In this document: positions 1-64,000 of the stretch, one piece after another | Layout: every line of letters starts with the position of its first letter | Position numbering within the stretch: position 1 is the stretch's first letter | Sequence record: NC_054910.1 | Length of the DNA: 64,000 bases | Strand: one strand, 5' to 3' | Source of the DNA: Escherichia phage EcNP1 | Position numbers and translations under genes: made by a program | Notes under the pieces: model-generated | What the model was told of the DNA's origin: nothing | Seen by the model: the letters and a program-made list of their open reading frames with translations, nothing else | The model's database searches: none

Positions 1-321
1 AATTTTATACTGACGCATCGTCTGCATTGCAACAGTAAAAACTGAATTGATATAATTAATTGGGCTTGGACCGAGACCTTTTAATTTAGCAATTGAACCT
101 TTAGCAGTTAATGTAAAAGGAACAATATGCATCATTTTATCGCCCATTTTTAAATCGCGATTAGTATCACCTCCAGATGTATAGGTACATAAACGAAAGC
201 CTGGTTGTTCAATTGCGTCATCGACATGAACTGAAAAAATTTGCGGTATTTTCTTCTTTGGATTTAAGTTTGTAATCGGAAGAGTAGTATCTTCGTCAAA
301 TAATTCTGTAATGAGTTCCAT
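1..321 (-). CDS. alt: Alt ADP-ribosyltransferase, N-terminal fragment; gene continues past window start
   Basis: Minus-strand translation from ATG near 321 reads MELITELFDEDTTLPITNLNPKKKIPQIFSVHVDD with no stop before the window edge; TATAAATA late promoter just upstream; position beside gene 30 as in T4. Confidence 0.6.
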   Translation of the reverse strand, partial: MELITELFDEDTTLPITNLNPKKKIPQIFSVHVDDAIEQPGFRLCTYTSGGDTNRDLKMGDKMMHIVPFTLTAKGSIAKLKGLGPSPINYINSVFTVAMQTMRQYKI

Positions 322-344
322 CATATCCTCTCTAGTGTTTATTC

Positions 345-352
345 TATTTATA
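345..352 (-). promoter_or_regulatory. late promoter TATAAATA upstream of alt
   Basis: Plus-strand tatttata about 24 nt upstream of alt ATG; alt is a late virion protein. Confidence 0.55.
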
Positions 353-373
353 AAATTAAAGGCCCGAAGGCCT

Positions 374-562
374 TTAATAATCTAGTGGTAAGAGAGTACG
401 GTATATTTCAAACTTCGGACCTTTTTCATAGGCATCAAATGTTTCTGTAAATTTATTATAAGCATATGCATCTACAAATTCAAGAACGATTTGTGATACA
501 GAAGTAGAAACATCTCCACCTTCTTTTTGAGCAACGACAATTGTTTCTAAGTAAGCTTTCAT
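374..562 (-). CDS. hypothetical small protein (62 aa)
   Basis: ORF track; lies between ligase and alt; start overlaps ligase stop (coupled). Confidence 0.5.
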   Translation of the reverse strand: MKAYLETIVVAQKEGGDVSTSVSQIVLEFVDAYAYNKFTETFDAYEKGPKFEIYRTLLPLDY

Positions 563-2019
563 AGACCAGTTACCTCATGAAAATCACCAAATACATCCTC
601 GAATGTATTAGCTTTAGTTTTATCTTCACGTAAACGAATCGCAATTGGAAGAAATAATTTAACGTAATCAGTGCGGCCATCAGATTTTAACCAACCATTG
701 CATTCGCACTCTAGAATTTTTCCAATATAATAATTTTGGTTTTCCATAATGCGAGTACGGTCAAGTTCATGTGATTTTACACCAGCTTTATCTTTTAAAC
801 CTGAACCAGCGTTTACTTTAATTTTTCCGCATTCTGATTCAAGAATAAATCCACCTGCTTTAGTAGGGTCTTTACGGTGAGGATAAATTCCTACAATTTT
901 TAAATCAACATCAATTACTTCTTTAAATTTATAGAGATTTTTTGAACGAGCATTTTCCCACAATCCATCGGTATTTTTGAGAATAATACCTTCAAGACCT
1001 CGGTCAATATATTTTTTATAAATTACCTTAGCTTCATCTAGGTTATTTACTACCTGGTTTTCAATTAAAATTACTTTATCATATCCTGATGTCATTTGTT
1101 CTAGTTTAGAAAAACGTACATCATATTTTAAACGAAACGCCGGAAGACCGTATATTTCTACCAACGGGACATAATCCCAGACCTGAAACTTCATGCATTT
1201 GGCTTCTTTTTCAGAAATGGTTCCCTTTAAAGATTTATTGGCAATTCCATTAGAAGCAGTACGAGATTCAGCTACTTCGGCAAACTCTTTAGCTTTACTG
1301 ATTTCAGGAGCATCAAAAAGAAAATCTAGGCCTTCTGGTTCCTTTTCAACTTGCTCATGGTATACTAATTCGCCATCAATTAACACACCTTCTGGATGAA
1401 TCTGGCGGGCTTCAGCAGTCATTTTGATTAACTCTTCCTTAAGAAGATCTAATCCTAGATATTCATTACCAGCTCGCGATAAAAGACGAACATCATCTAA
1501 TTCATCGCCTCGGACTTCAGCAAAACACCGAGCTCCATCTGCTTTTAACTGCGCAAAAGCTGGAAACTTGATATTCTTACTAATGCCTTTTTCATCATAA
1601 GAACTTGCCAGCATTTGAGGTTGTTCAGGAATTAAACCTGGCCAAACTTTGTTTGCAATAGATACTGAAGCACCACATTCAAGGTCTCGCATCATAACTC
1701 GACGCAAAACTTCAACATCATCCTTTTTACCATCGGTGATATATCCAGTTAATTCCTCAATTGCTGCATTGCCAGTTAATTTCCGAGTAGCTAACGTGAA
1801 TTCAATGAAGTCAAGCATATCGGTAATAGTCAGCATTCCAAAACTCTGGGTAGCAATACCAGGTTTAGGCCATTTCTTGATATAATACTGTAACCCACGA
1901 GAATAAGTCAGACGATATACTCGTTTAAGCAATTCATTATCTTTATTCTTTTCAAGAATTGCTTGCTTCTGCTTAGTTGATCCGATAGATGCTATTTCAT
2001 TCAGAATTTTAAGAATCAT
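559..2019 (-). CDS. 30: ATP-dependent DNA ligase
   Basis: 486 aa; begins MILKILNEIASIGSTKQKQAILEKNKDNELLKRVYRL; KADGAR adenylation motif; matches recalled T4 gp30 almost throughout. Confidence 0.97.
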   Translation of the reverse strand: MILKILNEIASIGSTKQKQAILEKNKDNELLKRVYRLTYSRGLQYYIKKWPKPGIATQSFGMLTITDMLDFIEFTLATRKLTGNAAIEELTGYITDGKKDDVEVLRRVMMRDLECGASVSIANKVWPGLIPEQPQMLASSYDEKGISKNIKFPAFAQLKADGARCFAEVRGDELDDVRLLSRAGNEYLGLDLLKEELIKMTAEARQIHPEGVLIDGELVYHEQVEKEPEGLDFLFDAPEISKAKEFAEVAESRTASNGIANKSLKGTISEKEAKCMKFQVWDYVPLVEIYGLPAFRLKYDVRFSKLEQMTSGYDKVILIENQVVNNLDEAKVIYKKYIDRGLEGIILKNTDGLWENARSKNLYKFKEVIDVDLKIVGIYPHRKDPTKAGGFILESECGKIKVNAGSGLKDKAGVKSHELDRTRIMENQNYYIGKILECECNGWLKSDGRTDYVKLFLPIAIRLREDKTKANTFEDVFGDFHEVTGL

Positions 2020-2285
2020 TGCTCATCCTTCAAGGTTTGGTTTACAGCTCTATTATAAATCAATTCATCATTAAGCTCAGGCAAAGACTTATGATATGTA
2101 GTTCTAACTTTATTTCCTTGCATCCAGTGCTTGACGTAAATGAAACCTTGCTCTACACATTTTTTAAAAATTCGTTCGTCTTTTTGAGCTCGAAATTCTG
2201 GATTGCATCTAAAAAATTGATTTACGTGACCGTAATCACGTGTAGTATTACCTTCATTTTCATAAATAGTGTGAACGACAAACAT
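2016..2285 (-). CDS. hypothetical protein (30.1 position)
   Basis: 89-aa ORF, overlaps ligase start by 4 nt. Confidence 0.6.
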   Translation of the reverse strand: MFVVHTIYENEGNTTRDYGHVNQFFRCNPEFRAQKDERIFKKCVEQGFIYVKHWMQGNKVRTTYHKSLPELNDELIYNRAVNQTLKDEQ

Positions 2286-3124
2286 TAGAATGCTCCTTGA
2301 AAAATATTATCACCACTAGTAGGTCTATTATACAAATACTCTATGCCACCAGGTTTAATATAGTTCCATGTCTGAAACGGATGTGTCTGATATGGATGAT
2401 ATAGATGATTATAAGGATTTAATCCAAGCGTTCTCCAGGTAGTGTTCCAAGGAAAAGAATCGTTTTTAACCATCTTCTCAATTAAATCTTTTATAGCTTT
2501 TTCACTATCAAAACTTTCTTTATTTTCCTTCGGCGAAAAAAGCTTATTTTCTACATCATTCCATGTATAAACTCGCTGCGCAGTTTTTGGAATATTGTCA
2601 CGCTCTCCTCGAGCCATCCAATAAACTGGAACATTTAATATTTCACTCGCATGATCGCAGTGATGAGCGAGATCGTCAATATAACAAATTACGTTATATT
2701 TCTCTTTTGCCTTTTTGAACAGCTCTTCTTTTGAAGAATCATGACCACACATCATTACTTCTGAGAAGGCACCGGGAAAAAGAGCATTCAAATTAAATTG
2801 ACGATTCAACAGAGCGTCAATAGAATCACCCAATGCTGTAACAGCTACAAAATTATAATCTTCTTTTAATTTGTTAATTACACACAGGGCATCTTTATAC
2901 GGAGACAAGTAACGAATAAAATCTGAACGATTGTATTTTTCAATTAACTTGACGCCAAGTTCTTCGTCACAATTAAAGAGTTTACCTGGAGAAATAAATT
3001 TCTCATCTTGGATCATTTTTAAAATATGTTCTAATGGAAGATTATATTTTTGAGCAAAATAAGGAAGGCCTGATTGCCAGCTTAAACAAACTCCATCAAT
3101 ATCAGTTAAAATAGTTGGCTTCAT
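2285..3124 (-). CDS. hypothetical protein with HAD-like N-terminal DxDGV motif (30.2 position)
   Basis: 279 aa; N-terminus ILTDIDGVCLSW resembles HAD hydrolase motif I. Confidence 0.6.
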   Translation of the reverse strand: MKPTILTDIDGVCLSWQSGLPYFAQKYNLPLEHILKMIQDEKFISPGKLFNCDEELGVKLIEKYNRSDFIRYLSPYKDALCVINKLKEDYNFVAVTALGDSIDALLNRQFNLNALFPGAFSEVMMCGHDSSKEELFKKAKEKYNVICYIDDLAHHCDHASEILNVPVYWMARGERDNIPKTAQRVYTWNDVENKLFSPKENKESFDSEKAIKDLIEKMVKNDSFPWNTTWRTLGLNPYNHLYHPYQTHPFQTWNYIKPGGIEYLYNRPTSGDNIFQGAF

Positions 3125-3585
3125 AGAGAGTCTCTTAATAGGTTTAACACATCAATAAATTCAGCTTCGGTTAGTATTGTATCATCTTTTGTTAGACCAC
3201 TAGCCATGCTGTGCTTCAAAACTTTTCCTTTCGAGGCTTGTAATGCATCACGAAAGCCCCTGTTTTGGATCGCTGCTTCAAAATATGCATTTGTGTATAA
3301 TTCTTTCCATGCTGGAGAGTATCTTGAAAATGGAACTCCAAGCCAGAACAACGTGCCACGGTCCTGAGCTCTAGCATAAGCTCGTCCAGCTTTTTGCGCG
3401 TCCAATCCGGACATCCCAAATATACGTCTTTGCTGTTCAACATTTTTCACCTTACATCCTTGGAGGAATCCTTCGAGACCTCCAAATTGGATACCATCCA
3501 TAACGAAAGGCCATTGGGCGAAATTGCTTAATGCACATGATGGCCATCTAAAATTGCTTCTAATCTCTAGCTCAGACATTTTCAA
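3121..3585 (-). CDS. YbiA/DUF1768-like protein (30.3 position)
   Basis: 154 aa; ALSNFAQWPFVMDGIQFGGLEGFLQGCK resembles the YbiA N-glycosidase family signature. Confidence 0.6.
   Translation of the reverse strand: MKMSELEIRSNFRWPSCALSNFAQWPFVMDGIQFGGLEGFLQGCKVKNVEQQRRIFGMSGLDAQKAGRAYARAQDRGTLFWLGVPFSRYSPAWKELYTNAYFEAAIQNRGFRDALQASKGKVLKHSMASGLTKDDTILTEAEFIDVLNLLRDSL
3216..3443 (-). CDS. nested alternative-frame ORF inside 30.3 (30.3'-like)
   Basis: 75-aa ORF fully inside the previous gene in another frame; T4 annotation carries a comparable 30.3' ORF. Confidence 0.35.
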   Translation of the reverse strand: MLNSKDVYLGCPDWTRKKLDELMLELRTVARCSGLEFHFQDTLQHGKNYTQMHILKQRSKTGAFVMHYKPRKEKF

Positions 3586-3778
3586 TACTTATAATTTCAA
3601 CATCAGCCCAATGACCATAGCAAGGAAGACGAAATTCAATTGGCCAGTTAGGGTCCTTTTCTAATATAATAGACTTAACTTGCGGTTCTTCATGTTCATC
3701 GGTATACGGACCTTTATATGTTACTTTATATGTAACCTTAATGTACTGAATTCCAAAAATCTTATTAATTATATTCAT
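3572..3778 (-). CDS. hypothetical protein (68 aa)
   Basis: ORF track; tightly packed same-strand gene string. Confidence 0.5.
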   Translation of the reverse strand: MNIINKIFGIQYIKVTYKVTYKGPYTDEHEEPQVKSIILEKDPNWPIEFRLPCYGHWADVEIISIENV

Positions 3779-3972
3779 ACTAATTCCTTTAATCCATAGA
3801 TAGGAGATAATTCATCACCCATACGAAGGTCTTCATTTCCATCTACCCAGGAAACAATATAAGCTTCTTTTATTTGAACGTCTCTCCATTTAAATGGAGG
3901 TAGAACCTTAGAAATTAATCCAGGTATACCGACTCCCTTTAATTCAACAGTTTGACCTAAAAAGAATTTCAT
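3775..3972 (-). CDS. hypothetical protein (65 aa)
   Basis: ORF track; 4-nt overlap with neighbour. Confidence 0.5.
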   Translation of the reverse strand: MKFFLGQTVELKGVGIPGLISKVLPPFKWRDVQIKEAYIVSWVDGNEDLRMGDELSPIYGLKELV

Positions 3973-4310
3973 TAGAACCTCATCTGAAAACCGTGCGATT
4001 TAACATTACCGCCGCCAATGTCAGAAATGTTAATTTCACGCGCAATTGAAGGGTCAATGTCAATTTCACGATTGAGTTTAGTGATAGCTAGAGTATCACG
4101 CCCATTTACAGTACGGAACTCTAAGGGGCAGACTACATTGACGTAGTTTTTAATCGATTCACTGGTAGGTTGCAAATGAGCAGGAAGGTCTTTAGGCGCC
4201 TTAGAGAAAACTACTTCACAGAAATTTTTGCGGGTATCAAAATAAGTAGTCATAAACACAGTATTTTCCTCAGTAAGGGGCCGAAGCCCCTGTTTTATTT
4301 TAAATATCAA
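3972..4310 (-). CDS. hypothetical protein (112 aa)
   Basis: ORF track; a GGGGC-TTCG-GCCCC hairpin is encoded in codons 6-11. Confidence 0.55.
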   Translation of the reverse strand: MIFKIKQGLRPLTEENTVFMTTYFDTRKNFCEVVFSKAPKDLPAHLQPTSESIKNYVNVVCPLEFRTVNGRDTLAITKLNREIDIDPSIAREINISDIGGGNVKSHGFQMRF

Positions 4311-4665
4311 ATTCGTTAAGAACTACATCAAAGATTGCTTCAAGATGCTCAGGTTTAGCTCTGTTACTCAGAATATGACGAATCCAAGTTTTAACCAGAA
4401 GCTTACGATTAACGCCGTTCCAGCAAGGATGGGTACCTAAATCACGTTGACGAAAATCATCATCTAATGCGATTTTAAAAGAAGAACCTTCTTTCGTGAT
4501 TGAAACCGTGATGCCATTTTCAAATCGCATATAAACGTAATTAGGAGTCATATACTGTTCAATTTCGCATACTGATCCATTTTGATGTTTCCAAAGGCAG
4601 ATAGTATCAATAGAACCTGCAATACCATTAGAAACATATTTACGTTCAAAGTTGATGTAGTTCAT
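4300..4665 (-). CDS. hypothetical protein (121 aa)
   Basis: ORF track; early promoter upstream near 4703-4731. Confidence 0.55.
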   Translation of the reverse strand: MNYINFERKYVSNGIAGSIDTICLWKHQNGSVCEIEQYMTPNYVYMRFENGITVSITKEGSSFKIALDDDFRQRDLGTHPCWNGVNRKLLVKTWIRHILSNRAKPEHLEAIFDVVLNEFDI

Positions 4666-4702
4666 TTTTATTCTCCGAGATGTTTAATTGCGGTACAGGT
4701 AT

Positions 4703-4731
4703 ATAATATCATATCCTGTACCAAAGTAAAC
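4703..4731 (-). promoter_or_regulatory. early promoter
   Basis: Minus strand GTTTAC, 17-nt spacer, TATTAT. Confidence 0.5.
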
Positions 4732-4733
4732 AA

Positions 4734-5066
4734 TTATTTTACTACTTTCCAGTGCTGCATGTCAAGTTTGCCAACTTTTTTCATCTTCTCAATTAAGCGT
4801 TCTGCACGTTGGCGAGCTGTAACATAATACCATTCACCTAATTCATTTTGTTCAATTTTTCCAACGATTACTGTATTCAATTCATAAATCCAACCGGTAA
4901 AGAAATTATGAACTTGAATTGTAAAGGTGAAATCTGTTCCCATACCTTCTGTTGTTTCTACTTCAATAATATCACCTTCAACTGCCATTAAGAACCACAT
5001 AGTTTCGTTATATTCACCATTGAAACATTTAGCTTTAACCGCAGCGTTCAGATTAATCGTTTTCAT
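4734..5066 (-). CDS. hypothetical protein (110 aa)
   Basis: ORF track; early promoter upstream near 5094-5123. Confidence 0.55.
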   Translation of the reverse strand: MKTINLNAAVKAKCFNGEYNETMWFLMAVEGDIIEVETTEGMGTDFTFTIQVHNFFTGWIYELNTVIVGKIEQNELGEWYYVTARQRAERLIEKMKKVGKLDMQHWKVVK

Positions 5067-5143
5067 TTTATTCTCCTTTGTTTGTGTAAGATAATATTAT
5101 CACAAAGGAACCATACTGTAAACAACTTTGTGCAATCTTTGGA

Positions 5144-5171
5144 AAATAAAAAAGGACTCCCGAAGGAGTCC
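5144..5171 (-). terminator. rho-independent terminator (UUCG-tetraloop hairpin)
   Basis: Minus RNA GGACUCC-UUCG-GGAGUCC followed by UUUUUUAUUUU; immediately after the 58-aa ORF stop. Confidence 0.7.
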
Positions 5172-5176
5172 TCAAC

Positions 5177-5353
5177 TTATGCTTTCTGCTTACCAAAACG
5201 AGAAGCATCATCTCGAAGAACCGCACGTGCTCGGCGCATGATCTTCTCAACAGTTTGATTGATACGAGAGTTCGACCCACGCTTGTAGCCAGCGCGTTTA
5301 GAATCACCAACTTTCTTTTCAACTGCTTTCTTTGCTTTAGCTTGTTTTGCCAT
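5177..5353 (-). CDS. small basic protein (58 aa from internal ATG)
   Basis: Track ORF 5177..5395; trimmed to MAKQAKAKKAVEKK; Lys/Arg-rich; terminator immediately downstream. Confidence 0.5.
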   Translation of the reverse strand: MAKQAKAKKAVEKKVGDSKRAGYKRGSNSRINQTVEKIMRRARAVLRDDASRFGKQKA

Positions 5354-5473
5354 TATAAATTCTCTTTTAAATGAAAATGCAGGACTTATTGGCATTGCCT
5401 GCGCAAGCCCTCAAGGGGAACATAGGTTTTTGAATATTTAACGACCAGGATAACCATAAACCCGTCATCATAC

Positions 5474-5722
5474 TTACTTCAGTGTTACCACAAAGTGACG
5501 AACTGCTTTTCGTGCGGCAGAAGCCAAAGGCTTAGCATATTTAAGTTCATCTTTTTCCTGAAGCTCAGCAGCTAATGCAGTTTGAGCAGGATTCAGATGT
5601 TTGAAATAACGCAGGATTTCAAGAGCTTCGGCTTCAACATCAATAGATGCGCCATAGTTTTCGTGACCATTATTCCATGCGTTTCGTTGCAGTTCAAGAG
5701 CGTGTTGTAATTGTTTAATCAT
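5474..5722 (-). CDS. rIII: rIII lysis-inhibition accessory protein
   Basis: 82 aa, MIKQLQHALELQRNAWNNGHENYGASIDVEAEALEILRYF matches recalled T4 RIII; position between 30.x genes and 31. Confidence 0.85.
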   Translation of the reverse strand: MIKQLQHALELQRNAWNNGHENYGASIDVEAEALEILRYFKHLNPAQTALAAELQEKDELKYAKPLASAARKAVRHFVVTLK

Positions 5723-5861
5723 TTAAAAATTCTCGTTAGAGATTAAAACTCGGTAGTCACGTTCTTCTGAATTTCATCTTCTTTCGACAGATCTCTCAGT
5801 TGTAGACTACCACGTAGAATTGTTCGGTTAACTTATTATTCCGACACCCAATTCATATTAT

Positions 5862-5869
5862 TATTTATA
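5862..5869 (-). promoter_or_regulatory. late promoter TATAAATA between 31 and rIII
   Basis: Exact TATAAATA on minus strand abutting gene 31 stop. Confidence 0.45.
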
Positions 5870-6205
5870 TCACTTATAAAGACACGGAATAGCTTTATAG
5901 TGACAGGTAACGAATTTTTGTTTAATTTCTTTTGGCTGCTTAAGTCCCAGAGCTACAAAAGGATGCGGAACGTTTCGAATTTGACCAACTGGAAGAGAAG
6001 TCAAATCACCAACTTCGCAGAAACCTTCAGGAACATCAGGACCAACGGAGTGAACTACACACAGTTCAGGAACTTCACCTTGAACACGTTTACCGATAAT
6101 AAGTCCTGATTCTGTAACTTCTTCATCACCGGCTTGCGCAGGTTCAGAAACTAAAATAACGTATTCACCGACAGCACGAATTGGTAGCTGTTGTACTTCA
6201 GACAT
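5870..6205 (-). CDS. 31: co-chaperonin gp31 (GroES-like)
   Basis: 111 aa, [39 protein letters not shown] matches T4 gp31. Confidence 0.9.
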
Positions 6206-6235
6206 CGTTTTTCCTTTTTGTTAACAGATGAATTA

Positions 6236-6262
6236 ATAATAACAAATAATTCTTAAAGCATT
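6236..6262 (-). promoter_or_regulatory. MotA-dependent middle promoter for gene 31
   Basis: Minus strand AAATGCTTTA (MotA box), 12-nt spacer, then TATTAT, about 30 nt upstream of gene 31 ATG. Confidence 0.5.
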
Positions 6263-6570
6263 TATTTACCAATAAATTGAAGCAAATGCTCAACTTTCAT
6301 ACCATTAACGGAAATCAATTTGTCAATAGAAAAACCTCGCCATGCACCAAGCTCAACATCAAATACTGGAATCATATCAGTAGATTCTTTCCGAGTAGAT
6401 TCAGTCAATTTACCGGTTTGCATGGTTGGCATAAAATCGGCATCACGAGTACCTTTCATAGTACGAATAGTACCATCAGACTTTTCAAAAACTATGTTTG
6501 AAATACCCATGGACAATTTAGTTTTCAAAATTTCACGAATTGCTACTTTTTGTTCAGTTGTCAGTTTCAT
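6262..6570 (-). CDS. hypothetical protein (31.1 position)
   Basis: 102-aa ORF directly upstream of gene 31. Confidence 0.6.
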   Translation of the reverse strand: MKLTTEQKVAIREILKTKLSMGISNIVFEKSDGTIRTMKGTRDADFMPTMQTGKLTESTRKESTDMIPVFDVELGAWRGFSIDKLISVNGMKVEHLLQFIGK

Positions 6571-6807
6571 TTATTTACCTATTACAGTTTTAATATGGGT
6601 TGTTCCACGTTCTTTAAGAGTGGAAAGCAATTTTTGGCATTTTTCTAAATCAGATTTCCAACTATACGGCCTATCAATACTAGTCCAATCAGTTTTATAA
6701 TACTGTTTCCATTTAGAGAAAAAATACTTCTTATACTCTACAGCAAATGAAATGTTCTCATTAGAATAAGAACTAATTGCTGTGAGCTGTACCAAACGAA
6801 ATTTCAT
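6571..6807 (-). CDS. hypothetical protein (31.2 position)
   Basis: 78-aa ORF; stop/start overlap with cd. Confidence 0.55.
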   Translation of the reverse strand: MKFRLVQLTAISSYSNENISFAVEYKKYFFSKWKQYYKTDWTSIDRPYSWKSDLEKCQKLLSTLKERGTTHIKTVIGK

Positions 6808-7388
6808 TATTCACCACAGAATTCGTTGATATTTTCCCAGTTTAACTTATTTAAGTTTTTCTTAGGAACATTAAACACTTCAATACCTGCATTTCGCAGA
6901 ATATCATCCCAGCCAGGTTTATTTTTATCGTATGTTTCGCAATAAACCAGCTTTTTAATACCAGATTGAGCTATCGCTTTTGCGCAATCTGGGCAAGGAG
7001 AAAGTGTTACATACATAATAGCACCTTCAATTGAAGAACCGTTTCGTGCAGCAAACAAAATCGCATTTAGTTCAGCATGAATTTCATTTTTAGACGACCA
7101 TTCAGAGTGCGCGCTACGGTGTTCTTTCGCCAAGACAAAACGATCAGTTGAACCAAACGATACACATTCAGGCTTATGACCTTGAATGATAGTATGTTTA
7201 GGCTTATTCAGCAACCAGCCTTGTTCAGCAGCATAATCACAGCAATTCACACCGCCTGCAGGCGAACCGTTATATCCAGTAGAAATAATACGTCCATTCT
7301 TTTCAATTACTGCTCCTACCTTCCAGGAGCAACATTTGGATTCTTGTGATACTAAATATGCAATTTGAAGTACTGTACTCGCTTTCAT
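6807..7388 (-). CDS. cd: dCMP deaminase
   Basis: 193 aa; HAELNA and SPCPDCAKAI zinc-binding deaminase motifs; T4 Cd length. Confidence 0.95.
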   Translation of the reverse strand: MKASTVLQIAYLVSQESKCCSWKVGAVIEKNGRIISTGYNGSPAGGVNCCDYAAEQGWLLNKPKHTIIQGHKPECVSFGSTDRFVLAKEHRSAHSEWSSKNEIHAELNAILFAARNGSSIEGAIMYVTLSPCPDCAKAIAQSGIKKLVYCETYDKNKPGWDDILRNAGIEVFNVPKKNLNKLNWENINEFCGE

Positions 7389-7723
7389 TTCATAATCACC
7401 AGATAAGCAGATTTAGCAGTTTCAACACGATAAATTTCATGACGAAGTTTAGTTATACTTTTAATAACAGAACTAATTATATTCTGCCCATCTTTAAAGC
7501 GGTTTTTCTTATCAATAAAAATTGCGCCAACCATCTTTTTGTGAAGCTCAACTGGATACTTCGTCACAATAATAGCATCATACACAGAAGGATGAATACT
7601 ATTCACTAGAGTATCATTCATTAAAGTTATTCTAATGAACTGAGCTGTTTCAGAATCAAGCGCTCTATGATCGCCAGTATCATTTTCAAGACAATTATCA
7701 ATTATATCAGTTAAATTCATCAT
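7385..7723 (-). CDS. hypothetical protein (cd.1 position)
   Basis: 112-aa ORF, 4-nt overlap with cd start. Confidence 0.55.
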   Translation of the reverse strand: MMNLTDIIDNCLENDTGDHRALDSETAQFIRITLMNDTLVNSIHPSVYDAIIVTKYPVELHKKMVGAIFIDKKNRFKDGQNIISSVIKSITKLRHEIYRVETAKSAYLVIMK

Positions 7724-7956
7724 AGTACGCCATACACCCTTTGTGCTTCAACTAATCCATCAAAATCCAATTTGAGATGTGTTATTTGGTCACCATCGCC
7801 TGGATTCACAATTACTAATACTGAACGAGGAGTTTCGGTAATAACACGAACCGACGTTTCAGGAAATCGTTCAGAAACCTTATTTACCAATTCTTGAGCA
7901 AATAGTTTAACTTTTTCTTGGAATTCTTTAACAGTAATTGGTTTTTCACTTAGCAT
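7720..7956 (-). CDS. hypothetical protein (cd.2 position)
   Basis: 78-aa ORF, coupled. Confidence 0.55.
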   Translation of the reverse strand: MLSEKPITVKEFQEKVKLFAQELVNKVSERFPETSVRVITETPRSVLVIVNPGDGDQITHLKLDFDGLVEAQRVYGVL

Positions 7957-8477
7957 GTTGATCCTAGCTCCTTACTTTCAACGTTTTTAACTAATTTGAC
8001 AGAAACTAATTCAGCATCTTGAGTAATCATTACCGGACCTTCTTCATACTCTTCAAGATATTCTAGAGCTTTCTTTTTAGCTTCTTCCTTCGTATCAGTT
8101 TGAGCATAGATATAAAACATACAACCAGTAATACCTACTACTTTCCACTTAATTTCTTTATCAGTTTTAATTTCAAATTTACTAACAGAATCATCTTTTT
8201 GAACTTCTTCGAAAAAAGAATATTCTAACATATAAGCAATTGAAAATAACGGACTAACTTTATAGGATTCACCCATTACATCAACAGCTTTATACCAACA
8301 ATCATCAATTTCGCGTTTAATGCTAATAACATTTTTCGCAGGATCTATTTTTACTTTAAATGAATTTTCCCCAATAAACTGGGCAATTCGTTTATTAGCC
8401 CCGCAAGTTTCATTAAAAATATCTTTATATCCAGCTTTAAAGCGATAAACCTTATCTTCTTCAAACCATTCGCTCAT
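7950..8477 (-). CDS. hypothetical protein (cd.3 position)
   Basis: 175-aa ORF; early promoter upstream near 8509-8538. Confidence 0.55.
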   Translation of the reverse strand: MSEWFEEDKVYRFKAGYKDIFNETCGANKRIAQFIGENSFKVKIDPAKNVISIKREIDDCWYKAVDVMGESYKVSPLFSIAYMLEYSFFEEVQKDDSVSKFEIKTDKEIKWKVVGITGCMFYIYAQTDTKEEAKKKALEYLEEYEEGPVMITQDAELVSVKLVKNVESKELGSTC

Positions 8478-8508
8478 TTCAATTTCCTCATTTGTTTTTG
8501 GTAGAGCT

Positions 8509-8538
8509 ATAATATCACAACTCTACCGTAAAGTAAAC
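8509..8538 (-). promoter_or_regulatory. early promoter
   Basis: Minus strand GTTTAC, 18-nt spacer, TATTAT; upstream of the 175-aa ORF. Confidence 0.5.
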
Positions 8539-8540
8539 TA

Positions 8541-8816
8541 TTAAATTGCCTTGAATTCTGATGTCTGTGATTCAAAGCGAATATCGCCTTTGATGACTAG
8601 CTCAGCATCAAGACCGAATACGACGATGATATGCGCGGAACCTGGATACAGCGTAATTGCAATAGAATCCACTTGGTCTGGAAGCAAAGCGTTCAATACA
8701 TGAGTCACTTGAGCGTGGATTCGAAGTTCAGCTGCATTATCAAGCTTTTCAAACATGTTATTAGCGATAATTTGGCTAAACACTACTTCTACGATTTTAG
8801 AGTAAGTCGGAAACAT
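8541..8816 (-). CDS. hypothetical protein (cd.4 position)
   Basis: 91-aa ORF. Confidence 0.5.
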   Translation of the reverse strand: MFPTYSKIVEVVFSQIIANNMFEKLDNAAELRIHAQVTHVLNALLPDQVDSIAITLYPGSAHIIVVFGLDAELVIKGDIRFESQTSEFKAI

Positions 8817-8818
8817 AT

Positions 8819-9019
8819 TTACCTCACATAATTTTCTTCAAGCCAATCAATAACATCCAAAGCGTTATCAAAAATTGAACCATCTACTTTGTCTTCTGTT
8901 TCATAATCAAGAACATCTAAGCCTACTCTTCCATCTACAATAGGCCATAAACAAAATAGATATTTCTTTTCTTTTTCAATTTTATCACAAAGTCGATAAA
9001 TCTTTTCTAGATTATTCAT
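8819..9019 (-). CDS. hypothetical protein (cd.5 position)
   Basis: 66-aa ORF. Confidence 0.5.
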   Translation of the reverse strand: MNNLEKIYRLCDKIEKEKKYLFCLWPIVDGRVGLDVLDYETEDKVDGSIFDNALDVIDWLEENYVR

Positions 9020-9208
9020 AAGTTTTCCATGGTAAAGGCAGTTTAGTTTTCTTTACTGTTAGTTCAACATCAGGATTCTTTTCTCTTAATTTAAGACATT
9101 CCTCCCAAGCTCTGTTTTCACTAGTGAAAACACAAAATTGCCCATTACTAGTACCAACTAAACCGCTATTTACAATAACAATAGACCAAGTTTCATGATG
9201 CCAAGCCA

Positions 9209-9209
<1 letters not shown>
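9012..9209 (-). CDS. hypothetical protein (65 aa)
   Basis: ORF track; start abuts pseT stop. Confidence 0.45.
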
Positions 9210-10427
<1,218 letters not shown>

Positions 10428-10431
<4 letters not shown>

Positions 10432-10658
10432 TTATTTTTCTCAACCAATGATTGAATATAATCATGCAGGTCTTTAGATGCTTTACCCCACTTATTTTGA
10501 TATTCATTTTTAAGATTAGCCCGAGATTGAGCTAATAAAACGTCATTAGTTGGAGGTAAAGATTCTAATCGTTGAATCTGACGTCCATAAATCATTGCAG
10601 CCATCTCAGATTCATAAATCAATCCTTTGAGATGTTCAAATTGATGCCATGAAATCAT
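10428..10658 (-). CDS. hypothetical protein (pseT.2 position)
   Basis: 76-aa ORF, coupled. Confidence 0.55.
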
Positions 10659-10954
10659 TTACATTTATCCTCTTTTAGCTCTTGACGATAATAACATATC
10701 ATAGTTTTTTGGTCATGTACATATCGTTTTACATCATTAAGCCAAATACGAAATTCCTGGGAATCTTCAAATGGCATACCGACCCAAGCTTTACCATCAA
10801 TAACTTTAACTTGCCAAGATAGTTTAGCTTCATCGTATGACTTTATTTGCACAGGCCAATTAGGATGAACTGTTTCTTTCTTTACTTCTAGAGGCTTTGT
10901 CGAACAACCAACTAGAAGACCAATAGATAATATTACTGCTGATAGTTTAATCAT
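10655..10954 (-). CDS. predicted lipoprotein (pseT.3 position)
   Basis: 99 aa; N-terminus MIKLSAVILSIGLLVGC has signal peptide plus lipobox. Confidence 0.6.
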   Translation of the reverse strand: MIKLSAVILSIGLLVGCSTKPLEVKKETVHPNWPVQIKSYDEAKLSWQVKVIDGKAWVGMPFEDSQEFRIWLNDVKRYVHDQKTMICYYRQELKEDKCK

Positions 10955-11304
10955 TTAGAAAGGTCCTGGATGTCTTCTGCGAACTTGTTGAAGGAGTTGT
11001 TGATTTGTTTTTCAACCAATCCTGGCTTATGAGCCACCACATCCGCCTTCTTTGCATCTTTGCGCAGTTTTTCATTTTCACGCTCAATAGCAGCAATTGC
11101 CTCACGATTTTTATTATTCATCGCATCAATATAATTATACTGAATTCGCAAATTATCTAATGCTAAAGCGTTTTCATTGGCCGTTTTTGTAATTTCTACA
11201 ACAGACGTTTCTAATCTTTCAATTTTACTTTTTAAAATTAAAGAAGTTCCGCCCAATGCAATTACAATTAATAACAAGCCTGCTGTCGTATTACTTAATT
11301 GCAT
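10951..11304 (-). CDS. membrane-anchored coiled-coil protein
   Basis: 117 aa; hydrophobic N-terminal segment LLLIVIALGGTSLIL then charged helical region. Confidence 0.55.
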   Translation of the reverse strand: MQLSNTTAGLLLIVIALGGTSLILKSKIERLETSVVEITKTANENALALDNLRIQYNYIDAMNNKNREAIAAIERENEKLRKDAKKADVVAHKPGLVEKQINNSFNKFAEDIQDLSK

Positions 11305-11801
11305 AAAGTTTTAATAACCTCTACAATATCGTCTTGAGAAAGACCGTTAATTAAAATATGATGTTCAGCCGGAGATTTAGAAATTTTAAAGCATGCCTCA
11401 ACATCTTCTGCCATATCTGACGCGTTACGATTTGGATTACTAATTCCAAGACGATGTTTTCCCGTCAAAGGATTAACGATGATGTAGCATTTACAGTTGT
11501 TAATATGAACATTAGGTTGAGTCTGATTAATAAACACTTCACAATCATATTTAGCAAGCTGATTTTCTAAAAAGACTTTCATCTCCTCAACTGCATCAGG
11601 AAGCATATCACGGGCTTGCTCAAGACGACGATTTCGATATTCTTTAATGGTCGTTTTCCGCTTGACTTGCTTAGCTAAATCTTTCTTAAGATCGGTGATA
11701 TATCCAACTCGACGATTTCCTTTAAATACAGAAATCCCATCTGTAGTATCACCGTATGCTTCAACGACCATTTCAGTAGTAATAAGCTGTAAATCCATCA
11801 T
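11295..11801 (-). CDS. alc: Alc, host transcription unfoldase/terminator on dC-DNA
   Basis: 168 aa, MMDLQLITTEMVVEAYGDTTDGISVFKGNRRVGYITDL matches T4 Alc (167 aa; second ATG may be the true start). Confidence 0.85.
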   Translation of the reverse strand: MMDLQLITTEMVVEAYGDTTDGISVFKGNRRVGYITDLKKDLAKQVKRKTTIKEYRNRRLEQARDMLPDAVEEMKVFLENQLAKYDCEVFINQTQPNVHINNCKCYIIVNPLTGKHRLGISNPNRNASDMAEDVEACFKISKSPAEHHILINGLSQDDIVEVIKTLCN

Positions 11802-11830
11802 AAAGTCCTCATGTTGTGTCAGTAAGTCTA

Positions 11831-11859
11831 CTGTAACACAACATGAGGGACTTGTAAAC
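11831..11859 (-). promoter_or_regulatory. early-promoter-like element upstream of alc, inside a hairpin
   Basis: Minus strand GTTTAC, 18-nt spacer, TACAGT; the -10 sits in the loop of a 13-bp stem that contains the alc RBS. Confidence 0.4.
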
Positions 11860-11862
11860 AGC

Positions 11863-13450
<1,588 letters not shown>

Positions 13451-13477
13451 AATAAAATGGGCCTTGCGGCCCACTCC

Positions 13478-14647
13478 TTAAAAATATTTTTTAAAACTCA
13501 TCATAACTTTATCATCAACATCATTATCAATCTGTGCAACAAGGTAAGATGACAGTTCTACTTCTTGCGGCGCGGATTGAACATTATCAGAATTAAGATA
13601 TTCACGAATCCAAGGATACGGATGTTTAACCGGAGCATCGGTAATTGGGCATGGAAGACCGCACTGTTTCATACGAGATACAGTTAAGTAATCAATAAAG
13701 CTCCACATGCTATTTGTATTTAATCCAGGAACATCGCCATCTTTAAATAAATGAACTGCCCAGTCTTTTTCTTGGCGGTTAACTTCCATGAAAATATCAA
13801 CTGCTTCTTGTTCACACTCTTGAGCAATTTTAACCCATTCATCACCATCTGTGCCAAGTTGAAGTTGACGAATAATATATTGGGTGCCTTTAAGGTGTAG
13901 CTGTTCATCACGTGCAATGAACTTCATAATCTTAGCATTACCTTCCATGATTTCCATGTTTTTATGGAAGTTAAAGGTGCATGCGAAAGATACATAAAAA
14001 CGAATAGCTTCCAAGGCGTTGATTACATGCAAGCAGAGGTAAAGAGATTTCATTAATGCTCGTTTAGTACATTCAACAACTTTGCCTAACTCTTCTTTAC
14101 GAAATCCTTCTGATAAAATTCCTTCATAATCTTCAACCGCATTCTGATATTCACGAGTCTTAACTAGAACATCATCATAATAGCGACCAATGGACTCGGC
14201 ACGTTTCATAATAGCTTTATCTAATACAATCTCATCAAATACCTTTGACGGATCAGTATAAAGATTTCGCATGATATGAGTATATGAACGGCTGTGAATA
14301 GTTTCACTAAAAGTCCATGTAGCAACCCATGTATCAAGACTTGGGTCTGAAATTAATGACATAAGTACAGCAGACGGTGCACGACCCTGAATGCTATCCA
14401 AAAGTGATTGATACTTCAGATTATTAGTAAAAATATCTTGCTGATACTGAGGAAGCTTGTTAAATTGTGCAGCATCCATCATCAAGTTTACTTCTTCAGG
14501 ACGCCAGAAAAATGACAACTGCTTTTCGGTTAAATCTTCAAAAACTTTATGACGTTGAATATCGTAACGCGCAATACCAAGACCTGAACCGAAGAACATA
14601 GGTTCTTTTAAAACATCAACTGGATTTGTATTAAAAACTGTGCTCAT
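13478..14647 (-). CDS. nrdB: ribonucleotide reductase small subunit, uninterrupted
   Basis: 389-aa continuous ORF with class Ia R2 features; no intron (T4 nrdB carries a group I intron). Confidence 0.93.
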   Translation of the reverse strand: MSTVFNTNPVDVLKEPMFFGSGLGIARYDIQRHKVFEDLTEKQLSFFWRPEEVNLMMDAAQFNKLPQYQQDIFTNNLKYQSLLDSIQGRAPSAVLMSLISDPSLDTWVATWTFSETIHSRSYTHIMRNLYTDPSKVFDEIVLDKAIMKRAESIGRYYDDVLVKTREYQNAVEDYEGILSEGFRKEELGKVVECTKRALMKSLYLCLHVINALEAIRFYVSFACTFNFHKNMEIMEGNAKIMKFIARDEQLHLKGTQYIIRQLQLGTDGDEWVKIAQECEQEAVDIFMEVNRQEKDWAVHLFKDGDVPGLNTNSMWSFIDYLTVSRMKQCGLPCPITDAPVKHPYPWIREYLNSDNVQSAPQEVELSSYLVAQIDNDVDDKVMMSFKKYF

Positions 14648-14698
14648 AAATTTTCCGCTTAGTTAATAGATAGTGACTCGTCCGTGAGTCAAATTATA

Positions 14699-16963
14699 TC
14701 ATAATTTACAGGATGAACAATCTTCAGCTTTTGGAGTTTCTATTTCATAATCATCAGTACCAGAACCATCACGGGTATTATGATAATAGAAATTTTTTCC
14801 GCCAAAATACCAAAAGTACAAAAGGTCATCAATCATTACAGACATTGGAACCTTTCCTTTTGGAAAAATCTGCGGGTCATAATATGTATTCGCTGAAGCT
14901 GATTGACATACCCATTTCAGCATAATAGCTACTTGCGTAAGATAAGGTTTATTACCTTTCTTAGCTAATTTCCATGTATAATCATAGAGGTCTATGTTAT
15001 GTTCAATATTGGGCACGACTTGATTAAAGGAACCCTCTTTTGATTCTTTAACCGAGACTGGTCCACGTGGAGGCTCGATACCGTTTGTACTGTTAGAAAC
15101 TTGGGAAGATGACTCACATGGCATAAGTGCTGATAATGTGCTATTACGGATGCCAAAGAGCTTAAGGTCTTCCCGCAGCGACGACCAGTCACAAACGTAT
15201 TTTGGAGCTGCGATTTGGTCAATCTTTTTATTGTACCAGTCGATAGGTAATTCGCCTCGAGACCAACGAGTGTCTGAATAATATTCGCAAGGTCCTTTTT
15301 CTTTGGCGAGCTTAATGGATGCTTTGATGAGTCCATACTGTAATCTCTCAAATAGTTCATGTGTTAAATCGTTAGCATCTTCATAAGAAGCAAAGTTACT
15401 TGCCAGCCAAGCTGCATAGTTAGTAACACCTACACCAAGATTTCGACGCTTTTTAGCTTTTTCTGCTTCAGGAACTGGATATCCTTGGTAATCCAAAAGA
15501 TTATCAAGAGCGCGAACTTGAACTTCTGCTAATTCATTAATTTTATCTTGGTCTTGCCAATCGAAGTTATCCAACACAAATGCAGATAACGTACACAATC
15601 CAATTTCAGCATCAGGGCTATTCACATCATTTGTTGGAATAGCAATTTCACAACACAAGTTACTCTGACGAATAGGTGCCTTTTCACGAATAAATGGAGT
15701 ATAGTTATTCGTATTATCAATGAACTGCACATAAATCCTTGCTGTTCCTGAACGTTCAGTCATGAGTAATTCAAACAGTTCACGTGCTTTAATACGCTTT
15801 TTACGAATATTAGGGTCTTTTTCTGCGGCTTCATACAATTCACGGAAACGGTCTTGGTCTTTAAAATAAGAATAATAAAGTTCGCCACCCATTTCATGCG
15901 GACTGAACAAAGTAATGTAATCATTCTTTCCGAATCGTTCCATCATTAGGTCATTCAGCTGGACGCCATAATCCATATGACGGATACGGTTTTCTTCTAC
16001 ACCTTTGTTATTTTTCAAAACGAGAAGATTTTCAACTTCCAAATGCCAAATAGGATAATAAGCAGTAGCAGCGCCGCCACGAATTCCACCCTGTGAACAT
16101 GATTTAACAGCAGTCTGAAAATGTTTCCAAAAAGGAATAACACCAGTATGACGCACTTCACCTGTGCCAATCTTAGAACCTTCGGCACGAATCATACCAA
16201 CGTTAATGCCGATTCCAGCTCGTTTGGAGATATATTCAACAATTGAAGCAGAAGCTTTGTTAATAGACTTCAGCGAATCACCTGCTTCAATAACAACGCA
16301 TGAACTAAACTGTCGAGTTGGAGTACGACATCCAGCCATAATAGGAGTTGGCAGTGAAATCTGTCGAGTAGATACTGCTTCATAAAAACGAATAACATGT
16401 TTTAATCTGTCAACAGGTTCATCTTGATGCAATGCCATTCCAATAGTCATAAATGCAAACTGCGGAGTTTCATAAATTTGACCAGTGGTTTTATCTTTAA
16501 CGAGATATTTTTCTTTTAATTGCATCGCCCCGGAATAAGTAAATTCCATATCCCGCTCGTGCTTAATTTTTGATTCTAAAAATGTAATTTCTTCTGCTGA
16601 ATATTTTGACAACAGTTCAGGGTCGTATTTACCTTCATTTACACAGTAAGAAATATGGTCAATAAATGAACGCGGTTCATACTGTCCGTAAACATGCTTA
16701 CGAAGAGCAAACATTAAACAGCGAGCGGCTACGTATTGATAATCAGGCTCTTCAACTGAAATAGAATTCGCAGCAGCCTTAATGACAATAGTCTGAATGT
16801 CGTCAGTTGTCATTCCATCACGGAGATATGATTTAATATTTTCATATAATTCATAAGGATCTACAGATGTTCCTTCAGCTGCCCAAGATAAAACTTTAAT
16901 AATTTTTTGCGGGTAAAAGCTCTGAGAAACACCACTACTTTTGATAACATTAATTAATTGCAT
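14699..16963 (-). CDS. nrdA: ribonucleotide reductase large subunit
   Basis: 754 aa, ATP-cone N-terminus and catalytic NLCCEI-type region; T4 NrdA length. Confidence 0.95.
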   Translation of the reverse strand: MQLINVIKSSGVSQSFYPQKIIKVLSWAAEGTSVDPYELYENIKSYLRDGMTTDDIQTIVIKAAANSISVEEPDYQYVAARCLMFALRKHVYGQYEPRSFIDHISYCVNEGKYDPELLSKYSAEEITFLESKIKHERDMEFTYSGAMQLKEKYLVKDKTTGQIYETPQFAFMTIGMALHQDEPVDRLKHVIRFYEAVSTRQISLPTPIMAGCRTPTRQFSSCVVIEAGDSLKSINKASASIVEYISKRAGIGINVGMIRAEGSKIGTGEVRHTGVIPFWKHFQTAVKSCSQGGIRGGAATAYYPIWHLEVENLLVLKNNKGVEENRIRHMDYGVQLNDLMMERFGKNDYITLFSPHEMGGELYYSYFKDQDRFRELYEAAEKDPNIRKKRIKARELFELLMTERSGTARIYVQFIDNTNNYTPFIREKAPIRQSNLCCEIAIPTNDVNSPDAEIGLCTLSAFVLDNFDWQDQDKINELAEVQVRALDNLLDYQGYPVPEAEKAKKRRNLGVGVTNYAAWLASNFASYEDANDLTHELFERLQYGLIKASIKLAKEKGPCEYYSDTRWSRGELPIDWYNKKIDQIAAPKYVCDWSSLREDLKLFGIRNSTLSALMPCESSSQVSNSTNGIEPPRGPVSVKESKEGSFNQVVPNIEHNIDLYDYTWKLAKKGNKPYLTQVAIMLKWVCQSASANTYYDPQIFPKGKVPMSVMIDDLLYFWYFGGKNFYYHNTRDGSGTDDYEIETPKAEDCSSCKL

Positions 16964-17280
16964 AAGTCCTCAACTTGAAAATCGTCTTTAAACAATCGGT
17001 TAACTATATGAGCTATTATATCACCATGACACGGCTTTGGTTTACATGTGCATCCTAGCCTCATTCCACGTAAAGGCTCTAAATGTGCTTTAGTTATTTC
17101 TCCGGATTTAATTCGACGTATAAAATCTTTTTTGAATAATTCAATGGCAGCCTCCCGGCTGCCAGCATCTTTACCGACGTAATTTCCCCAAAATGTACCA
17201 CGGTGAATATTAACATCAAAGTCGGATTTATATTTATTCACTACCTGGCATAGACGGCCCGCGCGGTGATAATTCGTCAT
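16954..17280 (-). CDS. hypothetical protein with Cys/His cluster (nrdA.1 position)
   Basis: 108 aa; [13 protein letters not shown]; overlaps nrdA start by 10 nt. Confidence 0.55.
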
Positions 17281-17497
17281 ATTGTTTTTCCGTTAAAACA
17301 GTAATATCATAGTAACAATCTGAAGAAGTTTTAACTGTAGAAATTTTATTATCAAAATACTCACGAGTCATTTTATGAGTATAATATTTTTTGCCGTAAA
17401 TGATAATAGGCTGATTTGGTCCTGGAACTTCTAACTCACTTGGATTAGGAAGTGTAAAAAGAACTACACCAGAAGTATCTTTAAATCGTAAAATCAT
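17234..17497 (-). CDS. hypothetical protein (87 aa)
   Basis: ORF track; between td and nrdA. Confidence 0.5.
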
Positions 17498-17520
17498 ATA
17501 TCCTCACAATTAATAATTAA

Positions 17521-18380
17521 TTACACCGCCATTTTTCCTTTAATAGGAGGGTGTGATTCGTAACCTTTAAGAACGAAATCTTTAGGCCTGAGTTTAAGAA
17601 CATATTCCAATTGTTCTTTAGTAGAAAGATAGCGGAATTTATAAGGCAATCCGCCTATTACCAGTTCACAAAGCTCTTTAGGTTCACGACGCAAAATTTC
17701 TTTACATTGTTCTACGTGATTCATATAAATATGAGTATTACCGCCAGAAAATATCAAATCTCCTGGAATAAGATTACACATCTTAGCTACAATATGAACT
17801 AATGCAGCATATGATGCAATATTAAATGGAAGACCGAGGAAAACATCTACCGAACGTTGATACCACTGCAAATCCAAATAGCCATTACGCACATTAAACT
17901 GATAGAACATATGACAAGGCGGTAATGCCATATATTTAAGTTCAGCTGGATTCCATGCAGAAACAATTTGACGCCTATCATTTGGTAGTTTTTTAATACG
18001 ATCAACAACTTCTATAATTTGGTCTACACCGCCAAAATCACGCCATTGTTTTCCATAAATTGGACCAAGTTCACCACTATGATATCCTAAATCTTTTGCT
18101 TGATTTTCGTAATTTTCATCCCAGACTGTTTTGCCTTGAATTAATGAATCATGTTGAATTAATCGCAAATCATTGACATTTATGCTTCCCGATAAAAACC
18201 AAAGGAGCTCAGCAATGCAAGCTTTCCAGGCGAGCTTCTTAGTTGTTACTGCAGGAAAACCTTTACTTAAATCCCAGCGCAATTTAGTACCAAACAAAGC
18301 AATTGTTCCTGTGCCTGTTCGGTCATCGGTTTCGTAACCATTTTCCAGGATATCTTTAATTAAAAATTGGTATTGTTTCA

Positions 18381-18381
<1 letters not shown>
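17521..18381 (-). CDS. td: thymidylate synthase, uninterrupted
   Basis: Track ORF starts at TTG; ATG at 18381 gives MKQYQFLIKDILENGYETDDRTGTGT, 286 aa as in T4 TS; no intron or I-TevI. Confidence 0.95.
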
Positions 18382-19410
<1,029 letters not shown>

Positions 19411-19418
19411 ATTATCTC

Positions 19419-19754
19419 CTAATATAAAGGATCGGGAACATATCCACTGGCTTTAATCATTTTAATTAACGTTAACATTCCTTTATTAACTGCTCGTGAG
19501 ATTTCATCAAAAACTTCATCACTAAAAAGTTCTAACACGCCCTTCTGAACTTTTAATTTACAGCCAACAATTTCGTCATCGCCTATAGTAAATTCGTTTC
19601 CGCCAATTCCACCAAAAAACTTAATTGCACCAGTCAACTGTCTTCCACGAGAATATGGGTCGTGTGATAAAGTAATATGAGTCACCCCAGGTACAGTTTT
19701 AAATTGGCAACGGATGTTTACTTGGGCAATTCCAGTTACGTGAATGTCAGACAT
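19419..19754 (-). CDS. hypothetical protein (111 aa)
   Basis: ORF track. Confidence 0.55.
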   Translation of the reverse strand: MSDIHVTGIAQVNIRCQFKTVPGVTHITLSHDPYSRGRQLTGAIKFFGGIGGNEFTIGDDEIVGCKLKVQKGVLELFSDEVFDEISRAVNKGMLTLIKMIKASGYVPDPLY

Positions 19755-19764
19755 AATATTTTCC

Positions 19765-20007
19765 TCAAACAGACTTTTTCACAATTTTCCAATCAGCTTT
19801 AAACTGATCGACGTCAGAATGATAAATCCAGAATCCTGCGCTTTCTCCATCCTCATAAAGAGGGCATCCATCACATTCATCTTCCCATCCCATATCACGT
19901 AAAAGATGTTCAGCTTTTTCAACGAGTTCAGAATCTTTACCGATGATATTAAAATACCATTTACCTCTAACTTCTGAATCTTTGATGCTCTGGCGTTGTA
20001 ATCTCAT
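19765..20007 (-). CDS. hypothetical protein (80 aa from internal ATG)
   Basis: Track ORF 19765..20106 would span an early promoter; trimmed to MRLQRQSIKDSEVRGKWYF. Confidence 0.45.
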   Translation of the reverse strand: MRLQRQSIKDSEVRGKWYFNIIGKDSELVEKAEHLLRDMGWEDECDGCPLYEDGESAGFWIYHSDVDQFKADWKIVKKSV

Positions 20008-20065
20008 TTTTATTCTCCTCAGTAATTGATAGGGTAATAGTATCACACTACTACCCAGAAGTAAA

Positions 20066-20467
20066 CTACTTTTTGAAAGTTTTTCGCAAAAGTTCAATGA
20101 TTTCATCTACATTGTTTTCGTCTACAATGCAGTGAATTTTTGTTACGCCAGAAATCTTATCTTCGACTTCATCTTCTTCAGAAGTTGGTTCTTTATACTC
20201 GCGGAAACAATAAAACTCTTCTTCACTAAGTTCAAAATAATCATTACCCATACCATCATCATTATAGATTTCGCCATTAGCACAAATGATTTCAGTTACA
20301 TAATCAAAGCCATCTAAACTTGATACTGATTTAACTTCAAACCAACCACCATTTTCTTGAATGATGCCGACCATATTAGCATTTGATGAACTAATATCAA
20401 TGAAAGATTTAATACGATGTGGATTTAACTCATATTTTTTGCCGATTTCCATTTTGATTTTCCTCAT
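20066..20467 (-). CDS. hypothetical acidic protein (133 aa)
   Basis: ORF track. Confidence 0.55.
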   Translation of the reverse strand: MRKIKMEIGKKYELNPHRIKSFIDISSSNANMVGIIQENGGWFEVKSVSSLDGFDYVTEIICANGEIYNDDGMGNDYFELSEEEFYCFREYKEPTSEEDEVEDKISGVTKIHCIVDENNVDEIIELLRKTFKK

Positions 20468-20497
20468 TTTGATAGGGGCTTGACAGCCCCTTGATAA

Positions 20498-20725
20498 TTA
20501 TTGTTCAATCAGTCCCATGTAAAATTCTGCGTCTTCAGCATCCATACCATCACAATATTCATTAGCCATAAAGCGGGTGAGGTCTTCAAGAGGACCTTCA
20601 ATAACAATTTGAATGCTCCAAAACTTAGAATCTTGCACACTTGTAATACTAAGTTCAGGATAACGATTACGAATAATTTCTTCAATATACTCAAAATCAA
20701 CGATGTCAATATCAACTTTAGCCAT
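20498..20725 (-). CDS. hypothetical acidic protein (75 aa)
   Basis: ORF track; first gene after the gene 32 terminator and an early promoter. Confidence 0.55.
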
Positions 20726-20768
20726 ATTATTTTCCTCTTTAATCGTCAGCAGTATTGCCGATAGTTGT

Positions 20769-20798
20769 ATAGTACCATGGAAGAACAGGGATGTAAAC
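20769..20798 (-). promoter_or_regulatory. early promoter downstream of the gene 32 terminator
   Basis: Minus strand A/T-rich upstream region, GTTTAC, 18-nt spacer, TGGTACTATAC. Confidence 0.5.
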
Positions 20799-20822
20799 TG
20801 TTTTGTGAAAAAATTTTTGAAA

Positions 20823-20848
20823 TAAAAAAGGGGACCTCTAGGGTCCCC
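20823..20848 (-). terminator. rho-independent terminator downstream of gene 32
   Basis: Minus RNA GGGGACCC-UAGA-GGUCCCC followed by UUUUUUAUUU. Confidence 0.7.
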
Positions 20849-20870
20849 AATTAATTAGTAATATAATCTA

Positions 20871-21779
20871 TTAAAGGTCATTCAAAAGGTCATCCAGGTC
20901 CGTGTCATCAGCACTAGATGAACTGCTAGAGCTTGAGCTCATAAAATCATCTTCAGTTTTTGTTTTGAAGTCATCAACATTGAATGCATCCAAATCATCA
21001 GCAACTTTATCAGCTTTCTTAGCAGCAGTTGCTGCGGCACCACCCATAGCAGCAGTTCCCATAACTTGACTGAACTTAGTGCTCAGTTCTTCAAACGATT
21101 TGAATTTATCTTTAGAAGTCATTTCAGAAAGGTCAACCATCTGTTCAAACAGTTCTTTCTGGAAAGATTCATCATCAATGTTTGGAATCGCAGATTGATT
21201 CAGGAATTTAGATTCGTCGTAGTTACTAAAACCAGAAACTTGTTTAACTTTCAGTACAAAGTTAGCACCTTCCCACGGACAAGTTACATCAACTGGGGTT
21301 TCACCCATTTCAACATCAACTGCAATCATTGCGTTGATTTTATCCCAGATTTTCTTACCGAAACGATATTTAAATACTTTACCTTCATTTTCTGGAGCAG
21401 CTGGGTCTTTTACTACAAGAATGTTAGCCCAGTAAGAAGTTTTACGTTTAACAAGACCGTACTCTTTATTGTCAGTGTTATACAAATCATTTTTACTGAT
21501 GTACTGACATACTGGACAAGAATCGTAATCACCGTGGGTAGATGAACAGTTTTCAATATACCATTTACCATTTTTCTTGAAACCGTGATTTACAAGAATT
21601 GCGAATGGTGCTTGTTCATCATTTTTAGACGGAAGAAAACGAATTACTGCTTGACCGTTACCCGCATTATCGAGTTTCAGTTTCCACTCGCCTTTATCTT
21701 CAGAAGAAAAACCACCTTTATTTCCAGCCAGTTTAGCCATTTGTGCAGCGAGTTCAGCAGTAGATTTACGTTTAAACAT
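20871..21779 (-). CDS. 32: single-stranded DNA-binding protein gp32
   Basis: 302 aa, [40 protein letters not shown], acidic Ser-rich C-terminus; matches T4 gp32. Confidence 0.97.
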
Positions 21780-21850
21780 TTTTATTTCCTTTTTAATTTA
21801 ATTAACAGTTGGTGCTATGACGATGTATGACCTCATAGCTGGTCAGTGAG
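21780..21850 (-). promoter_or_regulatory. gene 32 autoregulatory translational operator
   Basis: mRNA leader ...UUAAUUAAAUUAAAAAGGAAAUAAAA-AUG with UUAAA repeats, preceded by a structured segment, as described for T4 gene 32. Confidence 0.55.
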
Positions 21851-21862
21851 ATAATTATAATC

Positions 21863-21870
21863 TATTTATA
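21863..21870 (-). promoter_or_regulatory. late promoter TATAAATA upstream of gene 32
   Basis: Exact TATAAATA on minus strand about 85 nt upstream of gene 32 ATG. Confidence 0.5.
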
Positions 21871-21878
21871 ATAAGCAA

Positions 21879-22532
21879 TTAATACTTGCAAGATTTCACA
21901 GTTTCAATGAAAACACTTTTGGCTTTCTGTGAATCAATATTTAAAATTTTTCTATAAGCCTTTAACTTTATAGAATAATTATTCCAGACTAAATTATCAG
22001 TCTGTTCATCATGTTTATCAATTATATTTAAAAACGAATCAAGCAAGATAAACGTCTCAAACGAAATTATATTCGATTGAAGTAGTTTAAAAATATAACT
22101 TGATTGAACTTTTGGATTATACTCAAAGATTTCTTTAAAAGCAGAAACTTCAACTTTTTTACTAAAATAATAAATGTTGCGAATATCTTCTTCAAACTTA
22201 AATTTAATTTGCTTTAAGCGTCCAATATATTCACGATAAAATACAAGTGCATCAGCGTCAGAGATGTCACCAATCCAAGCATCTTGGTTAGCAACAAGAT
22301 TGCTTATAAAGATTAAAGCAAGTTCCTTTAATTTATATTTTTCTGATAACTTCTGGAAAAAATACTTATCCCTTCGCTTTTGATAAGCGGCATCAGACAC
22401 CCGCATGCACCAATTATACTTAATTACATCATACTTTCCATTCATATGTTGTTTTATCATTAAGTATAATTTATAAACTGATTTACCATCAATGTATCTT
22501 TCACCACCAGCAGGCATGCGGAGTTTAATCAT
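21879..22532 (-). CDS. 59: helicase loader gp59
   Basis: 217 aa, MIKLRMPAGGERYIDGKSVYKLYLMIKQHMNGKYD; T4 gp59 length and sequence. Confidence 0.93.
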   Translation of the reverse strand: MIKLRMPAGGERYIDGKSVYKLYLMIKQHMNGKYDVIKYNWCMRVSDAAYQKRRDKYFFQKLSEKYKLKELALIFISNLVANQDAWIGDISDADALVFYREYIGRLKQIKFKFEEDIRNIYYFSKKVEVSAFKEIFEYNPKVQSSYIFKLLQSNIISFETFILLDSFLNIIDKHDEQTDNLVWNNYSIKLKAYRKILNIDSQKAKSVFIETVKSCKY

Positions 22533-22867
22533 AATAGAAAATCTAATGTATTAGTTTTTTCACAACGAACAACAGAAGGACGTAAAAGATTTTCGTCAAT
22601 AGCTTCTGACTGAATTTTTTCAATTATACCCGAAGGAATAAATTTAGCAAATTGAGTTTCAGGAATAGAATTTTCTTCCAAGAATGCTGTTGTAGCTTCA
22701 AGATAACTCATTCCAAACTCTTCTACCATTTTTTCGATAATAAATCCATTTTCTTGGCGGTCAAGAAGCTTTGCTATTTCATCCTTTTCTTTCTTAATTG
22801 AAAGTTCTTTTTCTGAAAGACCGGTCTCATCGACCGGACGAATATCATTTAGAGAAAACTGTGTCAT
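22529..22867 (-). CDS. 33: late transcription co-activator gp33
   Basis: Track ORF trimmed to MTQFSLNDIRPVDETGLSEKELSIKKEKDE (112 aa) as in T4 gp33. Confidence 0.9.
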   Translation of the reverse strand: MTQFSLNDIRPVDETGLSEKELSIKKEKDEIAKLLDRQENGFIIEKMVEEFGMSYLEATTAFLEENSIPETQFAKFIPSGIIEKIQSEAIDENLLRPSVVRCEKTNTLDFLL

Positions 22868-23114
22868 AAAGTTCAACTACCTCTTCAGTTTCAGCTTCAA
22901 ACACATCACGGTTATCTTTATGATACAAAGCTAACAGACGATTAAACATCTTACCATCAACGCCAAGTTCATCTTTGGCGCGAATTCGAATATCTTTAAT
23001 CAATTCATTATAACCAGAAATTTTCAGTTTATGATCAGATGCTTCTTTAATAAATTTAGCCAAGTCTTCGCCATGGATAGCTTCATCAAATTCAACCATT
23101 TCTTTTTTAGCCAT
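22845..23114 (-). CDS. dsbA: double-stranded DNA-binding protein DsbA
   Basis: 89 aa, MAKKEMVEFDEAIHGEDLAKFIKEASDHKLK; matches T4 DsbA. Confidence 0.9.
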   Translation of the reverse strand: MAKKEMVEFDEAIHGEDLAKFIKEASDHKLKISGYNELIKDIRIRAKDELGVDGKMFNRLLALYHKDNRDVFEAETEEVVELYDTVFSK

Positions 23115-23122
23115 TATTCACC

Positions 23123-24040
23123 TCAAAATTCATTAATGCTATTAGTTAATTTAGAAAGACCCGCTTTTACAAAATATGAATAAATTTTGCCACGCGGTGG
23201 TAATTTATATGAATTATAGTAATTCACAATGTTTGAAGCAATATTATCAGGAATATAATCAAAATCAATTAGAACTAAATTTTCCTTATATCGATTATAT
23301 TCAGATTCAGTGAGAAGCGCCTTAGCTTGCTCACGGTCATTAGCAATAGCTTCAACAATAGAAGTTTTCATTGAAGGAGTTCGTTCACCTTCAACTCTGG
23401 TAAACCAAAAGTCAGATCGTACTTTAACTGAAGCGACGTTATCCTTTTTATCACCCTTAAGAATTTTAGTCATGCAGTCAATTTCAGCAGAACCGCTTTT
23501 AATTTTAACCCATTTCTTGTGCATCGGTGACCATTGCTTAACATTTGGATACTTATGAAGTTGGGTAAAGTCACCATCCGATGAAATGATTAAAATCTTA
23601 TGTCCTTCTAAAGAAAACTTTTTAACAAGAACAGCAATGTGATCATCTGCTTCATACTTATCAATATCCATAACAATGTATGGCATATAAGCTTTCAATT
23701 CATCTATAACTTTATGACTGGATTCAAAATAACCTTCCCAGTCCCAAGTAGATTCTTCTCGCGCTTTTCCACGGTTTTTCTTATAGTAATAAGCGAAATC
23801 ACGACGCCAGTATCCAGATTTCGCGTTATCGATACACAGTATAATTTTAGTGTATCCAAGAGTTTTTGCTTTTTTGACATTAAACTTAATTGAGTTCAAT
23901 ATCAAATGACGAACCATTGATAAATTAATTTTTTCTTTATCTGGGAAGTTTACCAAAGCAGTTGAAAGCGCAATTTGACTAAAGTCAATTAAGCAAATTC
24001 CTTCTTTGTAATCTTCATCCAGCATCATTTCTAAATCCAT
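23123..24040 (-). CDS. rnh: RNase H (5'-3' exonuclease, FEN-like)
   Basis: Track ORF trimmed to MDLEMMLDEDYKEGICLIDFSQ (305 aa) as in T4 RNase H. Confidence 0.93.
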   Translation of the reverse strand: MDLEMMLDEDYKEGICLIDFSQIALSTALVNFPDKEKINLSMVRHLILNSIKFNVKKAKTLGYTKIILCIDNAKSGYWRRDFAYYYKKNRGKAREESTWDWEGYFESSHKVIDELKAYMPYIVMDIDKYEADDHIAVLVKKFSLEGHKILIISSDGDFTQLHKYPNVKQWSPMHKKWVKIKSGSAEIDCMTKILKGDKKDNVASVKVRSDFWFTRVEGERTPSMKTSIVEAIANDREQAKALLTESEYNRYKENLVLIDFDYIPDNIASNIVNYYNSYKLPPRGKIYSYFVKAGLSKLTNSINEF

Positions 24041-24070
24041 ATGAACCTCGTTCAATTAGTGAGATTTCTA

Positions 24071-24099
24071 TTATATACCATCCGAATCTTAAAGTAAAC
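24071..24099 (-). promoter_or_regulatory. early promoter for rnh
   Basis: Minus strand GTTTAC, about 16-nt spacer, TGGTATATAAT; back-to-back with the gene 34 late promoter. Confidence 0.55.
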
Positions 24100-24102
24100 A
24101 AG

Positions 24103-24110
24103 TATAAATA
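24103..24110 (+). promoter_or_regulatory. late promoter TATAAATA for gene 34
   Basis: Exact TATAAATA about 35 nt upstream of gene 34 ATG. Confidence 0.6.
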
Positions 24111-24144
24111 CTTATTATTGAAAACACAATAGGAGCCCGGGAGA

Positions 24145-27100
24145 ATGGCCGAGATTAAAAGAAAGTTCAGAGCAGAAGACGGTCTGGACGCAGGTGGCGA
24201 TAAAATAATCAACGTAGCTTTAGCTGATCGTACCGTAGGAACTGACGGTGTTAACGTTGATTACTTAATTCAAGAAAACACAGTTCAACAATATGATCCA
24301 ACTCGTGGATATTTAAAAGATTTTGTAATCATTTATAATAATCGTTTTTGGGCAGCAACGGATAATATTCCAAAACCTGCTGGAAGTTTTAATAGAATTC
24401 GTTGGAAAGCATTACGTACTGATGCCGTATATACAACCGTATCATCTGGACCATATCAATTAAAATCCGGAGAAGCAATTTCAGTAGATACATCAGTTGG
24501 TAATGACATTGAGTTTAATTTACCACCTTCTCCGCTTGATGGAGAAACCGTAATAATTCAAGATATTGGTGGAAAACCTGGTATAAATCAGGTTAAAATA
24601 AATTCTTCAAATCAGAGTATTGTTAATTTTAGAGGTGAACAAGTACGTTCAGTTCTAATGACTCATCCAAAGTCACAGATGATATTCATTTTTAATAATC
24701 GTTTGTGGCAAATGTATGTTGCTGATTATAGCAGAGAAGCTGCGATTGTTACTCCATCGACTGCATATCAAGCACAATCTAATGATTTTATCGTGCGTAG
24801 ATTTACTTCCGCTGCGCCGATTAATATTAAACTTCCGAGATTTGCTAATCATGGCGATATTATTAATTTCGTTGATTTAGATAAATTAAATCCACTTTAT
24901 CATACAATTGTCACGACATATGATGAAACAACTTCAGTACAAGAAGTTGGAACTCATTCTATTGAAGGCCGTACATCAATTGACGGTTTCTTGATGTTTG
25001 ATGATAATGAAAAATTATGGAGATTGTTTGACGGGGATAGTAAAGCACGTTTACGCATTATAACAACTAATTCTAATATTCGTCCAAATGAAGAAGTTAT
25101 GGTATTTGGTGCGAATAACGGAACAGCCCAAACAATTGAACTTCAACTTCCAACCGATATTTCCATTGGTGATACTGTTAAAATTTCCATGAATTACATG
25201 AGAAAAGGACAAACAGTTAAAATCAAAGCTGCCGGTGAAGATAAAATTGCTTCTTCAGTTCAATTGCTGCAATTCCCAAAACGTTCAGAATATCCGCCTG
25301 AAGCTGAATGGGTGACTGTCCAAGAATTAGTTTTCAATGGTGAAACTAATTATGTTCCGGTTTTACAACTTGCTTATATAGAAGATTCTGACGGAAAATA
25401 CTGGGTTGTACAACAAAACGTTCCAACGGTTGAAAGAGTCGATTCTTTAAATAATTCTACTAGAGCAAGATTAGGCGTAATTGCTTTAGCTACACAAGCT
25501 CAAGCTAACGTCGATTTAGAAAATTCTCCACAAAAAGAATTAGCAATTACACCAGAAACATTAGCTAACCGTACTGCTACAGAAACTCGTAGAGGTATCG
25601 CAAGAATAGCAACTACTGCTCAAGTGAATCAGAACACCACATTCTCTTTTGCTGATGATATTATCGTCACTCCTAAAAAGCTGAATGAAAGAACTGCTAC
25701 AGAAACTCGTAGAGGTGTTGCTGAAATTGCTACACAGCAAGAAACTAATGCAGGTACTGATGATACTACAATCATCACTCCTAAAAAGCTTCAAGCTCGT
25801 CAAGGTTCTGAATCATTATCTGGTATTGTAACCTTTGTATCTACTGCAGGAGCTACTCCAGCTTCTAGTCGTGAATTAAATGGTACAAATGTTTATAATA
25901 AAAACACTAATAATTTAGTTGTTTCGCCTAAAGCTTTGGATCAGTATAAAGCTACTCCAACGCAACAAGGTGCAGTAATTTTAGCAGTTGAAAGTGAAGT
26001 AATTGCTGGACAAAGCCAAGAAGGATGGGCAAATGCGGTTGTAACGCCAGAAACGTTACATAAAAAGACATCAACTGATGGAAGAATTGGTTTAATCGAA
26101 ATTGCTACGCAAAGTGAAGTTAATACAGGAACTGATTATACTCGTGCAGTCACTCCTAAAACTTTAAATGACCGTAAAGCAACTGAAAGTTTAAGTGGTA
26201 TAGCTGAAATTGCTACGCAAGTTGAATTCGACGCAGGCGTCGACGATACTCGTATCTCTACACCATTAAAAATTAAAACTAGATTTGATAGTACTGATCG
26301 TACTTCTGTTGTTGCTCTATCTGGATTAGTTGAATCAGGAACTCTCTGGGACCATTATACCCTTAATATTCTTGAAGCAAATGAGACACAACGTGGTACA
26401 CTTCGTGTAGCTACACAAGTTGAAGCTGCTGCAGGAACATTGGATAATGTTCTAATAACTCCTAAAAAGCTTTTAGGTACTAAATCTACCGAATCGCAGG
26501 AAGGTGTTATTAAAGTTGCAACTCGGTCTGAAACTGTAGCTGGAACGTCAGCAAATACTGCTGTATCTCCAAAAAATTTAAAATGGATTGTGCAGAGTGA
26601 ACCTACTTGGGCAGCTACTACTGCGATAAGAGGTTTTGTTAAAACCTCATCTGGTTCAATTACGTTCGTTGGTAATGATACAGCGGGTTCTACGCAGGAC
26701 TTAGAACTATATGAGAAAAATAACTATGCAGTATCACCATATGAATTAAACCGCGTATTAGCAAATTATTTGCCGTTAAAAGCAAAAGCTGTAGATAGTA
26801 ATTTATTAGATGGTTTAGATTCACTCCAGTTCATTCGTAGGGATATTGCGCAGACGGTTAATGGTTCACTAACCTTAACGCAACAAACGAATCTGAGTGC
26901 CCCTCTTGTATCATCTAGTACTGCTACGTTTGGTGGATCAGTTTCGGCAAATAGTACATTAACTATTTCTAATACTGGAACGGCAACTCGTCTGATTTTT
27001 GAGAAAGGACCTCAAACTGGGACGAACCCAGCTCAAACGATGACAGTCAGAGTGTGGGGAAATCAATTCAGCGGTGAATCGGACACAACACGTTCTACTG

Positions 27101-28014
27101 TATTTGAAGTTAGTGATGAAACGTCTAGTCACTTTTATTCTCAGCGTAATAAAGCTGGTAATATAACATTTAATATCAATGGTACAGTAACACCGATAAA
27201 TGTGAATGCTTCAGGCACATTGAATGTGAATGGCGTAGCAACATTCGGCAGTTCGGTTACTGCTAATGGCGAATTTATCAGTAAATCATCGAATGCTTTT
27301 AGAGCAATAAACGGTGATTATGGATTCTTTATTCGTAATGATGGTGCTAACACCTATTTTATGCTTACTGCATCGGGTGATCAGACCGGTGGATTTAATG
27401 GATTACGTCCTTTAACTATTAATAATGCATCTGGTCAAGTAACGATTGGTGAAAGCTTAATCATTGCCAAAGGTGCTACTATAAGTTCAGGTGGTTTAAC
27501 TGTTAACTCGAGAATTCGTTCTCAGGGTACTAAAACCTCTGATTTATATACCCGTGCGCCAACATCTGATACTGTAGGATTCTGGTCAATCGATATTAAT
27601 GATTCAGCCACTTATAACCAGTTCCCGGGTTATTTTAAAATGGTTGAAAAAACTAATGAAGTGACTGGACTTCCATACTTAGAACGTGGCGAAGAAGTTA
27701 AATCTCCTGGTACATTGACTCAGTTTGGTAACACACTTGATTCGCTTTACCAAGATTGGATTACTTATCCAACTACCCCAGAAGCACGTACCACTCGCTG
27801 GACACGTACATGGCAGAAAACCAAAAACTCTTGGTCAAGTTTTGTTCAGGTATTTGACGGAGGTAACCCTCCTCAACCTTCAGATATAGGAGCGATCCCA
27901 TCTGATAATGGAATAATAGGTAATCTTACTATTCGCGATTTCTTGCGAATTGGTAATGTTCGCATTATTCCTGACCCAGTGAATAAAACTGTTAAATTTG
28001 AGTGGATTGAATAA
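24145..28014 (+). CDS. 34: long tail fibre proximal subunit gp34
   Basis: 1289 aa (T4 gp34 length), MAEIKRKFRAEDGLDAGGDKIINVALADRTVGTDG; TATAAATA late promoter upstream. Confidence 0.95.
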   Translation: MAEIKRKFRAEDGLDAGGDKIINVALADRTVGTDGVNVDYLIQENTVQQYDPTRGYLKDFVIIYNNRFWAATDNIPKPAGSFNRIRWKALRTDAVYTTVSSGPYQLKSGEAISVDTSVGNDIEFNLPPSPLDGETVIIQDIGGKPGINQVKINSSNQSIVNFRGEQVRSVLMTHPKSQMIFIFNNRLWQMYVADYSREAAIVTPSTAYQAQSNDFIVRRFTSAAPINIKLPRFANHGDIINFVDLDKLNPLYHTIVTTYDETTSVQEVGTHSIEGRTSIDGFLMFDDNEKLWRLFDGDSKARLRIITTNSNIRPNEEVMVFGANNGTAQTIELQLPTDISIGDTVKISMNYMRKGQTVKIKAAGEDKIASSVQLLQFPKRSEYPPEAEWVTVQELVFNGETNYVPVLQLAYIEDSDGKYWVVQQNVPTVERVDSLNNSTRARLGVIALATQAQANVDLENSPQKELAITPETLANRTATETRRGIARIATTAQVNQNTTFSFADDIIVTPKKLNERTATETRRGVAEIATQQETNAGTDDTTIITPKKLQARQGSESLSGIVTFVSTAGATPASSRELNGTNVYNKNTNNLVVSPKALDQYKATPTQQGAVILAVESEVIAGQSQEGWANAVVTPETLHKKTSTDGRIGLIEIATQSEVNTGTDYTRAVTPKTLNDRKATESLSGIAEIATQVEFDAGVDDTRISTPLKIKTRFDSTDRTSVVALSGLVESGTLWDHYTLNILEANETQRGTLRVATQVEAAAGTLDNVLITPKKLLGTKSTESQEGVIKVATRSETVAGTSANTAVSPKNLKWIVQSEPTWAATTAIRGFVKTSSGSITFVGNDTAGSTQDLELYEKNNYAVSPYELNRVLANYLPLKAKAVDSNLLDGLDSLQFIRRDIAQTVNGSLTLTQQTNLSAPLVSSSTATFGGSVSANSTLTISNTGTATRLIFEKGPQTGTNPAQTMTVRVWGNQFSGESDTTRSTVFEVSDETSSHFYSQRNKAGNITFNINGTVTPINVNASGTLNVNGVATFGSSVTANGEFISKSSNAFRAINGDYGFFIRNDGANTYFMLTASGDQTGGFNGLRPLTINNASGQVTIGESLIIAKGATISSGGLTVNSRIRSQGTKTSDLYTRAPTSDTVGFWSIDINDSATYNQFPGYFKMVEKTNEVTGLPYLERGEEVKSPGTLTQFGNTLDSLYQDWITYPTTPEARTTRWTRTWQKTKNSWSSFVQVFDGGNPPQPSDIGAIPSDNGIIGNLTIRDFLRIGNVRIIPDPVNKTVKFEWIE

Positions 28015-28022
28015 GAGGTATT

Positions 28023-29138
28023 ATGGAAAAATTTATGGCAGAGTTTGGACAAGGATATGTCCAAACGCCATTTTTATCGGAAAGTAATTCAGTAAGATAC
28101 AAAATAAGCATAGCGGGTTCTTGCCCGCTTTCTACAGCAGGACCATATGTTAAATTTCAGGATAACCCTGTCGGAAATCAAACATTTAGTGCAGGTCTTC
28201 ATTTAAGAGTTTTTGACCCTTCAACAGGAGCATTAGTTGATAGTAAGTCATATGCTTTTTCTACTTCAAATAATACTACATCAGCTGCTTTTGTTAGTTT
28301 CATGAATTCTTTGTCAAACAATAGACTTGTTGCTATATTAACTAGCGGAAAGGTTAATTTTCCTCCTGAAGTGGTATCTTGGTTAAGGGGAGCAGGAACT
28401 TCAGTTTTTCCATCAGATTCAGTATTGTCAAGATTTGACGTATCATATGCTGCTTTTTATACTTCTTCTAAAAGAGCTATTGCATTAGAGCATGTTAAAC
28501 TAAGTAATAGAAAAAGCACAGATGATTATCAAACTATTTTAGATGTTGTATTTGATAGTTTAGAAGACGTCGGAGCTACGGGATTTCCTAAAAGAACATA
28601 TGAAAGTGTCGAGCAATTTATGTCAGCGGTTGGTGGAACTAATAACGAAATTGCGCGATTGCCAACTTCAGCTGCTATAAGTAAACTTTCTGACTATAAT
28701 TTAATTCCTGGTGATGTTCTTTATCTTAAAGCACAGTTATATGCTGATGCTGATTTACTTGATCTTGGAACTACAAACATATCCATTCGTTTTTATGATG
28801 CATCAAATGGTTATATTTCCTCTACCCAAGCTGAATTTACTGGGCAAGCTGGGTCTTGGGAATTAAAGGAAGATTATGTAGTTGTTCCTGAAAATGCAGT
28901 CGGATTTACTATATATGCGCAGAGAACTGCTCAAGCTGGTCAAGGAGGAATGAGGAATTTAAGCTTTTCTGAAGTATCAAGAAATGGCGGCATTTCAAAA
29001 CCTGCCGAATTTGGCGTCAACGGTATTCGCGTTAATTATGTCTGTGAATCGGCTTCACCTCCAGATATAATGGTACTTCCTACACAAGCCTCTTCTAAAA
29101 CTGGCAAAGTGTTTGGGCAAGAATTTAGAGAAGTTTAA
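28023..29138 (+). CDS. 35: long tail fibre hinge protein gp35
   Basis: 371 aa, position and size match gp35. Confidence 0.9.
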   Translation: MEKFMAEFGQGYVQTPFLSESNSVRYKISIAGSCPLSTAGPYVKFQDNPVGNQTFSAGLHLRVFDPSTGALVDSKSYAFSTSNNTTSAAFVSFMNSLSNNRLVAILTSGKVNFPPEVVSWLRGAGTSVFPSDSVLSRFDVSYAAFYTSSKRAIALEHVKLSNRKSTDDYQTILDVVFDSLEDVGATGFPKRTYESVEQFMSAVGGTNNEIARLPTSAAISKLSDYNLIPGDVLYLKAQLYADADLLDLGTTNISIRFYDASNGYISSTQAEFTGQAGSWELKEDYVVVPENAVGFTIYAQRTAQAGQGGMRNLSFSEVSRNGGISKPAEFGVNGIRVNYVCESASPPDIMVLPTQASSKTGKVFGQEFREV

Positions 29139-29143
29139 ACTGA

Positions 29144-29170
29144 GGGAGCCTTTGGGTTCCCTTTTTCTTT
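29144..29170 (+). terminator. terminator-like hairpin after gene 35
   Basis: Imperfect stem GGGAGCC-UUUG-GGUUCCC followed by UUUUUCUUU, between gene 35 stop and the gene 36 late promoter. Confidence 0.5.
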
Positions 29171-29177
29171 ATAAATA
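29170..29177 (+). promoter_or_regulatory. late promoter TATAAATA for gene 36
   Basis: Exact TATAAATA about 24 nt upstream of gene 36 ATG, right after a terminator-like hairpin. Confidence 0.6.
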
Positions 29178-29200
29178 ATATTAAAATAAAGGGGCATATA

Positions 29201-29851
29201 ATGGCTGATTTAAAAGTAGGTTCAACTGTGGGTGGATCTGTCATTTGGCATCAAGGAAATTTTCCATTGAATTCAGCCGGTGACGATGTACTCTACAAAT
29301 CATTTAAAATATATTCAGAATATAATAAACCGCAGGCAGCTGATAACGATTTCGTTTCTAAAGCTAATGGTGGTACTTACACCGGTCCAATTACTATTAA
29401 TTACGGGGTAAATAGTTATCTTCAATTAAGTAATAATGAAACCCCTATCCGAATTCGTTCTGGTGGCGGCACCGGTAATACTCTTGTAATTGGTGGATCT
29501 TCTGGTGGTATTAGTTTTAGACCTGCAGGTAGTGAAATCACTACTGGACAAATTACTATTACGCCAGAAGGTTTGACAACATTCACCAAAGCTGTAAAGG
29601 CTCCATCTGTAACTGTTACATCTACTCCTTCCGCAGCATCAGATGCTACTCGTAAAGATTATGTTGATGGAGCAATAAATACTGTTACAGCAAATGCAAA
29701 CTCTAGAGTGTTACGATCTGGTGACACCATGACAGGAAATTTAACTGCGCCAAACCTTTTTTCACAGAATCCTGCATCTCAACCTTCACACGTTCCACGA
29801 TTTGACCAAATCGTAATTAAGGATTCTGTTCAAGATTTCGGCTATTATTAA
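29201..29851 (+). CDS. 36: long tail fibre distal connector gp36
   Basis: 216 aa, [38 protein letters not shown]; late promoter at 29170. Confidence 0.92.
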
Positions 29852-29859
29852 GAGGACTT

Positions 29860-32844
29860 ATGGCTACTTTAAAACAAATACAATTTAAAAGAAGCAAAAC
29901 TGCAGGTCAACTTCCTGCCGCTTCAGTATTAGCCGAAGGTGAATTGGCTATTAATTTAAAAGATAAAACAATTTTCACAAAAGATGACTCAGGCAATGTT
30001 ATAGAATTAGGTTTAAAATATGGAGGAACAATTGATGGTTCTTTAACTGTTAATGGAAATATAATTGGAAATTTAACAGGTAACGCTGCAACTGCAACCA
30101 AATTAAAAACAGCACGAAAAATTAATGGTATATCCTTTGATGGGTCAAAAGATATCACGCTAACTCCATCCGACATAAATGTCAATAGCACAACGTTTAT
30201 AAAAAATAACGGCGAATTACCTGTTGATGCTAATTTAGATACGTATGGGCCTGTTGAAGAATATCTTGGAGTTTGGTCGAAAGCAACTTCAACCAACGCT
30301 CAACCAGCAAATAAATTTCCAGAAGACAATGCTGTAGGTGTGCTAGAAGTATTTGTGGCCGGTCAATTTGCTGGTACTCAGAGATATACAACTAGATACG
30401 GAAATGTTTATATTCGTTCCTTGACTGCTACATGGAACGGAGTAAATGGTCCGTGGAGTGTGTGGCGAAATATTCAATCTGGTACTCGTCCACTGTCAAC
30501 AACAATTGATCTTAATGATCTAGGAGGCGCTGAACACTTTGGTTTGTGGCGAAATAGTTCAAATTCCATTGCTACATTTGACAGAAATTTCCCAGAAGAG
30601 GGGTCGTCAGCTCAAGGTCTTTTGGAAGTATATGAAGGTGGAAACTATTCTCGTACACAAAGATATACAACCAGATTTGGTGTTGTTTATACTCGTTGTC
30701 TTGCTGCCGCGTGGGATTCTACTGCGCCTAAATGGGGACCGTGGCAACAAGTCGGTAATGTCACACCAGCGACTTTTTATGATGGAGATCTGAATGATTT
30801 TAAAACTCCTGGGTTATATAATATTTTAGGCACTGATGCCGTTATTAATTGTCCTACAGGCGAAGGTTTACCAGCCGTTATTGTTGGTTTGCTGGAAGTT
30901 AAACAGCGTGCTTCTGGTGGTGCTATTTTCCAAAAATTTACTACTGCCGGAACAGGTGCAACTACCCGCGATCGTATTTTTGAGCGCGCATATACCGGCG
31001 GTGTGTGGGGTGAATGGAACGAAGTATACACATCTTATTCTCTACCAATTACTTTGGGTATGGGCGGTATTAAATCTAACTTAGCAGAGTTAGACTGGCA
31101 AACATTTGATTTTGTTCCTGGTAGTATGTTTAGCGTTCCTTTGAACAAAATAAAGAACATGCCAGCTAATATGGATTGGGGTACGATTGACGGAAACTTA
31201 ATTATGTTTTCTGTTGGTCCTAGCGAGCACACCAGCACAGGACGTACTGTTCAGGTTTGGCGTGGTACTGTATCCCAGACAAACTACCGTTATTTTGTCG
31301 TTCGTGTATTCGGTAATTCAGGAAATAGAACTTGCACAGTTCGTCGCGTTGTTCTTGAAGATGGTCGCCACAAATGGACAGCGCAACAAGATTTTAATGG
31401 CGCAGTTAACTTCGGTGCTCCTACCAATTTTAACTCTACTGTTAACCTTAATAACACTACCACTTTTAAAACAGAAGTTAAATTTCGCTCATTGAATGCA
31501 TTCCGTATGTATGGCGGAAAATTTGGTACAATTTTCCGTAATGATGGAGAGAGTCTTTATATTCTTTCCACCGACGAAGATGACCAAGATGGAAACTTTA
31601 ATACAAATAGACCTTTCCGTTATGAATTGAGAACTGGCGATGTTACTTTAGGCGGTACTAGTGGTGCTAACGTTTTAAAATTAAAACGTGATTCTCTCAC
31701 CGCATTTTTTGGCGGTGATATTAACATGAAAGGCGTGCTGACTTTTGACGCCGGACGTTTAGGATCACGAGATTATTTTAAATTTAACCATTGGGGTGAT
31801 AGTAATAATGCGCGTGATAACATTATTCAGTTAGAAGACAGCAAAGGCGCTCATTTTTCCACTGAACGTACTTTAGCGACTGGTGCAATTAAGACTAAAT
31901 TTTTTGGTGAAATTGAATCCGATGGTAAATTGGTTATTAAACGTCCGGGTGATTCTATTGTATTATCAACAACTGCTAGTAATTCTTTGCATATTCGTGG
32001 TGACATAGACGGGACTGGTAACTGGTATATTGGTAAGGGTGGTGCTGATAATGGATTAGCGTTATATAGTTATGCTACTAATGCTGGTGTATACATTACA
32101 AACGCAGGAGATATCACGCTAAGTCCAAAAGGCGTCGAAATGGCTCATGTTAATAACGTTCGATTATATGTTCATGGTGAACGTTGGACTGCTAGTCAAC
32201 CAGGTGATTGGGGTAGTCAGTGGCAAGTGGAAGCGCCAATATTCGTCGATCATGGTTATGTTTCACAGGATTGTTATTATCCAATTATTAAAGGAAGAAG
32301 TGTAATCACCAATCAAGGGTTTGTAACTGCCGTCGATCTTGGTATTCGTCGTGTCAATAACAATTGGGGACAAGCAATTATTCGTGTTGGATCTGCGGAG
32401 GCATCGCCAGCGGCTGGACACCCTAACGCGGTATTTGAATTTCATTACGACGGTACTTTCTATTCTCCTGGTAATGGTAACTTTAACGATGTGTATATTC
32501 GTTCCGATGGTCGACTTAAGATCAATAAAGAAGAGTTAGAAAACGGAGCACTTGAAAAAGTTTGCCGACTGAAAGTTTATATTTACGATAAAGTTAAGTC
32601 TATTAAAGACCGTAGTGTTATTAAACGTGAAGTTGGTATTATTGCTCAGGACCTTGAAAAGGAATTACCGGAAGCTGTATCTAAAGTTGAAGTTGATGGA
32701 TCTGATGTTCTGACAATTTCTAACTCTGCTGTGAATGCTCTTTTAATTAAGGCTATTCAGGAAATGAGTGAAGAAATTAAAGAATTGAAAACGCCTTTCT
32801 TCACTAAAATTGCTCGCAAAATTAGTAATTATTTTAAATTCTAA
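29860..32844 (+). CDS. 37: long tail fibre distal subunit gp37 with C-terminal chaperone-like domain
   Basis: 994 aa; N-terminus [39 protein letters not shown] as gp36/gp37 family; C-terminal ~113 aa with SDGRLK motif. Confidence 0.92.
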
Positions 32845-32848
32845 CAAC

Positions 32849-32866
32849 AAGGGGCTTTGCCCCTTT
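32849..32866 (+). other. short GC hairpin between genes 37 and 38
   Basis: AGGGGC-UUU-GCCCCU followed by UUUGGAG and the gp38 ATG; weak terminator or RNA stability element. Confidence 0.4.
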
Positions 32867-32876
32867 GGAGAAAATT

Positions 32877-33677
32877 ATGGCAGTAGTTGGTGTTCCCGGC
32901 TGGATTGGAAGTTCATCCGTAAATGAAACAGGACAACGATGGATGAGTCAAGCGGCTGGTCAATTAAGATTGGGTGTTCCTTGCTGGATGAGCCAATTCG
33001 CCGGACGCTCAAGAGAGATTATTCATACCGTAACAGCAAACCATAACTTTAATGGTCAATGGTTCCGTGATAGGTGCTTTGAAGCTGGCGGTGCACCCAT
33101 TGTATTCAATATTGTTGGTGATATCGTTTCTTATTCTAAAGATGTGCCACTTTTCTTTATGTATGGGGATACGCCTAATGAATATGTTGTTCTTAATATT
33201 CATGGTGGTGTTCATATGTGGGGTCGTGGTGGTAATGGTGGATACACTCACTCAGGAGGCGACGGTAACGGTACACAAGGCGGTCATGTTATTCAAAATG
33301 ATATCGGTGGACGGCTTCGTATTTGGAACTACGGTGTTATAGCTGCTGGGGGTGGCGGCGGCGGTGGTATTGCATATCGTCCACACTCAGGGGCAAACTG
33401 GCAAGATATCGGTGGCGGCGGCGGTCGACCTTTCGGTGGTGCTGGCGGTGGCGGTTATTCCGGTGGTGCTGCTTCGTATGAAGGTCCGGGTGGTGGTTAT
33501 GACTATGGTAACGCACACTCCGGCGCAGGTGGTAATGCTGGTGCTGCTGGTCAGAATGCATGGTCTGACGGCGGTAAAGTTCTTAAAGTTGGTGTTGGTG
33601 GTGCGTCTGGTCATGCAGTGTTTGGGTCTTCTCCAACTTGGGGTGCTGTTGGAACAATTTACGGACCAAGAGTATAA
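32877..33677 (+). CDS. 38: T2-type receptor-binding adhesin gp38 (glycine-rich motifs)
   Basis: Track ORF starts at TTG; ATG at 32877 with GGAG RBS gives [13 protein letters not shown]; conserved N-domain then Gly-rich motifs ([28 protein letters not shown]) as in T2/T6 gp38. Confidence 0.9.
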
Positions 33678-33682
33678 TTTGA

Positions 33683-33690
33683 ATAAATAT
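33683..33690 (+). promoter_or_regulatory. late-promoter-like AATAAATA upstream of t
   Basis: 7/8 match to TATAAATA about 18 nt upstream of holin ATG. Confidence 0.35.
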
Positions 33691-33707
33691 CCTTAAAAGG
33701 AGGGTCT

Positions 33708-34364
33708 ATGGCAGCACCTAGAATATCATTTTCGCCCTCTGATATTCTGTTGGGTGTTCTAGATCGCTTGTTCAAAGATAATGCTACCGGGAAAGTTCTT
33801 GCTTCCCGGGTAGCTGTCGTAATTCTTTTGTTTATAATGGCGATTGTTTGGTATAGGGGAGATAGTTTCTTTGAGTACTATAAGCAATCAAAGTATGAAA
33901 CATACAGCGAAATTATTGAAAAGGAAAGAAATGCACGCTTTGAATCTGTCGCCCTGGAACAACTCCAGATAGTTCATATATCATCTGAGGCAGACTTTAG
34001 TGCGGTGTATTCTTTCCGCCCTAAAAACTTAAACTATTTTGTTGATATTATAGCATATGAAGGAAAATTACCTTCAACAATAAGTGAAAAATCACTTGGA
34101 GGATATCCTGTTGATAAAACTATGGATGAATATGCAGTTCATTTAAATGGACGTCATTATTATTCCGACTCAAAATTTGCTTTTTTACCAACTAAAAAGC
34201 CTACTCCCGAAATAAATTACATGTACAGTTGTCCATATTTCAATTTGGATAATATCTATGCTGGAACAATAACCATGTACTGGTATAGAAATGATCATAT
34301 AAGTAATGACCGCCTTGAATCAATATGTTCTCAGGCGGCCAGAATATTAGGAAGGGCTAAATAA
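33708..34364 (+). CDS. t: holin T
   Basis: 218 aa, MAAPRISFSPSDILLGVLDRLFKDNATGKVLASRVAVVILLFIMAIVWYRGDSF; T4 holin length and single TM. Confidence 0.95.
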   Translation: MAAPRISFSPSDILLGVLDRLFKDNATGKVLASRVAVVILLFIMAIVWYRGDSFFEYYKQSKYETYSEIIEKERNARFESVALEQLQIVHISSEADFSAVYSFRPKNLNYFVDIIAYEGKLPSTISEKSLGGYPVDKTMDEYAVHLNGRHYYSDSKFAFLPTKKPTPEINYMYSCPYFNLDNIYAGTITMYWYRNDHISNDRLESICSQAARILGRAK

Positions 34365-34637
34365 TTATTTGTTTGTATACATTTCTAGATATCGATATAC
34401 ACCCTCAAAACCCTCATTGAATTCGTCGATGAGGGTTTTCTTATCTTCTTGGGTTAATTCAGAAACAATTTTACGGAATGAATTCTGATTTAACTTTCTA
34501 CCTTCATATGTTACTCCAATCTCATTCAGAAATGCAATAAAATTAGCACGATTCTCAACAATATCTTCTCTGGAAAATTTAATCAAAATAGACGCAACAG
34601 TAATAATTTCACGAACTGTATCAATGTTTTTATTCAT
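34365..34637 (-). CDS. asiA: anti-sigma70 factor AsiA
   Basis: 90 aa, MNKNIDTVREIITVASILIKFSREDIVENRANFIAFLNEIG; matches T4 AsiA. Confidence 0.95.
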   Translation of the reverse strand: MNKNIDTVREIITVASILIKFSREDIVENRANFIAFLNEIGVTYEGRKLNQNSFRKIVSELTQEDKKTLIDEFNEGFEGVYRYLEMYTNK

Positions 34638-34645
34638 TAACTATA

Positions 34646-34801
34646 CCACTCAATTAGTTGACTTTATTATAATATCATCAGACACTTGATTTGTAAACTG
34701 GTCTGTGTTATTTTCTTCAAAAATTTTTTCTGCGAATTCCTTGAACGACTCGCGTTCCTGAGCTACATTATGCTCGATTACCATTTCAAGATTATGACTC
34801 A
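34646..34801 (-). CDS. possible small ORF (about 51 aa) between arn and asiA
   Basis: Read by eye: MSHNLEMVIEHNVAQERESFKEF...; ATG overlaps arn stop; below ORF-track size cut-off; contains the asiA promoter. Confidence 0.35.
34668..34698 (-). promoter_or_regulatory. early promoter for asiA
   Basis: Minus strand GTTTAC, about 18-nt spacer, TATTAT/TATAAT. Confidence 0.5.
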
Positions 34802-35077
34802 TTCGAAATAATCTTCAATTTCGTAATCATGGACGTAAATCATTATAGTTTTTAATACATCATCAATACTTTTTCCTGGAGCTGGAATTACGTAAAAATA
34901 TCCTGCTTTTGAGAGGTCTTTATAAGTTCCAACCAAGAAATCATTATTCTCGAGATGTAGTTCTTCAACTAATTCATTAACAATTGAGTGGTATAAATTT
35001 GGTAGAAGCTTATATAGCTTTTCTAGAATATCAATTTTGATTGTATATTGAACCACAGATTGAGAATCAATAATCAT
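34799..35077 (-). CDS. arn: Arn anti-restriction nuclease (McrBC inhibitor)
   Basis: 92 aa, MIIDSQSVVQYTIKIDILEKLYKLLPNLYHSIVNELVEEL; matches T4 Arn. Confidence 0.9.
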   Translation of the reverse strand: MIIDSQSVVQYTIKIDILEKLYKLLPNLYHSIVNELVEELHLENNDFLVGTYKDLSKAGYFYVIPAPGKSIDDVLKTIMIYVHDYEIEDYFE

Positions 35078-35160
35078 AGACCTTCCCCTTATGTTTCTGT
35101 TTGCGATTAGATTCTTTAAACGCTTTCTTCTTATCCTTATGGACAGAAGCTTTATTAAAA

Positions 35161-35379
35161 TTATGTTTTGCGACTAAATTGTTCATAGTGCTGAATTACC
35201 TCTCTTAAACATTTGCATGTGAATGAAAACTTTTTAGCTACACCACATTCAAATATATGTTCTCTTAAATCACGTGTGTCAGTATATCCCATCTCAACAA
35301 TAAAATGCCGTATTAGATTTTTATCTTTATCATTGAGAGAGTTAAAATAATCGGATTTTGAATTAATTTCCCTGGCCAA
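35161..35379 (-). CDS. hypothetical protein (72 aa)
   Basis: ORF track; Cys-containing small protein. Confidence 0.5.
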   Translation of the reverse strand: MAREINSKSDYFNSLNDKDKNLIRHFIVEMGYTDTRDLREHIFECGVAKKFSFTCKCLREVIQHYEQFSRKT

Positions 35380-35659
35380 ATTGAATCACCTTCAGTTGAC
35401 GTTTTAGTTCTTTTATCATTTCTTCGTTCATCGCAATATAAAGATCACGTAAAGCAGGTTTTAGCATTCCATTTATTGGGGAACTAAATGGACATACATA
35501 ATCTTTTCCTACGAGCTTTTTAGTGAATTCCATATTACAGAACTGAAATGCCGGCTCATTGGCATAAATTCCCCATTTGGTTGACATCATTTTATTGGCA
35601 TATTCCAATGCTTGGATTTGATTCATAATTCCATCAATTTGAAACTTTTTAATATTCAT
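35363..35659 (-). CDS. hypothetical protein (98 aa)
   Basis: ORF track. Confidence 0.55.
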   Translation of the reverse strand: MNIKKFQIDGIMNQIQALEYANKMMSTKWGIYANEPAFQFCNMEFTKKLVGKDYVCPFSSPINGMLKPALRDLYIAMNEEMIKELKRQLKVIQFGQGN

Positions 35660-36120
35660 TAGTAAAGGTCCTCAGAGTAAAGTTCTTTTTCACTACCGCC
35701 ACGTTCAATACGTACTTGTCCAGCGTAAGTTGCAATAATCATTGCTTCTTCGCGGGTCCAATAATTACTATATTGGTCAATAAATCCTTGGTCATCATCA
35801 CAAACTTGTTGAGTAACTAATTGAGGTTTAACTACATCTAAAACTTCTGCCATATCTTTAGAATAATGACGAGCACCTGGAATAACAAGAGTTCGTCCAT
35901 CTTTTAATTTAAAACGGTTGGCTGCGCAAACAATTCGTCGTTGATATTTTTGATTTTCGTCCCAATATGCAGACTGCCAACAAATTTCAGGAACTTCATC
36001 TAAAACATTTTGTTCTGTGTATTCACCACTGTAAGAAGCTAATTTAGCAGCCAAACTTTCTGGGGTCTCACGTGACAAAGCTTTATCTAACAGAGCTAAA
36101 CGTTCTTTAAAAGTTTTCAT
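35659..36120 (-). CDS. hypothetical protein (153 aa)
   Basis: ORF track; coupled. Confidence 0.55.
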
Positions 36121-36446
36121 TTAAACCATCCTTTAATACGCTGCCACAAAGTTTTCTGTTGAGCTTTGTTAACACCAATTGAGCGAATAACTGGTTGAGA
36201 TTCCTGGAATTCTTTATAATCAGCAAGGTAAATTTCGTAAGCTGAATCTGTAAAGGAACTTATCGCTGCCATGAAATTATTGCGAATACCTACTGGAGCA
36301 TCTTTACTTTCACGAATAATCATGTATTTGCCAGTCTTAATCTTTACGATGGTTCCAAGATAAGCTCCATGGTACCAGATATCCCACCCCTCTTGAGTGG
36401 GTTCTGCACAACGACGAAGTTCATTGATAATTTCTAACTTGTTCAT
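36117..36446 (-). CDS. hypothetical protein (109 aa)
   Basis: ORF track; coupled, directly upstream of motA. Confidence 0.55.
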
Positions 36447-36456
36447 TATTTATTCC

Positions 36457-37092
36457 TCACAGTTCAGATGCTACGGTGATTACAGCTTCAATGTTTTCTG
36501 CCGAGCGTTTAATGTCAAGATACACATTACCATTTTTAGCGATTTTACATGACATTCCGATATCAGTAAATTTCTGAATATGATGTTCCATCATTTTGTA
36601 TCCAAAAATTCGCATATTTCCATTGTTGTTAATTTCAAAATTACGAATTCCGTGAGTGCGTTTTTCTAAAATAGCAAGATAGTTACTACGATAAGTTTCA
36701 ACCTTTTTAAGAACAAATCCATTTTCATCTAAAAGTTTTAGCATGAGGTCTTTATCTTCTTCCATATCGGAAGTAATCTCGCGAGCTTTACGAGTTGCTC
36801 GTTTTTTCAGCAGTTCCGGAGCATTTTCCTGCGCGTATAAAGTTGCTGCATTTGAAATAATATCCTGAGCTTCACCAGTAATGATTAATCCATCACCAGA
36901 TTTCTCCACCAGGCCTTTTTTAATCAATACCCCAATATTACTATTAACTACTGCATTACCTAAATCTGGATGCACCTCACGAACTTCTGCAGCTGTAATG
37001 AAATCTTTCTTAGCAATGGTAATTAAAATCGCAGCAGTTTTTTCATTCAGAACATCGTTAGAAGCTTTGATGATGTAAGTTACTTTAGACAT
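36457..37092 (-). CDS. motA: middle-transcription activator MotA
   Basis: 211 aa, MSKVTYIIKASNDVLNEKTAAILITIAKKDFITAAEVREV; matches T4 MotA. Confidence 0.95.
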   Translation of the reverse strand: MSKVTYIIKASNDVLNEKTAAILITIAKKDFITAAEVREVHPDLGNAVVNSNIGVLIKKGLVEKSGDGLIITGEAQDIISNAATLYAQENAPELLKKRATRKAREITSDMEEDKDLMLKLLDENGFVLKKVETYRSNYLAILEKRTHGIRNFEINNNGNMRIFGYKMMEHHIQKFTDIGMSCKIAKNGNVYLDIKRSAENIEAVITVASEL

Positions 37093-37133
37093 TTTCTAAT
37101 CTCCGTAATTCTGTATCAGTAGTTGATAGTTGT

Positions 37134-37163
37134 ATAGTACCACAGTATGCTTTGGTTGTAAAC
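37134..37163 (-). promoter_or_regulatory. early promoter for motA
   Basis: Minus strand AAAATTTTTTCACAAAACGGTTTACA, 18-nt spacer, TGGTACTATAC; same cassette as at 20769 and 40990. Confidence 0.55.
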
Positions 37164-37185
37164 CGTTTTGTGAAAAAATTTTAAA

Positions 37186-37213
37186 ATAAAAAAGGGAGAG
37201 CCGAGGCTCTCCC
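37186..37213 (-). terminator. rho-independent terminator upstream of the motA promoter
   Basis: Minus RNA GGGAGAGCC-UCG-GCUCUCCC followed by UUUUUUAUUUU. Confidence 0.7.
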
Positions 37214-37218
37214 TAAAA

Positions 37219-37368
37219 TTACTGCATGACTGTGATAACTGTCATGATAACACGTTGAATGCCGAACGCAAGAAGACCTCCTGCTACAGCTGGAACAACA
37301 CCTAAACCCGCCAGTAAAATGCCACCGGATACTAATGCAGCGCTTGTAATACCTATGAATGGACTCAT
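37219..37368 (-). CDS. small hydrophobic Gly-rich membrane peptide (49 aa)
   Basis: Read by eye: MSPFIGITSAALVSGGILLAGLGVVPAVAGGLLAFGIQRV...; ATG overlaps gene 52 stop; terminator hairpin right after its stop. Confidence 0.45.
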   Translation of the reverse strand: MSPFIGITSAALVSGGILLAGLGVVPAVAGGLLAFGIQRVIMTVITVMQ

Positions 37369-38693
37369 TTGATTTCCTCTAAATCTTTGGTGTATTCTGT
37401 AACTACATCAGTAGTTTTCCAATATTCGTTTTCTTCTTTCTTAGCTTTAGCTTCTTCAGCAAGTTTCTTTGCTTCGTCGGAAGTCATATGAAAAATATTC
37501 ATTCCGACTAGTTTATCAACATAAGAAGAATACATATCAATTTTAGAAAGTTCTTCGGTCAGTTCTTTGCGAGTTTTACCTTGTACAACAATTTCACCTG
37601 AAATTACTTTCTTAATGAAATGTGCCTTGGCAAAGGCTAAACGAAATGCTGATTCAGTTTCTTTGATTTTGTTATCAATTCGTTTTTGGACATAAGTTTT
37701 ACGAACTTCAACGAAGTCTTTGATTAAATCAACTACGTTATCGTAAACTTGTAGCTTTCCTTTCTCGTTGATGACTGTAATATTTTGGGAACGACGCTCA
37801 ATCAACCCGAAGTCTTTCATGATTTTTGCATGGCGTTCTTCTTCGTTATCACTCAAAGAGTATTCTTTGCGGAATTTAACTTTAAAGCCAAAACCATGCT
37901 CACCACAAGCATCATCCCATGTAATGAAGCCTTTATCTTCAAGCGGGTCTAAGATTTTACTCACATAAGTTTCACGATCATACTTATACGGAATCTCAGT
38001 GATATTCATTTGAGTTCGTGAAGTAAACTTGTACGTTCCACGAATTTCATATTGGCCATCAATTTCAACGACTTCACCACGAAATTCTGGAAATTCTACC
38101 TTCGGTTTAGTTACTTTCTTTCCTTGAAGAGCTTGTAGTACAGCTTTCTTGACAGAAGAAACACTATGAGGAAGAATGTAAGTTGCATAACCAGTTGCAA
38201 TACCGGAAACACCATTAAGAAGAACAGTAGGAATAATAGGCAAATAGAAAGCAGGAGGAATGTGTTCTTTATCTTGATGTACCGGAGCATATTCAGTATC
38301 TTTATATACGTTATAGAAATTTTTACTTACACGAGCAAAAATATAACGACTCGCCGCTGCTTTTTGAACGGTACGAGAACCAAAGTTTCCTTGACCATCT
38401 AACAAAGGAAAGTTATTATTCCAAGTGTTAGCCATCAAAGCCCCCGCATCTTGTGCAGAGTTTTCACCATGATGATATCCAAGGTCAGCTACACCACCTG
38501 CAATAGAAGCAAGTTTGTGAAACTTATCTTTATTTCCTCGCGCCAAATCAAGAGCTCGAGCAATAACAAATCGTTGAACTGGCTTAAATCCATCAATCAT
38601 ATTTGGAATAGCACGATTTTCAACCGTGTACATAGCATAAGCCAGTGCTTCATTATCAATGATACTTTTTAAATCGCGATTATTCAGTTGCAT
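37365..38693 (-). CDS. 52: DNA topoisomerase II medium subunit gp52
   Basis: 442 aa, MQLNNRDLKSIIDNEALAYAMYTVENRAIPNMIDGFKPVQRF; GyrA-like N-terminus; T4 gp52 length. Confidence 0.95.
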   Translation of the reverse strand: MQLNNRDLKSIIDNEALAYAMYTVENRAIPNMIDGFKPVQRFVIARALDLARGNKDKFHKLASIAGGVADLGYHHGENSAQDAGALMANTWNNNFPLLDGQGNFGSRTVQKAAASRYIFARVSKNFYNVYKDTEYAPVHQDKEHIPPAFYLPIIPTVLLNGVSGIATGYATYILPHSVSSVKKAVLQALQGKKVTKPKVEFPEFRGEVVEIDGQYEIRGTYKFTSRTQMNITEIPYKYDRETYVSKILDPLEDKGFITWDDACGEHGFGFKVKFRKEYSLSDNEEERHAKIMKDFGLIERRSQNITVINEKGKLQVYDNVVDLIKDFVEVRKTYVQKRIDNKIKETESAFRLAFAKAHFIKKVISGEIVVQGKTRKELTEELSKIDMYSSYVDKLVGMNIFHMTSDEAKKLAEEAKAKKEENEYWKTTDVVTEYTKDLEEIK

Positions 38694-38697
38694 AAAT

Positions 38698-38838
38698 TTA
38701 CCATACTAGTGAATGTAGTGCCATAATAACATCAGAAATGAAAAGCACGACTTGAATTAATCCGAACATTACTCCATAATATAGCGCTACCAATAAAGTA
38801 GCAAGGGCTAATGAATAGCCCAAGATTTTCTTAATCAT
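38698..38838 (-). CDS. small hydrophobic peptide (46 aa)
   Basis: Read by eye: MIKKILGYSLALATLLVALYYGVMFGLIQVVLFISDVIMALHSLVW; immediately upstream of gene 52. Confidence 0.4.
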   Translation of the reverse strand: MIKKILGYSLALATLLVALYYGVMFGLIQVVLFISDVIMALHSLVW

Positions 38839-38989
38839 TGGTAGATAACAACACAAATGTTAAATATGCACACATACCCTGGGCTAAAGCTTGTGAAAAC
38901 ACACTGCTAGCATCGATACAGATAGTTAAAACACATGCTACTATCCAACAAATAAATGAAATAACTCCTAATAATTTTGCGATATTCAT
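38831..38989 (-). CDS. small hydrophobic peptide (52 aa), possibly ac-like
   Basis: Read by eye: MNIAKLLGVISFICWIVACVLTICIDASSVFSQ...; T4 has the 51-aa membrane protein Ac near here; assignment tentative. Confidence 0.4.
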   Translation of the reverse strand: MNIAKLLGVISFICWIVACVLTICIDASSVFSQALAQGMCAYLTFVLLSTND

Positions 38990-38996
38990 ATTTTCC

Positions 38997-39077
38997 TCAC
39001 TGGCGTCCGAAGACGCCTTTAGTTTTAAGATTGTTACGATAGAACTGCATTACATGTTCGTTATGGAAATTACTCAT
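38997..39077 (-). CDS. stp: Stp peptide (26 aa, activator of host Prr anticodon nuclease)
   Basis: Read by eye: [26 protein letters not shown], matching recalled T4 Stp; ATG overlaps ndd stop. Confidence 0.75.
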
Positions 39078-39532
39078 TAATATGCCTGCAAAACAAATTT
39101 AAAGTTATCAGCCAACATACGATTCATTTCTTCAAGCGTTTGATACTCAGAATGATGATTACGAGTAAACGCTAAAGCTAACTGACCTTTTCCAAATCCC
39201 GTCGTCAGAGGTTTCATCTTAGAAGCAGGTAGATAAAATACCGTGTATGGAACATTGTTATTTGCAATAGTACGCGCAAGCTGAGATCGACGCTGGCGAA
39301 TATGACTTAGAACTGCACTGAATCCTTGCTTAGAACGCTGATTACCTACATAAAATCGCGCAGATACACACGGACTATCAAATGGACCACCAAATTTGCT
39401 TACTAAAAAGTAAAATCCAGGGTTAGACAAAATGTCTTTATGTGGAGTTCCAAAAACCCATTCACCGCCTTTGATTGTACCAATAACAGTTGCGCCTGCA
39501 TTATTCAAATCAGTAACAGTCATATATTTCAT
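39077..39532 (-). CDS. ndd: nucleoid disruption protein Ndd
   Basis: 151 aa, [49 protein letters not shown]; matches T4 Ndd. Confidence 0.9.
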
Positions 39533-39591
39533 GTTATTTTCCTCTAATTATTTTCTACTCCAAGGCCGCATGAATACACACGGCCGATAAA

Positions 39592-39807
39592 TTAATCGTC
39601 GCAGTCGACGCTCAATTCCCAGAACTCTTCTACAGTATAAGTTTTAGTATCATTTTCAATACAGAAACGTTCATTACTGTTATTTGCTAAAGTAGCGTTA
39701 ACTGTCATTTTCTCGCTAGTGCTTTTAAGAGGTGAAATACGAATTAACTGATCACCATTATCTAAACAGAAAATTTCACCGACCTTTACATCTTTAAAAA
39801 TTTTCAT
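39592..39807 (-). CDS. hypothetical protein (71 aa)
   Basis: ORF track; GAGGTGA RBS. Confidence 0.5.
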   Translation of the reverse strand: MKIFKDVKVGEIFCLDNGDQLIRISPLKSTSEKMTVNATLANNSNERFCIENDTKTYTVEEFWELSVDCDD

Positions 39808-39815
39808 AATTCACC

Positions 39816-39923
39816 TCAAGGAGTATAAAATCCAAACGCAGTTGTTGACCATCCCATCCAGTATGGGAAATTTGCACCAATGTAAAACATAAGAATATAA
39901 AACCAAATGCTTAGTAAATTCAT
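39816..39923 (-). CDS. mini hydrophobic peptide (35 aa)
   Basis: Read by eye: MNLLSIWFYILMFYIGANFPYWMGWSTTAFGFYTP; ATG overlaps upstream ORF stop (TAATG). Confidence 0.4.
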   Translation of the reverse strand: MNLLSIWFYILMFYIGANFPYWMGWSTTAFGFYTP

Positions 39924-40120
39924 TATTTTACACCATTCCAAATTGTTTCAACCACAGATTTTAAGCCATTTTGATGAATGTCCATTCCGACAACCGTCAT
40001 CAAATAGATTCCAACCACAACTGAACCCAAGGCGAAAATCAGCCAGAAAATGAATAAAGCTGGAAAAATATTATCGAAAAACCATTCAATAAATGTAAAA
40101 GCACTACGTTTACGCTTCAT
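39923..40120 (-). CDS. small membrane protein (65 aa from internal ATG)
   Basis: Track ORF 39923..40141 trimmed to MKRKRSAFTFIEWFFDNIFPALFIFWLIFALGSVVVGIYL; GAGGAAA RBS. Confidence 0.5.
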   Translation of the reverse strand: MKRKRSAFTFIEWFFDNIFPALFIFWLIFALGSVVVGIYLMTVVGMDIHQNGLKSVVETIWNGVK

Positions 40121-40127
40121 ATTTTCC

Positions 40128-40241
40128 TCACATAAATCCAAAGTAAGCGTTTAATACATCAATCATTAAAACGATTGGGAATATACTCAAAACTACTAGT
40201 ATTATAACTACATTCCATATAGCTTTAACAATCTTTTTCAT
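40128..40241 (-). CDS. mini hydrophobic peptide (37 aa)
   Basis: Read by eye: MKKIVKAIWNVVIILVVLSIFPIVLMIDVLNAYFGFM; GGAGGA RBS; first gene after an early promoter. Confidence 0.4.
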   Translation of the reverse strand: MKKIVKAIWNVVIILVVLSIFPIVLMIDVLNAYFGFM

Positions 40242-40269
40242 TTTCTGTTCCTCCGTAGTTGATAGAGTA

Positions 40270-40299
40270 ATAATACCACAGAGGAACAGTCTTGTAAAC
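40270..40299 (-). promoter_or_regulatory. early promoter in the ndd-denB mini-ORF cluster
   Basis: Minus strand A10 tract, GTTTAC, 17-nt spacer, TGGTATTATTA. Confidence 0.5.
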
Positions 40300-40310
40300 A
40301 ACTTTTTTTT

Positions 40311-40409
40311 TTAAAAATATTCGTAATAAATGTGAATACCAATCACCACTGCCGAAACTTGCGCAACCCACCACGCACAAGCAATAAGTACAGAATTCAA
40401 AATTTTCAT
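40311..40409 (-). CDS. mini hydrophobic peptide (32 aa)
   Basis: Read by eye: MKILNSVLIACAWWVAQVSAVVIGIHIYYEYF; ATGA overlap with upstream mini-ORF. Confidence 0.4.
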   Translation of the reverse strand: MKILNSVLIACAWWVAQVSAVVIGIHIYYEYF

Positions 40410-40492
40410 AATAACCTCATCACAAAAGTAAATGTTAAACAAATTAATGGAATACTAATTAACCAAACGAAACACCACCATAATGAACTCAT
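40406..40492 (-). CDS. mini hydrophobic peptide (28 aa)
   Basis: Read by eye: MSSLWWCFVWLISIPLICLTFTFVMRLL; ATGA overlap with the 90-aa ORF stop. Confidence 0.4.
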   Translation of the reverse strand: MSSLWWCFVWLISIPLICLTFTFVMRLL

Positions 40493-40761
40493 AGTTCAAT
40501 CTCAGCGATTTTCATTTCATTACTATTAATAGCCGCTTTAAGACTATCTGAAAGAATTACATTCCAGTGGTCATTCATATGACCATTAACTAAGCGTGTA
40601 ATTTCTTCGGGAGTTGAAAAATAAGGCGTATCAGACTCCCAGTGCGATAGTCCCAAGCGAGTATAAATCATACCTTCATCATCGATAGAATATTCAACTG
40701 ACACAAACTCATCAGTTATTTTATGTTTAGCGTAATAAAATTTAAATTTCATTTTACTCAA
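40489..40761 (-). CDS. hypothetical protein (90 aa)
   Basis: ORF track; coupled. Confidence 0.55.
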   Translation of the reverse strand: MSKMKFKFYYAKHKITDEFVSVEYSIDDEGMIYTRLGLSHWESDTPYFSTPEEITRLVNGHMNDHWNVILSDSLKAAINSNEMKIAEIEL

Positions 40762-41063
40762 TAATCCGCTAAAAGATCGACAATTGCATCACGAAGACAC
40801 TTATTCGCAATACGTTTAAGAGCAATTTCAGTTTCTGGAGCATTTTGAATAATCATTGAATTCAATTCAGCCTCAGCAAACTGAAGTTCTTTAACTAATT
40901 CAGCTTTATATTTTCCTTGCCCTTTCTTAGCTTTTGCTCGTTTTAATTCAGCTGTAGTAAACATTTTATTCTCCAAATCCGTATCAGTTGATAGTTGTAT
41001 AGTACCACAGTCCTTGTGGTATGTAAACTGTTTTGTGAAAATTTTTAAATGGAAAGATACCAT
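40758..41063 (-). CDS. hypothetical protein (101 aa)
   Basis: ORF track; early promoter upstream. Confidence 0.5.
   Translation of the reverse strand: MVSFHLKIFTKQFTYHKDCGTIQLSTDTDLENKMFTTAELKRAKAKKGQGKYKAELVKELQFAEAELNSMIIQNAPETEIALKRIANKCLRDAIVDLLADY
40990..41019 (-). promoter_or_regulatory. early promoter
   Basis: Minus strand GTTTACA, spacer, TGGTACTATAC; copy of the 37134 cassette. Confidence 0.5.
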
Positions 41064-41602
41064 CCGCTGTAGTTGCTTTTTCTTACAACCTTACGAAGGT
41101 CTTCTCTATCACCGATGAACTTCGGAGTGTACTGGATGACACCTGGATGAATTTCTTTAGTGTTGAATATAATTATACAGTCAGCGACTTGATGATTTAG
41201 AATGGGCCCTAGATTTATTCCAGAACCGTATGGATACTCTCCGCTGCATCCGGTTGTTACCGAAATCCAACGTGAGTCAGTTTGATGTGTTTTGACTTCT
41301 ACACGAAGCCCGCAGTATTTTGGATGCGCCAGTACATCCCACGCATATGTATACGGGTCATTAACATCCTCTTGGCCTTTGTTAACATACCCGCTTAGCC
41401 AATCTGCTACAAAAAACTCTGCGTACACCGCGATACGGCATCTTTCGATAACTTCTGCTTTATCCTGATTTGGATTTTGTTTTAAAGAGTATCTTGCTGT
41501 ATCAGCAATTTTGACCTTCATTTCACTAGTCAAGTCACTGTTCGATAGGGTAAATGTCGGAATCTGAAATAGTCTCTGTAAACCCGGATTCGTTTTCTGC
41601 AT
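41045..41602 (-). CDS. denB: endonuclease IV
   Basis: 185 aa (T4 EndoIV length), MQKTNPGLQRLFQIPTFTLSNSDLTSEMKVKIADTARY; position between ndd cluster and rIIB. Confidence 0.8.
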   Translation of the reverse strand: MQKTNPGLQRLFQIPTFTLSNSDLTSEMKVKIADTARYSLKQNPNQDKAEVIERCRIAVYAEFFVADWLSGYVNKGQEDVNDPYTYAWDVLAHPKYCGLRVEVKTHQTDSRWISVTTGCSGEYPYGSGINLGPILNHQVADCIIIFNTKEIHPGVIQYTPKFIGDREDLRKVVRKSNYSGWYLSI

Positions 41603-41855
41603 TTAGACTTTCCTTTTTACCGCTGAGATAAGCGTTATATACTTTAAGAGTACCATAATAAATTCTGTCATTTTCATCTAAAGACTCACGGTCGAGTTCC
41701 TTTTTATCCATGACTATAACATCATTACAGTAAAGAAACCCAAGTTTTTCGTGACCAAACTCAAATTTATTGCAGTACACAATATTAGCGTGATGATTTC
41801 CGTGTAGATTAATCTCTTTTATGTCGGAATCACCGATATTCATACAATAAATCAT
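41535..41855 (-). CDS. hypothetical protein (106 aa)
   Basis: ORF track; 3' end overlaps denB start by 68 nt in another frame. Confidence 0.45.
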   Translation of the reverse strand: MIYCMNIGDSDIKEINLHGNHHANIVYCNKFEFGHEKLGFLYCNDVIVMDKKELDRESLDENDRIYYGTLKVYNAYLSGKKESLNAENESGFTETISDSDIYPIEQ

Positions 41856-41891
41856 AATTTCCCTTAAAACAAAAGGGCCGAAGCCCTTATT

Positions 41892-42086
41892 TTATTTGAA
41901 TTGTGCAATTCTTTTCTCTAAACAATCTGCGTAAGATTTCATTGAGATAAATTGTGAAAGCAACAGTTCTTGTTCAACTTCATTAATCGTTATAAACTTT
42001 GTGCTTTCTAAAAATTTGCTCAGTGCATTAATTTTGAGCATTAATTGATCGTATTCTTCTTTTACTCGTGCTTGATAACCTAACAT
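41892..42086 (-). CDS. hypothetical protein (64 aa)
   Basis: ORF track; flanked by GGGCUUCGGCCC hairpins. Confidence 0.5.
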   Translation of the reverse strand: MLGYQARVKEEYDQLMLKINALSKFLESTKFITINEVEQELLLSQFISMKSYADCLEKRIAQFK

Positions 42087-42114
42087 AATTTTCCTTAGTT
42101 AAGGGCCGAAGCCC

Positions 42115-43053
42115 TTATTTGAATTGTTCAGTAACGTCTTCAATTACTTCGTATTGGCAGGTACGCATTTTAGCATCGTTGTAATCAATCGGAATTGATA
42201 CTACATCGCGAGGATGTACTTTAACTTTTACAACTCGGCTGGTTGAACTGCCAAAGTGACGAATATAAGATTTAGAACACACATGCAGACCACGAGAACA
42301 AGTTTGTGTATCATCGTCATTCACACGAGTACGTGGCATTTTAACTACTTTGCCAGGACTGTTATCAAAAGTATTTGAATGACAGTCAAAGTAATTACTG
42401 CGAACTACTTTCCAAGCATAGAAGTAACCGTCTTCTGTAATTTCAATATCGTTTGCTACCAAGAAATCAAAGAGTCGAGATACCGCTTTTTGGCTCGGGT
42501 TTTCCAACAGATTTTCCAAGAACGGAAAATAAAATTCAAAGTTTTCACCTTTTTCCATCGAATCGAGAATACGATCAACTAAACCAGACCGCAATTCAAT
42601 ATTTTGATAGAACAAGCTTCCACCTTCAATTCGAACATCACCGGAAATATATTTTTCAACAGCGCGACGAACGTTAATTTTTTGCGCTGCTTCTTCCAAT
42701 TTATCTGCAACAAGCAGATTAAGAATTTCCTGGAAGTTTGAATGAGTATTAGGAGTTGCGTTATAAGTTACACCGTCAACAGTAATTGAAATGAATTTTT
42801 TAGATGCATTCCAAATAATGTCAGATTTAGCAACTGGAGCAATAGCTGCATCACTCTTAACTGTAACTGTAATGTCACCGCTAATGGTAACTTTGGAGCG
42901 CTCAGCTTCTTCAGCATTTTTCAAAACACGACGGATTGTGTCCACCGATACACCTTGCCAATCAGCCAATTCCTGTTGGGTATAATTACCGCTTGAATAC
43001 AATTTAACAATTTCAGCTTGTTCGTTTTTGGTCAGGCATTTAATATTGTACAT
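42115..43053 (-). CDS. rIIB: rIIB rapid-lysis/exclusion protein
   Basis: 312 aa, MYNIKCLTKNEQAEIVKLYSSGNYTQQELADWQGVSVDTIRRVLK; matches T4 rIIB. Confidence 0.95.
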   Translation of the reverse strand: MYNIKCLTKNEQAEIVKLYSSGNYTQQELADWQGVSVDTIRRVLKNAEEAERSKVTISGDITVTVKSDAAIAPVAKSDIIWNASKKFISITVDGVTYNATPNTHSNFQEILNLLVADKLEEAAQKINVRRAVEKYISGDVRIEGGSLFYQNIELRSGLVDRILDSMEKGENFEFYFPFLENLLENPSQKAVSRLFDFLVANDIEITEDGYFYAWKVVRSNYFDCHSNTFDNSPGKVVKMPRTRVNDDDTQTCSRGLHVCSKSYIRHFGSSTSRVVKVKVHPRDVVSIPIDYNDAKMRTCQYEVIEDVTEQFK

Positions 43054-43064
43054 AATTTTCCTTA

Positions 43065-45242
43065 TTAGGCCGCAAGGGCCTTCATAGTTTTAGCGATTTG
43101 GGAAACTTCATCATCACTTAAAGAATTGCGATAACCGATGAAGTCGGAAACAATACGGAATTTCTTGGTAAACTCAGCAACCATTTTATCACTGTTTTTT
43201 GAAGCATTATTTGATAATACATCAAAAAGATTAGTTACCGTCCAGATGTCATGACCGATGGTATCTTTTCCACCGTTGAAATATACACCCTGTAATGAAC
43301 TAACCATATTAGCGAGTCGTGTATATTCTTCGGAAACTTCATCTACACTGAAGTACTTCATCATAAAATCTAACTCAGGATACTTGATAATTTTATCAAT
43401 ATATCGTTTAGCTGAACTTGAATAACCTACATACTTATCATAATCTACATCATCAAAAGCATCTACATATAAATCACGCAAAGTTTCAAAAATACATTGA
43501 CACTGACCAAGTTCTTTTACCTTTTTCTGTAAAAGTGGACGAATAACATAAAATTCATTAATGCCAATAAGATTAGCCATACGAGTCAAAATACTCGTAG
43601 ATGGATGACAAAGCGATGTAGTACCATCCATAGAGAAAATATCAGAACGATGCATGTATGCTACATAACCAGTAATTTCATCTGCTTCTGATGTGAGCGT
43701 AAACAATTCCTCTTTTTCCCAGCGCCCGTCTTTAATTTCAAACTTAAATGCAGTAGCAGTTTTAGGACGAGGAGCTGTACTTTTTACTGCCTTTGGAATA
43801 TAACTTTTAACTAAAGCTTCAATTTCTGACAGATAATGAATGTTAACTTCATCACTTTCAAACATTGCGATAATATCAGGAAGCAAATCAATCTGCGATT
43901 CTACTTCCGGATTAATAAACAGAAGACGCTCATTGTGATGAATATTCAAAGTGTTATTAAATTCACTATCATCTAATGCACGTGCTAATCCACGGACAAT
44001 ATTAACACGATTTTTAATATTATCAATGACGATATTAATTTTTGTTGTGTTAATACCAAACAGACGATAACTTGATGCAACGGCTGAAGTTTCATGGCTT
44101 TGCTTAATGCGTTTCAGTCGAGGGTCAAGATTTACTTCATACACAACCCCTGCATTGCATAACTTACTATCAGGCTCAAACATGCTTTGCATCTTCTTAT
44201 ATGACAGATTTTTAGTCGTGAATTTGACCGAATTACTAATCATATAATCTCGAGCAGAATATCCCATCTTCATCAATTCACGGTATGTATGACGAGGAGA
44301 TGTAGATTCTTTAAATCGTTTTACATCTTCATTGAATGCCTTCTCACTAAGCTCTTTAACACGCTCAATAATATTTTTACGAGTACGATCATCTAGTGAA
44401 AGAGCCTCACGCGATGGAGCAATATCAAGTGAACCCATTGGAAACTTAATATAATTCACTTCATTGCGAATGCTTAACCAGTTACGGTCTCTAATAACAC
44501 CATCGATAGGATAAACAATACCGCCATAGATAGCGTACAATCCACCACGATCTGGCCAGTATCTTTCTGGATTTACACCGTAATAGTCATCAAAATCCGG
44601 AAAATAATCAATTTCGCGGTCAAGACCATTAATGATAGCCAAATCTTTGAATGGTCGCATGATATAAGAAACTTCATAAGCAAAGTTTCTAAAGTCTTTT
44701 TCTTCAACTGGAACTACGATTTCAATACCAGTTTTATCATCTGGATCCATTTCTTTTACGAATGTAGGTTTAATCTGCGGACCATCACCATCCATGTAAG
44801 CTACATAACCGCGAATTTCACCTTTATGGTACGAAGTAATACTAAACGTATCAGTATAACTAAACGGAGATTTAGAACCTAAACCAAATCCACCAATGAA
44901 ATCGTTAGATTCAGCCTTAGATGAACTGAAGTATGAATTATACAACCCAGGAGAATTATCATCACCCTGAATATCAAAATCGCTCATACCCGGACCAAAA
45001 TCTCGGCAAACAAATCGCGGATCTAATCGTCCTGGAACTTGAATGATAAATTTTTCAGGATTTCCATTGAGAGCATGGGCATCAATCATGTTGGTAATCA
45101 ATTCACGTACTACTGCGCGAATCTTGTTTGTGTACAAATCAGATGATAGAATTTTAAATACTTTAGGAGATGCTGTGATGCTAAATGCTTTTGATTTAGA
45201 ACCATTACCAAGAATTGTTTCTTTTTCAGTGGTGATAATCAT
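43065..45242 (-). CDS. rIIA: rIIA rapid-lysis/exclusion protein
   Basis: 725 aa, [40 protein letters not shown]; matches T4 rIIA. Confidence 0.95.
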
Positions 45243-45252
45243 AATTTCCTCA

Positions 45253-45456
45253 TTAATTCATATTGCGTTTAATAACTTCAGCAACTTCTAGTAGTTCATC
45301 TTTAGTTGCGGTGTCGGATTGAATTTTATCTCTAATATCCTTAAAGCGGTTTTTAAACTCTTCGGCTTCTCCCATATCGAAAAAGCGTTGAATGATTCTA
45401 TATTCTCGATGAACTGCTTTATCAAAAAGTTCTAAATTTACTCTATATGATTTCAT
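45253..45456 (-). CDS. hypothetical protein (rIIA.1 position)
   Basis: 67-aa ORF immediately upstream of rIIA. Confidence 0.55.
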
Positions 45457-45481
45457 TTCAATATCCTCATTTGCCCAATTA

Positions 45482-45512
45482 ATTATACCACATCCTTGTG
45501 GTAAAGTAAACT
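45482..45512 (-). promoter_or_regulatory. early promoter upstream of rIIA.1/rIIA
   Basis: Minus strand GTTTAC, 17-nt spacer, TGGTATAAT (perfect extended -10). Confidence 0.6.
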
Positions 45513-47331
45513 ATTGGCTCATCCATTCTTTACGAAGGTCAGCATTATCTCCCATGAGCATTTCAAAAAGCTCTTTCCAGTTCTCAGGAAGTTTAACAAC
45601 ATCATATACTGGGTTTTGAATCATCTCACGATATTCAGATTTTTCCAAAGAGCCAAGTCCCTTAATATAACGGATGCTATGTTTAGGTAGAGCATCTTTA
45701 GCACTCTCATATTCAGCGACTGTATAAAACCATTCTTGTTTTTTACCGACCTGAGCGATGATTACAGGAGTTTTGACAAAGCGAATTCTTCCTTGTTCAA
45801 ACAGTTCTGGCCAATTACTAAAAAATCCGAGCAGAGAAGGATAAATGCTTCCTAGACCATCATGGTCAGCATCAGTCATAATAGCAATATTATGATAATT
45901 CAAGTTTTCGGCTTTTTCACCAAGAACTAATCCAGTGATTGCGCAAATATCAAACAGCTCTTTGTTTTTAAGCATATCAGCATATGACATACCCCAGCTG
46001 TTAAGAACTTTACCACGCAATGGATAACCGCCATGAAGTTCTTTATCACGAACATCAATAAGATATCCGATAGCAGAATCACCCTCAGTCAAGAAAAGAG
46101 TAGTGTCAGCATCTTTACCACAAAGATTCGCTTTAATATGTTTATGAACCTTAGCTTTAGAGGCCTTTTTAGCTGCTTTAGTTTCTGCTGCTTTTTCTGC
46201 CGCCAATTTACGAGCCAAGGCAGCTTCAATGATTGGCATTAAAATTGCTTCATTATTTAAAATAGCACGTGAAATCTTTTTAGCATCAAGCTGAATATGA
46301 CTACGAATTTCACCAAATGGAGAAGTCAAACGCTCTTTAGTTTGAGAATCAAATCGCATGTTTTTCATATCACGAACAAACATAACGATAGTCAAACATT
46401 CTTTAACACGTGCTTTAGTTACATCAATTTTGAATTTACGTTTGATTTGTGGAATAAGGTCTTCACAAATATCATCCATAACACAATCAATATGATGGCC
46501 ACCATTCTTGGTATGAATGTTATTGACGTATGTTAATTGACGAAAACCATCCGGTGAACGACCGACCGCAATAGAACAATTTTCTTGTTCTTGAACGATA
46601 GCATGTTCATCATATTGGCGTGCATATTTCTTAAAATTACCCTGAACCTTTTTACCATTAAAGGTAAATTGAATATCAGGATAAACTACTGCAAGTGTCT
46701 GGAGACGATCCAGTGTAATGTCAAGATAAACTTGAGATAGCTCATTAGTTTCAAATGACATAAAATCAGGAATAAAAGTAACGCGAGTTCCTTTCCATTT
46801 TCCAGGAATATCTTCCCATGATTTATTTTCCATGCCATTCGAGCAGCGAACTACAATATTATTTTGACCGTCGCCAGTTTCACCGACAAACATCACAGAA
46901 AAAATGTTAGTTAAACTAGAACCAACACCGTTCATACCGCCAGTGACGCGTTCTTTATCATCACCAAAGTTACCACCTGCTTTTGGAATAGTCCATGCAG
47001 CAACAGGACCAGGAATTTCTTCACCGGTAGGTGTTTTAACCATCGCCTGTGGAATACCACGACCGTTATCTTCAACTGTTACTTGATTGTTTTTGATAGT
47101 AACATTAATTTTATTTGCGAATTTAAACTTAGTACGAATACCTTCATCTACTGAGTTATCAATAATTTCATCAATAAGCTTAACAAGACCAGGTACATAC
47201 TGAACACTTTCCCATTTACCAAACAGAAAGCGCTCATGCATTTCATTAGCAGAAGAGCCAATATACATGCCGCTACGCTTTTTGATATGTTCAATATCGC
47301 TCAGAATTTTAATTTCATTCTTAATCATCAC
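45511..47331 (-). CDS. 39: DNA topoisomerase II large subunit, uninterrupted
   Basis: 606 aa, (M)MIKNEIKILSDIEHIKKRSGMYIGSS GHKL ATPase plus TOPRIM region continuous to the C-terminus; equals T4 gp39 plus gp60 in one ORF. Confidence 0.93.
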   Translation of the reverse strand: MMIKNEIKILSDIEHIKKRSGMYIGSSANEMHERFLFGKWESVQYVPGLVKLIDEIIDNSVDEGIRTKFKFANKINVTIKNNQVTVEDNGRGIPQAMVKTPTGEEIPGPVAAWTIPKAGGNFGDDKERVTGGMNGVGSSLTNIFSVMFVGETGDGQNNIVVRCSNGMENKSWEDIPGKWKGTRVTFIPDFMSFETNELSQVYLDITLDRLQTLAVVYPDIQFTFNGKKVQGNFKKYARQYDEHAIVQEQENCSIAVGRSPDGFRQLTYVNNIHTKNGGHHIDCVMDDICEDLIPQIKRKFKIDVTKARVKECLTIVMFVRDMKNMRFDSQTKERLTSPFGEIRSHIQLDAKKISRAILNNEAILMPIIEAALARKLAAEKAAETKAAKKASKAKVHKHIKANLCGKDADTTLFLTEGDSAIGYLIDVRDKELHGGYPLRGKVLNSWGMSYADMLKNKELFDICAITGLVLGEKAENLNYHNIAIMTDADHDGLGSIYPSLLGFFSNWPELFEQGRIRFVKTPVIIAQVGKKQEWFYTVAEYESAKDALPKHSIRYIKGLGSLEKSEYREMIQNPVYDVVKLPENWKELFEMLMGDNADLRKEWMSQ

Positions 47332-47356
47332 TTATCCTCGTTTGGTTTCGGGAATA

Positions 47357-47381
47357 TTATACTCCAGTAATCATAAAGCTA
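47357..47381 (-). promoter_or_regulatory. middle-promoter-like element upstream of gene 39
   Basis: Minus strand TAGCTTTA (MotA-box-like, one mismatch), 12-nt spacer, then TATAAT. Confidence 0.35.
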
Positions 47382-47397
47382 AAGGCCCGAAGGCCTT

Positions 47398-47667
47398 TTA
47401 TTTAAAACGGATAGTCGAATCCTTGAAGAATAGACCAGAACATACTGTTCCTTCTACTTTCTGCCCGGTAGGTCCAATAGCACGAAATCCAGTGTGTTGG
47501 AAATCATTTTCAGAGCAACCGAACCAATTATATCCAGTGATTTCAATATTAGTAAAACCACTTGAAGACAAAACTTTGGTTGCATTATCGGCATCAGTAC
47601 ATCCTACTAAAGATACTGCTAATACTAATGCCGCGATAGAACGATTAACATATTTCATAATTTTCAC
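47398..47667 (-). CDS. predicted lipoprotein (89 aa)
   Basis: N-terminus MKIMKYVNRSIAALVLAVSLVGC has signal peptide plus lipobox. Confidence 0.6.
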   Translation of the reverse strand: MKIMKYVNRSIAALVLAVSLVGCTDADNATKVLSSSGFTNIEITGYNWFGCSENDFQHTGFRAIGPTGQKVEGTVCSGLFFKDSTIRFK

Positions 47668-48041
47668 TTAAATTTAATGGCTTGAAGGAGACTAATAATT
47701 CTCAAGCGACTTCTTTCATCTTTAACTGTAAAAGAAAGAGGGTCACCAGATTTCATAGTGATGGTGCATCCAAAATCAAAATCTTCTGTAACTTCTTCGA
47801 ATAGGTCAAATTCTTCATCATAAATTAGAACATTACTCTGAAAACTGTGAAGAATTTTTCCATCATTTCCAGATGCTGTACTAATCATTGTAACATTATT
47901 ACCCTTCATATCTTCAACGATAAATTCGCCTGTAGATATTACATTACTAATAGAACCATTCCTATAAATAGCAGAAAATAGATATTTCTTTTCTTCACCT
48001 TCGCGAATGCGATATTTCTTACCGATTTTAAACATAATCAT
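47664..48041 (-). CDS. hypothetical protein (125 aa)
   Basis: ORF track; coupled. Confidence 0.55.
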   Translation of the reverse strand: MIMFKIGKKYRIREGEEKKYLFSAIYRNGSISNVISTGEFIVEDMKGNNVTMISTASGNDGKILHSFQSNVLIYDEEFDLFEEVTEDFDFGCTITMKSGDPLSFTVKDERSRLRIISLLQAIKFK

Positions 48042-48214
48042 CCTTTAAGTAAGTCGTAAAATCCACCATTCACATGCTTAGGAGCAGAAGGCCGACGAGT
48101 AGACAAACGATGACATTTAGGGCAAACATCATTTTCTCGTTCAGAAATCTTTTTAATTTTTTCATATTCATGCCCGCAATCTTCGGATTGGCATTTATAA
48201 TCATACATTGGCAT
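48038..48214 (-). CDS. zinc-ribbon mini-protein (58 aa)
   Basis: Read by eye: MPMYDYKCQSEDCGHEYEKIKKISERENDVCPKCHRLSTRRP...; two CxxC pairs; stop overlaps downstream ATG. Confidence 0.45.
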   Translation of the reverse strand: MPMYDYKCQSEDCGHEYEKIKKISERENDVCPKCHRLSTRRPSAPKHVNGGFYDLLKG

Positions 48215-48216
48215 AA

Positions 48217-48636
48217 TTATTCCTTAAAGTGTGCTTTCAACATCTGATACAAGGACCATGCCTGTTCATTATTTTCAATAGTAACTTTCATTACCGGGAA
48301 TTCTGTGAAATCTTCTATTTGTTCTTGCTCTTCCTGCTCTTGTTCTTCAGCAGCCTGATATGGATTTTCCACTTCATCAAAGAACCTAGCTTCACTTTTT
48401 GAAAGCCAAATAAAGTCTTCATCCAAAACATCTTTACCAGAAGATAGTACTAAATTTCCAGTAGATGACAAAATTTTAATAGGACGCCCAAGAGCGTCCA
48501 CATCTAAAATTTTAAAAGGATACATTCGTAAACGTCGCGCATAGATTCCGTTATCAGTATGGTCTTTAATAAAATTTTCTTGAGCTTGTTTATTTTTAAA
48601 TTGATACCATTTATTAACTTCAAATTTAATAGCCAT
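48217..48636 (-). CDS. hypothetical protein (139 aa), goF position
   Basis: ORF track; acidic [10 protein letters not shown] stretch; assignment by position and size only. Confidence 0.5.
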
Positions 48637-48851
48637 TAATAAATTTCCTTCCAGTAAGTTGTGCCATCTTCAGTAATTTCACGAAATACACCGTAAATTG
48701 GCTGTTTATCACCAACCTTTTCATACACATAAACCGAAGTCAAGTGAGTAAACTTAACGGTATGTTCCTTTTGAACCACTACCAAATCTGGATCGAATAA
48801 TACATCTTCAAATTCGTCATTAGTGCAGTTCTGAACAATTTTACGTTTCAT
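48636..48851 (-). CDS. hypothetical protein (71 aa), cef position
   Basis: ORF track; size equals T4 Cef; assignment by position and size only. Confidence 0.5.
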
Positions 48852-48864
48852 TACAATTTCCTCA

Positions 48865-49146
48865 TTAATTGAACAGTGGAGCGATGCGTTTCAGAAGAGT
48901 AGCAGCACCTTTGGCAAATTTTACATCATGAAAAACAGTTTCTTCTTCCGTTACAACACGAACTTTAATGTTTTCACAATCCCAATTTTTGCGAACAATC
49001 TTCAAAAGCTGCAGTAAATCTTTACATTCAGCAATATCGATAACACACCCACGAGAATCTTCCATTATCGCACGATAACCGTAAGCCATACCATAATCGT
49101 TGAAAGATTGCTCGATGATAATTAAGTTTTCCATTTTATTCTCCAA
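48865..49146 (-). CDS. hypothetical protein (93 aa)
   Basis: ORF track. Confidence 0.5.
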   Translation of the reverse strand: MENKMENLIIIEQSFNDYGMAYGYRAIMEDSRGCVIDIAECKDLLQLLKIVRKNWDCENIKVRVVTEEETVFHDVKFAKGAATLLKRIAPLFN

Positions 49147-49231
49147 GTTGTTTTCTGTATCAGTAGTTGATATTGATATAGTACCATAATCAACTACTGA
49201 TGTATATAGTTTTATGAAAAAATTTTAAACT

Positions 49232-49720
49232 TTATGCATAGAGAGCTTTGCTATAGTGTTTAATCCAACTTTCAGGAATGACTTTGTATGTTCCTAAAAA
49301 TACCACGTTATACAACTTAACGCCATCTTCTACCCACTGATCGGTAATGTATGCGCACATAGCACGAGTATAAACAGCCGCTCCATCATCTTTGATAAAT
49401 TTAAATTCACAAGGAGAAACGAACTTAATAGCCTGACCGAGTTTCCACTTAAAATCTACACCTACATGTGAAGTATCAATCGTTTCAATTCCTTTAGCAG
49501 GAACAGCTTTCAAAAACGCAGATTCAAGAAATTTCGCACGAACATAGCCAAACTGAGGTTTAGACTTTCCATCTTTAGGAATGATACGCACTTTTACTTC
49601 AGAATCTTCATCTTTAACGCCATGTTTAAGCTGAATGCTTACAATTTCGACCAATTTTCCTGCTGCTTTAGAACGGGATTTATCAGATACACGAGCAATT
49701 TCACCAATATTAATAATCAT
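49232..49720 (-). CDS. MotB-like protein (162 aa)
   Basis: Size and position match T4 MotB; C-terminal ITDQWVEDGVKLYNVV motif shared with the next ORF. Confidence 0.55.
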   Translation of the reverse strand: MIINIGEIARVSDKSRSKAAGKLVEIVSIQLKHGVKDEDSEVKVRIIPKDGKSKPQFGYVRAKFLESAFLKAVPAKGIETIDTSHVGVDFKWKLGQAIKFVSPCEFKFIKDDGAAVYTRAMCAYITDQWVEDGVKLYNVVFLGTYKVIPESWIKHYSKALYA

Positions 49721-49765
49721 AGTTATCTCTCACTTGTTAAAAAGATTTTATACTCCACGGGACCA

Positions 49766-49794
49766 TTATACTCTGGTCCCAAGAGTTTGTAAAC
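49766..49794 (-). promoter_or_regulatory. early promoter upstream of the MotB-like gene
   Basis: Minus strand GTTTAC, 17-nt spacer, TATAAT, flanked by GGGACC/GGTCCC inverted repeat. Confidence 0.55.
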
Positions 49795-49796
49795 TA

Positions 49797-50336
49797 TTAA
49801 TTTAAAATAGCTACCACTGCACTACGAGGTACTACACTAAAATCACCTGCATGAACAACGTTCAGAAGTTCAACACCATCTTCAATCCACTGGTCTGTTA
49901 CCCAACCACAGACCGAAATAAATGGAGTCTTGATAGCTACCGCACGAGTCAAAAGGTCAGTAGGATCGCATTCTTGGAAGAGGATGAACTCTGCTTCAAA
50001 GACTATAGTTTTAATTACTTCATCATTATCTAAACGGTGTACTCGAATCACGTAAGCTTTATTCTTATCATGCCAGTTACTTTTTGAAAAGCTTTTAACC
50101 ACAAACTCGCCTTCACCAAAAACATTAGTCAATGCTTTATAACCCAAATTTAGTTCAGTAGTTTTAATTTCAGTTTCAACCAGTTTGTAGATTTTGCCGA
50201 TTTCAATAGCGGTAGTCATAGTAGGTTCCTTAATTTCCAGTGGTTTAACAGGGCATACATAAGTGCTTACAACATCAAAATCAATCAGTTTAGCTACCGG
50301 ATTCGGTGTGTATTCAGGATTATAATTAAATTTCAT
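49797..50336 (-). CDS. paralog of the MotB-like protein (179 aa)
   Basis: C-terminal VTDQWIEDGVELLNVV aligns with the 162-aa neighbour. Confidence 0.55.
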   Translation of the reverse strand: MKFNYNPEYTPNPVAKLIDFDVVSTYVCPVKPLEIKEPTMTTAIEIGKIYKLVETEIKTTELNLGYKALTNVFGEGEFVVKSFSKSNWHDKNKAYVIRVHRLDNDEVIKTIVFEAEFILFQECDPTDLLTRAVAIKTPFISVCGWVTDQWIEDGVELLNVVHAGDFSVVPRSAVVAILN

Positions 50337-50338
50337 AA

Positions 50339-50878
50339 TTATCTCATTTCAATAAAATCTACGAGTTCAGCATGGGATTTGCGGAACATTACTTGGTGTC
50401 CACCAATGACAACTTGATCATCTGGCACTTCGTATACAGCAAGATAAAATCCTTTAGAAGATAATTCTTCACGCTCTTCTCGTGTGAACCATCTCATCAT
50501 ATCATATTCGCTAGCGAAAGCAAAATGATAAAGAGCTATAAACCATCCTGGAATATGATATTCTACTCCAACATAATCTTTCTTGAACTTAGTATTAATT
50601 ACTATATTAGCGTTTTTAACTAATAGTTTATCTTCGTGTGGTAAAGGAATTCTTTTATTATTATCGCTATGATGCATAAAATTAGGTCTGTCATAACCTA
50701 CGTGTAATAGCCACTCTTCGCTCCATGAATCTATTATACTCCTGTACGGCGTTATTTGAACACAAAGATTTCGACGTATTGTTATAGCATCTTCATAATC
50801 AAGAATACTAAACGATGACTCAACACGATAAATTTTCATTTTATTATCCTCAGTAGCTATGGTGTTATAATACCACAA
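50339..50878 (-). CDS. hypothetical protein (179 aa)
   Basis: ORF track; directly upstream of dexA. Confidence 0.55.
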   Translation of the reverse strand: MWYYNTIATEDNKMKIYRVESSFSILDYEDAITIRRNLCVQITPYRSIIDSWSEEWLLHVGYDRPNFMHHSDNNKRIPLPHEDKLLVKNANIVINTKFKKDYVGVEYHIPGWFIALYHFAFASEYDMMRWFTREEREELSSKGFYLAVYEVPDDQVVIGGHQVMFRKSHAELVDFIEMR

Positions 50879-50902
50879 CTAACCGAGGAAGTAAACAACT
50901 TT

Positions 50903-51586
50903 TTATCGTTTTGTTGGAAGAGATAGAGGATCGCATTCTTCCTCTGACGGAGCATCTTCAAGACCCATAGCATATCGCAAAGCATACTTCATCATCAGGA
51001 TGTCTTTCGCACAGTCATGAATAGAATCATGTGCAACGAATCCATCCAAAGTTCCCTTTGGAAGAGGACACGTGGTCATATCACGAACAAGGAGAAGTGC
51101 TTCAATTCTGGTACGAATATCACGCTGATTCCAGAATTTACATGGTTCTAACTTAAATGTGTCAAGCTCATTCTCAGAAACGCCATTAAGACGTTGAATA
51201 TCACGAATGAGATCGACTAAAATTGGAAAATCAAACGACATTCCACGGCACCAGCCATGAGATTTCCAAGGATCGATGTTATGTGCATTGATGTAATCAT
51301 TAAATTTTACAATACCATCGATAGTGCTTACATCTTCATCTGATGATGCAATATTTTTTCGAGCTTCAGGAGACTGATTTTTCCACCATTCAATAGTGCT
51401 TTTAGTAAAAAGACGATGTCCTTTTTGGCTTTTTAAATCAAACTTGATTTTAATGCCGCGTGAAACTAATTCATCGAATGTTTCAACTACTTCTGGATTA
51501 GGGTCAAAGGCAATAACAGCCAAATCAATAACAGCTGCCTTTTCACCGCTTCCCATTGTTTCAAAATCTATAATAAAATCAAACAT
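50903..51586 (-). CDS. dexA: exonuclease A (DEDD 3'-5' exonuclease)
   Basis: 227 aa, MFDFIIDFETMGSGEKAAVIDLAVIAF; DEDD motif I; T4 DexA length. Confidence 0.9.
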   Translation of the reverse strand: MFDFIIDFETMGSGEKAAVIDLAVIAFDPNPEVVETFDELVSRGIKIKFDLKSQKGHRLFTKSTIEWWKNQSPEARKNIASSDEDVSTIDGIVKFNDYINAHNIDPWKSHGWCRGMSFDFPILVDLIRDIQRLNGVSENELDTFKLEPCKFWNQRDIRTRIEALLLVRDMTTCPLPKGTLDGFVAHDSIHDCAKDILMMKYALRYAMGLEDAPSEEECDPLSLPTKR

Positions 51587-51861
51587 TAAATTTTCCTCGC
51601 TAAATCACGAATTTGACCTACAGTATAATCTTGGATATAAACTTTATTAATGGGCTCATCAATAAATTTTGCCATAGATTCAATATCTTTTTGTATCTCT
51701 TCAAGACTGTATACTATCTTTAAAGCTTTTTCGCGAATAGTAACATTATCAAGTCCTGAATTTTCTTGAATGACAGCTTTAACATTTGCCATAAGAGATT
51801 TAAACTGATGCAAACTTAATTCAATCATTAATAACCGCCTTATAAAGATGGCTAATTTCAC
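51586..51861 (-). CDS. hypothetical protein (91 aa)
   Basis: ORF track; coupled to dexA. Confidence 0.5.
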   Translation of the reverse strand: MKLAIFIRRLLMIELSLHQFKSLMANVKAVIQENSGLDNVTIREKALKIVYSLEEIQKDIESMAKFIDEPINKVYIQDYTVGQIRDLARKI

Positions 51862-52066
51862 CTAAAACATAATCACTGATTGTAACAGTTTTCACTTCAC
51901 CGCAAAAGAATTCTAATGCAATCAAATCTCGTTCAATTTCTTCCAATTGAAGCATTAACTTTCCCGATTCAATTTTCACGTTTTTGCGATTTTTACTATA
52001 AGCTATTTCATAAATTTCGCTCACTTTATCTTGAAGTAGATAAAACTGGTCTTTAGTTATTTCCAC
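51821..52066 (-). CDS. hypothetical protein (81 aa)
   Basis: ORF track. Confidence 0.45.
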   Translation of the reverse strand: MEITKDQFYLLQDKVSEIYEIAYSKNRKNVKIESGKLMLQLEEIERDLIALEFFCGEVKTVTISDYVLGEISHLYKAVIND

Positions 52067-52087
52067 GAATAGCTTCCTCGAATTTAA

Positions 52088-53407
52088 TCATACGTAAAAC
52101 ACATCATAACGACCACGAGTGACACCAACATAAAGAAGCTGCTGAGCTAGTTCAGCATCTGCATAATGGATACAAGGCGTATAGATAAAAGCACGGTCTA
52201 CAGACATGCCCTGAGCTTTATGGAATGTTGATGCAGGAAGTGCTTTCACTTTACTAAACTGCGATTTAGCATCCCAAAAATCACTCCACGGAGCTTTTCC
52301 ACCTTTATTCCAATTTTTATAAGTTTCTGCCGTTTTACCTAAAAATAAGTTAAACTTATACAGCTCTTCATCAGATGAAATTATTTTAATCTTTTCACGA
52401 TAATATTCATCATCGCCGTAAGTTTCTACTGTTAAATCCCAATGACGAATTAGATATTCTCCAGAAACACCACGAGCTTTAACAAACGTCGATGTATACT
52501 CTGCTTCTATAATACGAACTAATTGTCCATTATTAAAAATAATTTCTGACACAGGCTTTCCATCAATTTTATATGTTTTAATTAATGGTTCCTGCATTAC
52601 AATAATTTCACCAACGATAAAATCTTTATCAGTTTCAAAAATCTTTTTGCGAATAATGCTATTTAACTTATCAACAGATTTATTCGTAAATGCCATTACA
52701 CGATTTTCAAACAAATCATCTAGTGATTTTACGATTGAAAAATAATTTACCATAAAATCGCGTAAAGCGGTATCACCAGTAAATCCACGTACTCCATGCC
52801 CGTCAACAACTTTATCATAAATCCACTTACCGTTGCGAACATCAGTAGCTACATCAATAATAGGAGCATTACTGCGTTTAACTTCAGTGAGTTCACACTG
52901 ATAAAAATCTTTGTGCGTAAAGAATGGACTGATATAAGCAGTGTTTTCTCCTGGGTCAACAGGTCTAATTTGCTTATTATCGCCTATTCCAATTATAGTA
53001 CACCAAGGTGGAATAGTTGAAAGCAGAATTTTAAATAGCTTTCTATCGTACATTGACACTTCGTCGCAGATTAATACTCTACATTTAGCCAAATCCGGTA
53101 CTTCTTTTTGTTCAAAAAGAACGTTTTCTTCATATGTTACTGGGTTAATTTTAAGAATACTGTGAATAGTACTCGCTTCTTTCCCTGATAGTTTTGAAAG
53201 AATCTTTTTAGCTGCATGTGTAGGAGCTGCTAAAATAATGCCAGTTTCGCCTGTAGATATTAAAGCTTCAATGATGAACTTGGTAAGAGTAGTCTTACCG
53301 GTACCAGCAGGTCCATTAATAGTTACATGATGTTTCTTTTCTTTAATAGCCCTCATAACGATGTTAAAGGCATTTTTCTGGCCTTCAGTCAAATCATCAA
53401 ATGTCAT
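52088..53407 (-). CDS. dda: Dda DNA helicase (SF1B)
   Basis: 439 aa, MTFDDLTEGQKNAFNIVMRAIKEKKHHVTINGPAGTGKTT Walker A; T4 Dda length. Confidence 0.95.
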   Translation of the reverse strand: MTFDDLTEGQKNAFNIVMRAIKEKKHHVTINGPAGTGKTTLTKFIIEALISTGETGIILAAPTHAAKKILSKLSGKEASTIHSILKINPVTYEENVLFEQKEVPDLAKCRVLICDEVSMYDRKLFKILLSTIPPWCTIIGIGDNKQIRPVDPGENTAYISPFFTHKDFYQCELTEVKRSNAPIIDVATDVRNGKWIYDKVVDGHGVRGFTGDTALRDFMVNYFSIVKSLDDLFENRVMAFTNKSVDKLNSIIRKKIFETDKDFIVGEIIVMQEPLIKTYKIDGKPVSEIIFNNGQLVRIIEAEYTSTFVKARGVSGEYLIRHWDLTVETYGDDEYYREKIKIISSDEELYKFNLFLGKTAETYKNWNKGGKAPWSDFWDAKSQFSKVKALPASTFHKAQGMSVDRAFIYTPCIHYADAELAQQLLYVGVTRGRYDVFYV

Positions 53408-53715
53408 CGTAAATTCCCTGCAATTGGTATACTAACAATACGCCCAGTATCTAAAATTCGTCGATATAATCTTTGTGTGTCTACATCAGGCTTAACATGT
53501 TTAACTTCTATTTTATTAAACCAAAACTTGCGTGGAGTCTCGACTAATCTCGGAATTCCCATACCTAAAGCTAGTCGATACTGATCTTTAAGAGTTGTAA
53601 ATACTTTATCAGCAATCTCCCTTTCAAAAAATACAGCAGGACGATGTTCATCAAGAGGAACAGGCACCGCAAATCCATCTTTATCTCTATACACTATCGC
53701 ATATACATAAAACAT
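53404..53715 (-). CDS. hypothetical protein (dda.1 position)
   Basis: 103-aa ORF, coupled. Confidence 0.55.
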   Translation of the reverse strand: MFYVYAIVYRDKDGFAVPVPLDEHRPAVFFEREIADKVFTTLKDQYRLALGMGIPRLVETPRKFWFNKIEVKHVKPDVDTQRLYRRILDTGRIVSIPIAGNLR

Positions 53716-53716
53716 A

Positions 53717-54463
53717 TTATCCTCGGATAAGTTTAAAAATTGAACAATTTAGCGGGTATCCTCTTTTCAGTTTAAGTTTATCAATAAAAGACAAATTTTG
53801 ATACCGCTCTACACCTTGAATAATTTTATCACACATATCATATTGCATTTCTGCTTCTGACAATTTTTTCACAGTTTTCCAATCCGAGCCTTTAAGAAGA
53901 ACGTTTAGTTTAACAACTTCAGCGCCTTCTGCTATACGAGAACCATCAATACGAGCTTTAAGTGCTATAATCGTTAGCTTAACGTCAGAAGTTTGTTTTG
54001 ATTTAGAAAGCTGAGAAATATGCTCAATTCGGTTTTCACGTTTTTTCTGTATAGCTTTAATTTGATTATAAGTCTTTTTGATTTTAGCCCATTTCTTTTC
54101 ATCTAAATTTAGTTTATGAACTTTTTTCGCAGATGAACGACCAATTCGCAAAGCAAATAAATCACGCTTTTCAATCAACTCTTCTAAAGTATAATCAGAA
54201 CGAAATGTATTATACTTTTTCTTTACTGCAATAACATTCCCTTTAATGTATCCAACGTTATTATCAAAACGTTCTAACGATAATTTCTCTCCTTCAATAC
54301 GATTATCAAAAGGTTCTCCTGAGTAAGCGCAAACTTTCTGATCTAAAATGTTCTTAATGTAATTGAAGTCTAAGTTAAAATCTTTAGAACGTCTTTTAGC
54401 TGATGCCTGAGTGTGCTCTAAACGACGTGTAATTTTACGAATTTGATTTTTAGACAGTTTCAT
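53717..54463 (-). CDS. srd: Srd-like protein (tentative)
   Basis: 248 aa, very basic; position between dda.1 and modA and size fit T4 Srd; sequence not independently recalled. Confidence 0.55.
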   Translation of the reverse strand: MKLSKNQIRKITRRLEHTQASAKRRSKDFNLDFNYIKNILDQKVCAYSGEPFDNRIEGEKLSLERFDNNVGYIKGNVIAVKKKYNTFRSDYTLEELIEKRDLFALRIGRSSAKKVHKLNLDEKKWAKIKKTYNQIKAIQKKRENRIEHISQLSKSKQTSDVKLTIIALKARIDGSRIAEGAEVVKLNVLLKGSDWKTVKKLSEAEMQYDMCDKIIQGVERYQNLSFIDKLKLKRGYPLNCSIFKLIRG

Positions 54464-54578
54464 ATTTTTCTCACGGACGGGTAACTACTTATACTATAAC
54501 ATTTTTACTTCAGCTTGTAAACAACTTTATGAAAAATGCTTTAAAACTTTCATGGTATAATGAATCTAAGTCCTTCCA

Positions 54579-55181
54579 TTATAGATTAAATCCTTCAAAA
54601 TCAAGAGTATAGATAGTGTATGTTGAATACTTTTTATACTCATATCTATCTGCAATTCTAAATACACTTCCAGCTGGTATCATTACTTCTTGTTCATCTG
54701 AAACTAATTCCATATTACGATAGCGATGGCTATCTGGAAATTTAAAACTCGGACTATATTCTTTACAACGTAAAGCTTTTATAGCATACTCCTGGAAATT
54801 AAATACCATAGGAGCTTTGAATTCAAAAATAACTTGCGTGTTGTATTCTAATCCAGAAGCAAAATGCAGAGCTATATTTTTATCATATGAAGCTGATACT
54901 ACTTTATCAAATGTAATAATATCAATTCCTTGATTTAATACCTGCTTAGTCTCAACTGGAACACCTCTCCAAAGAGGTTTATCGTTTGGAACCAAACGAG
55001 ATTTGATTATTTCATTTAACCAAGAATGATCGTCTGGCTTATTAGTAATACAATGAATTAAAAGTTCAATTTCAGATAAATTAAATCCTTCAGAAAGTAA
55101 TTCTTCACGAATAGAAGCACGCACCGATGCATCCATTGATTTGATTTTAAAATCTTTTAATTGCATTGCTGAATATTTCAT
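54579..55181 (-). CDS. modA: ADP-ribosyltransferase ModA
   Basis: 200 aa; R (PLWRG), S-x-S (SAS) and EQEVMIP motifs; T4 ModA length. Confidence 0.9.
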   Translation of the reverse strand: MKYSAMQLKDFKIKSMDASVRASIREELLSEGFNLSEIELLIHCITNKPDDHSWLNEIIKSRLVPNDKPLWRGVPVETKQVLNQGIDIITFDKVVSASYDKNIALHFASGLEYNTQVIFEFKAPMVFNFQEYAIKALRCKEYSPSFKFPDSHRYRNMELVSDEQEVMIPAGSVFRIADRYEYKKYSTYTIYTLDFEGFNL

Positions 55182-55801
55182 TCAACTACCTCAATATCAT
55201 ACACTTTAAATGTTCCAAATGAATCGTGTAATTTTTCTTTTGAAATAGAAGTTATTTTATACTTTCCAATTGGAATCATCCATTCTTGTTCACGTACAAT
55301 CATCATTAAGTTATCAGTACGTTCTGAATCTAATCCATCAGTATCTTCATATGTATACTTAAACTCAGTATTAGGAGAAGAAAGTATAATATCGCTGATA
55401 TGGTCAGAGTAATTAAAAGCTTTATCAGTTTTTAAGCGAAATATTATTTCAGTGGAATATTCAACATAAGAAAAACCGCATGCTGTGTGCAAACTAGTAG
55501 TAAATGAATCTACTCTGTTCGTTGAAAACACTTCTCCAACTTGTAAATCTTTAATGAGTTCTTTTGTCGATTTTGATATACCACGATATAACTGATAAGG
55601 TGATTCAGTTAAATGCTTTTTAACGATTTTATTCAACTGCCGATGAAGAGCTTCATTCTTTTTGGCTTCCATACATTGCCAAAGAACTGACTGTTCAAAG
55701 TCAGTAAATTTTTCACAGACCTTTTTATACATATCATATTGAAAATCAACACTTTCAGCTTTTATAGATAACTGTTCAACATCTGCAAGATTAATAATCA
55801 T
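55178..55801 (-). CDS. modB: ADP-ribosyltransferase ModB
   Basis: Track ORF trimmed to MIINLADVEQ (207 aa); YRG, STN and EQEWMIP motifs parallel ModA. Confidence 0.85.
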   Translation of the reverse strand: MIINLADVEQLSIKAESVDFQYDMYKKVCEKFTDFEQSVLWQCMEAKKNEALHRQLNKIVKKHLTESPYQLYRGISKSTKELIKDLQVGEVFSTNRVDSFTTSLHTACGFSYVEYSTEIIFRLKTDKAFNYSDHISDIILSSPNTEFKYTYEDTDGLDSERTDNLMMIVREQEWMIPIGKYKITSISKEKLHDSFGTFKVYDIEVVE

Positions 55802-55868
55802 GATAGCCTCCATATACTTCAGAAGCTATCATATCATTGTTAGGAAGGAAAGTAAACAACTTTTTGAA

Positions 55869-56051
55869 TTATTTTGCCCAGGGAGCCCAGGGCGGAGGGT
55901 CAAGATGGTATGAAGCTAGTTCTTCTAGAAGAGCATCTGGGGCTTCAATTCCATAATTCTGTAATACTATACGGTACTCTTTCTTATAATCACTAGAATC
56001 ATTCTGGATATTCGTAGAATGATTATCTTCTAACATCTCAAATAAATCCAT
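55869..56051 (-). CDS. hypothetical protein (60 aa)
   Basis: ORF track. Confidence 0.45.
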   Translation of the reverse strand: MDLFEMLEDNHSTNIQNDSSDYKKEYRIVLQNYGIEAPDALLEELASYHLDPPPWAPWAK

Positions 56052-56059
56052 ATTAATTC

Positions 56060-56542
56060 CTAGCGATAAAAACCAAAATAACGATTAGCTTCAATAATTT
56101 TTCTTTCTTCTTCGGACATTCTCCAGCGTAGTCCAACATCAAAATGAGCCCAGACCATCTTAACAAATGCATTTATATCTTTAATATCTTCAATAATGAA
56201 TGTTTTACTTTTAGAAGGTTGACCTGCTAAATTAAGTGCTAATTTAACGTTATCATCTTCAAACAGGTCAAAAAGACCATATTCATGAGCTCTTTTATAG
56301 CCTTTGATAGTTAAAGCTTCAGAAGAAGAAAATGGTGAATCAGTATTCTGCAAAATATCTTCAGTATGCTTTATAATTAGAATAACATTTTCTGGATATT
56401 TTCTTTCTTTTATATCTTTAATTAAAATATCCGGATTTTCTGCTAAAGGAATAATTAATGAGCATTTTTTATCAAGTGTATTTACTGATTTACCTTCTTT
56501 AGACATAAATTCTATTGAATAATGTTTTGCTACTTCAATCAT
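56060..56542 (-). CDS. hypothetical protein (160 aa)
   Basis: ORF track. Confidence 0.5.
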
Positions 56543-56699
56543 GTGATTTCCTCTTGCCTACTAACGGGCCGTCAGGAATTTTGTTTTCCTGGATATATTT
56601 CTCATTTTCTTCCATCATTTTACTACCGATTTTAAGAAGCAAATCCAATGCTTCATTTGCTTTAGCCTTGGCCTCTTCTAGCGTCATATCTCTGTTCAT
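56535..56699 (-). CDS. possible small ORF (54 aa)
   Basis: Read by eye: [40 protein letters not shown]...; ATGA overlap with upstream ORF stop. Confidence 0.35.
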
Positions 56700-56899
56700 G
56701 ATTTATCCCCATAGATGTCTCTCATCAATTTAAGTACTGAGCGTTCTAGTTTCTTTTCTTTCTCAGCACTAATCATTGATTTCATCCATTCTTCTGATTC
56801 ATTCTGCATTTCTTTATTTGCTTGTTCAACCCAACCATCGTCAATGTACATTGAGTTTGGTCTATTGAACCATTCAAACATTTTCTTCAGAACTTTCAT
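56696..56899 (-). CDS. hypothetical protein (67 aa)
   Basis: ORF track. Confidence 0.5.
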
Positions 56900-57371
56900 T
56901 TGTTTTACCTAAAACAACAGTAGGAGCATCATCAAATTCATGAATTTTTAGCAAATTTGGATGTAAACTATTCCATATAGAAGAAATAAAGTATGATAAA
57001 GCATCTTCACTTGCAATTATAAATTTATTTCCTTTATCTATTTTCCAGTTATATACTGAATCGTACGAATAAAAAGATAAAGGCTTATCATTATATTGTT
57101 CTGCGCTAACATTAATGTATTCGGATTTAGTAAATGCTTCAATTGCTCTAAACGGAATATTTGGTACAGTTTCAATAATACCAATCTTTTTAAGTTTTAT
57201 TTCAGCATCTTCTGGAACTGGCATTGAAACGAAATTTTCTACGAGATACATTGGGTCACAATAACCCTTATCAATCATTACTGCTACTGTAATTGGAACA
57301 TCTTTAGCAAACGACATACTATTACTGCTAATATACATTTCAAACAAAATCGCTTCCATAATTTTCCTCAA
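56874..57371 (-). CDS. hypothetical protein (165 aa)
   Basis: ORF track. Confidence 0.5.
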
Positions 57372-57700
57372 TCACAAGATGTAGATGAACAACTAGAATC
57401 ACAAGAACTTCCACATGAATCGCCCGCCCATACATGAACAGGAACATTAGTGTCATATGAATCAGAACTAGACTGTGTATTAGATGATGCAGTAGGTGTT
57501 GACCAGCGCCAAGGATTTTTATAATATTCTTGGGCTTCTTCATAAGTCATAGTAACTGCTTCTACTGTTCCATCTCCCATATAAACATATTCAACTACAG
57601 TTAAAGGAAGGTAGTCGTTTGAAATAGGAACTACACCTTCTCCAGGAGCTGTAGAGAAAAAATCCGTAAAGAAATTTTTAAACCAATTAAAGATAAACAT
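57368..57700 (-). CDS. hypothetical protein with Cys/Ser-rich C-terminal tail (110 aa)
   Basis: ORF track; C-terminus [18 protein letters not shown]. Confidence 0.5.
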
Positions 57701-57906
57701 TACAAAAAGCCTCTCTTGAATTCAACTTGCTTCTCGCCATAATCATATCGAATCTCTGCATTAAATTCGACAGAACCATCTGCGTACATCATAAATGAAT
57801 GCACAACAACTTCTGTAGACCATGGCTGCAGTTCATATTTCTTCATTACATGCCGTGAAATGATAATATCTAAATCTTCATTTGGTTTAATCCAACGATT
57901 TAACAT
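57700..57906 (-). CDS. hypothetical protein (68 aa)
   Basis: ORF track; first gene after an early promoter. Confidence 0.5.
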   Translation of the reverse strand: MLNRWIKPNEDLDIIISRHVMKKYELQPWSTEVVVHSFMMYADGSVEFNAEIRYDYGEKQVEFKRGFL

Positions 57907-57932
57907 AGTGCTCTCCTCTATAAGATAATTTT

Positions 57933-57962
57933 ATTATACCATACTCATTTTGGAAAGTAAAC
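57933..57962 (-). promoter_or_regulatory. early promoter just downstream of the soc terminator
   Basis: Minus strand GTTTAC, 18-nt spacer, TGGTATAATAA. Confidence 0.55.
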
Positions 57963-57972
57963 CGGTAAAATG

Positions 57973-57996
57973 AAAAAAGGACTCCCGAAGGAGTCC
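57973..57996 (-). terminator. rho-independent terminator downstream of soc
   Basis: Same 18-nt hairpin GGACUCCUUCGGGAGUCC as at 5154, followed by a U-run. Confidence 0.7.
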
Positions 57997-58002
57997 TTGA
58001 AA

Positions 58003-58248
58003 TTATTCACCAGTTACTTTCCACAAATCTTCGTTTGCAGCAATCCACGCAGCACGTTGATTTTCTTCATATACAGTAGTATATGCTGCTTTTTCTGAAG
58101 GGAATGTCTGGTAATGAGCGCCAGAAATTTTGTGAACGTCAGAATAAAGAGGGAAAGCTACAGAAATTTCCTTTCCTTCAATTTTCTTATTTCCATCTAA
58201 TTTCTGCTCAAACGTTTTGATATTAACATAACCGCGAGTACTAGCCAT
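58003..58248 (-). CDS. soc: small outer capsid protein Soc
   Basis: 81 aa, MASTRGYVNIKTFEQKLDGNKKIEGKEISVAFPLYSDVHK; late promoter upstream, strong terminator downstream. Confidence 0.93.
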   Translation of the reverse strand: MASTRGYVNIKTFEQKLDGNKKIEGKEISVAFPLYSDVHKISGAHYQTFPSEKAAYTTVYEENQRAAWIAANEDLWKVTGE

Positions 58249-58278
58249 GTAATTCTCCTTTTATTTAAATTACATGAT

Positions 58279-58286
58279 TATTTATA
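58279..58286 (-). promoter_or_regulatory. late promoter TATAAATA for soc
   Basis: Exact TATAAATA on minus strand about 30 nt upstream of soc ATG. Confidence 0.55.
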
Positions 58287-58330
58287 ATAATTCTCGCGGC
58301 TTTTAAGTCGTCGTTTAAATAAACGAGCTA

Positions 58331-58849
58331 TTAATAACCTCGGTCTTGACGAGCGAAGTTTTCAGCATTCTTCAGATAATAAAGTTTAAAGATTTCTTCA
58401 GCAGTAAGGCCGAGACCTTGGAACATGTTCAGAACGAAATGAAGAATATCAATCATTTCGAATTTAATTTCCAACTGGTCTTGTGGAGACAAATCAGTAA
58501 TCAGAGTTTCACGACGTTCACCATGCTGCGACTTCCAAGGCTTCCATACAGCAGATGCATCTTTTTCACCATTGCTCATACCACCAAGAGAAGTCAGAAG
58601 TTCGCGGAATTCATCGTCAATATAATCTTTCTGATTACGCAGCCAATCAACAACTTCACCTGCGGTAGCCAAATCATCAGGATGACGGTTATATTCAGGT
58701 TTATCTTTAGCTAAACGAACCTGCAGAGATTTCTGCATATCAAGCATAACTTGCAACGGGTCTTTTTCGTCACCGAGAATATCCCAGTATTCATTTTGAG
58801 CTTTATCAGCGCCTTCAATCAGTTGTGAACATTCATTAAAGTATGCCAT
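58331..58849 (-). CDS. 56: dCTP/dCDP pyrophosphatase (MazG-like)
   Basis: Track ORF 203 aa trimmed to MAYFNECSQLIEGADKAQNEYWDILGDEKD (172 aa) as in T4 gp56. Confidence 0.88.
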   Translation of the reverse strand: MAYFNECSQLIEGADKAQNEYWDILGDEKDPLQVMLDMQKSLQVRLAKDKPEYNRHPDDLATAGEVVDWLRNQKDYIDDEFRELLTSLGGMSNGEKDASAVWKPWKSQHGERRETLITDLSPQDQLEIKFEMIDILHFVLNMFQGLGLTAEEIFKLYYLKNAENFARQDRGY

Positions 58850-58920
58850 TATTTTTCCTTTCAATTCATGGGTTAGTAGATTAATTATACAATAAATATA
58901 TAAAGCAATAAGGAGGACAT

Positions 58921-59121
58921 ATGGTACAAAAATTAATGGCACTTGTTAATGCCATAAAAGGTAATAAAAAACGTATAGCTTTTACTATTTCTGCTATGAT
59001 AGGAATTTTACTTTGGAATTTTGTTTTATCGCCAGTTGCTATTGCTCATGGCGTTAGTATTCCAGTAATTACTCTTGATACATTCGTAGATTTAGCATTT
59101 GCTTTAGTTGGGTTAATTTAA
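58921..59121 (+). CDS. opposite-strand small membrane protein (66 aa)
   Basis: ORF track; AAGGAGG RBS 6 nt upstream of ATG; two predicted hydrophobic segments; convergent with gene 61. Confidence 0.45.
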   Translation: MVQKLMALVNAIKGNKKRIAFTISAMIGILLWNFVLSPVAIAHGVSIPVITLDTFVDLAFALVGLI

Positions 59122-60146
59122 ATCTTAGCATATTTAGATAGCCGCATTTTAGCCATCAACCCCTGCGCAATATTATTTTTCATATATTCCATAATTTGTT
59201 CAGGGGTTGCACCTTCCTTTCTAATCATATCATTAACATCTTTTGATTTCCAGGGAGATTTGTCCCAAAACATAACCCTTTCTCCTGCATCAACTAATTT
59301 AGTCATTCGTTTAATAGTATCAGGGTGACGAGGTTCATTATCTAAAACCCATACACGTCTATCTTTAAATGGAACAATTTCTAGGTCTAATTGACCACCT
59401 GTAATAGCTATACCATTTTCAATAAAAAGTGAATCTATGGGTCCTTCTAGAACATATACATCACCATCTTTAACTCGTTCAACACCATAGATTTTTGTTG
59501 CCTCAGGATAAGCTTTGATGGTGATATATTTTTGAGGAGCATCTTTCTTTAATGCACGTCCTTGAAAAGACTCAGCTTTTCCATTAGCATTATAAATTGG
59601 AATAACAAGACGAGGCTCAGGTATTTCCTTTTTATATGTTCCTGGTGCTATGCTATTAACTAATTTAGGCCATTCGGTTGTAAACCAAAGATATTTCCAT
59701 TTATCCTTTGGAATACAGCGAGCTTTTACGTATTTTATAATTGGATGGTCTTCCGCCAGTTTATCTAATCTAATGCATGACGGAAGAGATTTAATTATTT
59801 TCTTCTCAGGTTGTTTAGGAAGTTCTTTAGGTTTTTCTACTGGACGACTTTTACCTTTTTCTTTTCTTATTTCAAAGATATACTCACGATATAAATCAGG
59901 TTCAAACTCCTTTAAATATATTCCGATTGGTGCATGATAGTTACAGTTATAACAATGAATATTTCCTTCATTATTATCACCATAATACCATCCACGGGCT
60001 TTATTTTGGTCGGTTTTTGAATCTCCACAAACAGGGCATCTAAACCGTAATTTAAAAGTTGAACTATTATTTACTTGTGCGAATTTAGGTAAATGAGCCA
60101 ATGCACGGTATGCAAACTCATTATCAATCCAAGGTATTGATGACAT
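59118..60146 (-). CDS. 61: DNA primase gp61
   Basis: 342 aa; zinc-binding CPVCGDS...CYNC and TOPRIM region; T4 gp61 length. Confidence 0.95.
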   Translation of the reverse strand: MSSIPWIDNEFAYRALAHLPKFAQVNNSSTFKLRFRCPVCGDSKTDQNKARGWYYGDNNEGNIHCYNCNYHAPIGIYLKEFEPDLYREYIFEIRKEKGKSRPVEKPKELPKQPEKKIIKSLPSCIRLDKLAEDHPIIKYVKARCIPKDKWKYLWFTTEWPKLVNSIAPGTYKKEIPEPRLVIPIYNANGKAESFQGRALKKDAPQKYITIKAYPEATKIYGVERVKDGDVYVLEGPIDSLFIENGIAITGGQLDLEIVPFKDRRVWVLDNEPRHPDTIKRMTKLVDAGERVMFWDKSPWKSKDVNDMIRKEGATPEQIMEYMKNNIAQGLMAKMRLSKYAKI

Positions 60147-60148
60147 TT

Positions 60149-60313
60149 TTACTCTTCTTTTTCTTTAGATTCCTCTTTTTTCTTTTTAGGAATCTGTTCA
60201 GGACCTTTATTTACTACAGCACCTGACGTTGTTCCAGTGGAGATATTTTCAGGATTACCACCTGAATCTCCAGCTACCATATCTTCTTTAATAAATTCTT
60301 TATATGTTTTCAT
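60149..60313 (-). CDS. possible small hydrophilic ORF (54 aa) upstream of gene 61
   Basis: Read by eye: MKTYKEFIKEDMVAGDSGGNPENISTGTTSGAVVNKGPEQ...; stop 2 nt before gene 61 ATG. Confidence 0.35.
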   Translation of the reverse strand: MKTYKEFIKEDMVAGDSGGNPENISTGTTSGAVVNKGPEQIPKKKKEESKEKEE

Positions 60314-60314
60314 A

Positions 60315-60941
60315 TTAACCTCTATTCATAAAAGCATTAAAAATTTGGTCATCAATAGAAACATCTACTTTAGACTGTTTTTCTGATGGTAATTCATATC
60401 CACATATTACAATTTTGTGATCAATATCAAAATACACAGAAGCAATATGATTAATGATGTTTTCAGTAAAATCTAAATCAACATCAATATCTTTTTGACC
60501 GCAACCCAAAGGATAAATAATGCGAGTAATTCGATTATCTTTAACAAAGATTCCACCGACATACTCTGTGCTGCGTTTAAAGTCTACACGCCGACGAAAT
60601 GAAAAATATTCAGGCTCTTTATGAGCTCGGCTCATAGGACACAACGAGTAACTAGAATAAGAGATGTCAAATTCTACACCTTCAATATGAGCCAAAGTAT
60701 CATGATTAAACCAATTATAATCGTACGCCAAGTCCATTAGATTATAATATGTAAAAGGCACCGGATTAACATCATTAGTCACAAGCACGTAATTAGCAAC
60801 TGCTATAATTTCGTTGTTTTTAACGAATACAAACCGCGATTGATGCGAATGACCTGGACCTGCGTTTTCACGATTAATGATATAACACTGGGCACCTTTA
60901 TATTTGTACGTGTCTTTGCACTTGTGCATTTGATAAAGCAT
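60315..60941 (-). CDS. hypothetical protein (208 aa)
   Basis: ORF track; start lies in one copy of a 20-bp tandem duplication. Confidence 0.55.
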   Translation of the reverse strand: MLYQMHKCKDTYKYKGAQCYIINRENAGPGHSHQSRFVFVKNNEIIAVANYVLVTNDVNPVPFTYYNLMDLAYDYNWFNHDTLAHIEGVEFDISYSSYSLCPMSRAHKEPEYFSFRRRVDFKRSTEYVGGIFVKDNRITRIIYPLGCGQKDIDVDLDFTENIINHIASVYFDIDHKIVICGYELPSEKQSKVDVSIDDQIFNAFMNRG

Positions 60942-60975
60942 TATTCACCTACCACAAGCATTATTCACCTACCAC
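60936..60975. repeat. perfect 20-bp tandem direct duplication (AAGCATTATTCACCTACCAC x2)
   Basis: Read directly from sequence; spans the sp stop and the start of the downstream 208-aa ORF. Confidence 0.8.
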
Positions 60976-61254
60976 TTCAGCGATGATATTTTTATTATTG
61001 AAGTTTTTATCACAATACAGAACGTAATTATACTGCATTACACCACCAGACTTAAGCTGTTTTTGTACTTCAGCTTTCATTTCAGGGCGATCACGCTCAA
61101 CGATATTCATAATATCTGCTTCAATCTGAGTTTCAACCTCAGTCTGATCTGCGGTCATAGACCATTCACACAAATCTTTATCATAACCTGCCATAGCAGG
61201 CTGAGCAGTACAAGAAGCCAAAGCAAAAATTGCAGCAAAAACAAATTTTTTCAT
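60961..61254 (-). CDS. sp: Spackle periplasmic superinfection-exclusion protein
   Basis: 97 aa, signal peptide MKKFVFAAIFALASCTAQPAMA then GYDKDLCEWSMTADQTEVETQIEADIMNIV; matches recalled T4 Sp. Confidence 0.8.
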   Translation of the reverse strand: MKKFVFAAIFALASCTAQPAMAGYDKDLCEWSMTADQTEVETQIEADIMNIVERDRPEMKAEVQKQLKSGGVMQYNYVLYCDKNFNNKNIIAEVVGE

Positions 61255-61311
61255 GATAATCTCCTCAGTAGTTTATGTTTATATAGTATCTCAATTTCCA
61301 ACAAAAGTAAA

Positions 61312-61566
61312 CTATTTTATTTCCTCAAGTTCGTTAATCAATAAAAGTTCTCTGACGCTAAAAACAAAGAAAAATGTGTTCCCATCAACCAGAGCATGAC
61401 CGCTAATAGAACACCCTCTGCGGAATTTAGAAACTTCACAATCTAGAACTGTAAAGGGTTTTAATCCTATGACTTTAGCTGTGCGTCTATTCAGTTCACA
61501 ACCACTTGCGAATTTTTCCAAATCTTCTTCTGATTTAAACTGATATTCTCTATTAACTAGCATCAT
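61312..61566 (-). CDS. hypothetical protein (84 aa)
   Basis: ORF track; early promoter upstream. Confidence 0.5.
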   Translation of the reverse strand: MMLVNREYQFKSEEDLEKFASGCELNRRTAKVIGLKPFTVLDCEVSKFRRGCSISGHALVDGNTFFFVFSVRELLLINELEEIK

Positions 61567-61595
61567 TTTCTTTTCTCCGCGATTAGCTGATAGAA

Positions 61596-61627
61596 TTACT
61601 ATAACACAACTCTATCAGCTTGTAAAC
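61596..61627 (-). promoter_or_regulatory. early promoter
   Basis: Minus strand GTTTACAAGCTGA..., TATAGT -10, flanked by a 10-bp inverted repeat AGCTGATAGA/TCTATCAGCT. Confidence 0.5.
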
Positions 61628-61650
61628 TACTATTTTACTAGCATCAATAA

Positions 61651-61914
61651 CTATTTCTCTAACTTGGCGATTTTACGAAAGTATCTTTTGCATTGACGAA
61701 TCTGTCGCTTCGTAGGGCGCACAGCAAACTTAATAAATTCCACTCGACCAAATGGAGGGCTTTCTTCTGCTGGAATATCTAATACTAATTCCCACGTATC
61801 TGCGATAAGTGCTTTGAATTGAGTATTTTTCCTGACGTTATACGGAGTAGGTTTAAATAAAACGATATGCATATTATCCTCGGCAATCCACTTCGCATAC
61901 TTTCTTGTCATCAA
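61651..61914 (-). CDS. hypothetical protein (87 aa; internal ATG at about 61872 possible)
   Basis: ORF track; 5' end overlaps dmd by 41 nt, so the true start may be the internal MHIVLF. Confidence 0.45.
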   Translation of the reverse strand: MMTRKYAKWIAEDNMHIVLFKPTPYNVRKNTQFKALIADTWELVLDIPAEESPPFGRVEFIKFAVRPTKRQIRQCKRYFRKIAKLEK

Positions 61915-62056
61915 TGAAAGCTTTAACTAGTGCTTTATTAACTTCAGCATATTGAGTAGTAGCCCATTGAACGTCATCTTTCATCATTGTGATTTCTTTA
62001 GTAAACATGCTTTCATTCTTAAACCACCCCATAAAAACTACCTTTACCAATTCCAT
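61874..62056 (-). CDS. dmd: Dmd antitoxin (discriminator of mRNA degradation)
   Basis: 60 aa, MELVKVVFMGWFKNESMFTKEITMMKDDVQWATTQYAEVNK; matches recalled T4 Dmd. Confidence 0.7.
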   Translation of the reverse strand: MELVKVVFMGWFKNESMFTKEITMMKDDVQWATTQYAEVNKALVKAFIDDKKVCEVDCRG

Positions 62057-62087
62057 AACAATCTCCTCATTTAACCAACAAGACTAC

Positions 62088-62115
62088 TATACCATAGTCT
62101 TGTCAGCTTGTAAAC
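62088..62115 (-). promoter_or_regulatory. early promoter for dmd
   Basis: Minus strand GTTTACAAGCTGA..., TATAGT -10, with 9-bp inverted repeat ACAAGACTA/TAGTCTTGT. Confidence 0.5.
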
Positions 62116-63542
62116 TAAAATTTTAATTCATTTGCCAAAGCATCTAATTGAGCTCGAGCCGATTCATTTCTTTGATAGCGGTTCTGTTCAGCCTGAATCT
62201 GCTGTGAACCTGCTACTTCGTTCACTTCAGTTGGAGTAGAATCTTGCTCAATTTCTACCCATTTCTGATTTCCTTTTTGAACACCCATCAAAAACTTATT
62301 CCATTTATTCTTATCACCATATCGTGATTTGATTTGCTTAATGAGTTGTTGTTCAGCAGCTGCTAACTCCTCGGTTTCAATGACCGCAAGCATAAAATCG
62401 GCTGTTGCTGGAAGACCGGCAGATTCTGCAATATCGCTCATGTTAACATCAGAAGAATCCCAAGCTTGCTTACCAACTTGTGCTGCGGTCCAAAGAACAG
62501 TTTCGGTTTCAACAGCCAGAGCACGCAATTCCTCTGCGATAGCTTTAACAGTTGTGTAACTATTTTCTGAATAAACTCTGATGCGACAAGATTTACAAAT
62601 ACCTAGATAGTCAACAATAATGATTGTTGGAACAAAATTCTTCTTGAGCTTTAATTCGTTTAAAAGCGATCGAAATGTATTAGCGTCTGCTCCACCAGTA
62701 GGATACTGTTTAACGATTAAACGTCCAAGAGTAGATTTCTCACGCCATTTTTCCATTTTTCCTTTATATTCAGCGTAAGAAATATGCCCATCATCAATGT
62801 CATCAAGAGAAACATCAAGCATATTAGCGTCAATACGCTTAGCACAAACTTCTTCTGCCATTTCCATGGAAATGTAAAGAACATTATGTCCGAGCTGCAA
62901 ATAATCTGCTGCTAATGAACACAATCCTAATGACTTACCAACGTTAACACCAGCCATTAAAACGTTCAGTGTTCCAGTTTCAGCTCCGCCTTTAGTAATT
63001 TTATTTAGAATTTTGAGTCTAAATGGAACCTTACGAGCTTTATTCATATAAGATAGCCAACGTGCTTCGTAGTCATCCATCCAATCATGACCAACGTAGC
63101 TATCAAATGAAATTGATAATGCTTGGCGCATGATGTCAGGAATAGCACCTACATCTGGCATTTTCTTATTTCGTTTTTCCGGAGGAAGCTCAGCATTAGT
63201 TTGAATTTCAATTATTTTAGACGTAGCATTAAACATCGCCCTTTGCTGAACATATTTTTCTGTTTCTTTTACTAACCAGCTGTGGTCTTCTGGAGAATCG
63301 GTTAGTTTCGAAATAAGTGTTTTTACACCAGAATATTCTGTTTCAGTAAATGAACTATTTTCTAATGCAACATTTAACGCATTAATAGATGGAACGCTAT
63401 GGTACTCATTAACATGAGATTTAATTAATTTGAATGTATTTTTAGCTGGACCACTTTCAAAATATTCTAAATCCATATATGGCCAAACTTTTGAAAAATA
63501 AGCTTGATCAAATATGAGATGAGAAAGAATAATTTCTACCAC
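62115..63542 (-). CDS. 41: replicative DNA helicase gp41
   Basis: 475 aa; Walker A GVNVGKS, DnaB-like; T4 gp41 length. Confidence 0.95.
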   Translation of the reverse strand: MVEIILSHLIFDQAYFSKVWPYMDLEYFESGPAKNTFKLIKSHVNEYHSVPSINALNVALENSSFTETEYSGVKTLISKLTDSPEDHSWLVKETEKYVQQRAMFNATSKIIEIQTNAELPPEKRNKKMPDVGAIPDIMRQALSISFDSYVGHDWMDDYEARWLSYMNKARKVPFRLKILNKITKGGAETGTLNVLMAGVNVGKSLGLCSLAADYLQLGHNVLYISMEMAEEVCAKRIDANMLDVSLDDIDDGHISYAEYKGKMEKWREKSTLGRLIVKQYPTGGADANTFRSLLNELKLKKNFVPTIIIVDYLGICKSCRIRVYSENSYTTVKAIAEELRALAVETETVLWTAAQVGKQAWDSSDVNMSDIAESAGLPATADFMLAVIETEELAAAEQQLIKQIKSRYGDKNKWNKFLMGVQKGNQKWVEIEQDSTPTEVNEVAGSQQIQAEQNRYQRNESARAQLDALANELKF

Positions 63543-63551
63543 ACTTACTCC

Positions 63552-63896
63552 TTAAAAGAATTTAAATTTTTTCTTTGACCTTTTATTAAATGCATCTTGT
63601 AGTTGCATTGTAATACATTTTTCTACATGAGGAGCTAACTCAGCTTTTCTTTCTTGGTCAAGAACAGCAAAGTCCATTACGACTTTTCCATCAACCCAAT
63701 TTAATTTTGTCACATATACAATGTGTGTAGAACCGTCTTCTAGTTTAATGACAATCTCCTGGATAACATTTTCCATAGCAGATTTAATTATCTTAAGAGA
63801 TTCATTAAAAAGACGTTCTTTTCTTTCTTCTTCCCCCTCCGAAGAGGGGGATTCATCGATAGTCTCTAGATCTAAATCTAAATCATCTTTATTCAT
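63552..63896 (-). CDS. 40: gp40 head-vertex assembly chaperone
   Basis: Track ORF starts at GTG; ATG giving MNKDDLDLDLETIDES overlaps uvsX stop; position between uvsX and 41. Confidence 0.7.
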   Translation of the reverse strand: MNKDDLDLDLETIDESPSSEGEEERKERLFNESLKIIKSAMENVIQEIVIKLEDGSTHIVYVTKLNWVDGKVVMDFAVLDQERKAELAPHVEKCITMQLQDAFNKRSKKKFKFF

Positions 63897-64000
63897 TAAA
63901 TTCTTCCATATCACTTAACTGATCTAGGTCAGTTTCTAAATCAGCTGCTGATTTACTTTTACTTTCTGGAGATTTAAATTTTTCAACCTTTGAGTTAATC
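63889..64000 (-). CDS. uvsX: UvsX recombinase, C-terminal fragment; gene starts beyond window end
   Basis: Minus-strand reading ends ...PESKSKSAADLETDLDQLSDMEEFNE then stop, the acidic UvsX tail; position upstream of 40. Confidence 0.6.
   Translation of the reverse strand, partial: INSKVEKFKSPESKSKSAADLETDLDQLSDMEEFNE

Follow-up and report, generated by a model that had tools for sequence, protein, structure and literature searches.

The analysed DNA (the window) comprises 64,000 nucleotides of Escherichia phage EcNP1 (NC_054910.1) and is a segment of a Tequatrovirus genome; in a comparison of 8 kb with phage vB_EcoM_Nami, identity was 99.9%. The early genes of the window lie on the minus strand. 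The pattern GTTTAC-N16-19-TANNNT occurs 21 times against 3.6 matches expected, with 20 of the 21 on the minus strand. Twenty exact promoters of the form GTTTAC-N17/18-TAnnnT were collected, which carry A-rich flanks upstream. All 20 are followed by an ATG with a Shine-Dalgarno (SD) sequence 19-38 nt past the start site, whose position was inferred from canonical sigma-70 spacing (~7 nt past the -10 element). At the other end, the -35 element is overlapped by the stop codon of the upstream gene (TAGTTTAC), which leaves the spacer and the segment between +1 and the SD as the only unconstrained bases for the arms of a dyad. The promoter P61598 precedes an 84-aa ORF (61312-61566) that is absent from T4. 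Pfam returned no match for this protein or for the product of a 175-aa ORF, which also follows a dyad, and no Rfam family matched anywhere in the window.

A preliminary description of this DNA had reported inverted repeats bracketing the -10 hexamer of early promoters and had proposed a systematic scan against shuffled controls. Our scan took the 18-nt spacer as the source of the 5' arm and searched the 24 nt following the -10 element for the 3' arm. Seven of the 20 promoters contained a perfect inverted repeat of at least 7 bp, and in six the repeat reached at least 8 bp, compared to 0.33 and 0.07 expected from shuffles, and 0.69 and 0.34 when the partners of spacers and downstream segments were permuted. 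The observed counts were matched by none of 2,000 shuffles and none of 20,000 permutations, and among random window positions only ~2.7% and ~0.7%, respectively, showed such repeats. The promoters of T4 were re-derived by pattern, because its GenBank and RefSeq records contain no promoter features. The genome-wide test, which spans 1-74 kb of T4, revealed dyads of at least 7 bp in 9 of 26 promoters (0.5 expected). Window and T4 share orthologous promoters, which inflates pooled counts, and the effect persists in non-overlapping sets, namely the 20 window promoters and the 17 promoters of T4 24-74 kb, a region without counterpart in the window, where 8 promoters have dyads. Thus, the dyads are real. 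All six arm pairs listed previously are present, with small coordinate offsets: the first (AGCTGATAGA) starts at 61585 instead of 61586, GGTAGAG/CTCTACC belongs to a dyad spanning 8500-8527 rather than 8502-8527, and the pair CAGTAGTTGAT/ATCAACTACTG is found at 49161-49199 and not at 49147-49190, next to a degenerate -35 element in place of the GTTTAC assigned to it. Stronger dyads (alc, 30.8, the 37-aa ORF, motB.2 and modB) were absent from that list.

Table 1. Early promoters, hairpins and promoter cassettes of the window. MFE values are in kcal/mol; the last column gives the predicted probability that the SD is unpaired in the promoter's own transcript and in read-through RNA.
Feature	Position	Strand	-35	-10	5' arm	3' arm	Folding	SD unpaired, own / read-through
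P61598, class A dyad	61585..61627	(-)	GTTTAC 61622-61627	TATAGT 61598-61603	AGCTGATAGAGTTG 61607-61620	TAATTCTATCAGCT 61585-61598	sense -18.0, antisense -12.6; z -3.5	
dmd-tifA(61.4) promoter, class A dyad	62073..62115	(-)	62110-62115	TATAGT 62086-62091	AGCTGACAAGACTAT 62094-62108	GTAGTCTTGTTGGTT 62073-62087	sense -18.9, antisense -10.1; z -4.2	
Promoter downstream of cd.3, class A dyad	8500..8538	(-)	8533-8538	8509-8514	GGTAGAGTTGTG 8516-8527	TATAGCTCTACC 8500-8511		
Gene 30.7 promoter, class A dyad	4692..4731	(-)		4703-4708	GGTACAGG 4715-4722	CCTGTACC 4692-4699	z -4.6	
motB promoter, class A dyad	49752..49794	(-)		49765-49770	ACTCTTGGGACCA 49774-49786	TGGTCCCGTGGAGT 49752-49765	MFE -19.7; z -4.1	
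Weaker promoter upstream of cef	49161..49206	(-)	TATACA	TACTAT 49178-49183	CAGTAGTTGAT 49189-49199	ATCAACTACTG 49161-49171, conserved leader motif	MFE -20.2	
alc promoter, class B hairpin (13 bp)	11803..11859	(-)		TACAGT 11830-11835	CCTCATGTTGTGT 11836-11848	ACACAACATGAGG 11807-11819, over SD	MFE -28.0; z -7.2	0.40 / 0.01
Gene 30.8 promoter, class B hairpin	5074..5123	(-)		5094-5099	TCCTTTGT 5102-5109	ACAAAGGA 5074-5081, over SD		0.79 / 0.03
37-aa ORF (ndd region) promoter, class B hairpin	40245..40299	(-)		at 40270	CTGTTCCTCTGTGGT 40275-40289	ACTACGGAGGAACAG 40245-40259, over SD	sense -23.2, antisense -14.9; z -5.3	0.71 / 0.00
motB.2 promoter, class B hairpin	50847..50896	(-)		at 50867	TCCTCGGTTAGTTGTGGT 50872-50889	ACCATAGCTACTGAGGA 50847-50863, over SD	sense -23.7, antisense -15.8; z -6.5	0.55 / 0.00
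modB promoter, class B	55793..55857	(-)		at 55828	55822-55838, includes -10 box	55793-55810, over SD and AUG	z -2.9	0.62 / 0.10
rIIA.1 promoter (45482), hairpin entirely in spacer (TACCACA-AGGA-TGTGGTA)	45488..45505	(-)				extended -10		
Spacer-internal hairpin of the same design, promoter at 40999	41005-41023							
Near-identical promoter cassette copy, without dyad	20720..20830	(-)						
Other cassette copies	about 37085-37195 and 40950-41060							

The dyads were said to keep the same geometry, which is partly true, as at least three placements were found: the 3' arm lies immediately past the -10 element or across the SD sequence, or the hairpin is confined to the spacer (Table 1). The arms are 6-15 bp long, and the 3' arm starts from -4 to +17 nt relative to the end of the -10 element. 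The 5' arms sit in the -35/-10 spacer or in the -10 box and the 3' arms in the first 5-25 bases predicted to be transcribed, with AT-rich stems and loops of 6-16 nt enclosing the -10 box. Bracketing of the -10 element results from lack of room: the promoter fills the intergenic space and the arms have no other free positions. Since the 5' arm belongs to the untranscribed spacer, the promoter's own transcript is unable to form the hairpin, which can appear only in read-through RNA. The 5' hairpin suggested in the preliminary description is therefore ruled out on geometry for the promoter's own RNA: the 5' arm is upstream of any sigma-70 start, and at most the 3' arm is transcribed. When 46 promoters were folded, stems straddled the presumed start site in 20 of them compared to 19% of random positions, and stems located entirely within +1 to +60 were seen in two (17.6% of random positions).

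All examples of the preliminary description belong to class A, in which the 3' arm comes immediately behind the -10 element; 17-32 nt separate the end of the hairpin from the AUG, and the SD stays free. The predicted SD accessibility of the dmd, P61598, cd.3-downstream, 30.7 and motB genes is the same in both RNAs. The ~65-bp P61598 cassette is identical in five phages with differing flanks and a different downstream gene; it is invariant across GenBank phages, so that this site carries no covariation information, and a pattern search of IMG/VR revealed no relatives. The promoter at 62073-62115 is known as that of dmd-tifA(61.4) (PMC9391042). At the 30.7 promoter, the arms are constant from T4 through Mosigvirus to JS98 and the loop varies, and the motB dyad is identical in T4 (at 7186). 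The promoter downstream of cd.3 is the orthologue of T4 Pe133295; according to a note in the T4 record at this site, an earlier report gave the inverted complement of the 14-nt loop enclosed by GGTAGAG and CTCTACC.

In class B, which includes about a third of the promoters (alc, 30.8, modB, motB.2 and the 37-aa ORF in the window; regB, denV and, as a third, a promoter in the nrdC region with its -10 at 53914, in T4), the SD is predicted to be buried in read-through RNA only (Table 1). A canonical UUCG terminator, separate from the hairpin, lies at 5152-5173, ~30 nt upstream of the 30.8 promoter. The near-identical cassettes, at 20769, 37134 and 40999, were also recovered: the UP element, the -35, TGTGGTACTAT and the leader ACAACTATCAAC are conserved, and the 12-14-nt spacer alone varies. 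Phage Manna has no 30.8, and a promoter-to-promoter fusion deleted this gene. Folding gave z < -2 in 24 of the 46 promoter regions, and the approximately one half of promoters without a significant hairpin includes motA, asiA, srd, sp, rnh and frd.3. Thus, the dyad is an optional feature of early promoters.

The dyads are asymmetric between the strands. Stems with at least 7 Watson-Crick pairs contained 22 G.T and 2 A.C combinations, against 852:628 (58:42) in random windows. The mean MFE of the 46 promoters was -12.8 for the sense and -9.7 for the antisense strand (Wilcoxon P = 2e-5), whereas the sense-antisense difference of random windows was only -1.25. Orthologous promoters showed compensatory and wobble changes. 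Downstream of cd.3, the arms are GGTAGAG/CTCTACC in T4, GGTGGAG/CTCTACC with a G.U pair in Mosigvirus, and GGTAGGA/TCCTACC in JS98. In an alignment of 24 sequences of this promoter, 89.9% of cells were paired compared to 32-72% with the partners slid, AU-GC and GC-AU exchanges occurred, and 11 cells were changed on both sides (reached by none of 500 shuffles), with these cell-based measures inflated by shared ancestry; a pair-counting measure for the same alignment was not significant (reached by 246 of 500 shuffles). Two of its sequences (L028 and L038) have weak or different stems. In a separate comparison, two Mosigvirus phages have UUCUCCAGUAGUUG/CAACUACUGGAGAA versus ...CCGG.../...CCGG....

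At the dmd promoter, one pair is G-C in T4, G.U in the window and A-U in an IMG/VR contig, and in the T4 mobD.2 paralogue of this promoter a C-to-T change is matched by G-to-A. An IMG/VR search with the Dmd protein returned five near-identical loci and no divergent promoter variants. At alc, an A-U and a G-C pair of the window correspond to two G.U pairs in T4; JS98 retains SD occlusion with CTCCTCAT/ATGAGGAG, and Mosigvirus has a spacer-internal hairpin in place of the class B structure. Templated quasi-palindrome correction is a process that could mimic compensatory change. The wobble bias, the folding asymmetry of the strands and the compensatory changes point to selection of the dyads as a sense-strand RNA helix. 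The earlier proposal of selection on structure rather than on a shared binding motif is supported by these results, since the arms differ and pairing is kept by compensatory and wobble changes.

Stem-loops overlapping the -10 element of early promoters in T4-type phages have already been published as PeSL (promoter-early stem-loop) cassettes, first for RB49/phi1 (Arbiol et al. 2010, PMC2839356), with PST/T4 and nt-1/KVP40 added later (Comeau et al. 2014, PMC4122927), and the basic observation is therefore not new. Like the PeSLs, the elements of the window are intergenic: an early promoter of the sigma-70 type (-35, TGn, -10) is preceded by A/T-rich DNA and contains or adjoins a stem-loop, and the 3' end of the cassette holds an SD with ATG. 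Both kinds of element recur across the early and the hyperplastic regions, at sites of indels and gene swaps. The most probable interpretation, with a probability of about 0.6, is that the dyads are the T-even versions of these composite cassettes. Their membership is functional and architectural and not by descent, because the RB49/phi1 elements have G/C-rich stems (GGGG...CCCC) and a TTGACA -35, whereas those of the window have AT-rich, site-specific stems and a GTTTAC -35, and Arbiol et al. class T-even elements as analogues, not homologues (PMC2839356). The PST/T4 stem-loops placed "just upstream of the promoter" (AGNA-loop-TCNT; PMC4122927) look like UUCG terminators, such as that at 5152-5173, rather than dyads bracketing the -10 element. 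PMC2839356 also treats elements of the T-even internal-protein (IP) loci, after Repoila et al. 1994: highly variable genes are flanked there by T4 early promoters whose AT-rich stem-loops vary in size. These elements were presented for IP loci only and as recombination linkers. In our scan, the T4 ipI, ipII and ipIII promoters have dyads of 10, 14 and 8 bp. Translation, SD occlusion, strand bias and covariation are absent from the two PeSL papers (PMC2839356, PMC4122927).

The original PeSL reading regards the stem-loop as a terminator or attenuator of the upstream gene that overlaps the next promoter, so that read-through polymerase is stopped or thinned and each cassette is transcriptionally insulated. 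In RB49/phi1, the PeSL211/210 stem-loop cut downstream lacZ as much as rrnB T1 did (PMC2839356), although in this assay an effect on RNA processing or on translation would look the same as termination. In record OL960581.1, the P61598 dyad carries its authors' annotation as a rho-independent terminator, and the sense-strand G.U bias would suit a nascent-RNA hairpin. Both intrinsic terminators and dyads are intergenic sense-strand RNA hairpins, but the former have a G/C-rich stem, a short loop and a U-tract, whereas the AT-rich dyads, unlike the G/C-rich RB49 stems, enclose the -10 box in a large loop and are followed by only 0-3 T in the 8 nt past the stem, and none was called in a terminator scan. 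Furthermore, the 30.8 promoter has a UUCG terminator in addition to its SD-occluding hairpin, which suggests a separate job for the latter. The missing U-tracts make a classical intrinsic terminator unlikely, and termination or attenuation in the broader sense appears unlikely as the main role.

Action at the DNA level, with a cruciform or single-strand hairpin that tunes promoter melting or serves as a nuclease or recombination target (endonuclease VII), resulting in cassette shuffling or promoter switching, is improbable. The cassettes do coincide with mosaic joints and indels, mini-circles with crossovers in or near the stem-loop were described in both PeSL papers (PMC2839356, PMC4122927), and the once-inverted T4 loop at Pe133295 would fit. 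However, homology of the whole ~65-bp cassette suffices for recombination without structure, and AT-rich 7-14 bp stems with large loops extrude poorly. A cruciform, another suggestion of the preliminary description, needs pairing on both strands and is disfavoured by strand asymmetry: the stems tolerate G.T and not A.C (22 vs 2, with 58:42 expected), the sense strand folds better by ~3 kcal/mol, and natural variants go via G.U intermediates.

It is still less probable that the dyads are functionless by-products of templated quasi-palindrome correction, cassette duplication or base composition. About half of the early promoters have no dyad, template switching can alter both arms together, and cassette duplication is evident, but these processes do not readily account for a 10- to 20-fold enrichment over shuffles, non-cognate pairing and random positions, and a strand-specific wobble bias is unexpected from templated correction. 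Neither would they favour the enrichment of hairpins across the start site with their depletion within the transcribed leader, or the conservation of the 30.7 arms between T4 and JS98 around a changing loop. Scarcely credible are operators for a dimeric DNA-binding regulator. A dyad around a core promoter element is their classic layout, and the incompletely understood shut-off of T4 early promoters (PMC3014915) would leave room for them, but the arm sequence differs at every promoter, arm length and position vary, and changes preserve pairing, not sequence; this diversity of arms contradicts a palindromic operator.

If the dyads are PeSL-type cassettes acting through RNA, the sense (mRNA) strand of the inverted repeat would specify a hairpin. 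A transcript of the promoter itself lacks the 5' arm and would stay open, while RNA started upstream contains both arms and would fold, and in this way the hairpin may mark a transcript by its origin. In class B, where the 3' arm is the SD region, translation of the downstream gene would require RNA from its own promoter. Among T4 late genes, hairpins that sequester the ribosome binding site and enclose a promoter are an established device (PMC2988022), with the switch described for e, soc, 49, 25/26, I-TevI/II/III and segB, as well as for Aeh1 mobE (PMC2988022). In that switch, a promoter inside the hairpin gives a translatable RNA without the 5' arm, and the layout of class B is exactly the same. 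However, all cases known concern late genes, served by late (gp55) or middle promoters (PMC2988022), whereas in class B an early promoter of the sigma-70 type lies within the hairpin and its spacer provides the 5' arm. Thus, class B may represent the early-promoter counterpart of the late-gene switch of e, soc, 49 and I-TevI.

Unlike this switch, class A dyads leave the SD untouched, and their hairpin would act as an intercistronic insulator on read-through RNA. It may attenuate transcription, pause the polymerase or block 3' exonucleases, or it may provide a processing boundary between the upstream cistron and an AU-rich leader sensitive to RegB and RNase E; with no U-tract after class A hairpins, classical intrinsic termination is unlikely to be involved. 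All of the downstream effects proposed here, on translation, termination or RNA decay, are inferred. A second role of the conserved cassettes is that of recombination joints in gene shuffling.

T4 is a reference system for timed phage gene expression, and the findings bear on the separation of immediate-early from read-through ("delayed-early") expression, on early-promoter conservation beyond polymerase contacts, and on the role of the PeSL stem-loop. A tentative extension, which may well not hold, is a genome-wide "promoter-of-origin" gate, in which the place where its RNA starts decides how a cistron is translated (class B) or how it is retained and processed (class A). Such a gate would limit toxic host-takeover functions such as alc, modB, regB, motB.2 and denV to the 2-3 min of their own promoters' firing despite persisting read-through RNA, extend the late-gene-only hairpin switch to the early class, and explain part of the extra conservation in T4 early-promoter spacers. 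More remotely, the arms might let the -10 loop invert now and then, as in the old T4 sequence of Pe133295. If the selection of the hairpins at the RNA level, their restriction to read-through RNA and the burial of the ribosome binding site in about a third of the promoters are confirmed, a single 60-bp cassette would connect the architecture of promoters with the control of translation and the modular shuffling of genes, which would be of use for the annotation of T4-like genomes and the engineering of therapeutic phages.

The 64-kb window is a segment of a Tequatrovirus (T4-like) genome with a G+C content of ~35%, in which the prereplicative genes are carried by the minus strand. At 60.5-63.5 kb it shares ~97% identity with several Escherichia and Shigella phages, at 4.2-12.2 kb it shares 99.9% with vB_EcoM_Nami, and a search of all 64 kb against Rfam returned no family at the gathering score. 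The early promoter P61598 lies in the region running from gene 41 to dmd, tifA (61.4) and sp, and reads on the minus strand GTTTAC-aAGCTGATAGAgttgtgt-TATAGT-aatTCTATCAGCT, followed by a Shine-Dalgarno (SD) sequence and ATG, with an inverted repeat (dyad) bracketing its -10 element. The 3' neighbour of dmd, a homologue of T4 61.4, overlaps the stop codon of dmd and lacks a separate promoter. T4 61.4 has been renamed tifA, a ToxN inhibitor, and the dmd-tifA layout of the window, promoter included, agrees with the published operon (PMC9391042).

Matches to GTTTAC-N16-19-TANNNT occur 21 times in the window (3.6 expected), 20 of them on the minus strand; the sole plus-strand match (GTTTAC...TAATAT, 19-nt spacer), inside the late tail-fibre region, probably arose by chance. 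The longest perfect inverted repeat was determined for each of the 20 minus-strand promoters, with arms in the 18-nt spacer and in up to 24 nt after the -10 element. Repeats of at least 7 bp were found at seven promoters and of at least 8 bp at six, compared to 0.33 and 0.07 expected from shuffling and 0.69 and 0.34 from permutations re-pairing spacers with downstream segments, which retain all position-specific conservation. No shuffle or permutation matched these counts, and the two lengths are attained at ~2.7% and ~0.7% of random positions in the window. T4 (1-74 kb) has dyads at 9 of 26 promoters versus 0.5 expected, with 8 of 17 at 24-74 kb, a stretch lacking a window counterpart; among these are regB, denV, ipI, ipII, ipIII, mobD.2 and trna.4. 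All six arm pairs of the preliminary description are present, at slightly different coordinates; the strongest window dyads, at alc (13 bp), 30.8, the 37-aa ORF, motB.2 and modB, were missing from it. The promoter dyads are real, far beyond chance and selected for pairing, which upholds its proposal of selection on structure.

Comparison of orthologous promoters, a check suggested there, revealed compensatory and wobble changes at the cd.3-downstream, dmd and alc promoters. The cd.3-downstream arms are GGTAGAG/CTCTACC in T4 and the window, GGTGGAG/CTCTACC in Mosigvirus (one G.U pair) and GGTAGGA/TCCTACC in JS98 (two compensatory exchanges). Among 24 sequences gathered by conserved flanks alone, 89.9% of the cells of this 11-bp stem pair (32-72% with slid partners), and both sides changed in 11 cells, a value reached by 0 of 500 shuffles, these cell-based measures being inflated by shared ancestry. 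AU-GC and GC-AU exchanges occur at three pairs; a pair-counting measure, unlike cell-counting, was not significant in this alignment. One dmd pair is G-C in T4, G.U in the window and A-U in an IMG/VR contig, and in the paralogous T4 mobD.2 promoter a C-to-T change is paired with G-to-A. At alc, an A-U and a G-C of the window are both G.U in T4; the JS98 arms are shifted with SD occlusion retained, and Mosigvirus has a spacer-internal hairpin (CACCA-AGGA-TGGTG) in place of the window type. A 14-bp SD-occluding stem shows an A-U versus G-C exchange between two Mosigvirus phages. From T4 to JS98 the 30.7 loop varies and its arms stay constant, and P61598 is invariant among the records examined, leaving no variation for covariation.

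With a stem definition neutral between the two kinds of transition mismatch, there are 22 G.T and 2 A.C sense-strand mismatches in stems of at least 7 Watson-Crick pairs, compared to 852:628 (58:42) in random 60-nt windows of the same strand. The mean RNA folding energy is -12.8 kcal/mol for sense and -9.7 for antisense (Wilcoxon P = 2e-5), versus a difference of only -1.25 in random windows, and z is below -2 for 24 of the 46 promoter regions. This asymmetry fits a sense-strand RNA helix and disfavours the suggested cruciform, since a cruciform requires pairing on both strands.

The 5' arm is invariably located in the -35/-10 spacer or, in modB, the -10 box, and the 3' arm within the first 5-25 transcribed bases, with start sites inferred from canonical sigma-70 spacing (~7 nt). 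Any sigma-70 start site thus lies downstream of the 5' arm, which is left untranscribed, so that the hairpin can form only in RNA begun upstream; the proposed 5' hairpin on the promoter's own transcript is wrong. An unbiased scan supports pairing in read-through RNA only: at 20 of 46 promoters, stems of at least 7 Watson-Crick pairs span the inferred start site (19% of random positions), and at only 2 of 46 do they lie wholly within +1 to +60 (17.6%).

The inverted repeats fall into two main geometries plus a spacer-internal design rather than one geometry at all sites (Table). In class A, which holds all the originally listed examples, the 3' arm starts 4 nt upstream to 3 nt downstream of the last -10 base, leaving 17-32 nt from the end of the hairpin to the AUG; in class B the SD lies under the 3' arm. 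In the third design the 3' arm (TGTGGTA) doubles as an extended -10, and the Mosigvirus alc hairpin resembles this design. The promoter occupies the entire intergenic region, with the upstream stop codon overlapping the -35 element (TAGTTTAC). Since these regions are full and only the spacer varies in the repeated cassettes, arms can be placed solely in the spacer and in the +1-to-SD segment. This accounts for the recurrence of the geometry, and no role of the -10 element as such need be assumed.

Table. Dyad promoters and associated elements, with predicted probabilities that the SD is unpaired
Feature	Position	Design	Own transcript	Read-through
P61598	61585-61627 (minus)	class A		
dmd	62086	class A		
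cd.3-downstream (loop)	8502-8515; T4 NC_000866/AF158101 133300-133313 (L005 9300-9313)	class A		
30.7, motB, cef		class A		
alc		class B	0.40	0.01
30.8		class B	0.79	0.03
modB		class B	0.62	0.10
motB.2		class B	0.55	0.00
37-aa ORF	40270	class B	0.71	0.00
T4 regB, denV		class B		
T4 third nrdC-region promoter	-10 at 53914	class B		
TACCACA-AGGA-TGTGGTA	45482 (45488-45505), 40999 (41005-41023); T4 2429, 50944	spacer-internal, 7 bp		
Cassette family	20720-20830, 37085-37195, 40950-41060, 49150-49260, 40220-40330			
P61598/84-aa ORF cassette	61312-61627			
61.4 homologue	61640-61873 (minus)			
UUCG terminator	5152-5173 (minus)			
Manna fusion	L018 700-845; cf. window 4650-5150			
Plus-strand match	25049-25079			

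All functional consequences of the dyads are predictions. Class B has the same layout as an established T4 switch whose sole translatable transcript comes from a promoter within a hairpin and of which, according to a review, every known example is a late gene (PMC2988022); these promoters would be its early counterparts. In class A the predicted SD accessibility is equal in own and read-through RNA. Class A hairpins do not have canonical terminator form, with 0-3 T in the 8 nt past the stem and none called by a terminator scan, and P30.8 carries a true UUCG terminator ~30 nt upstream besides its own hairpin. We therefore infer that class A hairpins may insulate cistrons on read-through RNA. 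They could attenuate or pause transcription, or could form a barrier or a processing boundary beside the leader, which is AU-rich and sensitive to RegB and RNase E. One public record labels the P61598 dyad a rho-independent terminator. The UUCG terminator design (GAGGACTCC-TTCG-GGAGTCCTT, then a T-run) is kept in Mosigvirus and JS98.

The dyads belong to a published kind, the promoter-early stem-loop (PeSL). In RB49 and phi1, PeSLs join an early promoter to a stem-loop; promoter activity was shown, one stem-loop strongly lowered downstream lacZ, and recombination between cassettes was demonstrated (Arbiol et al. 2010, PMC2839356). The window dyads have the architecture of a PeSL, without homology to the RB49 elements. 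PST and T4 PeSLs were listed with AGNA-loop-TCNT stem-loops 'just upstream of the promoter' (Comeau et al. 2014, PMC4122927), which agree with UUCG terminators and not with -10-bracketing dyads; the tabulated terminator probably corresponds to them. Translation, strand bias and covariation do not come up in either paper. Relative to the literature examined, two points appear to be new: the read-through RNA evidence and the group of early promoters with an SD-occluding hairpin.

A recombination role of dyad cassettes is also visible in the window and its relatives. Five phages with different upstream flanks and downstream genes carry the ~65-bp P61598 cassette in identical form. With its 84-aa ORF it lies between tifA and sp, and T4 has neither. 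This combination is present in 73 phage records; SA20RB and IsaacDaniel carry another ORF behind the same cassette. The 84-aa ORF, named 'goF/ComC-alpha mRNA metabolism modulator' in some records, had no match in a Pfam search. In Salmonella phage Manna, gene 30.8 was deleted by recombination between neighbouring promoter cassettes, leaving P30.8 and P30.7 fused; the junction joins the P30.8 upstream half to the 30.7 SD and ATG. Near-identical cassettes recur as initially noted, with shared flanks (AAAATTTTTTCACAAAAC-GTTTACA...TGTGGTACTAT-ACAACTATCAACTACTGA) and only the 12-14-nt spacer hypervariable. The transcribed leader ACAACTATCAACTACTGA is conserved across the family, and the cef spacer has become its complement.

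At the T4 cd.3-downstream promoter, the record marks 14 nt as 'inverted complement of previously reported sequence; corrects the early promoter Pe133295'. These are exactly the loop TTGTGATATTATAG, -10 element included, between GGTAGAG and CTCTACC, so that in an earlier clone or sequence the loop lay in the opposite orientation between the arms. Selection against a toxic promoter during cloning could have produced this as an artefact; alternatively, the inversion could be real.
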